The translations under genes were made by a program, and so were the position numbers. DNA of 64,000 nt from Octopus vulgaris (Eukaryota), in contig OX597817.1 of NCBI GenBank assembly GCA_951406725.2, forward strand, positions 102,052,001 to 102,116,000. Direction: 5' to 3'. The notes beneath the pieces were generated by a model. That model had not been told where the DNA came from. It did not search any database and saw only the letters and a program-made list of their open reading frames with translations. How positions within the stretch are numbered: position 1 is the stretch's first letter; every line of letters begins with the position of its first letter. Shown here one piece after another: positions 1 to 64,000 of this stretch.

Positions 1-295
1 GTCATGTAAAGGTCCTTGAACGTTTTCATTAGAGATGTCTCAGACACATTCTGAATGTTGGCTGGATCTCAAAAACTCCAGACACACGGGTCCTGAGGAC
101 AGCTGATATCTTGAGTATTAAGGCGATGGTGCACAATTACCGGTTACCTTGGACTGGACACCTTATTAAAATGAAGGATAGCAGGATCCCTAAGCAGATG
201 CTATATGGGGAACGTGTAAATGGAAAGGGACCCCGACAGAAACCAAGGCTGCGATTTAAGGACTGTGTCAAGTCCTCATTAAAGGATCAGAATTT
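1..295 (+). mobile_element. RTE-clade LINE, C-terminal ORF fragment
   Basis: ORF 111..302 contains W-GHL-KM-DSRIPKQMLYGE...RQKPRLRFKDC, the post-RT motif typical of RTE LINEs; similar to 59812..60057. Confidence 0.75.
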
Positions 296-303
296 TTTTT
301 AAA

Positions 304-600
304 GAAAGACAAAAATTCAAAATCAAATCTGATTTTACTTGTGCATCAGAAAACCTGATTTATGTTATAAGATGCTCGGGCTGCCACCAGAACTACATAG
401 GGTACACGGGATTATCACTCAGACGCAGATGCACTGTGCACTGACAGCAGATTGCATTCCCAGAATACAGAATGACACCCTTTAGTGAACACATTGAGAA
501 ATGCACAAAGCAACTACTACCACAATTTGCAATCTTTCCATTTTATCAATGTGCCATTGGAACACCAACACAAGTTAGATTAAATAAGGAATACAAGTCT
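304..600 (+). mobile_element. Penelope-like element GIY-YIG endonuclease fragment (pseudogenised)
   Basis: Manual translation in the frame of ORF 472..690 gives KFKIKSDFTCASENLIYVIRCSGCHQNYIGYTGLSLRRRCTVH*QQIAFPEYRMTPFSEH: LIY/YIG motifs, CxxC and one stop. Confidence 0.8.
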
Positions 601-1104
601 TCGGTAGTTTTTTCATTCTATTTTGTTTTTCATATATCCAAACACGTGCTTTCACATACCAACTCTCTCGAACTCCTGTTTGCTAGCTGATGACTGTTCT
701 GGTCCAGGCACGAAGCAGTCGCAAACATTAAGAAACATTTTGTTCAGCATTCTCGTTCAATGGTTGCCTTCAATGTAACGACTGTTGCTGATTTTGTACC
801 GTAAACTTTGCCTTTTAAATCTCTCCATCAAAAAAGGTCGTTCAGTCTGTGGTCCGGTGGATGCAGAAGGCAACCTCTTCCACCTCTTTGGTAAAATCTC
901 ATCAAAGTAGGCCCTTATTTTAGTATAGTGGTGTGGGGGTATCCTATCTTGCTAGAAATAAAACTGTATATCTTCCAAATCTTCTGCATGGCAGATTGTC
1001 GCAGCACATTTAAGTTATAGGGACCCGTCACACTAGCATAAATAAAGAAGTGACCAACTAGACATTTTGATCATAAACCACATCATACTGTAATTCCTAG
1101 TAAA

Positions 1105-2020
1105 TTGGTTTCGAGTTTTGGCACAAGGGCAACAAGTTCGGGTGTGTGGGGTAGCCGATTACATTGACGTGCACAAGACTTTCTTTCAACCTTTTCTGAT
1201 GAATGCTGAGTTTATCTCATCCCGGGGTTCGATCCCACTGCATGGCAAATGTAATTTTAAAAAAGGTTGCGAGCTGGTAAAATCGTTAGCATTCCGGAAA
1301 AAATGCTTAGCGACATTTCTTCTGGCTTTATGTAGTTAGCTCGAATACTACCGAGGTCGACTTTGCCTTTCTTCCTTTTGGGATCGATAAAATAAAGTGC
1401 CAGTCAAGTACTGCGATCGATATAATCGACTTGCCTCTCACCTCAAAATTTGAAAGAATTATTATTAATAATAATTCTTTCAAGTAAGTCGGCGAGCTGG
1501 CAGAAACGTCAGCACGCCGGACAAAATGCTTAACGGCATTTCGGTCCTTGTTTGTCCTCTCTGTGTTTAGCCCCTTGTGGGTAGTAAAGAAATAGGTATT
1601 TCGTCTGCCGCTGCGTTCTGAGTTCAAATTCCGCCGTTTCGGGCCTTGTGCCTAGTGTAGAAAAGAACAATTCTTTCAAGTATAGGCACAAGGCATGAAA
1701 TTTTGGGGTGGGGGTCAGTCGATTACATCTACCCCAGTGCACAACTGGTATCTATTTTATCAACCCGAAAGGATGAAAGGCAAAGTCAGGCTCAGCAGAA
1801 TTTGAATTTAAAACATAAAGAGTCGGAAGAAATACCTGTAAGCATTTTCTCTGACTCTTTACTAATAATGGTTTCAAATTTTGACACAGAGCCAGCAATT
1901 TCACCGACCCCAGTGTTCAAATGGTAATTATTTTATCGACCCTGAAAGAATAAAAGTAAAGTCGACCTCGGTGAAATTTGAACTCAGAATGTAAAGACAA
2001 ACGAAATGCAGCTAAGCATT
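1105..2020. mobile_element. Cluster of OK-type tRNA-derived SINE copies in both orientations
   Basis: Recurrent ggcgagctggcagaa..gttagcac...ttctgagttcaaattccgcc...gtcgactttgcctttcatcctttcggggtcgataaa motif and its reverse complement. Confidence 0.8.
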
Positions 2021-2621
2021 ATTAAAAATTCCGATTACCACTATCGTATTCATTCGGCATCTTGTTTCTCAGAACTGGAGCGAGATCCAACACTGTGGTT
2101 TCTATTACAATTGGTGAATCCCTTTTATGCATCTTCAAAATATAGCAGTCAAAATATGGAGTTGTATTCGGAATACAATCCTGTCAGTGACTCACATTTA
2201 TGCAGGTAATGTGGGAAAAATTCCAGATTTAGAGGAAATACTGAAATAATTAAGACAACAATGCAATTGTAACATTAAAATACCAATTGAAAGGTATATT
2301 TTATGCTTGTTATATGGGTTACTATCCCATTTTCTTGGTAACTTTCGTGTAGTATTTTCTGTTATGAAAGTAAATGATTACATTAAAAGTATTATGCCAG
2401 TCTATAATAAATAGTCATGAATTGCAATTGTTATTTATTAAATAAGTGTGTGAAATCATTTTTCTTGATTTGGAGTATTTATTATTCGTTCTCCGAACTC
2501 TAAATAAATGCCACTTTTCGTTAGCCAGCTAATCTTTAAACTTCCCTCTCAGTGAAATATATGATACAATTGAAGTGAATTTATTTTTTTAGATATTAAT
2601 ATAGTTTAGTGTATCATAATA

Positions 2622-3224
2622 ATGGTTTCAAATTTTGGTACGCGGTCAGCAATTATGGGGGAGGGGTAAGTCGATTTCGTCGACCCCCACCTCCCAGTAC
2701 TTAACTGGCATTTATTTTGTGGACTCCGAAAGGATGAAGGGCAAAGTCAACCTCGGCGGAATTTGAACTCAGAACGTAAAGGCGGACGAAATGCCGCTAA
2801 ATAATTTGCGTGGCGTGCTAGCAATTCTTTTCTACTCTAGGCACAAGGCCCGAATTTTGTGGGGAGGGGGCCAGTCGATTAGAGCGATCCCAGTATATAA
2901 CTGGTACTTAATTTATCGACCCCGAAAGGATGAAAGGCAAAGTCGACCTCCAGGGAATTTGAATTCAGAACGTAAAGGCGGACGATATACCTATTTCTTT
3001 ACTACTCACAAGGGGCTAAACACAGAGAGGACAATCAAGGACAGACAAACGGATTAAGTCGATTACATCGACCCCAGTGCGTAACTGGTACTTAATTTAT
3101 CGACCCCGAAAGGATGAAAGGCAAAGTCGTCTTCCAGGGAATTTGAATTTAGAACGTAAAGGCGGACGATATACCGCTAAGCATTTCGCCCTGCGTGCTA
3201 ACGTTTCTGCCAGCTCGCCGCCTT
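2622..3224 (-). mobile_element. OK-type SINE cluster (multiple partial/tandem copies)
   Basis: Three repeats of (c/t)ccgaaaggatgaa(a/g)ggcaaagtc...atttgaa...agaacgtaaaggcggacga, ending in ctgccagctcgccgcctt. Confidence 0.85.
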
Positions 3225-4649
3225 AGTGTATCGTAATAACGAGCATCAAAATGACTGTGCAGAAGTGCTACAGAATTATGACGTTATAGAGAACTTAATT
3301 TTTACTTTCTTATTCTGAGTTTACAAATCATCCTTCTGGGATTGATGAAAGAATTTACCAGTTGAGGTTGACTGAATTGACTTCACTCGCTTTCTAAAAT
3401 ATATGGTATTCCTTTCTACTATAGACACAAGGCCTAAATCTTGGGGTTGGGGGTTAGTTGATTTCATCAACCTTAGTACATGAAGAAGAAATTGTGCTAA
3501 GCATTTGGTTCAGTGTGCTAACAATTCTGCCAGTTCGACGCCTTGCATTATACTAATATCAAAAGCATTATTCAAATAATTTACTTCAGGATTCATTGAT
3601 TTTTTTTCACTCAGTTTTCCATGCTGGCATGGGTTCAAAAATTGTCATAGTTCAAGTCTGTTCTTGTTTAAAGTTATAGCCTTTCTAAGTGTCGTGGGAC
3701 TGAACCCAAAACATCATGGTTTGGAAGCAAACAATATTACAAGCAGCAACGGTACACATGTCTTTGGAATACACAGCCAGTTACTGGTAATTCAGTTGAC
3801 CAAACAAGTGAATCCTCACCGTCAAACAGCGGAGATTCATCGAACCACCATTTCCACTGGCTCAGGGACGAAACTTGCTTAGCGGATGCAAACTCAGGTC
3901 CAATATCTTTTACAAACAAGGTCTTACTGTTTTTTAAAAAATTTATTTTTGTTCTTTGTTCTTTGAGAAGAAACCTAACTTCAAGCTATCTTTCACAGAT
4001 CACTTTTTACGCATTGAGAACAGTAAGAAGGGGTGAAAATTTTGATTTTGTACCCAACAAAAATTTTAAGAGGTGCGCTTGCACCCCATCACCCTTCCGT
4101 TCTCAGGCCCATGACCATTTCTGCTGAATGTTTTGTTTGTTGTTGTTATTGTTGCTGTTTAGCCCCTGGCCGAGTAAACTTACTTTCAAAGGCATTCTAA
4201 AAGTGAACATCTCATCTTTATAGGAGTGTGCAGTAACTATATTATCTACTGTAGCTGTTTTTTTTTTTATTTACGTGAGTAGAGTGTGAGCTTATGGAGA
4301 TTTAACTGCTATTTTTAGCATGTTGAACGTTCGAGTAGAGGCTACCGTGAAAGACTTTATAGTACGAAAGCAAATTCTTCTACAAACATCATTTCCTTTT
4401 CATTTTTACGCCCCCTGCCACCGAACAAAAGTTACGGGAGATAACCTCAATTTTAATTTTTTGTAAGTTATCTCCTTTAGACTGCAACATGTTTTGTAGC
4501 CATTATAAATGTTTCTTTTCTTTGTGGTTTCACTTTTTACATCCAACATCACTTTCTCCTAAATACTTTTTAATTGATATAATTTGGTTTAAATCTAGTT
4601 ATGGACAGAATGTTTTTTAATAAAATTTAGATGTCAGCTGGACGTATAT

Positions 4650-6084
4650 CTACTTTTGTTCCTCTCCTGACATCCTACACTTGAGCCTTTACTGCGAGGT
4701 TTGAGAATTTGGGAGGCGTCCCTAATAAAATCGGATGTGGTAAGTCTGCATATGCAGATGACATCACCATCACCGTGTCCAGTGAGGCTCGGTTACCTTG
4801 TATAGAGGATGCAATCAAGGGATACGAGGCGGTGGCAGGGCCGAAGTTAACAAGGACATGTCCATTGGCATGCGGCTCGGCACCTGGAGCGACAAAGTCG
4901 ATAACGTCCAGTGTCGTGGGACACTGGACAGATGGTCCTGTTAAGTTGCTTGGAGTTTGGTTTGGACTGGACTCCCAGACGCAGAAGAATTGGAGCGAGG
5001 CAGCAGGCAGGGTGGAGGCTCTAGTCCAGACTTGGTTTGGACGGGCGCTGTCCCTGAAAGGAAGGGTGGAGGTGGCACAGGTCTTCATTGCATCTGTTAT
5101 CACCTATCGTCTGACCGTTGTCCCTTGTCCCGATACGTGGCTGAGCAAGTTGGCACGACTCCTCTTTCGCTTGTTGTGGAAGGGAGGAAAGCTGCTTGTT
5201 TGCTGCCAGGAACTGCTAAAGGGTGGGTTAGAGATGCCGTGGCTGATGATGTGCAGACATGCACTGAGGCTAAGACATCTCTGGCTCTACATGGATGGTG
5301 GCCAGGTGTGGAATTCGCTTGCGGAAGAATTCTTTCCACGACCGGCTTCCTTGGAGGAATTTACTCCCGATTTGATTAAAAGACGGAACATGACTGGATG
5401 GCAAAAAGAGTGCCGACAGGCACTCGCGCTAATCCACATGGCGGGCAAAGCCGGCAGCGAGAATACCACCTCACTATTTTATAAAGGGATAGTAGAGTTT
5501 AAGAGGGACGACACTCTAGGAGAGACTCTGGGGTTCGATGAGAACCAGCTAACCAACCTGTTTCATAGAACTTTCAGATCGGGGTATTTGGATAATTACC
5601 AAAGATCCCTGACTTGGCAGTGCTATAGGAATGCATTATCCGTTCGAGATTATTTAGACACGGCATTCCAGTGTCACCGACATGCCCAAGGTGTGGGCAG
5701 GATGAGGAAACCGTCCTGCACGCTCTTGTACAGTGTCCGGAGATTTCCGGTTTGATAATTTACGTCGAACACGTTTTGTCGCAGCTAGAAAGAGTACAGC
5801 TGTCAGCTGAGTCTGTGATGAAGACTGTACCGCCGGCCGGACTTTCAAAGGAAGGTGAAGCATGTTTTCTCTGTATAGTCGCCGTTATGAAAGAGTGTAC
5901 TTGGAGGACCAGGATGAAAGGAGTCGCAACAGGAACCTTTATCTCCGGCCCAGGTTTGCTGTATTTCTTCAGATACCATCTGAGGAGCAAGATAGGGCTG
6001 GACAGAAGACATATTTCGCGAGGCATATATGAGAAAAGATGGAAGAATGTTGTGAAGAAGTTGGGAGTGATTGCCCCCACTTAA
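4650..6084 (+). mobile_element. Tx1/L1-clade LINE, 5'-truncated ORF2 (RT C-terminal half plus Cys-rich zinc domain), frameshifted
   Basis: SAYADDIT RT motif, VKLLGVWFG, LSLKGRV and RLLWKG in 4709..5755; CPRCGQDEETVLHALVQC zinc motif in 5671..6084; frameshift near 5650. Confidence 0.85.
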
Positions 6085-6220
6085 TCACATGGCAGAAGGG
6101 TGCAGTCTCTGGCCTTCTGGACCACAGTCAGTATTTAAAAATTTTTAAATGTATCGCGTGTGTACCGTTGGCGATTTTTTTTCCTCTGTCTTCCTTTCTC
6201 TGGATCTTTCCTTCTCCTAT

Positions 6221-6255
6221 GTTTCCGATGAAGAGCTCCTCTCGAAACGTTAAAC
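6221..6255 (+). ncRNA. Minimal type I hammerhead-like motif (variant core)
   Basis: gttt-CCGATGA-a-gag(ctcct)ctc-GAAAC-GTT-aaac: stem I gttt/aaac, stem II gag/ctc, palindromic ACGT stem III. Confidence 0.55.
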
Positions 6256-6370
6256 CCTCCTTCTTTCCTTCCTTCCTGAGCGTCCAATAATACTATATTT
6301 GTTCCACGTCCTCGCATTGTTGTGTTTTCTCTTGTTTGGATTGTTGTGTTGTGTTTTCATGTTTGGATTA

Positions 6371-6375
<5 letters not shown>

Positions 6376-6433
<58 letters not shown>
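6376..6433. repeat. (TA)n microsatellite
   Basis: Direct observation. Confidence 0.95.
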
Positions 6434-6436
<3 letters not shown>

Positions 6437-6757
6437 TGTTATATTTCGGAATGGTCATTTTGCCAGTTTAGCCAATAAAAACACACGCACTATGTATTTG
6501 GTGTTATTTTGCTTCAGTGTTATTTATTTTTTGCATTAATCTTAATCTAATTTCGGCCAGAGTTCTTTCGTCACACTCCTGTGGCCGCATCAATGGTCCT
6601 TTGTTTTCTTTTGTTTTCTTCTTTCTTATTTGTCTCTCCTTACTAACCGTCAGCCATTTTGTATTTCTATTATTATTAAGATTAATGCAAAAATATAACA
6701 ATATCTGTTTCAACACACGATTTCGCATAAAAAATCTTGCACAACAAATATATAAAC

Positions 6758-6798
<41 letters not shown>

Positions 6799-7105
6799 TT
6801 TTAAAGTCATCAAATAAGCTCACCATCTTTAAATGTTTTGTAATGTCCTGTTTTGTCCTTTCTATGTTCGAATGTAAATATTAATAATAAAGAATCATCA
6901 ACAGTTATAAAGAAGACTCCAGTACGTTGCTGGAGTCTTCTCTATGTCATAGAACGCAAACTGCGAAGAAATACTTAAATACACTAAGAAATTAAATCAA
7001 GTTCTGTCTATGAATGTCACTATCTTATATTGCCAGATTTACATGTTTGGAAATTGTTATTCAACCTGAACACATCACAGTTCACTTGTCGTCAACCATA
7101 CATCC

Positions 7106-7175
7106 TGTTATATGTTCATGTCTATGTGTATCCGTAGGTATACGTATATATGAATACATCCCCATTATTAGTACT
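7106..7175 (+). repeat. Truncated 5' LTR
   Basis: 70-bp near-identical copy of the start of 10305-10555; remainder deleted. Confidence 0.85.
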
Positions 7176-10100
7176 CACATTTCAAACAAACACAATAGGC
7201 AGCAGTGTAGATATTATCTCAAGACATAGGATGAAACATACCCACAAGCAGAGAACATGCCAGTACTGTAGTACAGAGCGTGAGTTCAATGACAGGAGGA
7301 AGTGTCCTGCATTTGGTACACACTGCAAATCATGTGGAAAGCCCAACCACCGGAAAAAATGTGTAGACTAACAAAATCTCACAAATACAAGCCCCAACTT
7401 TCAAAGAGGATCGGAAAGCGAAGACAAAGAGATGTACATGCCCAACAACAGGAACAAAACACTTTAGAGGAAGAATTCTTGGCAGTCGGCACAATAAATG
7501 TACATGAGATGGGAAATGACAACCGAAAAAAATGAGGCATACAAAACAATACAAATCCAAAAGAAGTCAGGCAAGAAACGAATAAACATTGACTTAAGGC
7601 TAAAGATTGACACTGGAACCCAGAGTGATGTCTTGCCTGTCAACCTCTACAAAAAGATGTTTCCAGAACACACGACACAATAGGATAAGGTCAAAGAAGG
7701 AATCCTCACACTAAGTGATGGAATCCTGACTACATATGGCTGTACCAGGATTCCACAACTGGGCAAAACAACCATTACAGGGACACACAAAGGAAGAAAA
7801 ATCAAGTGTTCTTTTTATGTCACAAGAATAGAAGGACTCGCAATTCTCGGACCTAATACCTATCAAAAGCTCAACATTGTGGCAATCAAAAGTTAAGGCA
7901 GTTCCGAGCAGGATTGACAGAGATAATGCCTATCAAAGACCGACCACCAGCTAGAAATAAAGATGAACTGATGAGCATATACCCAGAATGTTTTGATGAT
8001 ACAGTCGGATGTTTTGCAAAGTATCGGTACCATATAACATTCGACCCCAACGTCAAGCCAGTTGTCCACCCACCTCGCCGTGTTCCGCTTGAATTAAGAG
8101 AGAAGCTGAATGCTGAGTTGGACAGAATGGAAAAAAAATAACCACCAAAGTGACACGACCAACTGACTGGGTGAATTCAATTGTAATTAAAGAAAAACAC
8201 AATGATACTCTACGAATATGCCTTGACTCCTGGGATCTGAACAAGATTGCTATCCAATTCCAACCCTCGAAGAAATCACACCATCATTAGCTGAATCCAA
8301 GATATTCAGAAAACTGGATGCCAGTAATGGGTACTGGAATGTAAAGATAGACAAAGAATTATCCATGTTCACTACCTTCAACACACCATTTGGCAGATAC
8401 AGATTCAACCGACTCCCATTTGGATTGAAGGTGAGCCAAGATGTCTTCCAGCGCCAAGTAGATGAGACCTACCAAAGCTGCAAGGAGCGATCGGGATAGC
8501 GGACGATATCCAAGTGTATGGCAAGGGAACTCCTAGCAGACGTCTGTGGGAGTGAAAAGTTTCATACATATCTGTATAGCAGACATTTCAGTATTGAGTC
8601 AGACCATCGCCCTCTTGAACAAATAGACAGAAAAAAACTCACAAAAGCGCCAGCCAGACTGCAAAGGTTACTGTTGAGGTTCCAAAAATACGACTACAAT
8701 ATCAAGTACAAGCCAGGAAAGGACCTGATATTGGCGAATGCTCTTTCAAGACTATCATCACATGATAAACAGGAGATGGAAGGACTCAGTGTAAAGATCC
8801 ATCACATTGTAAATGTGACAAATACAAAGCAGGAACAAATCAAAGAGGAAACCAGCAAAGATGAACTCCAGCTTCTTACTCAGATGGTGATTCAGAGGTG
8901 ACCAGAGAAGCGACATCGGGTGTAGCCCCTCATTCGTGAATACTGGGCCATCCATGATGACATATCAGTAGATAATGGAGTCCTGATAGCTGGATCCCGA
9001 ATAATCATACCCAGATTAATGCAAAAAGAAATCCTTGACAAAATCCACCAAGGGCATCTGGGAATGCAAACTCCGAACCAAGTCAGCTGTATATTGTGTA
9101 GGTATGTACAAATACATAGAAAGGATAGTTTCTACATGCCACATCTGTCGAAAGTACAGAAACTCACAACAAAAGGAGGAAATGATACTCAGTGACATCC
9201 CAAGAAGGCCATGGCAAGCTTTTGGAGTAGATCTGCTCACAGAGAACCAAGAATGGTACTTGATTATGGTTTGCTACTATAAATTCCCACTTGTGGGAAA
9301 AATGAAAGACCTGAGAGTCAAAACAATGACTACAGTGGCTCGAGGACTTCTAGTAGAGCAAGGAATACCAGAGCAGATCATATGTGACAATGGAACCCAG
9401 TTCACATCTCAGGAATTCAAAAAGCTAGCCAATAAGTATGGGTTCAACATTATAACTTCATCTCCACACCACACCAAAGGTCATGGATTCATAGAAAGAC
9501 AGGTGCAGACAGCCAAGAGAACACTAGTCAAATACCAAGAAACTAAGGAAGACCCACACCTGGCACTTCTGTCCCTACGAGCAACACCACTGAGGGCTGA
9601 CATGAAGTCCCCAGCAGAAATGCCGAATGGCAGGAAATATAAAACCTCCCTGCCAACATAGATCCAACCTTCTATTGACCAAGAAGAGACAAGGGAAAAG
9701 CTAGCAGCCACTCAAGAACAAGGACAAAAATATTACAACAAACATGCACAATACTTACCTAAGATACTTGGAGGACAACATGTGCATACTCAAGATCCTA
9801 TAACCAAAACATGGATTCCATCACAAGTCGTCAGAGAATCTGAATCTGGTAGGGAGCTGAGACGAAACAGGGCCCACATCCGCCCAACACCAAAGCTATC
9901 AAAGATAACATGCGCAACACCTGCAGCATCAGTGGCAACACCAAGAACTACAACACCCACAGCAGATGACAGCACACACAGAATCATCACCTCAACGGGC
10001 ACCAACCATCCATCAGCAGCCCAATAACACAGCGACATTGCGCACATCTCAGATATCAGTGCAGAGCACAAGATCCACCAGATGGAAACCCAATATCTTA

Positions 10101-10304
10101 CCACCGATTCGATACCGTTAAAGAAAAATAAAGTAAATTATAACTAGTTCTGCTAGATTAGGAAGCAGAAAACTACATGCGTGGGCAGAATAATCTCACG
10201 GTTTCTGCTACAGGATTGCCACCTTCGCTCTAACAATCCACTGGTGTAAGGGAGATTACTTCTATTTTTCCATTGCCAAAAAATACTTCTTTTAAAAGAA
10301 GGGA

Positions 10305-10555
10305 TGTTATATGTTCATGTTTATGTGTATCCGTAGGCATACGTATATATGAATACATCCCCATTATTAGTACTATTTTGTTAAGCGCATTTAGTAAACA
10401 ATATGAATTGTGAATAAAGCGAATACGCACAGTGTGTATCACTCCGCTATACATATACAGTTATAAACATGCCAAGTAAATAAACAAGTAGAATCATAAT
10501 AATGCCTTCAATGAATTGTTTTATTGTCCCAACACAAATCAAAGAATACATAACA
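10305..10555 (+). repeat. 3' LTR (251 bp)
   Basis: Preceded by polypurine tract aaaagaaggga; TG...CA ends; followed by TSD. Confidence 0.85.
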
Positions 10556-10696
10556 CATCCCACATTATTTCATCGTCCAGTTGAACGTAAGTAGCTCAGA
10601 TCATACTGTTCGGCAACCAGGTGAATGACTGAACAGTTCCTCTTTCAGACATACACTACTTAACTCCTGGCATGACTAAAGGGTCCCTGTACTAAA

Positions 10697-12759
10697 GATA
10701 GGCATGAAATATTTTGGCAATATGGTTTGAAATATTTTGGCAAGATGGTTTTGGCAATATGGTTTTGGATATCAGACATTTTGTCTCCGGGACATTTTGG
10801 CACCGTGAAAATTTTTGATTTATTCTAATTGACAACAAATTTGTAATACCAACTTCTAAACTACATAGTTTAGTTTTTTGCTTCACTTCATAGTTATGAA
10901 AGTTTCTTTAATGTTGATCAGATGTGAAAATTTTCTGTAAATGCTTGTTAAATTGAAGAATTGATAATGAAAATAGAACTGGGAGCTGTGAGCTGAAAAA
11001 GCGATGCAAAGCATGGCTACATACAAAGTTACAAACAACGTTAATCTTCTATTCGTATGATGCTTCACCAGTACAAGAAACAGCATATTTTTTAAATAAT
11101 CTAAAAATTGGAGCAGTAGCCTTTTGAGTCCTTGATTGTAGTAATGATTGACAATCATATCTCAAGCTTGTCTAGCTGTTATTCCTGACACTTCTGGTTC
11201 GAGAAAAATAAAACGAAGAAATTATAGTTTAGAGAGTAATACTCCCATTAATCCGACCGATTTACAGAAATTAGATTTGCAAGAACGATACAAAATATAT
11301 ATGTTCCCTAACCAGGTATGCTCGAATTTTTTTTTATTGTGGACCAGGGGTCCTGATGGTATTTTAATCTTCGGAGGAATGACCTGACTCCTCCGTTTAG
11401 TGTCATCTGATATATGGTTTACAAATGATACATTCTGCATTGCTCCGAGCCCCTTTTTTCAAATCTATGTAATTTTAGTAAAAATAAAAGGAAAAGTGTA
11501 ACGAAGTGCGCTCCATTGTGTATGCTGTTTTGCTGAATAAATAACGGACCACATACATGAAAGTATTCGAGTTGTTGAAAGAAAGTGAACCCGACTGAAT
11601 CCAATTTGAGACCTGCTTGAATTGTGTGTGACTTTGAATAAGCTGCACACTGTGCTATGAAAGAATCATTGCCTGGCATGCTTATTTTTAAAAGGATGTT
11701 TTTTTTTTCAGTTTTGCATAAAATCTGCAAAAAACATTTAGTTAGATTGGGTTTCATTTAACTCTACCGCACTGGTCCAGATATTGCGTTGAAAGTAAAA
11801 ATAATTATTGTTCTTGCTCTTGGACTCTTGTGTAAGATTGATGAATATTTGGATGCTCCTGTAACTGAGCTGCCACCAGAACTTCAGATTTTACTCAATT
11901 GGTCTGAAGATCCATACGTTGGTCATCAAAACAGACCTAAAAGTGGAAGACAAGCTCCGCTATTTCTCAACTGAAATGTAGAATCTTTACCATACAAACA
12001 ATCATTTAGAGATGGTCCATCCTCGATTGCGATACGAAATTAGTATGCAATGTCTGATGATATGGAAATTAATGGACTGGCTGCATAAAATACAGAAAGG
12101 AAGAGATGCGTACAATGAGCATTTAATGAACTTTAAAAAATATATAGATGCAGAGAAAAGGATATATAAGAATAAAAGAATAATTTTGAAAACTTGGTTG
12201 CTGTCGAGTACCCGGGGAGTATTGCTTATTATTACGAAATGAAGAACTGAATAAAGTCATCGTTTAGAAAAATTGCATTCTAAGATTTTCATTTATGAAT
12301 ATTTTTCTTGTAAAATTTTCTTTCATTTGTGTATGTAATGGGAGATAACCTCATTTTAACTATTTCTGTGGATCATATGATTAAATTGTTTTCTTCACAG
12401 TCTGTCTCCTTCTCTGTCACTATGCGTGCTTTTGCTTTACGCGCGTAAGAGGAAAACGTATTTGTAGCAATCGAGTTCAATTAATATATTGTAATGTTTG
12501 TCTGTCGGTCTGTCTATCTGTTTGTCTCTCTCTATGTATATTATACGCACTCACACATATACACACATATACACGTACATATCTTTGAGTATGTTTCCGC
12601 ATATGTGCACACGCGCGCGTGTGCGTGTCTAGCGTGTATTTGCCTCCAGTGACAAAAAGTACTATCGGCAAAAGAGCCATCGCTAAAGCTGGTTCAATGT
12701 CCAGTTAGCTGCGCCAAATTGGCAGCGTCCTTAACAGCTGCACCCAATTGTCTCCTATC
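10697..12759 (+). mobile_element. Degenerate Mutator-like (MULE) DNA transposon
   Basis: Transposase remnants (PINPTDLQ...ILIFG; ELPPELQILLNW...YVG...PLF; IWKLMDWLHKIQKGRD); short tandem subterminal repeats at both ends; gatagg/cctatc termini; no TSD found. Confidence 0.7.
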
Positions 12760-14129
12760 GCCTCAATAGTGCAATCCCCATCCATTCCCCAGCTAGCAAC
12801 TATAGCTGGTGCCGTCTACTTAGTCGAAAGATTAAGAATATAAATATAAATAAAAAGGTGAATTGTTAATTTCACTCTTGGAGTATAAATCATACTTTTG
12901 GACAGAAAAAATATTCTTTTGGGAAAAATCAATAAAAAAACAACAACAAAAACTTACCGTACACAACATCAAGATTGCAATTATAAAATAAGCTCAGATT
13001 GCAAGAATGGGAAAAAGAAGAGCTTTACGAAAGGAAGTGGATATAGTATAATAAAGCTTATTTTGAAGTAGTCGAAGTGAAGAGTGCTGGAGGCTGGCGT
13101 TGGCTTGAGAGGGAAGGCGCCTCTTGTTGGATAGCTGCCTGGTTTTCCCAGATCACTATCTCATCGTCACTAAGCTCAACTTCTGAGACGAGTAAGTTCC
13201 AAAAATTGGGTCGCAAGCTAAAGAGGTCCACCATCAATCAGTCTTTTGTTGTCATCCTAGAATAGGGATAAGGAACATTTAGCCGGGGGTGACATTTCCC
13301 GCCTCCCATTCAATAATTTCGCTGGCGAAATGTCTAAAAATCTAAATGAGATAAACACTTTAAGAACAATATAGTAATTTTAATATAAGTTACTTGTCTA
13401 TAAATTTGTGAAATGAAAGATTCATTACTTTTCTCCGTATAGGTACACCTCCGTAGATTCTTATACACTTGCAATTCGCCTCTAGTACTAAAAAGAAGTT
13501 CCTCACCTTTATTCAAGAAGAACGCTTGGAATCCATTCCTTTGTGTAATCAAAACGAGAATAACGACTGGACGACACTCCATATCCATGCAAACATTTTG
13601 GGCTATTGACCAGAAAGCACAAAAACTAGTTTAATGAAAATAGTGATATCAGCCTGATATTTAATGAGAACCCTCATAGCACATTCCATGAGAATATTTT
13701 GGTCAGCCTATGAACAATTCAGCCGACCATCGCACAATAAGAACTACTTCAAGTTAATTTAGTTTGCTGCAAATCAACATAATTATTAACTATTTTCCAA
13801 AATGCGTGATCTACCTTTACTTGTAATAGATTTCCTAATCATTGCTTTGGATCTACCTTCAAATCTACAGTAGTCATTACAAGTGCCGTTAATTAAATTA
13901 CTTCCTTAGTATTTGCTTTACTTTTCATGTATAGAACATCACAAACAGCCAAATGAAGTCTATGTGCATAATATAACCGATGCTCACAGTAATACTCTTA
14001 AGATAACGTAATAATAGCGTGTCGTAATTCTAATTAGGCCAAGTTAATATACGTAAATAAATGAAGAAGGTTGTATATATAACAAGGATGAGGATGATAG
14101 ATTTTCTCTCCTTGTTTCTCTTCTTTTTT

Positions 14130-14310
14130 TCTCTCCATTTTTTTTCGCCTTGTATCTCTCCTTGTTTCTTTCTGTGTTCTTTTATGTGGAAGAGCGTAGG
14201 CTCGAAACGTTAAAGACTTTTTCAATTCCCGAGCATTATACTAATACATCTGTTTGTTTTCTACACCACCTGTCTTCGTCTTTTGATTTTTTTTTCGCGA
14301 ATTCTCCCCA
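14130..14310 (+). mobile_element. Isolated PLE 3' tail with degenerate hammerhead motif
   Basis: Similar to 33985-34145; ttt-ATGTGGA-a-gagc(gtag)gctc-GAAAC-GTT-aaag at 14181-14215. Confidence 0.6.
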
Positions 14311-15632
14311 TGTTAGATTGAAATACAGGTTTATAGTTATCAAAAACGATTGGGATATCAGTTAGGACTAAAACTATATATTTTCCCAAATCAACGTTGA
14401 GTTCAGAATGTTTTTTCTTTTTCTGAAATTTCAATTATTTTCAGCAAGGAATCTCCTATATTCAAGAATTTACCCCTTGAGACATTTAAATATCTGCGAT
14501 TATTTAGATATGTATATCCATCTAAAAGAAATTGGGAATTTTTCAGAGTTCTGTTTTCATTTACTTATTTTACTAATTCCATTTTCTCCCAAATTATATT
14601 GACGCTCAACCATCTTCATTAAATGAGAACCATTCTTTAGAAAAACCAAACTTTTATCTCTAATAGCTTTCCTAATTAAAAACATCAACTATTGCATCCT
14701 ATAGACTCCATCAATGCTAATGTGAATACCGTTTGTTCTATAGTTTCACTATAATTTTCTGTTGATAATTTTCTGTTGGTCAATTTCTTTTGAAAAAGAA
14801 AAAAATATCTGAATTGTACAAGTTTCTGAGAACATTTCTTTGTGAACCATCTTTAAATTGGCGTAAAAAGCCCCCGATAATTCAATCACCTGAGCACTTT
14901 AAGACAGCCTTGCAATTTTTGCATTTTTCAGTCTTTTCTTTCGAGAAGTTCAAATTATTTCCATACAATGGATTCACTTGTTCTCTTAACTTTTTTCTTT
15001 TAGTTTTTTTCTTCTTCAAACCGGTGTATTGACTGAATTTCTCTATCATACAATGATGAAGCATTTCACGATTTACATTTTTCAAAAATAAAGCTTTTCG
15101 ATTACTAAACCTGTATTTTCAGGAGCTACGTTTTCGAGCAATGAGTACGATAAACGGTTGCAATTGGTCAATTATACTAAAAATATTTTCAAACAATATG
15201 TACAACCATTAAAGCTAATTAAGCCGAAGTTACACATTGTTAAAACTAATTTTAAATCAAACAGCTGAAGATTTCCGGGTGAAAAGAAACCCGAAAATTC
15301 CCGATTTAATTTTTAGCCAAATCCCTGGGAATTCGCGACCCGAGAATAGTACTGAAATTGCTAATCAGAACAAGGGAGACTACTTCTGCGTATCGCGTTA
15401 AAGTTGCCTTCTAAATAGCCTCAGCTAACATTTGATCTAAACCAACCAATGAGAATGAACCATACTCATAATCAAGTCTTATCCAGTAGCTGGGATTCCT
15501 CAATCTTCGAGTAATCAGGAGTATTTTCCTCACTTCTGTGAAATTAAATAACCTGACTCTGAATCAAGATGTTAATACAAATAAGACACCCTTTACTTTC
15601 GTTCACACACCTGATGTTTGCATGAGCCTACC

Positions 15633-15636
<4 letters not shown>

Positions 15637-15716
<80 letters not shown>

Positions 15717-15727
15717 GTATGTATATG

Positions 15728-15759
<32 letters not shown>

Positions 15760-15786
15760 TGTATGTATGTATGTATGTATGTATGT
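15637..15786. repeat. (CA)n followed by (TATG)n microsatellite
   Basis: Direct observation. Confidence 0.95.
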
Positions 15787-15879
15787 GGGTGCAAACTGTA
15801 CCCACAACAACAACTGGCTTTACAAAAATCTTGGGAAACTAAACAAGAACAATCAGCCATCCCCTGTATATCATCATCA

Positions 15880-17290
15880 TCTGAAATCCAGATACAAACT
15901 GTTGTCCTTGAATGCCCGTAGTTTATGCAACAAGGTACATCTTTTTGACTCTTACGTCAAAAGTATCGACCCAGATTTCATCACAGTCACGGAAACATGG
16001 CACATTCTGCACTCTGTGATGGGGTTTTCAGCATAGCCGGCTACAACCTGTTCCGCAAAGACCGCATTAATCGCCGTGGAGGGGTTGTGATGGTTTATGT
16101 TCGATCAAATTTATCGGCAATTCCTTGTGATGATTTGAACCAATCTCAGCAGGAAGTATTTTTCTGCAATATACACATGACCATGTCAACACTTCTGCTT
16201 GGAGTTGTTTACCGCCCCCACCCCAAATTATCGTCAAGACACAATTTTTTGATATCCTCAGAGCTGCTGCCATGAAAACAGCCACTTATGTTTATATTGC
16301 GGGGGACTTCAATTTCCCTGAGATTGACTGGGAGGCCTTCCGTTGGCCGCAAAGTGCAGACGATTTCCTTGAACTGGTGCTGAATTCAAATTGGTCCCAA
16401 GTCGTTACCTCCCCCACTAGGGGTAACAACACTTTGGATCTGCTACTTACCGCTTCTCCTGAAACAATTATTAGTGTCACTACTGAAGAACCTTTAGGTG
16501 ACTCTGATCATTCCATGATCATGGCCGACTTGTCTCTGATTGGTTGTAACAAAAACCACAACCATCTTCAAACTGCCCGCTTTGACTGGAATAAAGCAGA
16601 CTGGAGCTTTTATAGTACTGAGCTGCGACGCCCAAACTGGCTCGAATTTTATGCCTCTGGAGATGTGAACACTATACTTCAGAACATTCTGAATTCAATA
16701 TGGGTGGCATGTGCAGCATCAGTACCACGCAAGCACAAAAAACCACCCAGTAGTACAATTTGGGAAACTGCAGCAGTCCGACTTGCCAGGAAATAACGCC
16801 GTAATGCTGAACAGGAATACAAATTGCACAAATCAGAGATCAACAGGAAAAAGCGTAATATATCAGCCAACTACCTCAAGCAGGTGACAAAAAAAGCAGT
16901 GTTTGAATTCGAACAACGCATAGCAACCAACCCTGACAGCAAAGTGTTGTGGAAATATGTACACTCAAAGCAGAGACCTCACTCTCCAGTTGGTCCCCTT
17001 CACAATCCCCACACAGGGCAGATTACTGGCAATCCCAAAGAATGTGCAGAAATCATTGCTGGATGCTACGCAGGCATCTTTACTGTCGAAGATCAAAATG
17101 TTCCATCTCCATCACCTCTGATACCGGACTCTATATCTTCTATGAAGTTTACACCAGCAATGCTACACCGACACCTTAAGAATAAACGCAAATATGCCTC
17201 TCCTGGTCTCGATGGTGTTACATACCTACTTCTCAAACGCGGTGGGTACTTTTTTCTAAACCAACTTTCACTATTCTTCCAATTCTGTAT
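15880..17290 (+). mobile_element. CR1/L2-group LINE ORF2 fragment (APE endonuclease to start of RT), degenerate
   Basis: LSLNARSL, PDFITVTETW, FRKDR..RRGG, GDFNFPEIDW, PTRGNNTLDL, SDH and SPGLDG across ORFs 15719..17309. Confidence 0.85.
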
Positions 17291-17299
17291 TGTATTTTC

Positions 17300-18044
17300 A
17301 TGCATATAGTTACATATCTAGACATGCTCATATATATTTAAATGGAAACTTTTACAGATTTCTACAGTTCCAGTGATGGATTGGATCTGTAGTCTTCAAA
17401 TTAGCTTTCTCCTTTCTGGTTTTGAGAAGCCTAATTTCTCAACATTGGTATTTAGGCAGTGTTATATATCCCAGGGTCCCAATAATTACATGTATAAACA
17501 TGTACTTGTAATCTGGATAGAGTAACTGCAGATTTCTCAATAGTTCTCTTTTTCACTGATCTTCAGCTATATGTTAACATCTGCTGGGTAGCTAATTTTC
17601 ACAACTGTGCACAATTTCTCTTCTCTATCCCAAATCATTATATCAGGTATATTGTGCTTACATTTTATTGAGGTTTTCACTGGGACATCCCACCAGTATT
17701 CCTTTTTGTTTTGAGTGGATATGGCTTCTACCATGTTGTGGGTTCTTATTTCTTTGTCCTCGGGGTTATCCTTCCGACGGATTTCATTATAGAGTGTCGT
17801 AGCTACAACGTCATGTCTCATCGGTAGATGATACCGTGATGACATTTTCGGACAACTGCTTATGATGTGGGCGATATCTTCAGTGTGAAATCCAGAAAGT
17901 ATGCATGGGTTGTCATATTTTACTGCTTTTCCTGCATCTCTATTCCTTTTGTGCATCAGGTACTTGGTTGATATTGTCTGTTCCTGGATTGCAACAGCAT
18001 ACTCTCAAAGTGGGAGGTTGTAATCCTGCTATTGGTCCATGATA
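17300..18044 (-). mobile_element. R4/Dong-like non-LTR retrotransposon 3' end (CCHC plus restriction-like endonuclease)
   Basis: C..E...HIISSC, RHDVVA and KHNIPDIMIWD motifs; homologous to 51374..52250. Confidence 0.8.
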
Positions 18045-18565
18045 CGAAAAATGGTGCCTGTACATCAATATGAAACATCGTAAGGAATGGCTTAGCCCCG
18101 GTAAACATGCGACACCGCGCGTGAAACAAGATCTTCATCCGCGTAAAACGATGTTGTGCGTATGGTGGGAATGGGAAGGGATAATCCATTACGAATTGCT
18201 TGAACAGAACTAAACGGTCAACACAGAACTCTATGTTCAACAGATGAAACAACTCAACACAGCTATTCAAGAGAAAAGACCTAATCGGCAGCGTGGAGTT
18301 CTTCTGCTGCACGGCAACGCCCGCCCTCATATCGTCAATATGACCAAAGGAAGCCATTCAAACGCATAGCTGGGAAGTGCTGCCACACACGCCGTACTCT
18401 CCTGATTTGGCAACAACGGATTTCAATCTCTTTCGATCCCTTTCAAATGTTATGCGCGGAGTTTCGTTCAATACTGATGCGCAATTGAGAGCTTGGTTGG
18501 ATTACTTTTTCGAGTCGAAATCGGGTGATTTCTACCAACGAGGTATTCAAAATCTTGATGAACGT
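18045..18565 (+). mobile_element. Mariner transposase C-terminal fragment without TIRs
   Basis: KTMLCVWW, HYELL, LLHGNARPH and LPHTPYSPDLATTDFNLF motifs. Confidence 0.85.
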
Positions 18566-19229
18566 TTAATACTCTAAGAGATGTAGTTCTTCAGTTTCCT
18601 GATATAGTTTGCTAACTTCGAGGTATTTCTTTTGTTTCGAGATAATAAAAATTTTCTTCACGTCGTGCTTGCACATACCAATGAACTTTTCCATGTTCGA
18701 CCATTTCATTTGGTGTGTTTAGGCTTCGTATACTCCTGACTTGATACTGCATACCTGATCTTGCAGTCCGTATTTCTGATGTAATACCTGAAAATAATCC
18801 GTTTGGTATGTCTGTTTGAGATAATTTTCTTCGTACTAGGCCAACAGCTAACGCTGGTCTCTATATAACACCTATCAATGATATTTCTATATCTATGTCT
18901 TTCAAGGAAATGCTTATCTAGTAAGACCTGGAACTTTCTACTTTAGTTTTGATATTTAAGGAGAATGATGGGACGCAGCTGCTATTTTCCAAGGCTTATT
19001 CATAAGTCATGAATGTGTGTCGGCTGGAATATATGAGATTTTATCTTTGAATCCTCTGTCTGTTATTGTTTGCTGTCGCCTTATTGAATATTTCTTTAGA
19101 AGAGCAGAGGTTTGAAATTATCGTACTAAAGACAGTAATGAAAATTTTAAAACCAATACTAACTGGCAAGGTAGCTTATTTATACAGCTAAGCATCTTAT
19201 ACGGCTTATTGGAGGGGTTTTAGGCAAAT

Positions 19230-19850
19230 GAATCTACAGAAGTGTTTAGGAAGTTGGTTTACTGTGATTTTTATCTCTGCATCATTAAACACGGCTGTGA
19301 CATTTTCCCTAAAGATATTTAGTGCGTGGCCATCACAGTCGTGTGACATTCTTAATCCATCTCAATATAAACCAATGTTGTAGGTGGGAAATTTGGTTTT
19401 CGTATATCCTGTTTACACAAACTTACTAGCTCGCATATGTAAGCACTCTTAACACACTGTGACATCAAATAAACCCTCTGGCTTAGATTTATCTTTTTTT
19501 CTTTTACTCAAACGGACTATTTTTTTAAGATGATCGGGCATGCATGATCATCTCGATAACTGAATCATCAATGCGAATATTTGCTTTGATCTCAATATCG
19601 TGGATTCTACTTCTCCATATTGAAGAGTAGACAGTCATGATATCGAGTTTGTGTGAACCCTAATTCCAGGCTTATTCTTGAAACACTTGACGACCGTGCT
19701 ACTATTTGCTACAGCTGGAATTTGATTGCCTTTCTAATTTTGCTGTTTATGTCATTCAGTATTTTTGTCTGCCTTGACAGGGTTTCTTAGTCTACAGGTG
19801 AGCTTATTCACGATGTGAGGCAAATGATCTTTTAAAATCATGAACGCTTC
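19230..19850 (-). mobile_element. Penelope-like element RT fragment, highly degenerate
   Basis: Manual minus-strand translation gives AFMILKDH..NKLTCRL.NP, ILNDINSKIR, LDIMTVYSSI, IMHARSS, LFDVT and CELV, matching PLE RT motifs. Confidence 0.65.
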
Positions 19851-19875
19851 TTTTTTTAGTTAAACACTATCCTGT

Positions 19876-20038
19876 CACTAGCGTAGCTAGAGTGTGTGCC
19901 GCCAGGGACGGCCCTTTCCGCTCCCGGACCTCACAAAAAACACATATTGCCTACAGCAGACCCAAAAGAAATGCCTCCTTAAAAGTGCCACCCGGGGCTG
20001 GCCGCTCCTACCGTACCCCCTCCCTAGCTACGCTAGTG
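19876..20038. mobile_element. hAT-type MITE (163 bp)
   Basis: Perfect 15-bp TIRs cactagcgtagctag/ctagctacgctagtg; 8-bp TSD tatcctgt at 19868-19875 and 20039-20046. Confidence 0.9.
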
Positions 20039-20235
20039 TATCCTGTTATCAAATCTTGCTTCAATGACGTCCTTGTAAGTCTTACAGTTCCTCTTTTCAG
20101 TACTTTTTAGTATCGTGTAACAATTTATCATATTTAACCTGTTTTACTTCATCTATGTTATTAGTTTTATCTGTAAAGGCGGATCTATTTGTAGAGTTTC
20201 TAAAAACACTAATGCAGTTGAAAAAAAGTTTACTA

Positions 20236-21365
20236 TCTGGTTGTCCGGTAAGTTCTGAGCTATTTCAGGACTTGTGTCTTTAAGTCCTTCATGCAACAAT
20301 CCTTATCTTTGTATGACTCACATTTCACGTTAAAAGGCAGCATATATTTTACTCCTTTCAGCCCTAATTACCATTTTGAAATGGATAACCGAAAGTTGCA
20401 TATTCTCCACGTAATGCTTTTCTTCTTCAAAATATGGTGAGAATGCTGCGAAAATGTGTAATATCATTTGTGGAGTTTATGGTGAAGATGCTATTGGTGA
20501 ATCAACTGTTCAAAGATGGTTTGCAAAATTTAGATGTGGTGAGTTCAGCTTGGAAGATGACAATCGCTGTGGAAGACCTTCAACCTTAGATGACGATATT
20601 TTGAAGCTAACCATTGAAGAAAACTCGAATATTACGACTTGAGAACTTGCGGAGAAGTTGGAAGTTTCCAAAAGTACCATTCATGAACACTTAGTGTAAA
20701 TTTGATATGTTTCTCGCAATAATGCTTGGGCGCCTCACAAACTGTCTGAACAAAACTGCATGGACTGGTATCCTATTTGTGATATGCTTCTGAAACAATG
20801 AAAATAAGCCTTTCCTGAAACAATTGGTAATTGGAGATGAAAAATGAATTGTTTACGATAATAATACGAAAAAGATCCTGGAGTAAGGATCCTCGAAAAC
20901 ACCTAAATCAGAATTTAAAAAAAGTCATGCTTTGTATCTATATTTATTATGAGCTATTCCCACAAAATAAGATCATCAATTCTGGTGTGTACTGCCGTCA
21001 GCTAGCAAATTTGAATCAAAAGATCAAGGAACTGGGGCCAGCACTCTCCAACAGGAAAGAAGTTGTGTTCCACGAGGACAATGCCCGACTGCATGTGTCT
21101 TTGACTACCCGCACAAAGTTGCATGAACTTGGGTGGGATCTCTTGCCTCATCCACCATACTCCCCTGACATTGCGCCATCTGACTATTATTTGTTTTTGT
21201 CTCTGCAAAACTTTTGAAAAGGAAAATCATTTAATGATTTAGATGGTGTCAAATCCCACTTAGATGACTATTTTTCCTAAAAAACAACTGTGGTTTATGC
21301 CGATGGAATATTTAAATTGCCTGTTAAGTGGACTAAGATCATAGAAAACAATGGAAATTAATGAA
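20236..21365 (+). mobile_element. Degenerate mariner element
   Basis: HTH region (TVQRWFAKFRCGEFSLEDDNRCGRP), FHEDNARLH, LPHPPYSPDIAPSDYYLF; many stops; left TIR-like sequence after TA. Confidence 0.85.
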
Positions 21366-21612
21366 TAAAGATGAGAGGTGTTGAGTCTTATATTAAAATT
21401 TTAAAAAAAAACGTTTTAAAGTACTAAGTTACTGCCTTTTCTTGGCGAAACGAGCATTCTAAAATAAACATAAATTTCGTACAACCGGTCGCCATTTTGA
21501 GGACAAACCAGAATAGGATGGTTTATCTAAGTCAAACTAGGCTTTATCTAAGTTAAGCTAAATATCTTTCACCCAACATGGAACTTGAGTAGTTTGACGC
21601 AATTAAAACAAC

Positions 21613-21648
<36 letters not shown>

Positions 21649-21722
21649 GCGTTCTTTTCCCTAGTTTTTGGTGTGTTTAGCTTGTAAAGATTTGTGCTTT
21701 GTCAAAAAAGGTAATCTATTCA

Positions 21723-22395
<673 letters not shown>

Positions 22396-22407
22396 AGAAA
22401 GATAGAC

Positions 22408-22466
<59 letters not shown>

Positions 22467-22759
22467 ATACTGAAATTCCAGACGATCCATTGAAGTCAGT
22501 ACCCTTGCATGGTTTTAGCATAATGATACAATTACAGAGAGAGAGGGGGTAGCGAGAGAAAAAGAGAGAGAGGGGGAGCGAGAGAAAGAGAGAGGGAGAG
22601 AGAGAGAAAGGGAGAGACAGACAAAGAGACAGAGATATAGAGAGAAATTAAAAAACAATTGACTGTAACTGAGAATGAAGGTTATTGTTACGAATTAAAC
22701 TTTGACAATGGGCACTCACGTAAATAGTATGGATCATGGTGAAATGTTACTCTTTAATA

Positions 22760-23252
22760 TTGATTTCAAATTTTGGCACAAGGCCAGTAATTTCGGGGAA
22801 GGTGACAAGTCGGTCGATTACATCGACCCCAGTTCTCAACTGGTGCTTATTATATCGACCCCGAAAATCAACCTCGGCGGAATTCGAGCATCAAGGCGTA
22901 AAGATGGATGGAATGTCGCTAAGCACCTTGTTACTCTTTAATATTAGGGACGTTAGGATGCTGGGCGAAATGGTTAGCGGTATTTCGTCTGCCGCTACGT
23001 TCTGAGTTCAAATTCCGCCGAGGTCAACTTTGCCTTTCATCCTTTCGGGGTCGATTAAATAAGTACCAGTTACGCACTGGGGGTCGATATAATCGACTTA
23101 ATCCGTTTGTCTGTCCTTGTTTGTCCTCTCTGTATTTAGCTCCTTGTGGGTAGTAAAGAAATAGGTATTTCGTCCGTCTTTACGTTCTGATTTCAAATTC
23201 CGCCGCGGTCGACTTTGCCTTTCATCCTTTCGGGGTCGATAAATTAAGTACC
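22760..23252. mobile_element. OK-type SINE cluster
   Basis: Same SINE motifs as 2622-3224, in both orientations. Confidence 0.85.
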
Positions 23253-23625
23253 TAAAAAGGGATGGGGTCCTTCTACAGTGGTAAGTAGGGTGTGTCTTGG
23301 TGAAAGTAAATTTAGCATTTGGTTCTTTCCGGAAGGGAGAGTTAATAAAAACGATTACCAGTGTGGTGTTGGCGGTCGGTGTTATGGGACGTGATGAGCT
23401 ATGTGGTGTTGGTGGGGAGGATGACAGATGAGGTGGGCGGAAGTAGGGCTTGCAGGGGCCGGCGGAAGACTGAAGGGTGCATGCGTGGCAGGAAGCGGAT
23501 GTGGTCAAGGAGGAAACACGTGTGGTCAGCGAGGAAGCGGGGCAGTTCCAGCATAGACGGCAAAGCTACAGGACGTGTTGAATTCGTGAGAGACCGCTGT
23601 TCGGCTCATAAAAAAAAACCCAACG

Positions 23626-24381
23626 ATGAGTGCCCGTATTTCCAACGAGATGATCAAACCATTTTGCGGTGACACATATGTAGTCGCTTGGTTGAAGAAG
23701 GTGAAGTTGGTCGCGAAGCTCCACGGTATAAGCGACCTAGCGAGTTTTATACCGCTGTACTTGGATGGTCCGGCATTGGCGTTGTATCTAGAGATGGAAG
23801 AGAAGGACCAACTTAGCGCGGAGAAAGTAGAAATCCGGTTGATGGAGGCCTTTGCGGAGGGAATGTTTGAGGCATACGCTCGCCTGGGGAAAACAAGATG
23901 GACTGGGGAACAGGTTGATGTATTTGCCAATGAACTCAGGAGATTGGCTAAACTGGCGGGTTATGAGGGAGAGTCGCTGGACCGGACGGTTAAGTTGGCG
24001 TTTGTGACTGGCTTTCCTGACAACATGTCGGTCGAGTTGCAGCAGCTTCCGAACATTCATTCGATGGCGATGGCAGACATCGTATCTCGGGCACGCGTTC
24101 TAGTTTCGTGCAGTAGAACGACGTCAGTAGCAGCGACTGCAACAACGAAAAGTGGTCGAGCTAGGAGCAGCGGAGAGGGGTCGAAGAAAGAACGTGTGCG
24201 ACCATTCAAAGGACAGTGTTTCCGGTGCCAGGGTCCGCACATGGTGCGAGACTGCGAGTCACTCAAGCCTGAGGTCATTTGCTACCGGTGTCGAGAAACG
24301 GGGCATATAGCCAGCGAATGTCTGCGGGGAAACGGACTGAGGGAGACTACTGCGTCGGTAGTTGTCCCTTTGGATCAATAG
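23626..24381 (+). CDS. gag: Gag with two CCHC zinc knuckles
   Basis: Open 251-aa ORF; CFRCQGPHMVRDC and CYRCRETGHIASEC. Confidence 0.85.
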   Translation: MSARISNEMIKPFCGDTYVVAWLKKVKLVAKLHGISDLASFIPLYLDGPALALYLEMEEKDQLSAEKVEIRLMEAFAEGMFEAYARLGKTRWTGEQVDVFANELRRLAKLAGYEGESLDRTVKLAFVTGFPDNMSVELQQLPNIHSMAMADIVSRARVLVSCSRTTSVAATATTKSGRARSSGEGSKKERVRPFKGQCFRCQGPHMVRDCESLKPEVICYRCRETGHIASECLRGNGLRETTASVVVPLDQ

Positions 24382-24388
24382 AGGCGCG
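24327..24388 (+). promoter_or_regulatory. -1 programmed ribosomal frameshift signal (G GGA AAC plus predicted pseudoknot)
   Basis: Slippery heptamer in gag frame; pol in the -1 frame; 6-nt spacer; stem agggagactac/gtagttgtccct; loop tgcgtc can pair with ggcgcg at 24383-24388. Confidence 0.75.
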
Positions 24389-27225
24389 TTTATCGTCACT
24401 ACCTGTAGCCGACATTCTGGTGGAGGGGAAGATGTCGCGAGACCTTGTGGACACGGGCTGTACGACAACCCTGATGACTCCAGAAGTGGTAGAGACGTGG
24501 AGTGGGGAAAGCAGTGTAAGAGCAGTCGACGGAAGAGAAGTACACTGTGAAGGTGTTACAGATGCGCAGATTGTAGTGCAGGGAATAAGGCTGACGCTGC
24601 GAGCAATTGTAGTTGGCTACTTGGTGGACGAGATTGACGTGATAATGGGGTTGGATGCAATCACCCGTTTGGGAGGTGTCACTGTTAACGAGGCCGGTGT
24701 AACGTTCGGGTTTGCGGGGAAACCGTGTATGGCGAGACCATGCACTGGTGACAACCGTGAGGAAAAGCATGCTGCACACACCATTAAAGACCAGGATTTT
24801 CGGGCTGTCTTCGATGGTCAGAGGTGGACAGTGGAGTGGCACTGGAAAGGAGAGCCCCCGATGTTAAAGAATAAAGTGGACTGCTATCAGCATACTCTAA
24901 AAGGAGATGCCAGAAGTGAGTTCGAGGGGGAGGTAATGCGGTGGATTAAGGAGGGTATATTGATCCCTTGGGAAAAAGAAGAGAGCGGAGTCCTGCCACT
25001 GATGGCGGTGATATAGCCCACAAAGCATAAGGTCAGGCCAGTGCTTGACTTCCGAGAGCTGAATGACCACGTATCATGTTATACAGGCGGCAAGGCCACA
25101 GATGTCTGCGGAGACACCTTGCGAGAGTGGAGGCAGATGACAGGGGCCTCCACGATCGTTTATTTGAAGTCGGCATACCTACAGGTGCATGTGGCTGAGA
25201 AACTGTGGAAGTACCAGCTTGTCAGGTATAAGGGCCGGACGTACTGTCTGACCAGGTTGGAGTTCGGGCTGAATTCAGCGTCAAAGGTTATGGCAACAAT
25301 TCTCAAGGCCATCCTGGGAAAGGTGGACAGGGTAAAAAAGGCCACCAATTCGTACATTGATGATATTCTGGTGGATGAAACCGTAATGCCAGCAACGGAG
25401 CTCATAGGCCACCTGAATAGTTTTGGACTGATCGCCAAGCCACAAGAGGCAATGGAGGGAGGTGCTGCACTGGGCCTCAAGCTATGGAGAGACAAGGCCG
25501 GCGCGTTGGTGTTCCGGCGAGGGAATGAGATCCCCGAACTGGGTGCCAGCATGAGTAGACGGGAACTGTTCTCTGTGTGGGGGAAGCTGGTGGGACACTA
25601 CCCGATTGCAGGATGGTTCCGGACAGCATGTAGCTTCATCAAGAGACGAGCTGAAGGAGTGAAGTGGAACGATAGAGTGGGGGAAAAGACGACCGACATG
25701 ATACAGGAAGTCTTGGTCAAAGTAAGAGCAGAGGACCCGGTGAGGGGCAGTTGGTATGTTCCCAAATCAATGAGCGGGATTGTATGGTGTGACGCCAGTA
25801 GAATCGCAATAGGGGTTGTCTTAGAAGTGGGAGGTGTCATGGTAGAAGATGCAGCCTGGCTCAGGAAGACGGATGACTGCAATCATATCAATGTGGCGGA
25901 GTTGGATGCCGTGTTGAAGGGTGTGAACCTAGCCTTGAAGTGTGGGTTGCATACCATAGAAATCAGAACTGATTCAGCCACTGTACTTGGTTGGATGACA
26001 GCAGTCATCACTAATGAGCGGAGGGTGCGGACCAAAGGGGCTGCAGAGATGCTGGTAAAGCGTCGATTGGGGATACTGCGTGAACTAGCCACTGAGTTCA
26101 ATCTGAAGCTGAGCGTGATATTTGTGCCTTCCGAGAAGAACAGGGCGGACGTCCTGACCAGGGTAAAGCGAGCCTGGTTACAGGTGCCAGAGGATGTGAA
26201 GCAGGCTGTAGCTGCAGTATGCCGTCTGAGTGATTCGGAGTTGCGGAGATTGCATACCATGCATCACATGGGGGTGGACAGGACATAGTTCCTAGCCAGA
26301 AAAGTTGACTCGATGTAACAAGACTCGATGTGCAGAGAGTGGTTAGCAGCTGTGACAGGTGCCAGTCCATCGACCCTGCTCCGGGCGTACATGAGGCGGG
26401 AAGTATTCCAGTGGACCACGACTGGAAACGACTGGCGGTGGACATAACACACAGGGGACATAACTCTCAATGGTTGACTGCGGACCGGGGCGGTTGGCCA
26501 TATCGAAGGAGATGAAGATGGGGACCGTAGAGGAAATTGTGAAAGTATTGAATGAGATATTCCTGGAACGAGGCCCCGTGGATGAACTGCTTCTGGATAA
26601 TGACACTGCATTTCGCTCGGAGGTGCTGAAAGAAATGTTTGATGGGTGGAAGGTCAACCGCTTCTTCAGGGCGGCATACCGGCCAAGTGGAAATGGGTTG
26701 GTGGAAAGGCATCATCGTACCATCAAGACCATGGCAGAGAGGGGCCACATTTCACCAATCGCGGCTGTATTTTGGTATAATATGTCACCCAGATCAGGAC
26801 AGGCTGAGGAGTCGGTGCCACACAGAGCAATATTCAGGTACGAGTGGAGGCATCCGTGTACTGCATCAATGTGACCCGGGGCAGAGGAAGAGCACGCCTT
26901 CGTGCAGGTCGGGGAAGAAGTTTGGGTAAAACCCCCAAACGCACGGTGTACATCACGATGGGGAAAGGGAACAATAACCTCTATAAATTCGAAGAACATC
27001 TCTGTCGATGGTATGCCACGCCACGTTTTGGATATACGGAAGATTGTCCATGCCTCAGAGGATGGAACCAGCAGCAGTGGGAAAGAAGATGAAGACAACA
27101 ACAGTAGACAAGATGATGAAGCCAGCAGCAACATGCCAGGAACCAAGGCCAGTCCTTGGGTCGGACTGCGACCACAGAGGGAACGGCACCCTCCTCCCTG
27201 GTTGGCTGATTATGAAACCAGTTAA
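24333..27225 (+). pseudogene. pol: Pol (protease, RT, RNase H, integrase) with stops and frameshifts
   Basis: LVDTG protease; LDFRELN and YIDD RT; WCDAS/ELDA/TDS RNase H; H..H...CDRC and DDE integrase; stops at about 25014, 26286 and 26872. Confidence 0.85.
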
Positions 27226-27291
27226 GGTGTGAGTTCGGGAGCGAGGAGTGAGTGGGAAAGCCGGTTGAGTGATCTGTAGATCAGGGTGGCG

Positions 27292-27609
27292 TGTGGTGTT
27301 GGCGGTCGGTGTTATGGGACGTGATGAGCTATGTGGTGTTGGTGGAGAGGATGACAGATGAGCTGGGCGGAAGTAGGACTTGCAGGGGCCGGCGGAAGAC
27401 TGAGGGGTGCATGCGTGACAGGAAGTGGATGTGGTCAAGGAGGAAGTACATGTGGTCAGCGAGGAAGCGGGGCAGTTCCAGCATAGACGACAAAGCGACA
27501 TGACGTGTTGAATTCGTGAGAGACCGCTGATTTCGCCGAGGTAAGGCCTTTTGTATTTCTTTCTCCCATTGCTTCTTTTTCTGTTGTCCTCTTCATCCAT
27601 CACACTACA
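27292..27609 (+). repeat. 3' LTR (318 bp)
   Basis: Direct repeat of 23362-23599 plus an extra 3' part ending in CA. Confidence 0.9.
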
Positions 27610-27654
27610 ACCAGTTATACAGCGAGGCCTGCTATTTGTGCATAAAGTTTAAAG

Positions 27655-28477
27655 AGCATTGGGGTCGATCTGATCGACTGTCCCCCCCCCTCATCACAAA
27701 AAAAAAAATTTTAGGCCTTGAGCCTAGGGTAGAAAAGAATATTAGGGACAGCAATAAGGTGGCGAGCTGGCAGAATCGTTAGCACACCTGTACGAAAAGC
27801 TTAGGGGCATTTCATCCGTCTTTACATTCTGAGTTCAAATTTCGCTAATGTCGACTTTACCTTTCATCCTTTCGGGGTCGATAAAATAAGTATCATTTAA
27901 ACACTGGGGTCGATGCAATCAACTTTGCCCTTCCCTCGAAATTTCTGGCCTTGTGCCAAAATTTGAAATTAATCATATGGACAGCAATAAAGCGGCGAGC
28001 TGGCAGACTCATTAGCACGCCGGGTGAAATGCTCAGCAGTGTTTCGTCCATCTTTATGTTCTGATTTCAAATTCCGCGAAGGTCGACTTTGCCTTTTATC
28101 CTTTTGGAGATCAATAAAATAAGAACCGAAAGTGCTGGCTTTGAGCCAAAATTTAAAACCAATATTAAGAACAACAATCATTTGGTTTGTAAGTTTGTGA
28201 TCTTTGTGGTTCAGCCCTAAACAAGCAGGCCTATACTTTAAGGCGATTCAGCAGAAATGATTGCGTTTTCTTTTTGTGATACATTGAAGGCGCATGGTTC
28301 AGTGACTAGAGAGTCACACCAGACTGTATTGTGTTCTTTATGTTTAGAGTCCATAAAGATGGACGAAACATTGTTGAGCATTTCACCCGGCGTGCTAATG
28401 AGTCTGCCAGCTCGCCGCTTTATTGCTGTCCATATCATTAGTTTCAAATTTTGGCACAAGGCCAGACATTTCGAGGG
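27655..28477. mobile_element. OK-type SINE cluster including a local inverted duplication
   Basis: SINE motifs; 27933-28058 is inverted at 28352-28477. Confidence 0.8.
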
Positions 28478-28901
28478 GCCTTCTACAGTGGTAAGTAGGG
28501 TGTGTTTTGGTGAAAGTAAATTTAGCATTTGGTTCTTTCCGGAAGGGAGGGTTAATAAAAACGATTACCAGTTATACAGCGAGGCCTGCTATTTGTGGAT
28601 AAAGTTTAAAGCAGTAGCTGTGGTAATAGTATCAGTCGTTGTTGTTGACGTTGGGGTTGTTTTTTAACACCTGGTCAGTGAGGTGTTAAAACAACTCCTT
28701 GATAGAGTATCAAGGTGTTATTCAATGTGATGTGACCATTCCATTCATTTTTTCTTATCCAACGTATTAATTTTTTTAAAGACAGGCGTAATATGTGTGT
28801 GTATGTGTGTGTGGGTGCGTGTGCTTCATAGCGGGGATATTTGGATGCTATTTCTTGTACATCGAACCATTATTTAAAGATTCGCTCGTTGACGTGCCAC
28901 T

Positions 28902-28940
<39 letters not shown>

Positions 28941-28955
28941 CCAGTTGTCGCGATT

Positions 28956-28997
<42 letters not shown>

Positions 28998-29449
28998 ATG
29001 AGGTGGGGTGGTATAAGTGGTGGTGATGAGGTGGTAGTTGTGGTGGTGGTGGAGGTGGTGGTGGTCTTCGAAGTAGTGTCATAAGATAAAAGTAAAAATA
29101 AAATAAATTGTGTAAGTCTACTTATTTATTCCTACAGCTGTGTTCATGGTAATTTCAGTTGCTTGTTTCTTTCTTTCTTTTCCTTTTTTCTTTTCTTTTT
29201 CTTCTTTTTTTTTTGAGCTCTGAACCCTAAGCTCAGGTAAGCTTCGTGTGTGAGGAGATGTTCTTTATTTGCTAGCCCCATTTACTTGGAGTGGATTAAG
29301 ACTGAGAAGTGTTTACTTACCTCCTAGGCCCTGTGGAGAGAGTCTTCTTATCATTGAGATATAAAAGTCAGCCAAGACAAACAAACCAACAATCTGTGAC
29401 TGAGGGTGGTGGTGGCAAGTAGAGGGAAATTGCGAGGCGCACGTGCACA

Positions 29450-29482
29450 AACATACATACATAAATACATACATACATATAT

Positions 29483-29523
<41 letters not shown>

Positions 29524-30272
29524 GTGCATATATATATACATGCATTCGTATATACATACATGCATACATATGTACACACATAATCATATACATACGTACA
29601 TACAAAATTCATACATACATACATTCATATATACATACATTCATTCATACATACATAACTACACACATACAAATATGTATGCATGCATATATAAATGCAT
29701 AATACAGACACACGAACATGCAATCATACATCCATACATCCATACATACATGCGTGCACACATACATACATATATGCATACATGCAAACATGTATGCATA
29801 CATACATTGATGCATAAATGCATACCTACATGCATGCATACATACATACAAGCATGCATACATACATGCATACATATAAACATATATACATGCATGCATA
29901 CATGTATATAAACATACATACATATATATACCTACATGCATGCATTCATACATACATACATGCATACATGCATACATGCAAGCGTGCATACATACATGCA
30001 TACATGCTTATATACATAGTACATACATACATACATGTATACATAAATACATAGATACATATGAGCATGTCTAGATATGCAAGTATGTGCATGAAAAGAC
30101 ATACATAAAGCAAAACATTCAAATCTGCACGTATACATATATACGTACATACATAATACCTACCTACCTACCTACATACATACATACATACATCCATCCA
30201 TCCATACATACATACATACATACATACATACATACATACATACATACATACATACATACATACATACATACA
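29450..30272. repeat. Degenerate (CATA)n/(TA)n array containing an R4/Dong-like 3' tail (about 30050-30135)
   Basis: atgagcatgtctagatatgcaa...cataaagcaaaacat matches 52190-52250. Confidence 0.8.
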
Positions 30273-30973
30273 TAAATTCATACAGACGTACAGAAATATA
30301 CAGGTAGAACATTCCAATTAAAACAGCAACCCCGTGTAAGCACAACAGGTCGAATATGATTCTGTGGAACAGGGAGTTAAAATGGTGCATTATTGTAGAT
30401 ATCAGCAGCCCAGCAGATGTAGGTGCCTTGTTAAAAATAGGGAAAAGGAGAGCATCTATGTAGAACCAAAGAGAAACCTACAGATCTTATAGCCAAGGCA
30501 TCTGATTATCATTTATTTCTATTATAGATTCTCATTTGTTCCAATTATCCAAGGTGCAGTGAGTTATGTAACACCAGATCTGCAAAGATACCTAGAAGTA
30601 CTTGGTTTTGTGGTTAAACTACAGTTTTTAAGCCCATCGTTGTTAAACTTTAAACAGATGAATATACATTTAGTTATTCTCTTGGTACACTAGCAATATA
30701 GAAGATTTTTCTGCTATATTTCACGCTTCATTAAACCACTCGTGAGAAGACAAATACTCATCCTTTTAATAACGAAGAGAAGTCGTAGCAAATTGTTATT
30801 TTAATTAATGCACAAGCTAGAACTTGTCTATAATATTTACACGCAATTCAGTGTGTGTTCTAGATAAAAGATAAATTTAAAGTAGCTAAACAGTAGATTT
30901 TTAAAGCTTTTCGCCGTGAAACTTTGAACAATCTTATGCGCGTACATGTGTCTGTGTGTGTGCGAGTAGATAC

Positions 30974-31038
<65 letters not shown>

Positions 31039-31062
31039 GTGTGTGTGATTGTGTATAGAAGA

Positions 31063-31479
31063 ATATATTAATAAAAGGAATTCCAACCTTGTCTGATTTT
31101 CACGTTTTATTTACAATCTTATAATGATATATTATAAGATAATATATTATAATAGAATAAAATAAAATAGTAGAATGTTAAATGTTCATTCTGATTGAAC
31201 TAGTACTTTCATGCATTAAATTCTGCAATCTTCGGGTTCATGTAGTAGTGGTGACAGTCATGCTTCACAATTTTTGAAGCATGACTGTCACCACTACTAC
31301 ATGAACCCGAAGATTGCAGAATTTAATGCATGAAAGTACTAGTTCAATCAGAATGAACATTTAACATTCTACTATTTTATTTTATTCTATTATAATATAT
31401 TATCTTATAATATATCATTATAAGATTGTAAATAAAACGTGAAAATCAGACAAGGTTGGAATTCCTTTTATTAATATAT
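31063..31479. repeat. Perfect palindrome, 205-bp arms with 7-nt loop
   Basis: 31063-31267 is the exact reverse complement of 31275-31479 (checked block by block). Confidence 0.97.
31302..31346 (+). ncRNA. Minimal type I hammerhead-like motif (C4 variant); mirror copy on minus strand at 31196-31240
   Basis: tgaac-CCGAAGA-ttgca(gaatttaa)tgcat-GAAAGTACTA-gttca. Confidence 0.65.
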
Positions 31480-31644
31480 ATATATATATATACCACGTTA
31501 GCAACCAGACTATCGGAGGTTGTTATATATCGCTGGTCAGAATGCGCTTCGTATCGTATAGCTTTCGAATGATACCACCCAGCTGGCTAGTCGAGCTGTC
31601 GGCCAACATTACTCCTGTTCGGAATGCTATTCCGTCGTTGGGTT

Positions 31645-31788
31645 AGCCATTTACAGCTGAGTTGACTGGAGCAACGGGAAATGAAGTGTTTTGCACAAGA
31701 ATACATCGCACAGCTCGGTCCGGGAATCCAACTCACGATCTAGCGATTGTGAGTTCAGTACCCTAACCACTAGGCCAAGCGCCTTCAC
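31645..31788 (-). mobile_element. tRNA-derived SINE head
   Basis: A-box-like tggcctagtgg and B-box-like gagttggattcc; related to 40777-41100. Confidence 0.65.
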
Positions 31789-31969
31789 ACGCGCGCGCGC
31801 CCAAACACACACATACACACACCACACACACCACACACACACACACACATACACACACACACACACGTACAGGTGAGCACATAAGTGCAAAACAAGGTGG
31901 AAAAAATAGTATTCGAATACCAAAAGTAGAGTAATATGCTTTTTATTAAAGCTGCAAAATTATCACAGA

Positions 31970-32009
31970 ACTGTTGCTCAAAGTTTCACGTCCCCGTTCC
32001 TCGGACAGT
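31970..32009 (-). ncRNA. Hammerhead-like motif (C4 variant, cleavage triplet degenerate)
   Basis: actgt-CCGAGGA-acg(ggga)cgt-GAAAC-tttga-GCA-acagt on the minus strand. Confidence 0.55.
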
Positions 32010-32034
32010 TGTGACGGAATGAATATATATATAT

Positions 32035-34145
32035 GACACCAACCATGCTCTTCGTTTGTTCAACGCTTTCTCCTTTCCTCCTGGCCCCTCTAAACTTCTC
32101 TTCACCTTTGACATCAAGAGTGTATACACGGTGATCCCTCACCAGGAGGGCCTGCGTGCACTCCAGCATTTCCTTGACCTTCAACCCAACCCCAGCCTGA
32201 CACATCCACACTACTTCGTCTGGCCAAACTTGTCCCCTCACTTAACTGCTTCTCGTTCGCGGGTGATTTTTACCAGCAGTTCGCGGGAGTGGCCATGAGA
32301 ACGAGAATTGGCTGCGTTGAGGCCCAAATATTCTCAAGTTTCACTGGTCCTTAACTATACGGTTGTTATATTGGTGATTGTATCGGTGCGACTTCACTCT
32401 CCCGCGAACATTTAGACTCTTTCCTCTCTTTTGTCAAATCTTTCCATCCTGCCCTCCACTTCTCCTGCTCTATTTCCGACACCTCAGTCCCCTTTCTCGA
32501 CATTTCGGTCAGCACTCCTCACTCCACTCTCACCACCTCCCTCCACTACAAACACACAGACTCACACTCATGCCTCAACTTTTCCTCCTCCCACCCTAAA
32601 CCCACCAAACTCTCCATCCTCTATTCTCATTTCCTCCCTCTATGCAGGCTCTGCAGTGACAACCATGATTTTGAGACTCAGTCTCAACTTATGGCTCGCC
32701 ACTTCATCCTACGTGGATATCCTCTCACCACTATACACACCGCCCTTGCCAGAGCACGTTCTGTGGACTGTGCATCTGCTCTCTCCCCCGCATCCGCCCC
32801 GCAGTCACCCGTTTCCCCTCACATACCACCCCACCACCCTACCTCTCTAACACACCATTCTCGAGCCTTCCGGCGACTCCAGTCCAACCTTTCCATTTCG
32901 CATAGCCTCCCTAACCGACTCCTCCCCTCCTTCAAACGATCCCACAACTTTCGGGACCTCCTGGTCCACAGCTTCTTCTCTAAGCCAACCTCCCAACCCG
33001 GCTCGTTCCCCTGCTCCTGCCCACGCTGCTGCACTTAACCTTACCTCTCCGATATCATCCTCCTCACAGGCACTCATCATTGACCCTATCATATCACTGA
33101 CTACTTCACCTGCACTTCTAGCAACGTCATCTACTGCATCTCCTGCTCTCTTTATACATCGGTCGAACGGGACACCGCTTTGCCGACCGGTTCGCGGAAC
33201 ACCTCCGAGACATCCGACTCGGTAACGACACCCCCGTCTCGCGCCATTTCCACTCTACCGGTCACTCTTGTCCTTGCACAGGGGCCATCCGGACTCCCGT
33301 CTTCACGGTGAGCAGGGATTAATCTTCTCTCTTCATTCCTTTGCGCCACATAGGCTCAACTCTATTCATCTAACCCTCCTCCTCTCTCCTCTCTTCCTTT
33401 CACACCTACTTCCGCCCACCCACCTCTCCTCTCTTGCCCTGGCACCTACTTCCTCTCTTCACACCTACCCACCTTCTCCCTTCCACCCTCTCCCTCCATC
33501 GTTACCCTACCCTACACATTCCAACCCTACCATCCCTATACATTACATCCCACCCCACCCCATCCATTAGACCCCACCCTTTCTTCCCCCACTTTCGCTT
33601 CCCCCATACCCCAACACCATCACACCACACCACACACCACCAAACCACGCACCACCACACCACACACCACCACACCACCACACAACACACCACTACAACA
33701 CACACCGCATCACACCACCCCGCACACAGTATCACTGACCACTTCCCAGCACCCACACCGGCGCACACACTATCACTGACTACTTCCCATACACCTACAC
33801 ATGCACACACGCACACGTCAATGTCACCAGCCCCCTTCCACACGTACATACACGCTCTCACATACGCACGCATGCGCACCTTCATTTTGGGATCATCGCT
33901 ACTTTATTACCTCCCCTTCTTCCTAGCTCTCCTGTGTGACCCCTCTGTCTGGCATTCGCCATGATAGATCGCTAGCCACCAAACCTTTTTCTGTTTTCTC
34001 TTCTTGTTTATTTCTGTGTTCCTTTCTGTCGACGAGCGTAGGCTCGAAACGTAAAAGACTTTCTCACTTCCCAGGCGTTAAACTAATTCATCTGTTTGTT
34101 GTTTTCACACCCGTCTTCCTTTATTTTTTTTTGTAAATTCTCACT
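32035..34145 (+). mobile_element. Penelope-like element, 5'-truncated (RT plus GIY-YIG plus tail), degenerate
   Basis: LLFTFDIKSVYTVIPH, GVAM, PFLDISV, RGYP and FTCTSSNVIYCISC..YIG.TG..FA.RF.EH; hammerhead-like motif at 34022-34057; (TA)n on both sides. Confidence 0.85.
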
Positions 34146-34264
34146 ATATATATATATATATATATATATACTATCACAGCTGTCCGGGATTTAATAAAAA
34201 GCATATTACTCTACTTTTTGTATTCAGGTACTATTTTTTCCACCTTGTTTTGCGCTTATGCGCT

Positions 34265-34341
<77 letters not shown>

Positions 34342-35410
34342 TTACATCATATACACGCGTACATATCTATATATGTGATTTTTGTCCATTCGTGTCCGAA
34401 GAAGACAAACACTAATAAGGTATAGCGCTAACATGCTACCCTAAAGAGAATACGCATTTGGTAGCGACGTTGTTTATCGAATATGGCGATTATGTAGAAC
34501 GTGTTATCTGTCTACTGTGTGAAGACGGTTTCACTTTGTTGGCTTGCAAGTAATCGTAGAAGGGACCATATAAAATCTGTTTTCTCCGGGTGATGTGACT
34601 CATATTACTTCTGTTAAGTCTTCTCTTTGGGGAAGCCTAATAAGTCGATTTGGTTGTGAAGTTTCCAAATTATTATCTAACATAATGACAACCACTTCTA
34701 CTGTGAGCCAACTGTATCTTTGGATACCAATTTTAGAAACCTGTTTATTTGGGGGAATAATTATTGAAAGCACTCCGGTATTAACCATAACCAAGTATTC
34801 TTTGCAATTCTCATGAAACAGAACTACAAACTCGTTATCCGGTAACATTGCTTAAAGCGATCCCATGGAATGTCAGCCGATTATGTTCAGTATTTGCATT
34901 CTCCGATCGAGTTCTTTAAAGCGGTCTCCGTTGATTGTCTTGTTCCACGTAAAAAAACCACTCAACCTATTTTCATTGGTAATTGTCTACAGTTCTTTTG
35001 CAATTGCTCTTCTTCATCTGTTTTTGTTTTAATGACCTCTTCTTGTCTTAATTTGCATTTTGGTTTGTAAGCTATGTTAAATACGTTTTCGTTGGTTCGT
35101 ACGACGCATAATTTTGTTGGAGGACGTTGTAACACTTTTGTGTTTGTAAATGTATTGAAGAAAATGAAGGAAAAGCATCAGTGTTAAGAACTGAAACATA
35201 TCAGACCAAAACTGAAAGGTAAAAAGAAAATTAATAAATTGTGATTCTATGGTTATGTAACTAGTGTACCTTTCAAAACTGAAATGTGTCAGTATGAGGA
35301 ATTGTATAAAATTGAAATGCTTTGGTGTTAAGAACGGCAATAGATGAAAAAGAAAACTGAAAACTAATCCTTCATAACTGAAATTTCTGTATTATTGAAA
35401 GCTATTAGTT

Positions 35411-36622
35411 TAGGTTGGAAAAAAGTCCTCTTGCATTTTTGGTATGATCCCTTTGAGAATATTTTTTAAATACTTACGGTAAAGTACGCATTAATTTTTG
35501 CATTCTAATGTTTTTTTTTTCTTTCTTTGAAGATTACTTTATACCATAGTGGTTAAATTCGTATCGATTTTGCCCTTTTAAAATGAGTTTTGATCAGACC
35601 TATTTCAAACAGTGTATGCTGCGTGAATTAATTAGGGAGTCTTCAGCAATGGAATCGGTAAGAAATATTCGTTCCCTCTCTGGAAATGAAGCTTTAAGCG
35701 TTCGGATATGCCAGTGATGGTTTGGCTAGTTTCGCTTGAAGATCTGGATGATTGAGTACTGTCAATAGTAAGTTTTTGAAAACCGTAGTTGAGGAAAATT
35801 TAAAGCAAATTGCACAGGAATTAGCAAAACAGCTCAATTTAAGTAACAGTTTGATCATAAAACACCTTGAACTAGGGAAAGTAACTAAACTTGATCAGTT
35901 GGTCCCTCATCACGTGACTGATTCTCAGCTTAATAAAAGAGTTACCCTCTGCTTGTCCCTGAAGAGCAGACTTGCTACCCAACGTTTCCTGAGTAGGAAC
36001 ATCATAAAGTGATGAAAACTGGGTTATGTATAGACATATTCAACGAAATCAACAATGGTCTGCAGCCACTGAAAAAGAAGAATCCCTCCCCAAATCACTC
36101 GAAAAAAGTTGTTCTCTGGTCGGCTGTGAAGCGTGTAGTATATCATCAAGTTTTAAACTAAAATCAAAGTTAATATGGGGAAGTATTTTCATCAATGGGA
36201 AGCATTTCACAAGAATTAGCAGAAAAAGCGCCCATCATTGGTCAATCTTAGGGAGGTATTTCTATTACACAATAATGCAAGACGACTTACTGCCCAAGTT
36301 ACTTACGAAAAGATTATGGCTCTAAATGTAGAAGTTTGCCTCTTTCTCCAAACTTCCCTGACCTTGGTACATCTTTTTCAGATCATGAAGCATCATTTAG
36401 ATGGAAATCAAGTTATTACTTGTGAAGTAGTTAAAAAGGATATTCACTGCTTCGAAAGTTGAAGAATTTTATACTTAAGGGATCAAGAATTTATCAAATA
36501 GATGAGATTACGCTATCAATAATGAGAGGAAATGTTATCTTGATTAAATATGTCAATTAAGACCAAGAAGTATTTGTTTCTTTCCAATCTTTAAATGCGA
36601 AAGGTTTTTTTTTTCCTATCTA
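35411..36622 (+). mobile_element. Degenerate full-length mariner element
   Basis: Imperfect TIRs (taggttggaaaaaagtcctcttgcattt / aaatgcgaaaggttttttttttcctatcta); VPHH-like and LLHNNAR motifs; about 1.2 kb. Confidence 0.7.
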
Positions 36623-36949
36623 AAAATCATAGCGTGCGTGTGTGTATAAATGTGCTTTCGTACAATCCAGTGGGAATGAATTTGAGTAACTGTTAACATA
36701 ATTTACTTTAAGGTATGGATGAATTAAGTTTAACTTTAACCTCCCTATTCTTATAAACACCAAGTAGCTATTTAACTCGCTTTGTGATCGTGTGCGCATC
36801 AAACCACACGTGTGCGTTTGCTTACATTTTCATGGATGCTCGTATGAGCGAGTGTACACGAGCCATGCAGCTTGTATGAGGGCATTTAGACATCCTTATC
36901 TGTTAACGGTTATTTTCAATACTTTCTCGCAGTATTGCGTGTTAGTTTC

Positions 36950-37175
36950 TTTTTTGCATCTGTGATTTTATTTTTGATCTTCTATATAAATGAAGGTATT
37001 TCCTTCGTTTGCTGGAACTGTTATTTTAACGAGTTGTATCTATTTATCTATTTATCACCCGATGAGATATATCTGCATCGCCGGATGCTCCGGAACCAGC
37101 TGTTAGGTATTCCACTCAGGAGGGATCGATGTTAGATGTGTCGAAACAATTATCATGATTAATAAAAATTCTCGT
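36950..37175 (+). mobile_element. Probable PLE tail with two degenerate hammerhead-like motifs
   Basis: ccgatgag...ggaaccagctgtta and ctcaggag...tcgaaacaattatc, followed by aataaa and (CA)n. Confidence 0.4.
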
Positions 37176-37181
37176 ATATTC

Positions 37182-37215
<34 letters not shown>

Positions 37216-37281
37216 TACACACACACATACATACGTACACACACACACACACACACGCACACATACACACACACATACATA

Positions 37282-37319
<38 letters not shown>

Positions 37320-37506
37320 TACACACTGTTTGAAGACATAATGTTGTAAAATTGCCTGAGATAAACTCTATAGATTTGTCTTAAAAACAATATATATTGG
37401 AGCAAGACGAACATAATCGTTGCTCTGACTCACGGGACGAATGTTTTGCTTTTGTGAAGGCTTGTTAATATCTCTTTCTCCTCTCTCTCTTTCTCTCTCT
37501 CTCTCA

Positions 37507-37538
<32 letters not shown>

Positions 37539-37561
37539 GTCTGTCTGTCTGTCTGTCTGTA

Positions 37562-37673
<112 letters not shown>

Positions 37674-38281
37674 TTTAAGAGACAGAACCACCTTCAGGCA
37701 ACTCAATCAACATTGAACGGCATTATCTATGATAGAGATATATAAGATTAACTTTTATCAAAATTAATATCTACAGTTCTTACTCTGAATCTTATAGACT
37801 TTTATCTCATTATGCTTTGAATTTGCAAATTCGTAGGATCTCTCCGTACCCAGGGATCCCACGATCTCTAAATCTGGCGCTGCCTGCTAGAGGGTTTGGT
37901 GACGATATCCTGGACTTGCAAGATTAACTTGGCCGTCTTGTGGACATGTGACAGCTAAGAACGTTCTTTTTAACTATAGATGACGCGTCCCCGCCAGAAG
38001 CTACCGGCTCTTTTTTTTTTTTTTATGAACATAGAAGAGTCGGTTAAATTCAAGAAGCTGGTGTGCTCTGAGTCCCTGTACTTGGTAACTATGGCTACTA
38101 GTAGTGTGTGCCTTTTGCTTTCTTGTGTGAGAGTGGAGTGTCGCCATGTTGATACTGTCGATTGTCTGAAAAAATTGAGAAACTTAAATCTGACTCTGCA
38201 TAACGTCATGTTGGTTCACATTCCATTTATAACCTATTGAAGTTGTATCCACAGATATCCAGTGCACCCTGTAGTATTTTG

Positions 38282-38393
38282 TGTATGTATGTATGTATGT
38301 ATGTATGTATGTATGTATGTATGTATGTATGTATGTATGTATGTATGTATGTATGTATGTGTATGTATTTATGTATGTATGTATGTATGTATG

Positions 38394-38425
<32 letters not shown>

Positions 38426-38470
38426 TGTATGTATGTATGTATGTATGTATGTATGTATGTATGTATGTAT
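38282..38470. repeat. (TATG)n microsatellite
   Basis: Direct observation. Confidence 0.95.
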
Positions 38471-38699
38471 GTTCGTTCTTCTGGTTTCATCTTAGAAATT
38501 TCTCACCATTAATGAAAGAACTCGTTTCCAATCCCAAAACAAAATGTTTTCATTGGAATTTAGACACTAAGTAGGTGGATATGCATGCACGTTTCTACAC
38601 ATATATGTATGTGCGCATGCATGTCATTTACATGTGTAGATCAGTATGCTTTGAATTATGTATGTGTATATGCACATATGTTTATGTTTGCATGTCTAT

Positions 38700-38905
38700 A
38701 CGTATGTATAAATCTACAGGCTAAACGTCTGCAATGTTTTACATATTTTCACAGTTCTATTAATAGCTAGTAATTGTAATTTCTTAATTAACCATTTCCT
38801 TTCTGGTTTTGTGTAGCCTAGTTTCTCAAGATTGGTGTCGACGCAGTTAGTTACATAACAAAATGTCCCAATAAACATAGGTATAAATAAAAAGTGAAGT
38901 TTACA
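38700..38905 (-). mobile_element. R4/Dong-like non-LTR extreme 3' fragment
   Basis: FIPMFIGTFCYVTNCVDTNLEKLGYTKPERK...TVKICKT is similar to the C-terminus encoded at 52015-52180. Confidence 0.65.
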
Positions 38906-40776
38906 TGCACGTACGTACGTACGTACGTATGTATGTATGATTGTGTGTGTGGGTGTGTTCAGCCTAATTTGAAGTAATCGTTTGAGAACGAAGACTATCT
39001 TAGATTTATAATGTCTATGATCATAGCGTGAATAAGCAACAGAATTGTTCATCGCAAAGTACTAATCAAATACTCGGGTTGATATATTCGATTGTTCTTT
39101 CCTCCCAAATTTAAGCCTTGTGCCTATGTAACAAATCAATATTTTCGTCATATTCTTGCACAAAAAAATCCACTTTTGTCTTAACTATTGTAAAACATAG
39201 GTGAGAAGTTGATTCGAACCAACAGTTGTTATTGCTAAAACAAAGCTCATTTTTTTTTTTTTGCATTGCAACAATCCAACAAAGGAGTTTCTATGCGGCC
39301 ACTCGACCACATTGAAAAATAGCAGCCAAATTTCTCAAAGCAATTTTACTATTTTGAAAATGGATGGACATACTGGAAACTGTAGCCCTAGTAACACAAA
39401 TAACGGGAGGAACAAGGATGGAACGCTTTTGATCATAACTGTGATCGATCAAGGCTTACTTCGTGGCTAAACAATTGTAACGTAACAAGCTCGACTTTTG
39501 TATATAATAAGTGAATTAATCCGTGTACATTACTGATTTCACTCACTTCTTATACATCTTATATCGAGAGGTACCCATATACTTTCTAACTCATATTTTT
39601 AGAAGCAGACGTTACAAATACCAAATGAAAGCTTTCCTGCCGTGTTGCTTTTATAAAATCGTTTCTAGACTGAGCAGACAACGTTACAAATTTGTAGCTT
39701 TAGAAAAGGTCAAAGTCTCTTACCTGGGGTGCGCTGTCAAAAAGTGCTTGCTGAATAGGTGAGCTGCCTTGCGCAGAAGATTTCAATTTCCCAAAACAAC
39801 TTTTTCTCTGGTCTAGAAGAAACAAATGGAAATTCATAAAGCGCCAGAAAGACAATCTGGCAGCTACATTTAAGAGTTGTCATGTCGACTATTCTGGTCT
39901 AAAAAAAGAAAGCTTTTGAATCAGCATTATACAAGTGAGATTTTGGCTGAAAGTGTCAACGCTCTATCAACATCGCTTTGCCTATATCTTACAGGTAAAA
40001 ATTATCCAAAAGAATTGAGCGTAGAGATGCACTGAAGAGGAATGTCAACAGTTAAAAAAGCTGTTGGTTGAAGAGCGATAAAGATGGTGCAAGCCAGTAA
40101 AGGAGAAAACATTTTAAGCATTCATGTAGTATATTGATTTGTAGCATTGGCAGACGATCGCTAATTCTGCGGGTTGATATCGTCGATTAAAGAGACATTA
40201 ATTAGTTTACTCACACACGCACCCGTACAAACACCCATCTCTTCTTTATTCCGTCCCACTCACACTATCTCTTCAATATCTCTCTCCTCGTCCTAAAAAA
40301 ATGAAAAAAAATAAATTGATTCCCGTTGGGATTTGATGTTATAATATAGAAGTACATGCTACTAGATATTGTGGCTGGCGCAGTAACTGATTCTGCCATT
40401 CACTGCTATTTAAAGCTGTACTTAGTATTATAAGAATGGTGACGCAAGAACCGAAGTTAAGAGCTAGTGTTTATGTAAGTGAAGATTTGTTTATGTGATA
40501 TATGACTGTCTTTGAATACGATTTTAGAAGCTAGACACTGATTTATTAACAGTTTTTCATGTAGTGTGACTATTTGCTTTGCTAAGTGTGAGTAACTACT
40601 CAGAGTTGAGATGTTTCCGGGCTCTAAAATGAAAAATGAATTTTCATTGGTAGTTTTTTTCAATACCCGCCTTTCAGAAGATCGTTTGTATATAGCCTAT
40701 GTGATCTATGGTTATAAAAAGTCAACAATGGTTTTAATGGTAAAAGGGTGTTAGTTTAGAACTAAAACAAGATGTG

Positions 40777-41100
40777 AAGGCGCGTGGCTTAGTGGTTAGG
40801 AGCATTCGGCTCATGATCGTAAGGTCGTGAGTTCAATTCCCGACGGTGTGTTGTGTCCTTGAACAAGACACTTTATTTTACGTTGCTCCAGTCCACTCAG
40901 CTGGCAAAAATGAGTAGTACCTGCATTTCAAAGGGTCAGCCTTGTCACACTCTGTGTTACGCTGAATCTCTCCGAGAACTACGTGTTAAGGGTACACGTG
41001 TTTGTGGAGTGCTCAGCCACTTTCACGTTAATTTCGCGAGCAAACTGTTCCGTTCATCGTATCAGCTGGGACCCTCATCGTCGCAACTGACGGAGTGCTC
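40777..41100 (+). mobile_element. tRNA-derived SINE
   Basis: gaaggcgcgtggcttagtggttagg (A box) ... gagttcaattccc (B box), followed by SINE body. Confidence 0.8.
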
Positions 41101-42699
41101 CTTTTTTTTCTACAAGATAGCTTAATTTCTGAAGAGAGAAGTGTTATATTGTAAATAATGCTTACCTAGGGCCAATATATTACGGCCTTGTCAGAAGAGA
41201 AAAGACAACGCCTATTATCTTCTTGTAAGTCTTCCAAGACTGGTAGGTGAACAAGAAGAGACTGAAAATCTGGACCGAATATAAATGCATCTGAGAGAAC
41301 ATCACGAAGGCCAGATAGTGGTGTTAAACTGAATGACAAGTCTACCGCTCCAAAACATGTAAAATCCATCCAACGGACTTATGTAATTTTTACACAACAA
41401 GATTCAGTTCGGATTCGAAGCTATACAAGGAAACCCTTGCCCATCATGTCGTAAGAGTTTGTTGAATTCAACAAGTAATAAGTGTGACTCTGAACATCTT
41501 AACTACACGATCATGCCTGCATTAAAATACATTTCTGAACGCGATATATATAAAAGAACGATCGTAATATAACTAGAGAATATTACTCCTCTGTAACAAC
41601 ATGGTAGCATCCTGCACTTCCCACTTCTTTATGCATTTAACGTTCCTTTATTGTTGATTCGCATTGTTGATGAACAGTCACTTCCATGAATTTACAGAAG
41701 TAAATGTTTCAGTAAATATCTTTAGTATTGAGTAAACCTGGGCTTAGCTACATAGATGTGAATCGGTTTCCGTCTCTTCAAACTGAAGAATTCTCTCTCG
41801 CCAGAGATAGTAAGTTGCTTGACAAGAAAATTTGTTGGATTCCATTAAAAGATTGATGGTAGATTGTATTGCAGAAGAATAGTATAATGTTAAATTCGGT
41901 TTAATTGACGTGAAGACTAACTTGGCATGGGTTCTAACAAATGGAAAGTTCTGGCAATCTCATTCGACTTTTGAAATGTATGTGTGTATTTTGTTGTATA
42001 CTTACATTTTTATTCTTTTTTTTTCATGCGACTACGTTTCATATTAGAATGCTTCAGTTTCTTTAAAAGTGTAAACATATTACCTATTTTTATAACATTT
42101 AGTACACGAATATGAGCAGATAATAATGGCAAATGTTCGTAATAGATAGAATACTGACAAAACTGAGGACTCTATAAGATATTTAAGAATAGAATAGAGG
42201 AAAGAAATATATTTCCTTCACAGGTAACGAATATTAGTGAGATTGTTCTTTTTCTTAAAGCAGCAAGGAGTGAAGAAAATTATAGAATAAATGAATAAGC
42301 AATTCGATCTGCATGTTTCATCGTTTTTTTTCTTGCTGTCATTGACAGTGTAAATTTCTCCTGGTGTTGATGCGTCCAGAATAGACAAATTTTAATACAT
42401 ATTTCAGCTTATTTTGATATCTAATGCTGATAGATTCCTTATGTATATATTTTTTTCTTTTTACATTGCCGAAAAGAGCATGTTCATTTACGAAAGTACT
42501 CAAGAAGGATTACCTTTTTCTAAAAAAGCTTTGTGCTGACAAAGTAAAATGTGACCTCTTTTGCAGAGTTCTCAGCGGTGATTGAGGCAGATCGGACATT
42601 AATAATCGTTTGAAATTTCAAAAGTACAAAGTAAGTTTGTTGCTGGTTTGTCATGATCAGATACTTAGAGAAGTTAGAAATAATCAAATTGAAGCTTTT

Positions 42700-43640
42700 C
42701 GTTAGCGAAGAAAAGTCTCTTGTTCTTTTCAGAAATTGAGTTTCAAGACATTCAACTGTTCGTCAAAGCTTGTCTCAAAACTTTATAGGTTTTGTTATAG
42801 TTGAATATAAAATGCTGTTACAACATACTAATATCAGAATTTTGTCAGTGTTACGAATTCTTAACATTTTTGCAGGTTTAAAATCTGATCCCGGAAAAAA
42901 AACAAGAAAAAAGAAAAACAACAGCAAAATACAAAACAAAACAATTATTTGAAAATGATTTTGAAGAAATGTATTTATGGTTTGTACATGGACAATTTAA
43001 CCTTTTCGACAAATCGATTCTAGCCATAGAGAAGGACAATTCCAACGAGGCAGATATCAAACTGAAAATGCAAAATCTGATTACAAAAATAGAAGAAAGA
43101 AAAATCTTTGGACTTGTGCTTCTAAATGCAAAGGACTTGTTAAGAAAACTTGAAGAAAAGGTGAAGGTATTGAACAACCGAAAAAAGAATTAAAAAGTTT
43201 TTATGAAAGATGTCGCCAATATCTAGAGCATTGAACAAGCTAAAGAGTTTGTATGATTAAATTATGGAGACATATAATAACCCAGTATTGTGTAGGCTAC
43301 AGTTAAGATGAACCAAAAGACTGTAAGACAATAAATATTGATAAATTATTTGATGAAGCTGTTATTGAGAAGGCTTGGCTTCTAAGGCAGAAGTTTAGAC
43401 AACACAAAAATTTAAGCATGAAGAAAAGTGACATTTTTTTCGTTTTGTTCATTGCAATGAAAAGCACATATTAGCAAAAAAAAAATCTTGGTGCTGTAGT
43501 AGAATACATTCTTTGTCTTCCTGGTACTTCTGCACCAGATGAATTGTTTTCTGTAGTAAATTATGGGTGGTCAGATGAGAGGGGTAATATGGCAGGAGCT
43601 GTAAATAAGCATTCCACTAATCTGCTCAGAATATTTTGAC
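42700..43640 (+). mobile_element. Degenerate hAT-like transposase
   Basis: ORF 42969..43193 plus VEYILCLPGTSAP...FS....WSDER, resembling the hAT dimerisation motif at about 43495-43585. Confidence 0.55.
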
Positions 43641-44922
43641 AAAATTGATAATGACAATGAATTTCTTACTGAAGTAATTTCAAGTGACAAATAAGGAAGC
43701 ACTGATGGTTGAATAAAATATCACCTGACAATAAAAAACGTGTTTAGTTTTATTTTTAAATGGTACTGTTCTACTTTACAATATTTTATATACGCGTTGT
43801 CTGGTAAAGAATAGCTGCTCCTGTTTCTGTTCCTCGTCCATCTATGTCTCTCAGTCAGACTCATAACTTTCTAAGTGTAAGTCACACGTCTTACTAGCAT
43901 ACATGTATCACTTCAGTACTTATTACGAACTGCCTTTACACCAGAAGAAAACGTACAAGCGGTAAAAATTCCAAGATCCTCTGGTTAGTGGGGTGAGGCG
44001 ACTCGTTCTTCCTTAACACTCAACCCACACACTGTAGCTCTTCAACCTTTGTGTGATATTGAAATTGGTTTCAGCCTCCATTGGTTCAAGTTTCACCTCT
44101 GAAAATTATGGTAATCCTAGACATGAGGTTAGCAAGGATGATATTAAAGAATTGTAAATTTATCCTTAAAGTGTTCCAAATAGGATTTATGACAAATATC
44201 TAAACTTTGATACCTTTGAAAAGAAAAAAAGGAAAAGACATTCTACATGTTTGAGGAAACAGGAATGGTGGTTCCCACGGTGAAGCGTGTTATGAAGCAG
44301 CATGAACCCATAACACAACTTTCATCAAAATAAAAGAAACAAAGCAACAAGACAGCAAGAGTCGAATAATTGGTTTTAACCTTCGTACAGCACCAGATAT
44401 TAATAGATATGACACAAAGCGGACGAAAGCCTTGCCAACACCAACTAACGTATGTACTACAAAATAAGCTTTTTTTGCATCCACGAACAGACAATACTTC
44501 CAAGCAGAAGAAAGCTATTTCTTGAATGTACTTTAGATGACTGGGACAGCCATTTCGCGAAAACTCGATTCAATAATGGTTCCTGGAAACTGGTATTGAT
44601 CATCCAGCTGATCTTCTTCCGCGATCTCAAAAAAAAAAAAACTGTATTTGAGAAGCGAATTCTGTTTTATTTTTTTTAATCTTTTATTTGTTTCAGTCAT
44701 TGGTCTGCGATCATACTGGAACATTGCCTTGAAGGGTTTTGTCGAACGAATCGACCCTAATATTCATTTCTTAAAGACTAGTACTCATTCAATCGGTCTC
44801 TTTTGTTAAACCGCTATTTGGCGGGGATGTGAATAAACCAATACAGGTAGCGGGTGACAGACACAAATACAAACACAGACACGCATAATTACATACATAC
44901 ATACATACATACATACACACCC

Positions 44923-44955
<33 letters not shown>

Positions 44956-46188
44956 CACACACACACATTTTTACACATTTTTAGTGTGATTTCTGGATAA
45001 ATAGAATCATGTGGTTATCACGGAAAGCTCCAGCGGATCTGGGGTTTGCAGGCTACATAGTAATCCTGTATAGAGGAATGTTATGCATAATTCTATGCAC
45101 CTGAAATTCAGGAGATCCGATCGATGTAAACCATAAAATGTCAGGATGTATGAGAGGTGAATATTTTTCTTTAACCACCTGTCATCTTTAAGATTACGGC
45201 AGTTTCGCAGCCTTCATCGTATAATAATAATTTCAGTGTATAACAAATTATTTTACATGTCTGCACTAGTATGCATGCTACACATTATACAATACAATTG
45301 TATATTTTCTAATCAGTGGTCATAAAGAAAGCGAGCTGATCAGATCACTAGAACATCATGGTAACACCAATTTTACAATTCTAAGTATACGTAAGATACT
45401 TTTTACTCGATGACGTATAACATTCCAGTCTATTATATTTAATGCCTAAACCATTTTTTTCTTTTTACATATCATTGAAACTGCTACTCCTTGATGATTG
45501 CATGATTCTGCAATTCTGCACCTGGAAATCTCTATGTATTCCTGTTTGCATCTATCTTAAATATTATTTCCTTTATATTACACATGATTCATGGAATTTA
45601 ATCTTATAGTCCCATTTGGCAGATTCAATCTAATTGAAGTGTTTACTTTATAGTAGTATGGACAGACTATGCTTTTATATGCATATGCTTTTATAAGAAC
45701 CTGTATACATATTTGTTTTAATAAGATACTTATGCGTATATGTATAGATTTGTACGTATGTATAAGCCTATATGATTTTCGATCTGAACTCCACGAACTT
45801 TGCGAAATATTTTAGTGTAAACGCAGATATCAAAACATCTTCTTCACCATGTCTCAATTCCTAAACCTTCTAAACCAAACATCACTAAAGAAGAAAAGTT
45901 TGCTATCAAAAGACCACAGAGTGACAATTCCATCATAATACTTCCTTTCCAGAATATAAGTAGCTCACTCTCTTCATAAAACTGACATTGCCTGTACATG
46001 TGGTGGTGTAGGATCACTTTGACATTTGCCACACATCAGATGACGAAACGATTGCAGACCAACGTGAGATGAAACGTTTTGCTCAAGAACATAACGCACC
46101 GCCTGGGCCGAGAATAGGAGCCATGATCTTGAGTTCGTGAGTGCAACACCCTAACCTCTACACCTCTCTCTCATTCTCTCTCTTTCAG

Positions 46189-46266
<78 letters not shown>

Positions 46267-46269
46267 ATA

Positions 46270-46428
46270 TTGATTTCAAATTTTGACACAAGGCCAACAA
46301 TTTCAAGGAAGGTTCAACAGGCATTTATTTTATCGACCTCAGAAATTTGAACCCAGGCTGTAAAGACGGACGAAATGCTGCTAAGCATTTTGCCCGGCGT
46401 GCTAACGATTCTGTCAGCTCACCGCCTT
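46270..46428 (-). mobile_element. OK-type SINE, internally deleted
   Basis: ctaagcattttgcccggcgtgctaacgattctgtcagctcaccgcctt. Confidence 0.8.
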
Positions 46429-46463
46429 CACACGCATACATATATATATACATACATACAAAT

Positions 46464-46545
<82 letters not shown>

Positions 46546-46682
46546 TAGGAATTGTTTGTTTTTACATTGTTATAATAAAAATAATTTTATATTAATTTGT
46601 TGGTTTACTCTATACTTTTGTAGAGTACAAATTTATTCTTAAATAAGAATATTATTGAAAGTAACTCCAAAGTTTCGGTCAA

Positions 46683-46753
46683 CTAAGCCATCGTCTAAGC
46701 CAGCTAAGCCCATCATCTAAGCCAGATAAGCCATCTTCTAAGCCAGCTAAGCC

Positions 46754-46757
<4 letters not shown>
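46683..46757. repeat. 21-bp tandem repeat (ctaagccatcNtctaagccag), about 3.5 copies
   Basis: Direct observation. Confidence 0.85.
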
Positions 46758-46810
<53 letters not shown>

Positions 46811-47354
46811 TATACCGCCCCCAGTATTTGACTGAATGAAGAAAAGCTGAGTTGATGATGAAATAGACAGGCAAGTATTAACTAATTCCAACAACAGCAA
46901 GAATATTTCGATTTGTTCATTAATCATCCATGTCTACATGGGGATTTGAACACCTCACTACATGGAAACTAAACTCTCTTATAGAGTTTCTAGTAAGTAA
47001 GAGCTCGTTATTTCTCAGTTTTTTTCTTTCACTTGCGTCGACTTCATTTCCGCTCTCACGCCTTCTTTTGGTCTTCTTTTTCATTGTTATGCAAACTTTA
47101 ATCCCCAATTTTTTACGAGTGTTTATTCATAGACCATGTGGTATATTCATTTATTTGTTGTAATTATATATAGTTTAATGTGTGTCGCTCAGTTAACTAA
47201 TTAAAACTATTTCTTAAAAAAAAAATAATCTATTTTTGGAAAAAAATAGATTACTGTATAAGTAATTGTATGTGTTATACAAATGGAAATCTATATGCTG
47301 TTCTTCAGTCTGCTAGAAATTACAAACAAATCCACCTCAAACTATACTCTACTG

Positions 47355-47712
47355 AAAATTTTCCCGTTCTGTGGTGGCAGGCCCCCTCATCTGGGATACC
47401 AAATGCTGTGACACCTTCTCCAGCAGTTACCAGCACAGGCTCCACTGCGCGTCAGGCTTTGAAAAGCAAACTAAGTATCGGTCGCTTTCGGACAGGTTTA
47501 TGGTCGAGCCTGTGGCAGTGAAGACCTACGGCATTCTTGGCCCCCGGATTATATCTTTGTTTTCTGCTATCGGGGCGGAGATGGCTGTCTGCATGTGTGA
47601 ACCCCGTGAGTCAGAGTGGCTGTTTCAGCGCATCCACCTCACCATCCTCTGGGGCAACGCCTTTTCCACTTTGTCTCCTGGGGCCAGAGAGTTAACTTAT
47701 ATCAACGTTTAA
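47355..47712 (+). mobile_element. CRE-like non-LTR retrotransposon restriction-like endonuclease C-terminus
   Basis: LIWD..C.DTF...EKQTKY..L.....EPVAV.TYG..G...QRI.LTI..GNA motif in ORF 47371..47712. Confidence 0.7.
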
Positions 47713-48316
47713 CTGCAGATTTCATGGAAAAGCTTACATTACTATGACAGTAAACATACAGCATTTTGTCTCTACTGGCAATCTAAAATGGAACTCCTTT
47801 TCTTACAAGTCTACTCGAAAGGTGCTAACCTCACTTAACTCTTCAGCATTTAAACAGGCCGTATCTGTTTTATGTTCAAACTGGCCAAATCCATCCTCTG
47901 ACATGTATCCTACAATGTCATTCAATAAACAACCATATCATCGAACTCTCAAAGTTTTGAGATAATGCATGATTAATTCTTATGATCAAGAATAAATAAG
48001 TTTTACATTTGACAGAGTAATCTGAATGCTAAAGGTTAAACACCACCAACAACAACAACTACTACTACTACTGCTGCTGCTTTTGTTGTTGTTGTTGTTG
48101 TTGTTGTTCTTGTTAAGCAACAAGACAAGTAAGGGTGATTAGATGATGGTCTAGGGCTTAGGGGCGGGAGACCACAGACCTTGGAAAAAAAAACTTTGGT
48201 CGTCTTGTAGTTGAGAGCTCTTCGTTGACGCTCGACACCACTGGGAGGTGGCCCTTGAAGTCAGTGGAAATGGAGATCTCCAGGTCCAAATTCTTGAACG
48301 GCTGCTGCTGCTGCTG

Positions 48317-48366
<50 letters not shown>

Positions 48367-48764
48367 GCTACTACCGATTATTTTTTGCTCAACTTATACT
48401 AACTGGACTTCTATTCAAATAGAATATATTTCATTATTAAATCTCAGAACGAGATGTAAACAGTAATCGCTCGACAACGTAAAGTATTATAGCCATCTCA
48501 AGATGGCTAACCACAAAGGGGGGTGTTACTGTAGCTTGTAGCCCCAGGAGATCATCGTCTCCAGCTGGCTTTAGACACAATTTCTGTGCTCTTATGGTAT
48601 TTGCAAAGGGAGGCCATCCCTTTCTCGTAAGCCTAAGTGATACGCACCGGACCGCGGTTTCGAGATTATTGTCTCTTAGTTTTTCGAAATCAGTGGCAGA
48701 AATCACTAGAAAAACTCTTATATATTTGCAAACAGGCCTTGTCTTTCATCGTGATCCGGTGATT

Positions 48765-48813
48765 ACCGCCCGTTGATAAGAGACAATAATCTCGAAACCG
48801 CGGTTCGGTGCGT
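48765..48813 (+). ncRNA. Type I hammerhead ribozyme motif, U3-A8 core
   Basis: ccg-TTGATAA-gaga(caataa)tctc-GAAACCGCG-GTT-cgg; stem III palindrome ACCGCGGT; predicted cleavage after 48805. Confidence 0.75.
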
Positions 48814-49118
48814 ATCACTTAGGCTTAGGAGAAAGGGATGGCCTCCCTTTGCAAATACCATAAGAGCACAGAAAGTGTGCCTAAAGCCAGCTGGAGACGA
48901 TGATCTCCTGGGGCTAAAAAGCTACAGTAACACCCCCCTTTGTGGTTAGCCATATTGAGATGGCTATAATACTTTACATTGTCGAGCAATTACTGTTTAC
49001 ATCTCGTTCTGAGATTTAATAATGCTTGCAGTCAGTTTTTCGAAATCAGTGTCAGAAGTCACTAGAAAAAGTCATATATTTGCAAACAGGCCTTGTCTTT
49101 CATCGTGATCCGGTGATT

Positions 49119-49167
49119 ACCGCCCGTTGATAAGAAACAATAATCTCGAAACCGTTGTCCGGTGCGT
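49119..49167 (+). ncRNA. Second type I hammerhead motif, U3-A8 core
   Basis: ccg-TTGATAA-gaaa(caataa)tctc-GAAACCGTT-GTC-cgg; predicted cleavage after 49159. Confidence 0.65.
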
Positions 49168-49401
49168 ATCACTTAGGCTTAGGAGAAAGGGATGGCCTCC
49201 CTTTGCAAATACCATAAGGGCGCAGAAATTGTCTAAAGCCAGTTGGAGACGATGTTCTCCTGGGGCTAAAAAGCTACAGTAACACCCCACTTTGTGGTTA
49301 GCCATATTGAGATGGCTATAATACTTTACATAGAATATATTTCATCCCACATTTAACATCTCTATCATAGCCGATACTTCGTTTACTAACCATAAGTATG
49401 T

Positions 49402-49405
<4 letters not shown>

Positions 49406-49478
<73 letters not shown>

Positions 49479-49599
49479 TGTATATATATATATATATACT
49501 GTATATATTATATAATATATATATATACTGTATATATTATATAATATATATATATATATACTGTATATATTATATAATATATATATATATATATATACA

Positions 49600-49637
<38 letters not shown>

Positions 49638-49648
49638 TGTATATATAT

Positions 49649-49679
<31 letters not shown>

Positions 49680-49740
49680 TATATATATATATATATATAA
49701 TTTATATATATATATATACTGTATATATATTATATATACT
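49406..49740. repeat. Interrupted (TA)n array
   Basis: Direct observation. Confidence 0.95.
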
Positions 49741-50522
<782 letters not shown>

Positions 50523-50725
50523 CACACACATGCATACGAGGGAGCGGAGCTGGAAAGTTCCTGGCTTTAAGGGTATCACCAAAGGCCTGATTAGAGGCCC
50601 AACCTTCCAAAAAGCGATTGTGTTTAGTATTTAGCAACTGAGCAAACCAGTATGTGAAATTTGATTTAGTATTTCTGAATTGAATTTTCCCCTGTAAGTT
50701 TGGAATAATATTCCCTCATATTATC

Positions 50726-50768
<43 letters not shown>

Positions 50769-51164
50769 CCTGAAGCTGTTGTAGCTTCAATTTCAATTTG
50801 TTCAAATTGACCAATCTTGAAAGTAAGGAGTAGATTGTTTTATAATGTTTCATTCCAGGAAGCAAGCAGACTATGGTATTTAAAGTCGTTATCCAACAAA
50901 GATGAAAAGCCAACGATAGCCTAGCCATAAGAATTGTTAGGGGTGGAAGATGTCCAGAAAATTGTTCTGCAAGAGTTCTCGCTCTCTCTCTAGAAAAATA
51001 TTCGGATGAAAATGAACTGTCAACTGTCGTAAAACAAAGTTTTATGGCAATCGTTCGGTATTCGTACACGTCTTATGTAGATGTTCATCAATTTACGACA
51101 CATACACACACATACATTCATATATACATACATATATACGTACATACGTATATATGTCGTATCA

Positions 51165-52250
51165 TATCCCGTCGACAACATCTTTAACCACCAAGTGTCG
51201 AAGTACATCCCTTGACCAAGTTTGCATACATGAGGCTGATAACATCATAAGACTTGGAAGGCAGTTCTTTGAGCAACATTCTTTGTCTGATAACCATTCT
51301 TTGTCTGATAACATGCCCAAACAAGTCGCACAACTCTACCACAACGTATGATCAGATGCAAGGATGAGCCTATATGAGCAGAAGATTATGCATGGCTATG
51401 TTAGTAGAAAGCTCCGTGATGATAGTAACATCGATCATCAAAGCAGTTTATCATGGACCATGGAACAATAGCCGGATTACTACCTCCCGCTTTGAAGGGT
51501 ATGCGTTTGCAATCCAGGAACAGGAAATATCAACCAAGTACCTGATGTACAAAAGGGATAGAGATGCAGGAAAAGCAGTAAAATGTGATAACCGATGCAG
51601 ACTTTCTGGAGTTAAAACCGAAGATGTTACTCACATCATAAGCAGTTGTACGAAAATGTCATCATGGTATCATCTACCGATGAGACATGATGTTGTAGCT
51701 AGGACACTCTACAATGAAATCCGTCGGAAGGATAACCCCAAGGACAAAGAAATAAGAACCCACAGTATGGTAGAAGCCATAGCCACTCATAATAAAAAAG
51801 AGTACTGGTGGAATGTCCCAGTGAAAACCTCAATAAAATGTAAGCACAACATACCTGATATAACGATTTGGGATAGAGAAGAGAAACTGTGCACAGTTGC
51901 GGAAATTAGCTGCCCAGCGGAGATGTTAAACATAAAGCTGAAGATCAGTGAAAAAGAGAATACCTACGCTGAACTAATAAGAAATCTGAAGTTACCCTAT
52001 CCATATTACAAATTCAGGTTTATACCTGTAATTATTGGGGCCCTGGCATATGTAACACACTGCCTAAATATCAATTAGGTTTCTCAAAACCAGAAAGGAG
52101 AAAGCCAATTTGAAGACTACAGATCCAATCCATCACTGGAACTGTAAAAATCTGTAAAACTTTCCAGAAATTTATAATTTGAATATATATGGGCATGTCT
52201 AGATATGCAACTATATGGATGAGAATACATAAAGCAAAACATGCAAATCT
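51165..52250 (+). mobile_element. R4/Dong-like non-LTR retrotransposon, 5'-truncated (CCHC plus REL endonuclease)
   Basis: ORF 51374..52078: AIQEQEIST, CRLSG..EDVTHIISSC, RHDVVA, KHNIPDI, EISCP, K...Y; tail runs into (CATA)n. Confidence 0.85.
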
Positions 52251-52699
52251 ACACACATACATACATACATACATACATACATACATACATACATACATAC
52301 ATACATACATACATACATACACACATACATACATACATAAATTACATACATACACACATATATGCATACAAACAATAATACCCTGTTGATGTTGAAATTC
52401 GAATGGAGCCTCGAATCTAGGTTAGAAACCAGCTCTTTCTCTATTGGCAAGAAATTTTGAAAAAAAACAGAACAATGACATCCATCCATCCATCCATCCA
52501 AACATACATACATACATACAGACTGACAGACATACATGCACAAATTCCCATAAATCCTTTATTTTGTATGTTTTTACTACTCGCTTATGTTTATGTATTT
52601 CTTTTACGATTCGTACATTTTATTGTTTTATCCATTTTTAGCGACTTTTGAAAGTCCAACTCACCCACATATTCTCTCTACTCTCTTCTACCAGTCAGC

Positions 52700-53250
52700 G
52701 ATATGTATATGTATGTATGTGATTTTGTGTATGTACTGTATGTGTATGTTCGTGACCTTTGGCTGCAACGAAGAACTGACCGTTACAAATTGGTGACCCC
52801 AAATTAAAGAATTGCAGCCTTCGCCTTCGCATATACAGTTGTTACATCCATCGATTACACTGGTGGCCTCGTTCAAAAACAATTGCCACTTTCTGATTGC
52901 TACATGCCGCTGCGTTTTGCTGGCTCATATCAACAGTCGCTAAACCAGAGGAAAAGAATGACAACCTTTGTCACCACAAGGATGCAGCCTCATTCCACTT
53001 GTTACAGTACGCATAACAGAAAGCACTATACTGCGATGCAATCTACGATCCACTTCACAACAATGCAACAATGCAACACTGCCGATGCACAAAGAATTCT
53101 CTCACCATGGAAGCCAATAAATGTATCCTTTCGACGGCTACAGCCCCAGAAACCAACTGGAAGAAAATACGGAAGCCCGCACATGCAACCTTTTCGGCAC
53201 ACACACGCTTTTCGTCTCGTCCCAACGTACAGACCTACATTGTCTACGAA
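52700..53250 (+). mobile_element. Possible heavily deleted Gypsy remnant
   Basis: LTR-end/PBS-like gttaca-aat-tggtgacccc at about 52781-52800 and faint integrase-like words downstream. Confidence 0.3.
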
Positions 53251-53599
53251 CTTTTGCACTTATATAAGATCCTCATATAGACTCTCAGCAACTTTTTTTG
53301 TCTGCGTGCACATTTTTTTATCACTTTCAGCAATAGACTTTTAAGAAAGGACACTATTTTTAGCTAAGTTTGTCATTTTTGCTTATTTTATTTTGTTCTG
53401 TTTGAACTATTCCGCGATGCACATATACCGTGATATACATATTCCGCGATACACATATTCCGTGATGCACACATTCAGCGACAACTCGTTTCATTAAAAC
53501 AACTAAATTTATGAGCATATCTTTTTGAATGTTTTATATTATTATTCATATTTTGCATGTACTTTTTTCGTTCACTTTGAAAATGTTTGTATTGTTACG

Positions 53600-53970
53600 T
53601 GTGGTAAGTAGCTTGTTTACCAACCACATGGTTCCGGGTTCAGTCCCACTGCGTGGCACCTTGGGCAAGTGTCTTCTACTATAGCCTCGGGCCAACCAAA
53701 GCCTTGTGAGTGGATTTGGTAGACGGAAACTGAAAGAAGCCTGTCGTATATATGTATATATATATATATGCATGTGTGTATTTGTGTGTCTGTGTTTGCC
53801 CCCCTATGGTGTGTTTACGTCCCCGTTACTTAGCGGTTCGGCAAAAGAGACCGATAGAATAAGTACTGGGCTTACAAAAGAATAAGTCCCGGGGTCGAGT
53901 TGCTCGATTAAAGGTGGTGCTCCAGCATGGCCGCAGTCAAATGACTGAAACAAGTAAAAGAGTAAAAAAG
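53600..53970 (+). mobile_element. OR-type tRNA-derived SINE
   Basis: gtggtaagtagcttg...ggttcagtcccactgcgtggcaccttgggcaagtg head; ends in gactgaaacaagtaaaagag; partial reverse copy at about 44680-44880. Confidence 0.8.
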
Positions 53971-55641
53971 AGTATACATGCATGCACCTTTCCTCAGCGC
54001 CTGGCCTTGTGCATGCGTCTGCACACATTGTTCATACACACTCACATGATAACACTGTCACATTCATGCACCACACGTGCCTTTCTCGCTTGTTTTTTAC
54101 GCCCTTATAGACACAACTCGTCTCTGTAAGACCCTAAGTCGGTCACGTATACATAAAGTTGTTTGTCCCTTACAACGCGTCATCATGCCAAACTTTTGCT
54201 CTTGCATGTTCAAAGCATTTGATACCTCATTCACCGGCTGGTATATTCAGCCCTGCATTAATCACTGGCATATTCAATACTGTACACTGTATTTGTAATC
54301 ACTGCACTAGCATACTGCCTCAGCTATATGCCCTTATGCACACACACACACGTAGCTCTATTAGGCCTCTACTGCCTTGTTTTTCAATACGTCTGTGCCA
54401 GTTCAGCTCAGCTCTTTTCCGACTGGATGCACGTCGGATGTTCACATGCTCTGCGATAATGTTTAGACATAATTTACCTCTGTTAGACTCCTGTTTGGTC
54501 ACGTAATGAATGGAGAAAATTACCTGTCTCGCGCATCACTCCAGCATGCTACACTGTCGTCCTTGCTAACCTCAGTAATTAACCACGACAACAGCACCAG
54601 AAACATTTCACTTCTGAAAAACTTTCAAGGCATTTCACACACTGCAATCCTGCAGGAAGATCTTCAAAATCATGGATTGAGAATACACTCACTCGCTCAC
54701 CTGAGCTTATTTTACAGTGAATTTTGATACGTGCACCTGCACTCGTGTATACGCCCTCACGCACACTCACGCGCTAACTCATTTTCCGTACGGCCCAGTT
54801 ACTGACTGCACATTCTGGCAAGCAAAGTGACACTGCTATTCAAACTCACTTGAATAAATATCTGTCTCGTATACACTTCAATGATCCTCTCTCCTTATAC
54901 GCAAAATTTTTCCTCAGTCATGCATTTCCTTCTCTTCCTCGATCGTTCGCTTCCTTTTCTCGGAACCTCTCTGGATGTAGTGGTTCATGCAGGCATGGCG
55001 TGGATTCGATCCTCGATAACCAAATTTCACTTAACAGTTCAAAAGCACTTTTCTCATTGTAAAACAATAGTTTTTCTGTGAGTGACAGCAGTTGCATTTG
55101 CCAGATGCCTTCGCTAAGCAGAATAATGTCTTTGTCACTTGACCCTTCTAGCCTCTTCTAGGCCACCAAAATTTAGAATAGAGATAATAGACCGCCAACG
55201 AAATCTATTGTTCTCAACAATATGTCTATCTTTCTGGCTGATTTTGGATAGTTATAAAAACAAGAACTCCGTAAGCCAAAGTCAATTAGTGAGAATCGAG
55301 TCTGGGTGACCGGCTGAACAAAACGCCGTCTCTAAAGAAAAGGCACAAAGGGACAACTATGGTAACTCACCAACGAATCAGTTGTTTCGTCCCACCACTC
55401 TCACTTTCACTAACTCACTTTCTTTTCTCTGTAAAATTAGCATATCTCTCTTTATATACTACACACGTATACAGGCCGAAATTAACTTTCTTAACCTAGC
55501 ATGCTCTTTCAATTATATTACACCTGCCCGTCGAGGCATGACATTATACAAAGTAACGGTAAATAAATATTTCTTTACAACTTCGATCACTTCTTTCATC
55601 TTTCACATCTTACAACATGCCGTTGCAATAAATCTTAACCG

Positions 55642-55703
<62 letters not shown>

Positions 55704-55724
55704 GCACACGCACGCACACATACA

Positions 55725-55772
<48 letters not shown>

Positions 55773-56469
55773 GGTAAACATGTATGAAATATTTATACCG
55801 TTCGTTTCTTAAATGTTGTATTTCTAAATGTCACCATGACCCACCATTTACATATCTTCTTATTACAAGTTCTGCTCTGTTCCCCAAAAGTGTTGGGTTG
55901 AAGCCAATAGTGGTAAAAATATTCCAGTGAGTCACTGACCACATGTTGATTACTCTTCAATAGCATCAACTAAATTGTTCTTATCTTTGCATGCGATCAT
56001 ATTGAGAAAATAATATCATAATCGTTTAGCTGCAGCTGCACAGTAGTGGGTATACTGTGCATATGCTATCATAACACAAAATGTTGAATTCACTGAGGAG
56101 TATTTGGATAACCTTTCGAACTCCAGTGCTCAAAACAGACATTTGACATTTTCATGAACTTGCAGGGCACTGAACAAACTGGATCTCGACAAAAATTAAT
56201 CTTTCTGATAACAAAATATTATTTTTCTAATTAAAATTTCTATACCAAGAAGATGCTTCTTGCTTGAAAGACTAATGAGTTGAACTATTTGCCCGTAGAT
56301 CACCCGTTCAGATTGTGTTGCACGCTTATAAGCTACTGTTAACGGAGGGGAGTTCAGCAAAGAGTTTATTGTACAATGTTGATCAGTCAAGTGCTTACGT
56401 CACTAGAGAAAACGACGCGAAGGAATGTAAACTGTTTCTACCATATCTATCTATAATTATTATGTAGCA

Positions 56470-56512
<43 letters not shown>

Positions 56513-56542
56513 CGCGCGCGCGTATGTATACAAAACAATAAG

Positions 56543-56577
<35 letters not shown>

Positions 56578-56596
56578 GAAACAATTAATAACATTA

Positions 56597-56628
<32 letters not shown>

Positions 56629-56679
56629 CATAAAATTATATATATATATACATATATACAAAACATTATACACACACAC

Positions 56680-57898
<1,219 letters not shown>

Positions 57899-58074
57899 TG
57901 TCTGACAGCGCGTTCGCGTCAGGGTCGATTCGATTCGTCGTTTCGTCCCACTTCCCTTCCTCCCAGTTTTGTTATATATATATATATATATATATGTATA
58001 TAAAACAGTCCTTGGGCGAAAATTGTATGCACATTTTGCTTTGACGGTTAATGGCGGCCAAACCGAGCTACTAG

Positions 58075-58230
<156 letters not shown>

Positions 58231-58315
58231 CGCATACGCATTGTTTGTTTTTGATTTTGACGACTACACTGTATAGTAGGGTCAGCTGAGCACCGTCAGT
58301 GATAAAAACAGCACC

Positions 58316-59055
58316 ATGACGCAATTCACTCTGCCAGAAATTTGGAAAAGACATGCTGTACTGCTTGGCATTCGCGCCGAAAGCTCCAATACGAACATTT
58401 CAAAGTGTTTGAGTGTCAATCTGATGACAATGGAATCTGAGGATATGCACCGAGAGTGATAAAAACCAAACATCTAGTCAACATCATGATATTTGGAGTG
58501 ATCACTAGTGATAGCGATGTTATGCCTCCATTCATCTTCCCACACGACCTCACACTCACCACGGAGACCTACATCAAGTACCTGGAGGAGGTAGAGCTGC
58601 CCTTGGTTAAGAAGATGGCTGCTGGAAGACCCTATATCTAGCAACAGGACTCGGTACCATGCCACACAAACAGGAGAACCCAGTCATGGCTGTCAGACAG
58701 TTTCTCCGACCACGTCTTCCCTAACATCTGGACAGACTGCAACCCCCTTGATTATTATGTGTGGGGCGCAGTTGAGCGAGAGACCAACAAAACTCCTTGT
58801 AGCACCAAAATGAACTGAAGGGAAAGATTATGGCAAGGTTCACCAAACAAGGAGGCCGTCCAAAAGTGTTGCAGGAGATTCCGAAGTCGTCTGGAGGCCG
58901 TGGTAGAAGCTAATGGCAATTCTATTGAATATATTTTTTCTTTAGTATTTCAAGATATTTTTATGTAATTTTGGTAAATATATCTGTCAAAATGAGATGG
59001 CAATGTTATTTTCATTTTTGCGTGTTTTAGACGACAGTTTATTCACCGCACCCTG
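58316..59055 (+). mobile_element. Tc1/mariner superfamily (maT/DD37D-like) element, internally deleted
   Basis: MIFGVITSD...PPFIF, QQDSVPCH and DCNPLDYYVWG motifs; right end ...caccgcaccctg followed by TA. Confidence 0.75.
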
Positions 59056-59232
59056 TATATGTAAGTGGTTTTTTCCCGACTATACATTCTGAGTTCAAAT
59101 ACCGCCGAGGTTGCATTTGACTTTCATCCTTTCGGGATCGATAAAATAAGTACAAGTTAAACATCGGGGTCGATGTGATCGACTTATCCCCTCCCTCAAA
59201 ATTGATGGTCTTGTACCAAAATTTGAAATCAA

Positions 59233-59337
<105 letters not shown>

Positions 59338-59338
59338 G

Positions 59339-59389
<51 letters not shown>

Positions 59390-59436
59390 TATGGTGGTTG
59401 TCTACTCCTTATGCAGAGTCTGACCACCTCGTACAC

Positions 59437-61480
59437 TTATACCTTAGATCCCTCATGGCCACTGATGTGGCTTTTCAAACCAGACAATGTATTGAAAAGA
59501 CACCCACAAAGACTGCATATCTGATTTGGACCACCAAGAGTTGCAGTTCTGATCTTTGAGGATCTTAAAATGACTTTTGAGGCCTCCGTTAGATTTGCAG
59601 ACCTTATGGCATACACGGTACTAAAAGGTGTGCACAGATATATAGGCAGAGCTGTTGGTGAAGGTTCGTTTTTCATGAGTCCTCAAATGAAATTTGAGCC
59701 CAGCAAAAGAAAGGCATGGTTTGTCACAAACTGTGCACACAAAAAGGTCATTGAGATTCACATTTTCGATCGCAGCATTCTTCTTTAAATCTCTCTTGAG
59801 ACTTGCATGTGTCATCCTAGCCTCCTACTTTTGTTTGTTCGCCATCCAACTTGATCCGAAGCAAGGGTTTCTATGGCTTTTGGGTCCATTCCAAGTGACT
59901 TCATGGTAGTCCTTATGCTATTGTTAAACCTCTTTTTAGGTCTACACCGATTGCGTCTCCTCTCTGCAAGCGCGCCATAGAGCATTTGCTTGTGTGTGCG
60001 TTCATCCACCATTCGAACAATATGGCCAGACCATCTCATTTGATTTTTTAGAATCATTGATTTAATTGAAGTGATGCCTGCAGACGCAAAGGCATCTGTA
60101 TCTGGAATTTAAAAAATGCCCCATTTAATGTTTAAAATACGGAGAGGGCATTTTTGGTGGAATCGTTCTAACAATTTGAAATGTTTTTCAGAACACGTCC
60201 ATATTTCAGAAGAATACAACAGGAATGGTTAGACAAACGATTTGTAAAGAGCCAACATTGTGTTGTTAATTTATATGTCGTTGGCGCCAAATGCATGACT
60301 CCAAACCACCAAATGTTTGTGCTGCCCTTTGAATTCGCAGATGTGTCCAGATTTCCATCATTTTGTACAGAGCTTCCGAGGTAGATGAAAGAGTCAACAA
60401 CCTCAAGTAACGAAATGTTTAGGGGGATTGCAAACAGCACCACGTGCAGGTTGATACATTACAACTGTTTCTTTCAAGTTAATGGTCAAGCCAAAATCAT
60501 CACAAGCTGAGTGAAATGCAGATATAAGATATTGCAGGCTCGTTTCAGAGTAACTGACTAGATCGCAATCGTAAGCATATAAATGTTACCTAATGAGTGA
60601 AGTAAAAACCTTTGTTTTGAATTTCAACCTGGTCAGATTAAAAATATTCCCTGTTGTTCGATATTTTATGTAAATACCCTCCTCGGAGTTTTGAGAAGCA
60701 CGTGACAGTACAATAGCAAAATGTATTGCAAAGAGGGTGAGTGCATGAAAGTCTCCTTGCTTTACTCCATCTTCCCCGGCAAAAGATTCAGAAAGCCTAC
60801 CACCAAAATTAACTCTAGCCTTCATATCTTGATGCCAAGCTCTGATCATGTTAACAATTTTTTCTGGGCAACTTATGTTCCATAGAATTAGTCACAGAGC
60901 ATTTCGATTAACAGTATCGAATGCCTTGCTTAAATCAACAAAGCTATGGTATAGGGCAAGATTCTGTTCAATACACTTTTCCTGAAATTGTCTGATAGTA
61001 AAGATACAATCAACTGTGCCTCTGGAGGAGCGAAAAAGACATTGAGACTCAGACACCATATTTGGGGCTATGAAGGTATTTAAGCGTTCTAATAGAATGT
61101 GGGTAAGTACCTTTCCAGGTACAGATAAATCCCACGAAAATTACCATACAGATCCTTTGACACTGATTTATACAAGGAGACTAAAATGGCATCAGTCTAG
61201 TCTTGATGCACTTCTTCAGTTCTCCAGCAGTGACAAATTAATACATTTAAGAATTCAAACATTTTGTCACCCCCCACTCCATATATCAAGACCTCTGCAC
61301 AGATTTCATCCAGCCCTGGAGACTTACTGTTATTCAGCTTATTCGCAGCTAAATATATGTAATTTTGAGTTGATTCAAATGCCATCTCCTCTATAAATGG
61401 AAGGTGTTCGATTTTTTCTATCATCCTCATATCAACATATGATGGTCTATTCCAGTGGTTCTCAACTCTTTTATTCAAAT
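59437..61480 (-). mobile_element. RTE-clade LINE, degenerate RT with C-terminal C2H2 fingers
   Basis: KSPGLDEI, FVDLSKAFD, GVKQG, FIYLGS, RWSGHIVRM...KQMLYG; CTVC...H..H and CSLC...H...H. Confidence 0.85.
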
Positions 61481-61519
61481 GAGTTTTCCTACGGATCCCT
61501 TTTAATATATTTATCCTTA

Positions 61520-61564
<45 letters not shown>

Positions 61565-61566
<2 letters not shown>

Positions 61567-62363
61567 TCCTGGGTGATGAGTCCTTATTGAGTAGCGACAC
61601 TGTCCTTACCAATTCCAACCTAACATACAATAATAATAATAATAATAATAATAATAGAAATAGTATTGATATTAGCAACATTCATAGCAGCATTGGCGTT
61701 AACAATAGTAATAATGATAATAACATTAGCCGGATTATTAACAGTGGTGGTGTTAGTGGTAGTAGTAACAGCATTTCTAATAACAGTTGTATTACTGATG
61801 ATAACAATCACAGCATTCCTATAGTCAGAGAAATTGCCGACGATATTACAATTAATAATAATGATAATAAGATGAATAGTATTGTGGCCAATGCTAGCAA
61901 CAATATTTACACCTATCATAACAATAAAAACTCTGTCTTAGTATCGGAAGTTAACCCCAACAGATTAAAGTTCTTATCCAAAAATTCCAAAATTAGAAAC
62001 ACCATTTACCAGTGCAAAATTTCTTCTGGAACCGATGTCTTCTTCTACATTGGAGCAACTTTTTCTAAATTAGCTCAAAGGATCTCCAATCATTATTCAA
62101 CTTTCCGAGATAAGAGAAAACAACACAGCACGGGACTAAGTAAATTAGTTTGGCGTCTGAAGGACAGCAACACAACTTTCAAGCTGGAATGGTCCATATT
62201 GTCGGTGTCTTTTCCGTTTGATAAGGGCAGAAAACTTTGTGGCATCTGTAATTTCGAACTTTTTCATATTTTGTTCGCCAAAGTCCCTTTAATAAATACA
62301 ATCGTCGAGAGGTCCTACAGGTGCATGCACTGGCAAAAACACACCTTTCATTCATATGAATAA
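61565..62363 (+). CDS. PLE-type GIY-YIG endonuclease ORF with Asn-rich N-terminal region, no RT visible
   Basis: TIYQC...FYIGAT...RISNH..TF...LSK.VW.LK...CGIC...CMH; open frame from the (TA)n tract. Confidence 0.75.
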
Positions 62364-62944
62364 TGATTAATATAGATAACCCCTTGAATTTTAATTAATA
62401 TAACTTCTTTTTTTATATATGTCAGCCCCATAGTCATAAAAATTTTTTTTATAATTTCAAAGAACTACTACACAATCCAGTGAGGTATGTGTTGCCTTAG
62501 TCCCTCTACCTCGCCCTCCTCTTTCTCTCTCTATTTCCCTCTTTCTATAGTAAGCACAATCAAACACACAGACACAAACCTCTCACCTCACCACTGTCTG
62601 TTTTCTGACATCTACCAATCCATATACACAATCACGCATACACATACACACACACACACATTAATGCAGTTATATGCAGTCACACACACAGGCACTCATT
62701 CACAATAGAAATTAACAAAATCCACCATTCATATGACCTGCACCCTTTCACCTTCCTATTCTTATGCCTCTCTCCTCCAACTTCGTTTGAACCCTTGAAC
62801 CTTTAGAACCTTCTAGATTCTTCTACATTCAACTACTTTGACGTCACTCCTTATAAAGGAATATTTTAAAGAGACACTCATTATCACTATGGGCTCCGTG
62901 TGAGCAATCATCTATAAGTTTTTTGTGCATTTTGATGTTGACAT

Positions 62945-63049
62945 AAGTTCCTTGCTTTTCCTGATGAGAAAGCGGCATAATGTACTCCTTATTCCTTCGC
63001 AATTAGGAATATGCAGCCTTCGAAACATATGTCGAAAATAAAGGAATTT
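62945..63049 (+). ncRNA. Type I hammerhead ribozyme, canonical core
   Basis: ttttc-CTGATGA-gaaagcggcat...atgcagccttc-GAAACATAT-GTC-gaaaa; palindromic stem III ACATATGT; predicted cleavage after 63033. Confidence 0.85.
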
Positions 63050-63334
63050 TGTTAATTCGTCGTTCAGCTCCATTCTTTCATATATTTATATTTTTAAAAT
63101 AAACATACAAATTTCCACACGAAATTCGAATTATCCTTAATAAGATAATTCATTCAACTACTTATATATATATATATATATATATAATATACATTTTTAC
63201 ACATGCATGTATATAGATGTATGTGTATATATATATATATATATATAGATATATATATATACATATATGTATATATATATATGTGTGTGTATGCATGTGT
63301 GTATATATATTATGTAAATAGAGGAAATTTATCT

Positions 63335-63499
63335 ATACAATAATATGTTACATTACTCGGTAGTCAAGATAAAACTCTGAGTTTCAGATGCCGAAGTGGA
63401 AATAGCCAGATAACCGAAGAGATGGTGTTGTGGATTTCCACTTCGGCATCTGAAACTCAGAGTTTTATCTTGACTACCGAGTAATGTAACATATTATTG

Positions 63500-63502
<3 letters not shown>
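63335..63502. repeat. Perfect inverted repeat, 69-bp arms with 30-bp spacer
   Basis: 63335-63403 vs 63434-63502. Confidence 0.95.
63409..63469 (+). ncRNA. Hammerhead-like motif (C4 variant)
   Basis: gataa-CCGAAGA-gatg...catc-t-GAAACTCAGA-GTT-ttatc. Confidence 0.6.
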
Positions 63503-63545
<43 letters not shown>

Positions 63546-64000
63546 CATGTACATGCATATATACGCATCGACGGCATCAGAGGCAGCTGCAACAGCAGAA
63601 ACAGCAGCACTGACGCCAATGACTCCAGTACCAACGATACAGCCGGAGAAGATGACCATGCCGACACCAGCAGCATCAGTGAAGCTACCAGCATCACACC
63701 CAAACATTACCATCAACGGCACCCACATCATCACCGGTGGCAATAGAACCAACCCTACGGCAAGGGATGACAACAATAACAATCATAGCGATAGCAGCCA
63801 CGAATCCGCGCGTCATAATGATAATAGGCACCGACGGAAGCCCCAACAACACGGGTAGCAAAAGCAACATCCCCAAGCCCGGAGTTGCACCAGTAATGTG
63901 AACACAGCCAAAACCTAAACGTATGGATACATCAGATCAGCCGGTACGGCTTTCAAGCGACGCTCGTGGAACCAGAAAGACGATTCGTCATATCCCTGGC

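Follow-up and report, generated by a model that had tools for sequence, protein, structure and literature searches.

The insert at positions 48419 to 49345 of the window, the whole 64-kb stretch of Octopus vulgaris DNA analysed here, is very probably an ageing copy of a dispersed, non-coding hammerhead repeat of about 355 bp that is likely copied by Penelope-like elements (PLEs), that is, a non-autonomous retrozyme. Judged by its sequence-level features, the element belongs to the known animal non-LTR retrozymes. A first-pass annotation of the window had proposed a PLE-mobilised non-coding hammerhead element. At the level of the family this proposal is well supported by covariation, by a unit that wraps around and by two fixed ends, but no partner with matching ends was found among the four PLE families that we examined.

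Anatomy of the insert and its hammerheads

Two identical copies of a 16-bp target-site duplication (TSD) bracket the insert on the forward strand, at 48419 to 48434 and at 49330 to 49345, and the 16-mer has no third occurrence on either strand of the window, in agreement with the first-pass annotation, which had described a 16-bp direct repeat around the insert. The last 3 nt of the left TSD double as what we call the long end of the element and the first 2 nt of the right TSD as its short end. Between them lies first an inverted, 5'-truncated arm of 247 bp (48432 to 48678, reverse strand), whose length matches the earlier description of about 247 bp; it covers unit positions 100 to 347, is 96% identical to unit 1 and has the long end as its outer end. 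Of the two direct units described before, the first is a full 356-bp unit of family A (48678 to 49033, forward strand), but the second is partial (49034 to 49331, forward strand, 298 bp, 94% identical to unit 1), stopping at position 302 of 356 with the short end as its outer end. Likewise, the spacing of 354 nt reported for these units holds for the hammerhead cores, but the true period is 356 bp, unit 2 having a 2-nt deletion. The predicted cut-to-cut monomer spans 354 nt (48806 to 49159, forward strand).

A hairpin at 48947 to 48966 (forward strand), present in all four families described below, recurs at 49299-49318 and, inverted, at 48490-48509. The first-pass annotation placed the end of the unit near a small hairpin; the hairpin is not the unit end but precedes the short end, one of two preferred insertion ends, by about 14 nt. 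The 45 nt between these two ends (unit positions 303 to 347; 48980 to 49024, forward strand) form a "tail," which contains another small hairpin common to the families.

The insert appears to be non-coding, as claimed before: it holds no open reading frame of at least 120 aa, one low-complexity frame starting inside the right TSD, and the longest ATG frame is 42 aa when the family A unit is read as a circle and 41 to 56 aa for the circular units of all four families. The unit has a G+C content of 0.43. No LTR-bounded layout is visible at the insert, its array is absent from the list that the tandem repeat finder TRF gave for the window, and a search of the genome with the left flank for an empty site returned this locus as the sole match. 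Within unit positions 14 to 52 (window 48691-48729), all four families keep a motif of seven bases together with a hairpin and a TATA-like sequence, which could be a promoter or structural signal. With simple consensus patterns, which are crude, for the internal polymerase III boxes of tRNA- or 5S-derived SINEs, a B box was found in no unit and a single A-box-like match in family D.

Both direct units carry a type I hammerhead on the forward strand, at 48759 to 48818 and 49113 to 49172, and the core positions (48773 and 49127) and predicted cut sites (after 48805 and 49159) given in the first-pass annotation were reproduced. The features of this class for which the sequence was tested are present, namely a core with its 3-8 pair, the GAAA, an NUH triplet and helices I to III. 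The core of both hammerheads is UUGAUAA, a U3-A8 variant rather than C3-G8. Hammerhead 1 has a 4-bp stem II, a palindromic stem III and a GUU triplet, which is GUC in most family copies. Hammerhead 2 has a mismatch in stem II and two changes that disrupt the stem III palindrome; the self-duplex of its stem III 8-mer is computed at -0.3 kcal/mol, versus -14.1 kcal/mol for the intact sequence and -6.3 kcal/mol for the mixed duplex. Rfam model Hammerhead_HH9 matches hammerhead 1 at 32.0 bits (E 6e-6) and hammerhead 2 at 25.4 bits (E 8e-4) in a scan of 981 bp, both under the gathering score of 52. An Rfam scan of the whole window listed neither of the two, only microsatellite look-alikes, all of them likewise under gathering.

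From these changes, hammerhead 2 is likely to be impaired. The inverted arm contains a third hammerhead that is without the first four core bases, and in the predicted fold of the whole insert 237 nt of this arm pair with unit 1, so that most of ribozyme 1 is buried. The release of a 354-nt monomer or circle from this locus appears doubtful, given the damage to ribozyme 2 and given that, in a read-through RNA, ribozyme 1 would be covered by the inverted arm. The locus is probably a dead or weak, ageing copy.

Elsewhere in the window, a decayed block resembling an LTR retrotransposon occupies 23590-27000, with a zinc knuckle identified by Pfam and with protease, reverse transcriptase (RT) and integrase-like frames recognised by eye. 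Broken transposon-like frames at 4685-6084, 8500-10027, 16134-17309, 17567-18004, 20831-21217 and 51368-52078 were labelled LINE-like, LTR-like or mariner-like from a reading of their translations only.

A dispersed lineage of hammerhead repeats

The first-pass annotation had proposed a check of copy number. In the Octopus vulgaris genome (2.80 Gb, 227 contigs), the family A unit is dispersed, with 3290 first-look candidates on many contigs, 40 of which were scored. The family A hammerhead pattern matched the genome 144 times at up to one mismatch, against 0 for the control, and all 84 exact matches carried U3-A8, although the pattern permitted C3 and G8. The lineage comprises at least three further families. 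Family A (356-bp unit, U3-A8 core) is joined by family B (352 bp, C3-G8; 2083 candidates, with 97-98% identity within the best 40 hits), family C (358 bp, mostly U3-G8) and family D (351 bp, C3-G8), with pairwise identities of 53-81%. An end motif common to the families, located near the 3' end of the unit, has 1993 genome matches versus 3 for the control. No long tandem arrays of the unit were seen; the longest direct run is about 2.5 units, and the tandem dimers also found at three other loci (L021, L065 and L078) are part of short arrays.

Diverged relatives of the unit, about 72-75% identical to B or D, occur at L204:735-1005, L237 and L322, and the families therefore number more than four. 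A pattern search for hammerheads whose stem III is a six-base palindrome gave 1453 genome matches (70 in the control); this set covers families C and D together with many diverse single motifs (L212, L221, L223, L226, L230-L234).

Conservation of the hammerhead was assessed on 28 sequences, chosen from a pool of 76 extracted ones and six D-like loci. In this alignment 91.7% of cells are paired, against 29-50% in slid controls, and compensatory change on both sides is found in 16 of 18 hammerhead pairs, a value reached in none of 500 shuffles; the 28 sequences represent few related groups, and these covariation counts refer to cells rather than to independent events. The 3-8 pair is C-G in 12 sequences, U-A in 12 and U-G in 4, and is thus paired in 28/28, and the catalytic columns of the core are invariant across families. 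A helix across the unit junction that is present in single folds is missing from the consensus fold.

The isolated family A hammerhead has a minimum free energy fold that is not the active shape, with a z score of only -1.4. Such a result is to be expected of a weak palindromic stem III, which would work as a dimer (PMC4209133). Folded as a circle, the predicted family A monomer reaches -99.0 kcal/mol (z -3.9 from 100 shuffles; reverse strand z -1.3), and the predicted family B monomer has a z score of -8.7 (reverse strand, -6.4). Family A and B sequence is also contained in assembled contigs of sequencing runs guessed to be RNA, a type of record that cannot show strand, ends or circles; the depth of these contigs is shaped like that of a large run of unknown type, so that their presence has no bearing on expression.

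Insertion ends and a proposed route of copying

The outer ends of the insertions cluster at two sites, at about unit positions 301-309 and 343-355, some 45 nt apart, each preceded by a small hairpin that is present in all four families. The spacing of the two ends, that is, the tail, is about 43-47 nt in families A, B and C and about 55 nt in D, compared with the 30-40 nt reported for PLEs. To count how these ends combine, we took the first 100 end-motif matches listed on contig C1, in order, and fetched 87, the 13 left out being second motifs of one insertion or already-sampled loci, including three multi-unit ones; after removal of two same-insertion duplicates, 85 loci remained (B 43, C 19, D 13, A 10). 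Ends were classed as short at positions 291-309 and as long at 336-357, or just beyond the junction in D. Head-to-head inverted insertions made up 49 of the 85 loci, and 45 of these 49 had one short and one long end, none had two long ends and 4 had one end elsewhere, in a sample whose selection requires the tail motif and hence under-represents insertions with two short ends. Among inverted insertions picked by similarity, one of each end was found in 18/24 for family A (44 loci) and in 13/15 for family B (29 loci), the rest having one end elsewhere. Two of the C1 loci, L247 and L248, lie about 373 kb apart and share the same arm coordinates and identities; they probably reflect a segmental duplication.

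Non-simple TSDs were seen at 14 of the 44 A loci (8-16 bp) and at 5 of the 29 B loci (12-13 bp); at the remaining A and B loci the TSD is absent or lies within a microsatellite, many of them in (TA)n. Divergence is 0.037 within and 0.056 between insertions; for 49 of 60 inverted pairs and 26 of 32 tandem pairs it is lower than the median between insertions. This likeness fits the use of one template per insertion, though it is confounded by age and gene conversion.

The same likeness of parts within an insertion would also be produced by duplication or gene conversion, and one might thus imagine that a single inserted copy was duplicated and inverted locally, at the DNA level, to give the layout, or that the unit is a satellite or MITE-like DNA element. 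This we consider very improbable. A single TSD surrounds the whole insert, no host flank apart from the TSD has been duplicated along with the unit, and the same two outer ends recur at dozens of unrelated loci in four families, with inner junctions that vary freely. The fixed, paired ends largely refute such an origin.

The footprint is instead the one known from endonuclease-positive PLEs (PMC8557442, PMC3846280, PMC11167929), whose reported insertions likewise include partial tandems and an inverted 5'-truncated copy, usually with the tail at one end, together with TSDs (8-16 bp in the octopus), A+T-rich targets, a hammerhead and two starts of reverse transcription. PLE marks described in PMC8557442 and PMC3846280 include an inverted copy, a tail that is often at one end only and TSDs of 8-10 bp. 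For the anole PLE it is reported that reverse transcription begins in vitro at two neighbouring internal positions, which mark the bounds of the tail, and that both strands of A+T-rich DNA are cleaved (PMC11167929). PLE mobilisation of the octopus unit is supported because the insertions combine two fixed ends, 5' inversion and TSDs of 8-16 bp, because the hammerhead covaries and because the unit is self-contained, wraps around and is free of homology to the untranslated ends of the four PLE families examined.

Based on these features, we propose that a PLE protein, through its reverse transcriptase and GIY-YIG endonuclease, would copy the unit into the genome. It would nick A+T-rich DNA on both strands, at positions about 8-16 nt from each other, and each nick would prime reverse transcription at one of the two internal RNA starts, as for the anole PLE (PMC11167929). 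The two cDNAs would then be joined head to head, which would account for the inverted layout of the insert. Intact family members are predicted to self-cut, and those of family A would do so as dimers held together by the palindromic stem III; by analogy with the coral, mussel and axolotl retrozymes (PMC7229834), a host ligase would close the cut monomers into circles, which would act as rolling templates. Speaking against too firm a prediction, in vitro cleavage has been reported for only 1 of 9 Xenopus retrozyme dimers (Li et al. 2026, 10.64898/2026.07.22.740005).

Among 138 arms examined, 55 extend across the cut site and 19 are longer than 360 nt, and no pile-up of 5' ends is found at the cut site. 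Reverse transcription thus passes through the cut site, and we infer that the template would be a re-ligated circle or an uncut multimer rather than a cut linear monomer.

Possibly, the repeat is mobilised by PLEs while its hammerhead serves as a binding or folding signal, with little or no cutting in the absence of protein, with uncut multimers as templates and no circle involved. The lack of any insertion boundary at the cut site would fit such a role, as would the anole PLE hammerhead, which reportedly needs protein to cut and whose cleavage is dispensable for insertion in vitro (PMC11167929). Moreover, the family A and C cores deviate from C3-G8, stem I of family A has a mismatch or bulge, and column 16-55 is unpaired in 15 of the 28 aligned hammerheads. 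However, the catalytic bases do not vary even between families with as little as 53-66% identity, and the 3-8 pair is kept in every sequence. Also, arms of more than one unit would need multi-unit templates, yet multi-unit source loci are few and short, and the comparable coral, mussel and axolotl retrozymes cut and form circles, as reported in PMC7229834. We consider a hammerhead that hardly cuts to be somewhat unlikely and favor a PLE-copied repeat that is predicted to cut itself.

Penelope-like elements and the place of the unit among retrozymes

The window itself holds fragments of two PLE families, at 32355-33038 and 61506-62363 (an RT part and an endonuclease end), and for each of them the genome has more than 10,000 first-look candidates. 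We sampled four PLE families by way of these fragments, of a nested copy and of the GIY-YIG profile (L031-060 with L135-136; L091-105 with L132-134 and L137; L106-131; and L168-207). The unit shows no homology to the PLE ends or pLTRs in the 117 locus records from these families. The unit was hit in three of these records, of which L031 holds the studied insertion itself, L039 a family B copy that is nested, and L204 a related copy that lies nearby on the opposite strand. Conversely, when five PLE proteins were searched by tblastn against the 177 locus records of the retrozyme families, which include some duplicates, 14 gave hits; six of these records were read in detail and four more compared by position only. 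In the six (L009, L018, L165, L269, L282 and L322), the retrozyme copy has inserted into a decayed PLE, next to one or tail-to-tail with one, and at L009 its 10-bp TSD splits a PLE coding frame. The link between unit and PLE frame for which the first-pass annotation had suggested a search is thus absent from both the 117 PLE and the 177 family locus records.

These results bear on the possibility that the unit is no more than the terminal repeat (pLTR) of some autonomous PLE outside our sample, of which the window would hold a 5'-truncated stump; the first-pass annotation had named a similar reading, with the pLTR of a known PLE, as part of what would overturn it. All insertion marks are PLE-like, and Xenopus retrozymes are described as resembling pLTRs (Li et al. 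2026). Furthermore, an octopus repeat annotation lists 31 recently active PLE families, and the genome probably has more PLE families than the four that we examined, among which no autonomous partner with matching ends was found. Nevertheless, copies that extend upstream enter the previous unit, up to about 2.5 units, with no PLE frame leading in, the four families show no pLTR homology to the unit, and the records read in detail are mere neighbors or nested insertions. An origin of the unit as a pLTR stump therefore seems improbable to us compared with a non-autonomous element that a PLE copies.

A candidate partner is provided by a young PLE family (L198-L207 and L168-L197) with a 781-codon open frame in ten copies, containing RT and GIY-YIG domains. 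It carries a U3-A8 minimal hammerhead near its 3' end, uses (TA)n targets and has a tail of about 39 nt. The short-plus-long layout of the unit insertions recurs in an inverted copy of this family, L203. Its candidacy is based on these shared habits and not on shared sequence. A protein search with the 781-codon frame returned distant relatives only. A long A-rich stretch upstream of this frame looks coding. By eye, a second PLE family (L132:6100-6280 and L322) has a C3-G8-like hammerhead with a very long stem II, and by end counts its copies (L132, L322) end at two sites about 150 nt apart. Tails of 30 and 33 nt considered for two PLE families were rejected as run-on of the alignment into (TA)n, and no tail was found in seven ends of the other of those two families.

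Conceivably, a single PLE dimer on one small circular RNA makes each insertion, its subunits starting at two hairpin-marked sites 45 nt apart and being primed by opposite target strands. Priming from opposite strands at two sites would lead to the strict pairing of short and long ends, and a circular template would allow the cDNAs to run round more than once. The retrozymes of 352-358 nt would then be minimal templates, the 781-codon PLE their likely mobiliser, and the 3-8 pair of the lineage would have walked through C-G, U-G and U-A while mobile. We put this forward tentatively.

Similar to animal non-LTR retrozymes as described in PMC7229834 and by Li et al. (2026), the octopus element has a non-coding unit in the range of 150-450 bp with one type I hammerhead, a G+C content below 50% (here 43%), head-to-tail copies, a TSD of more than 4 bp and PLEs in the same genome. 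Its size is near that reported for the mussel (350-390 nt) and axolotl (330 and 350 nt) retrozymes, and a short palindromic stem III is likewise shared with the described elements. In contrast to these described retrozymes, the octopus copies are mostly dispersed and truncated, with no more than about 2.5 direct units and no long arrays seen, two of the families have U3-A8 and U3-G8 cores, and a full PLE footprint has been measured. The unit differs from PLEs in having no RT or endonuclease frame, and from the hammerheads described for PLEs in keeping a canonical two-part stem I and a 4-bp stem II. The covariation of U3-A8 for C3-G8 in the core is the same as in the minimal hammerheads of the Schistosoma PLE Cercyon (PMC4209133). 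However, Cercyon is reported to have U3-A8 in minimal pLTR hammerheads that are mostly single, whereas the octopus hammerhead with U3-A8 is canonical in shape, sits in a unit that is non-coding and has relatives of the same lineage with C3-G8 and U3-G8.

In the open-licence literature we came across no account of a cephalopod family of this kind. The words "ribozyme" and "hammerhead" do not occur in the main text of the octopus repeat annotation, and a squid genome paper gives 235 Rfam hammerheads as a count only. PLE mobilisation of animal retrozymes has been argued previously from hammerheads that the two have in common, from their co-occurrence and from resemblance to pLTRs (PMC7229834; Li et al. 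2026).

In summary, while the locus itself is ordinary and decayed, the insertion footprint of the lineage is itself PLE-like, as counted over dozens of loci, and ties in with the two starts of the anole PLE in vitro. The rule of one short and one long end offers a testable constraint on how PLE integration is completed, a step that the account of the anole PLE in PMC11167929 leaves unresolved. With its short template, its natural series of C-G, U-G and U-A at the 3-8 pair and the intact PLE frames that share its genome, this lineage makes a compact test system.
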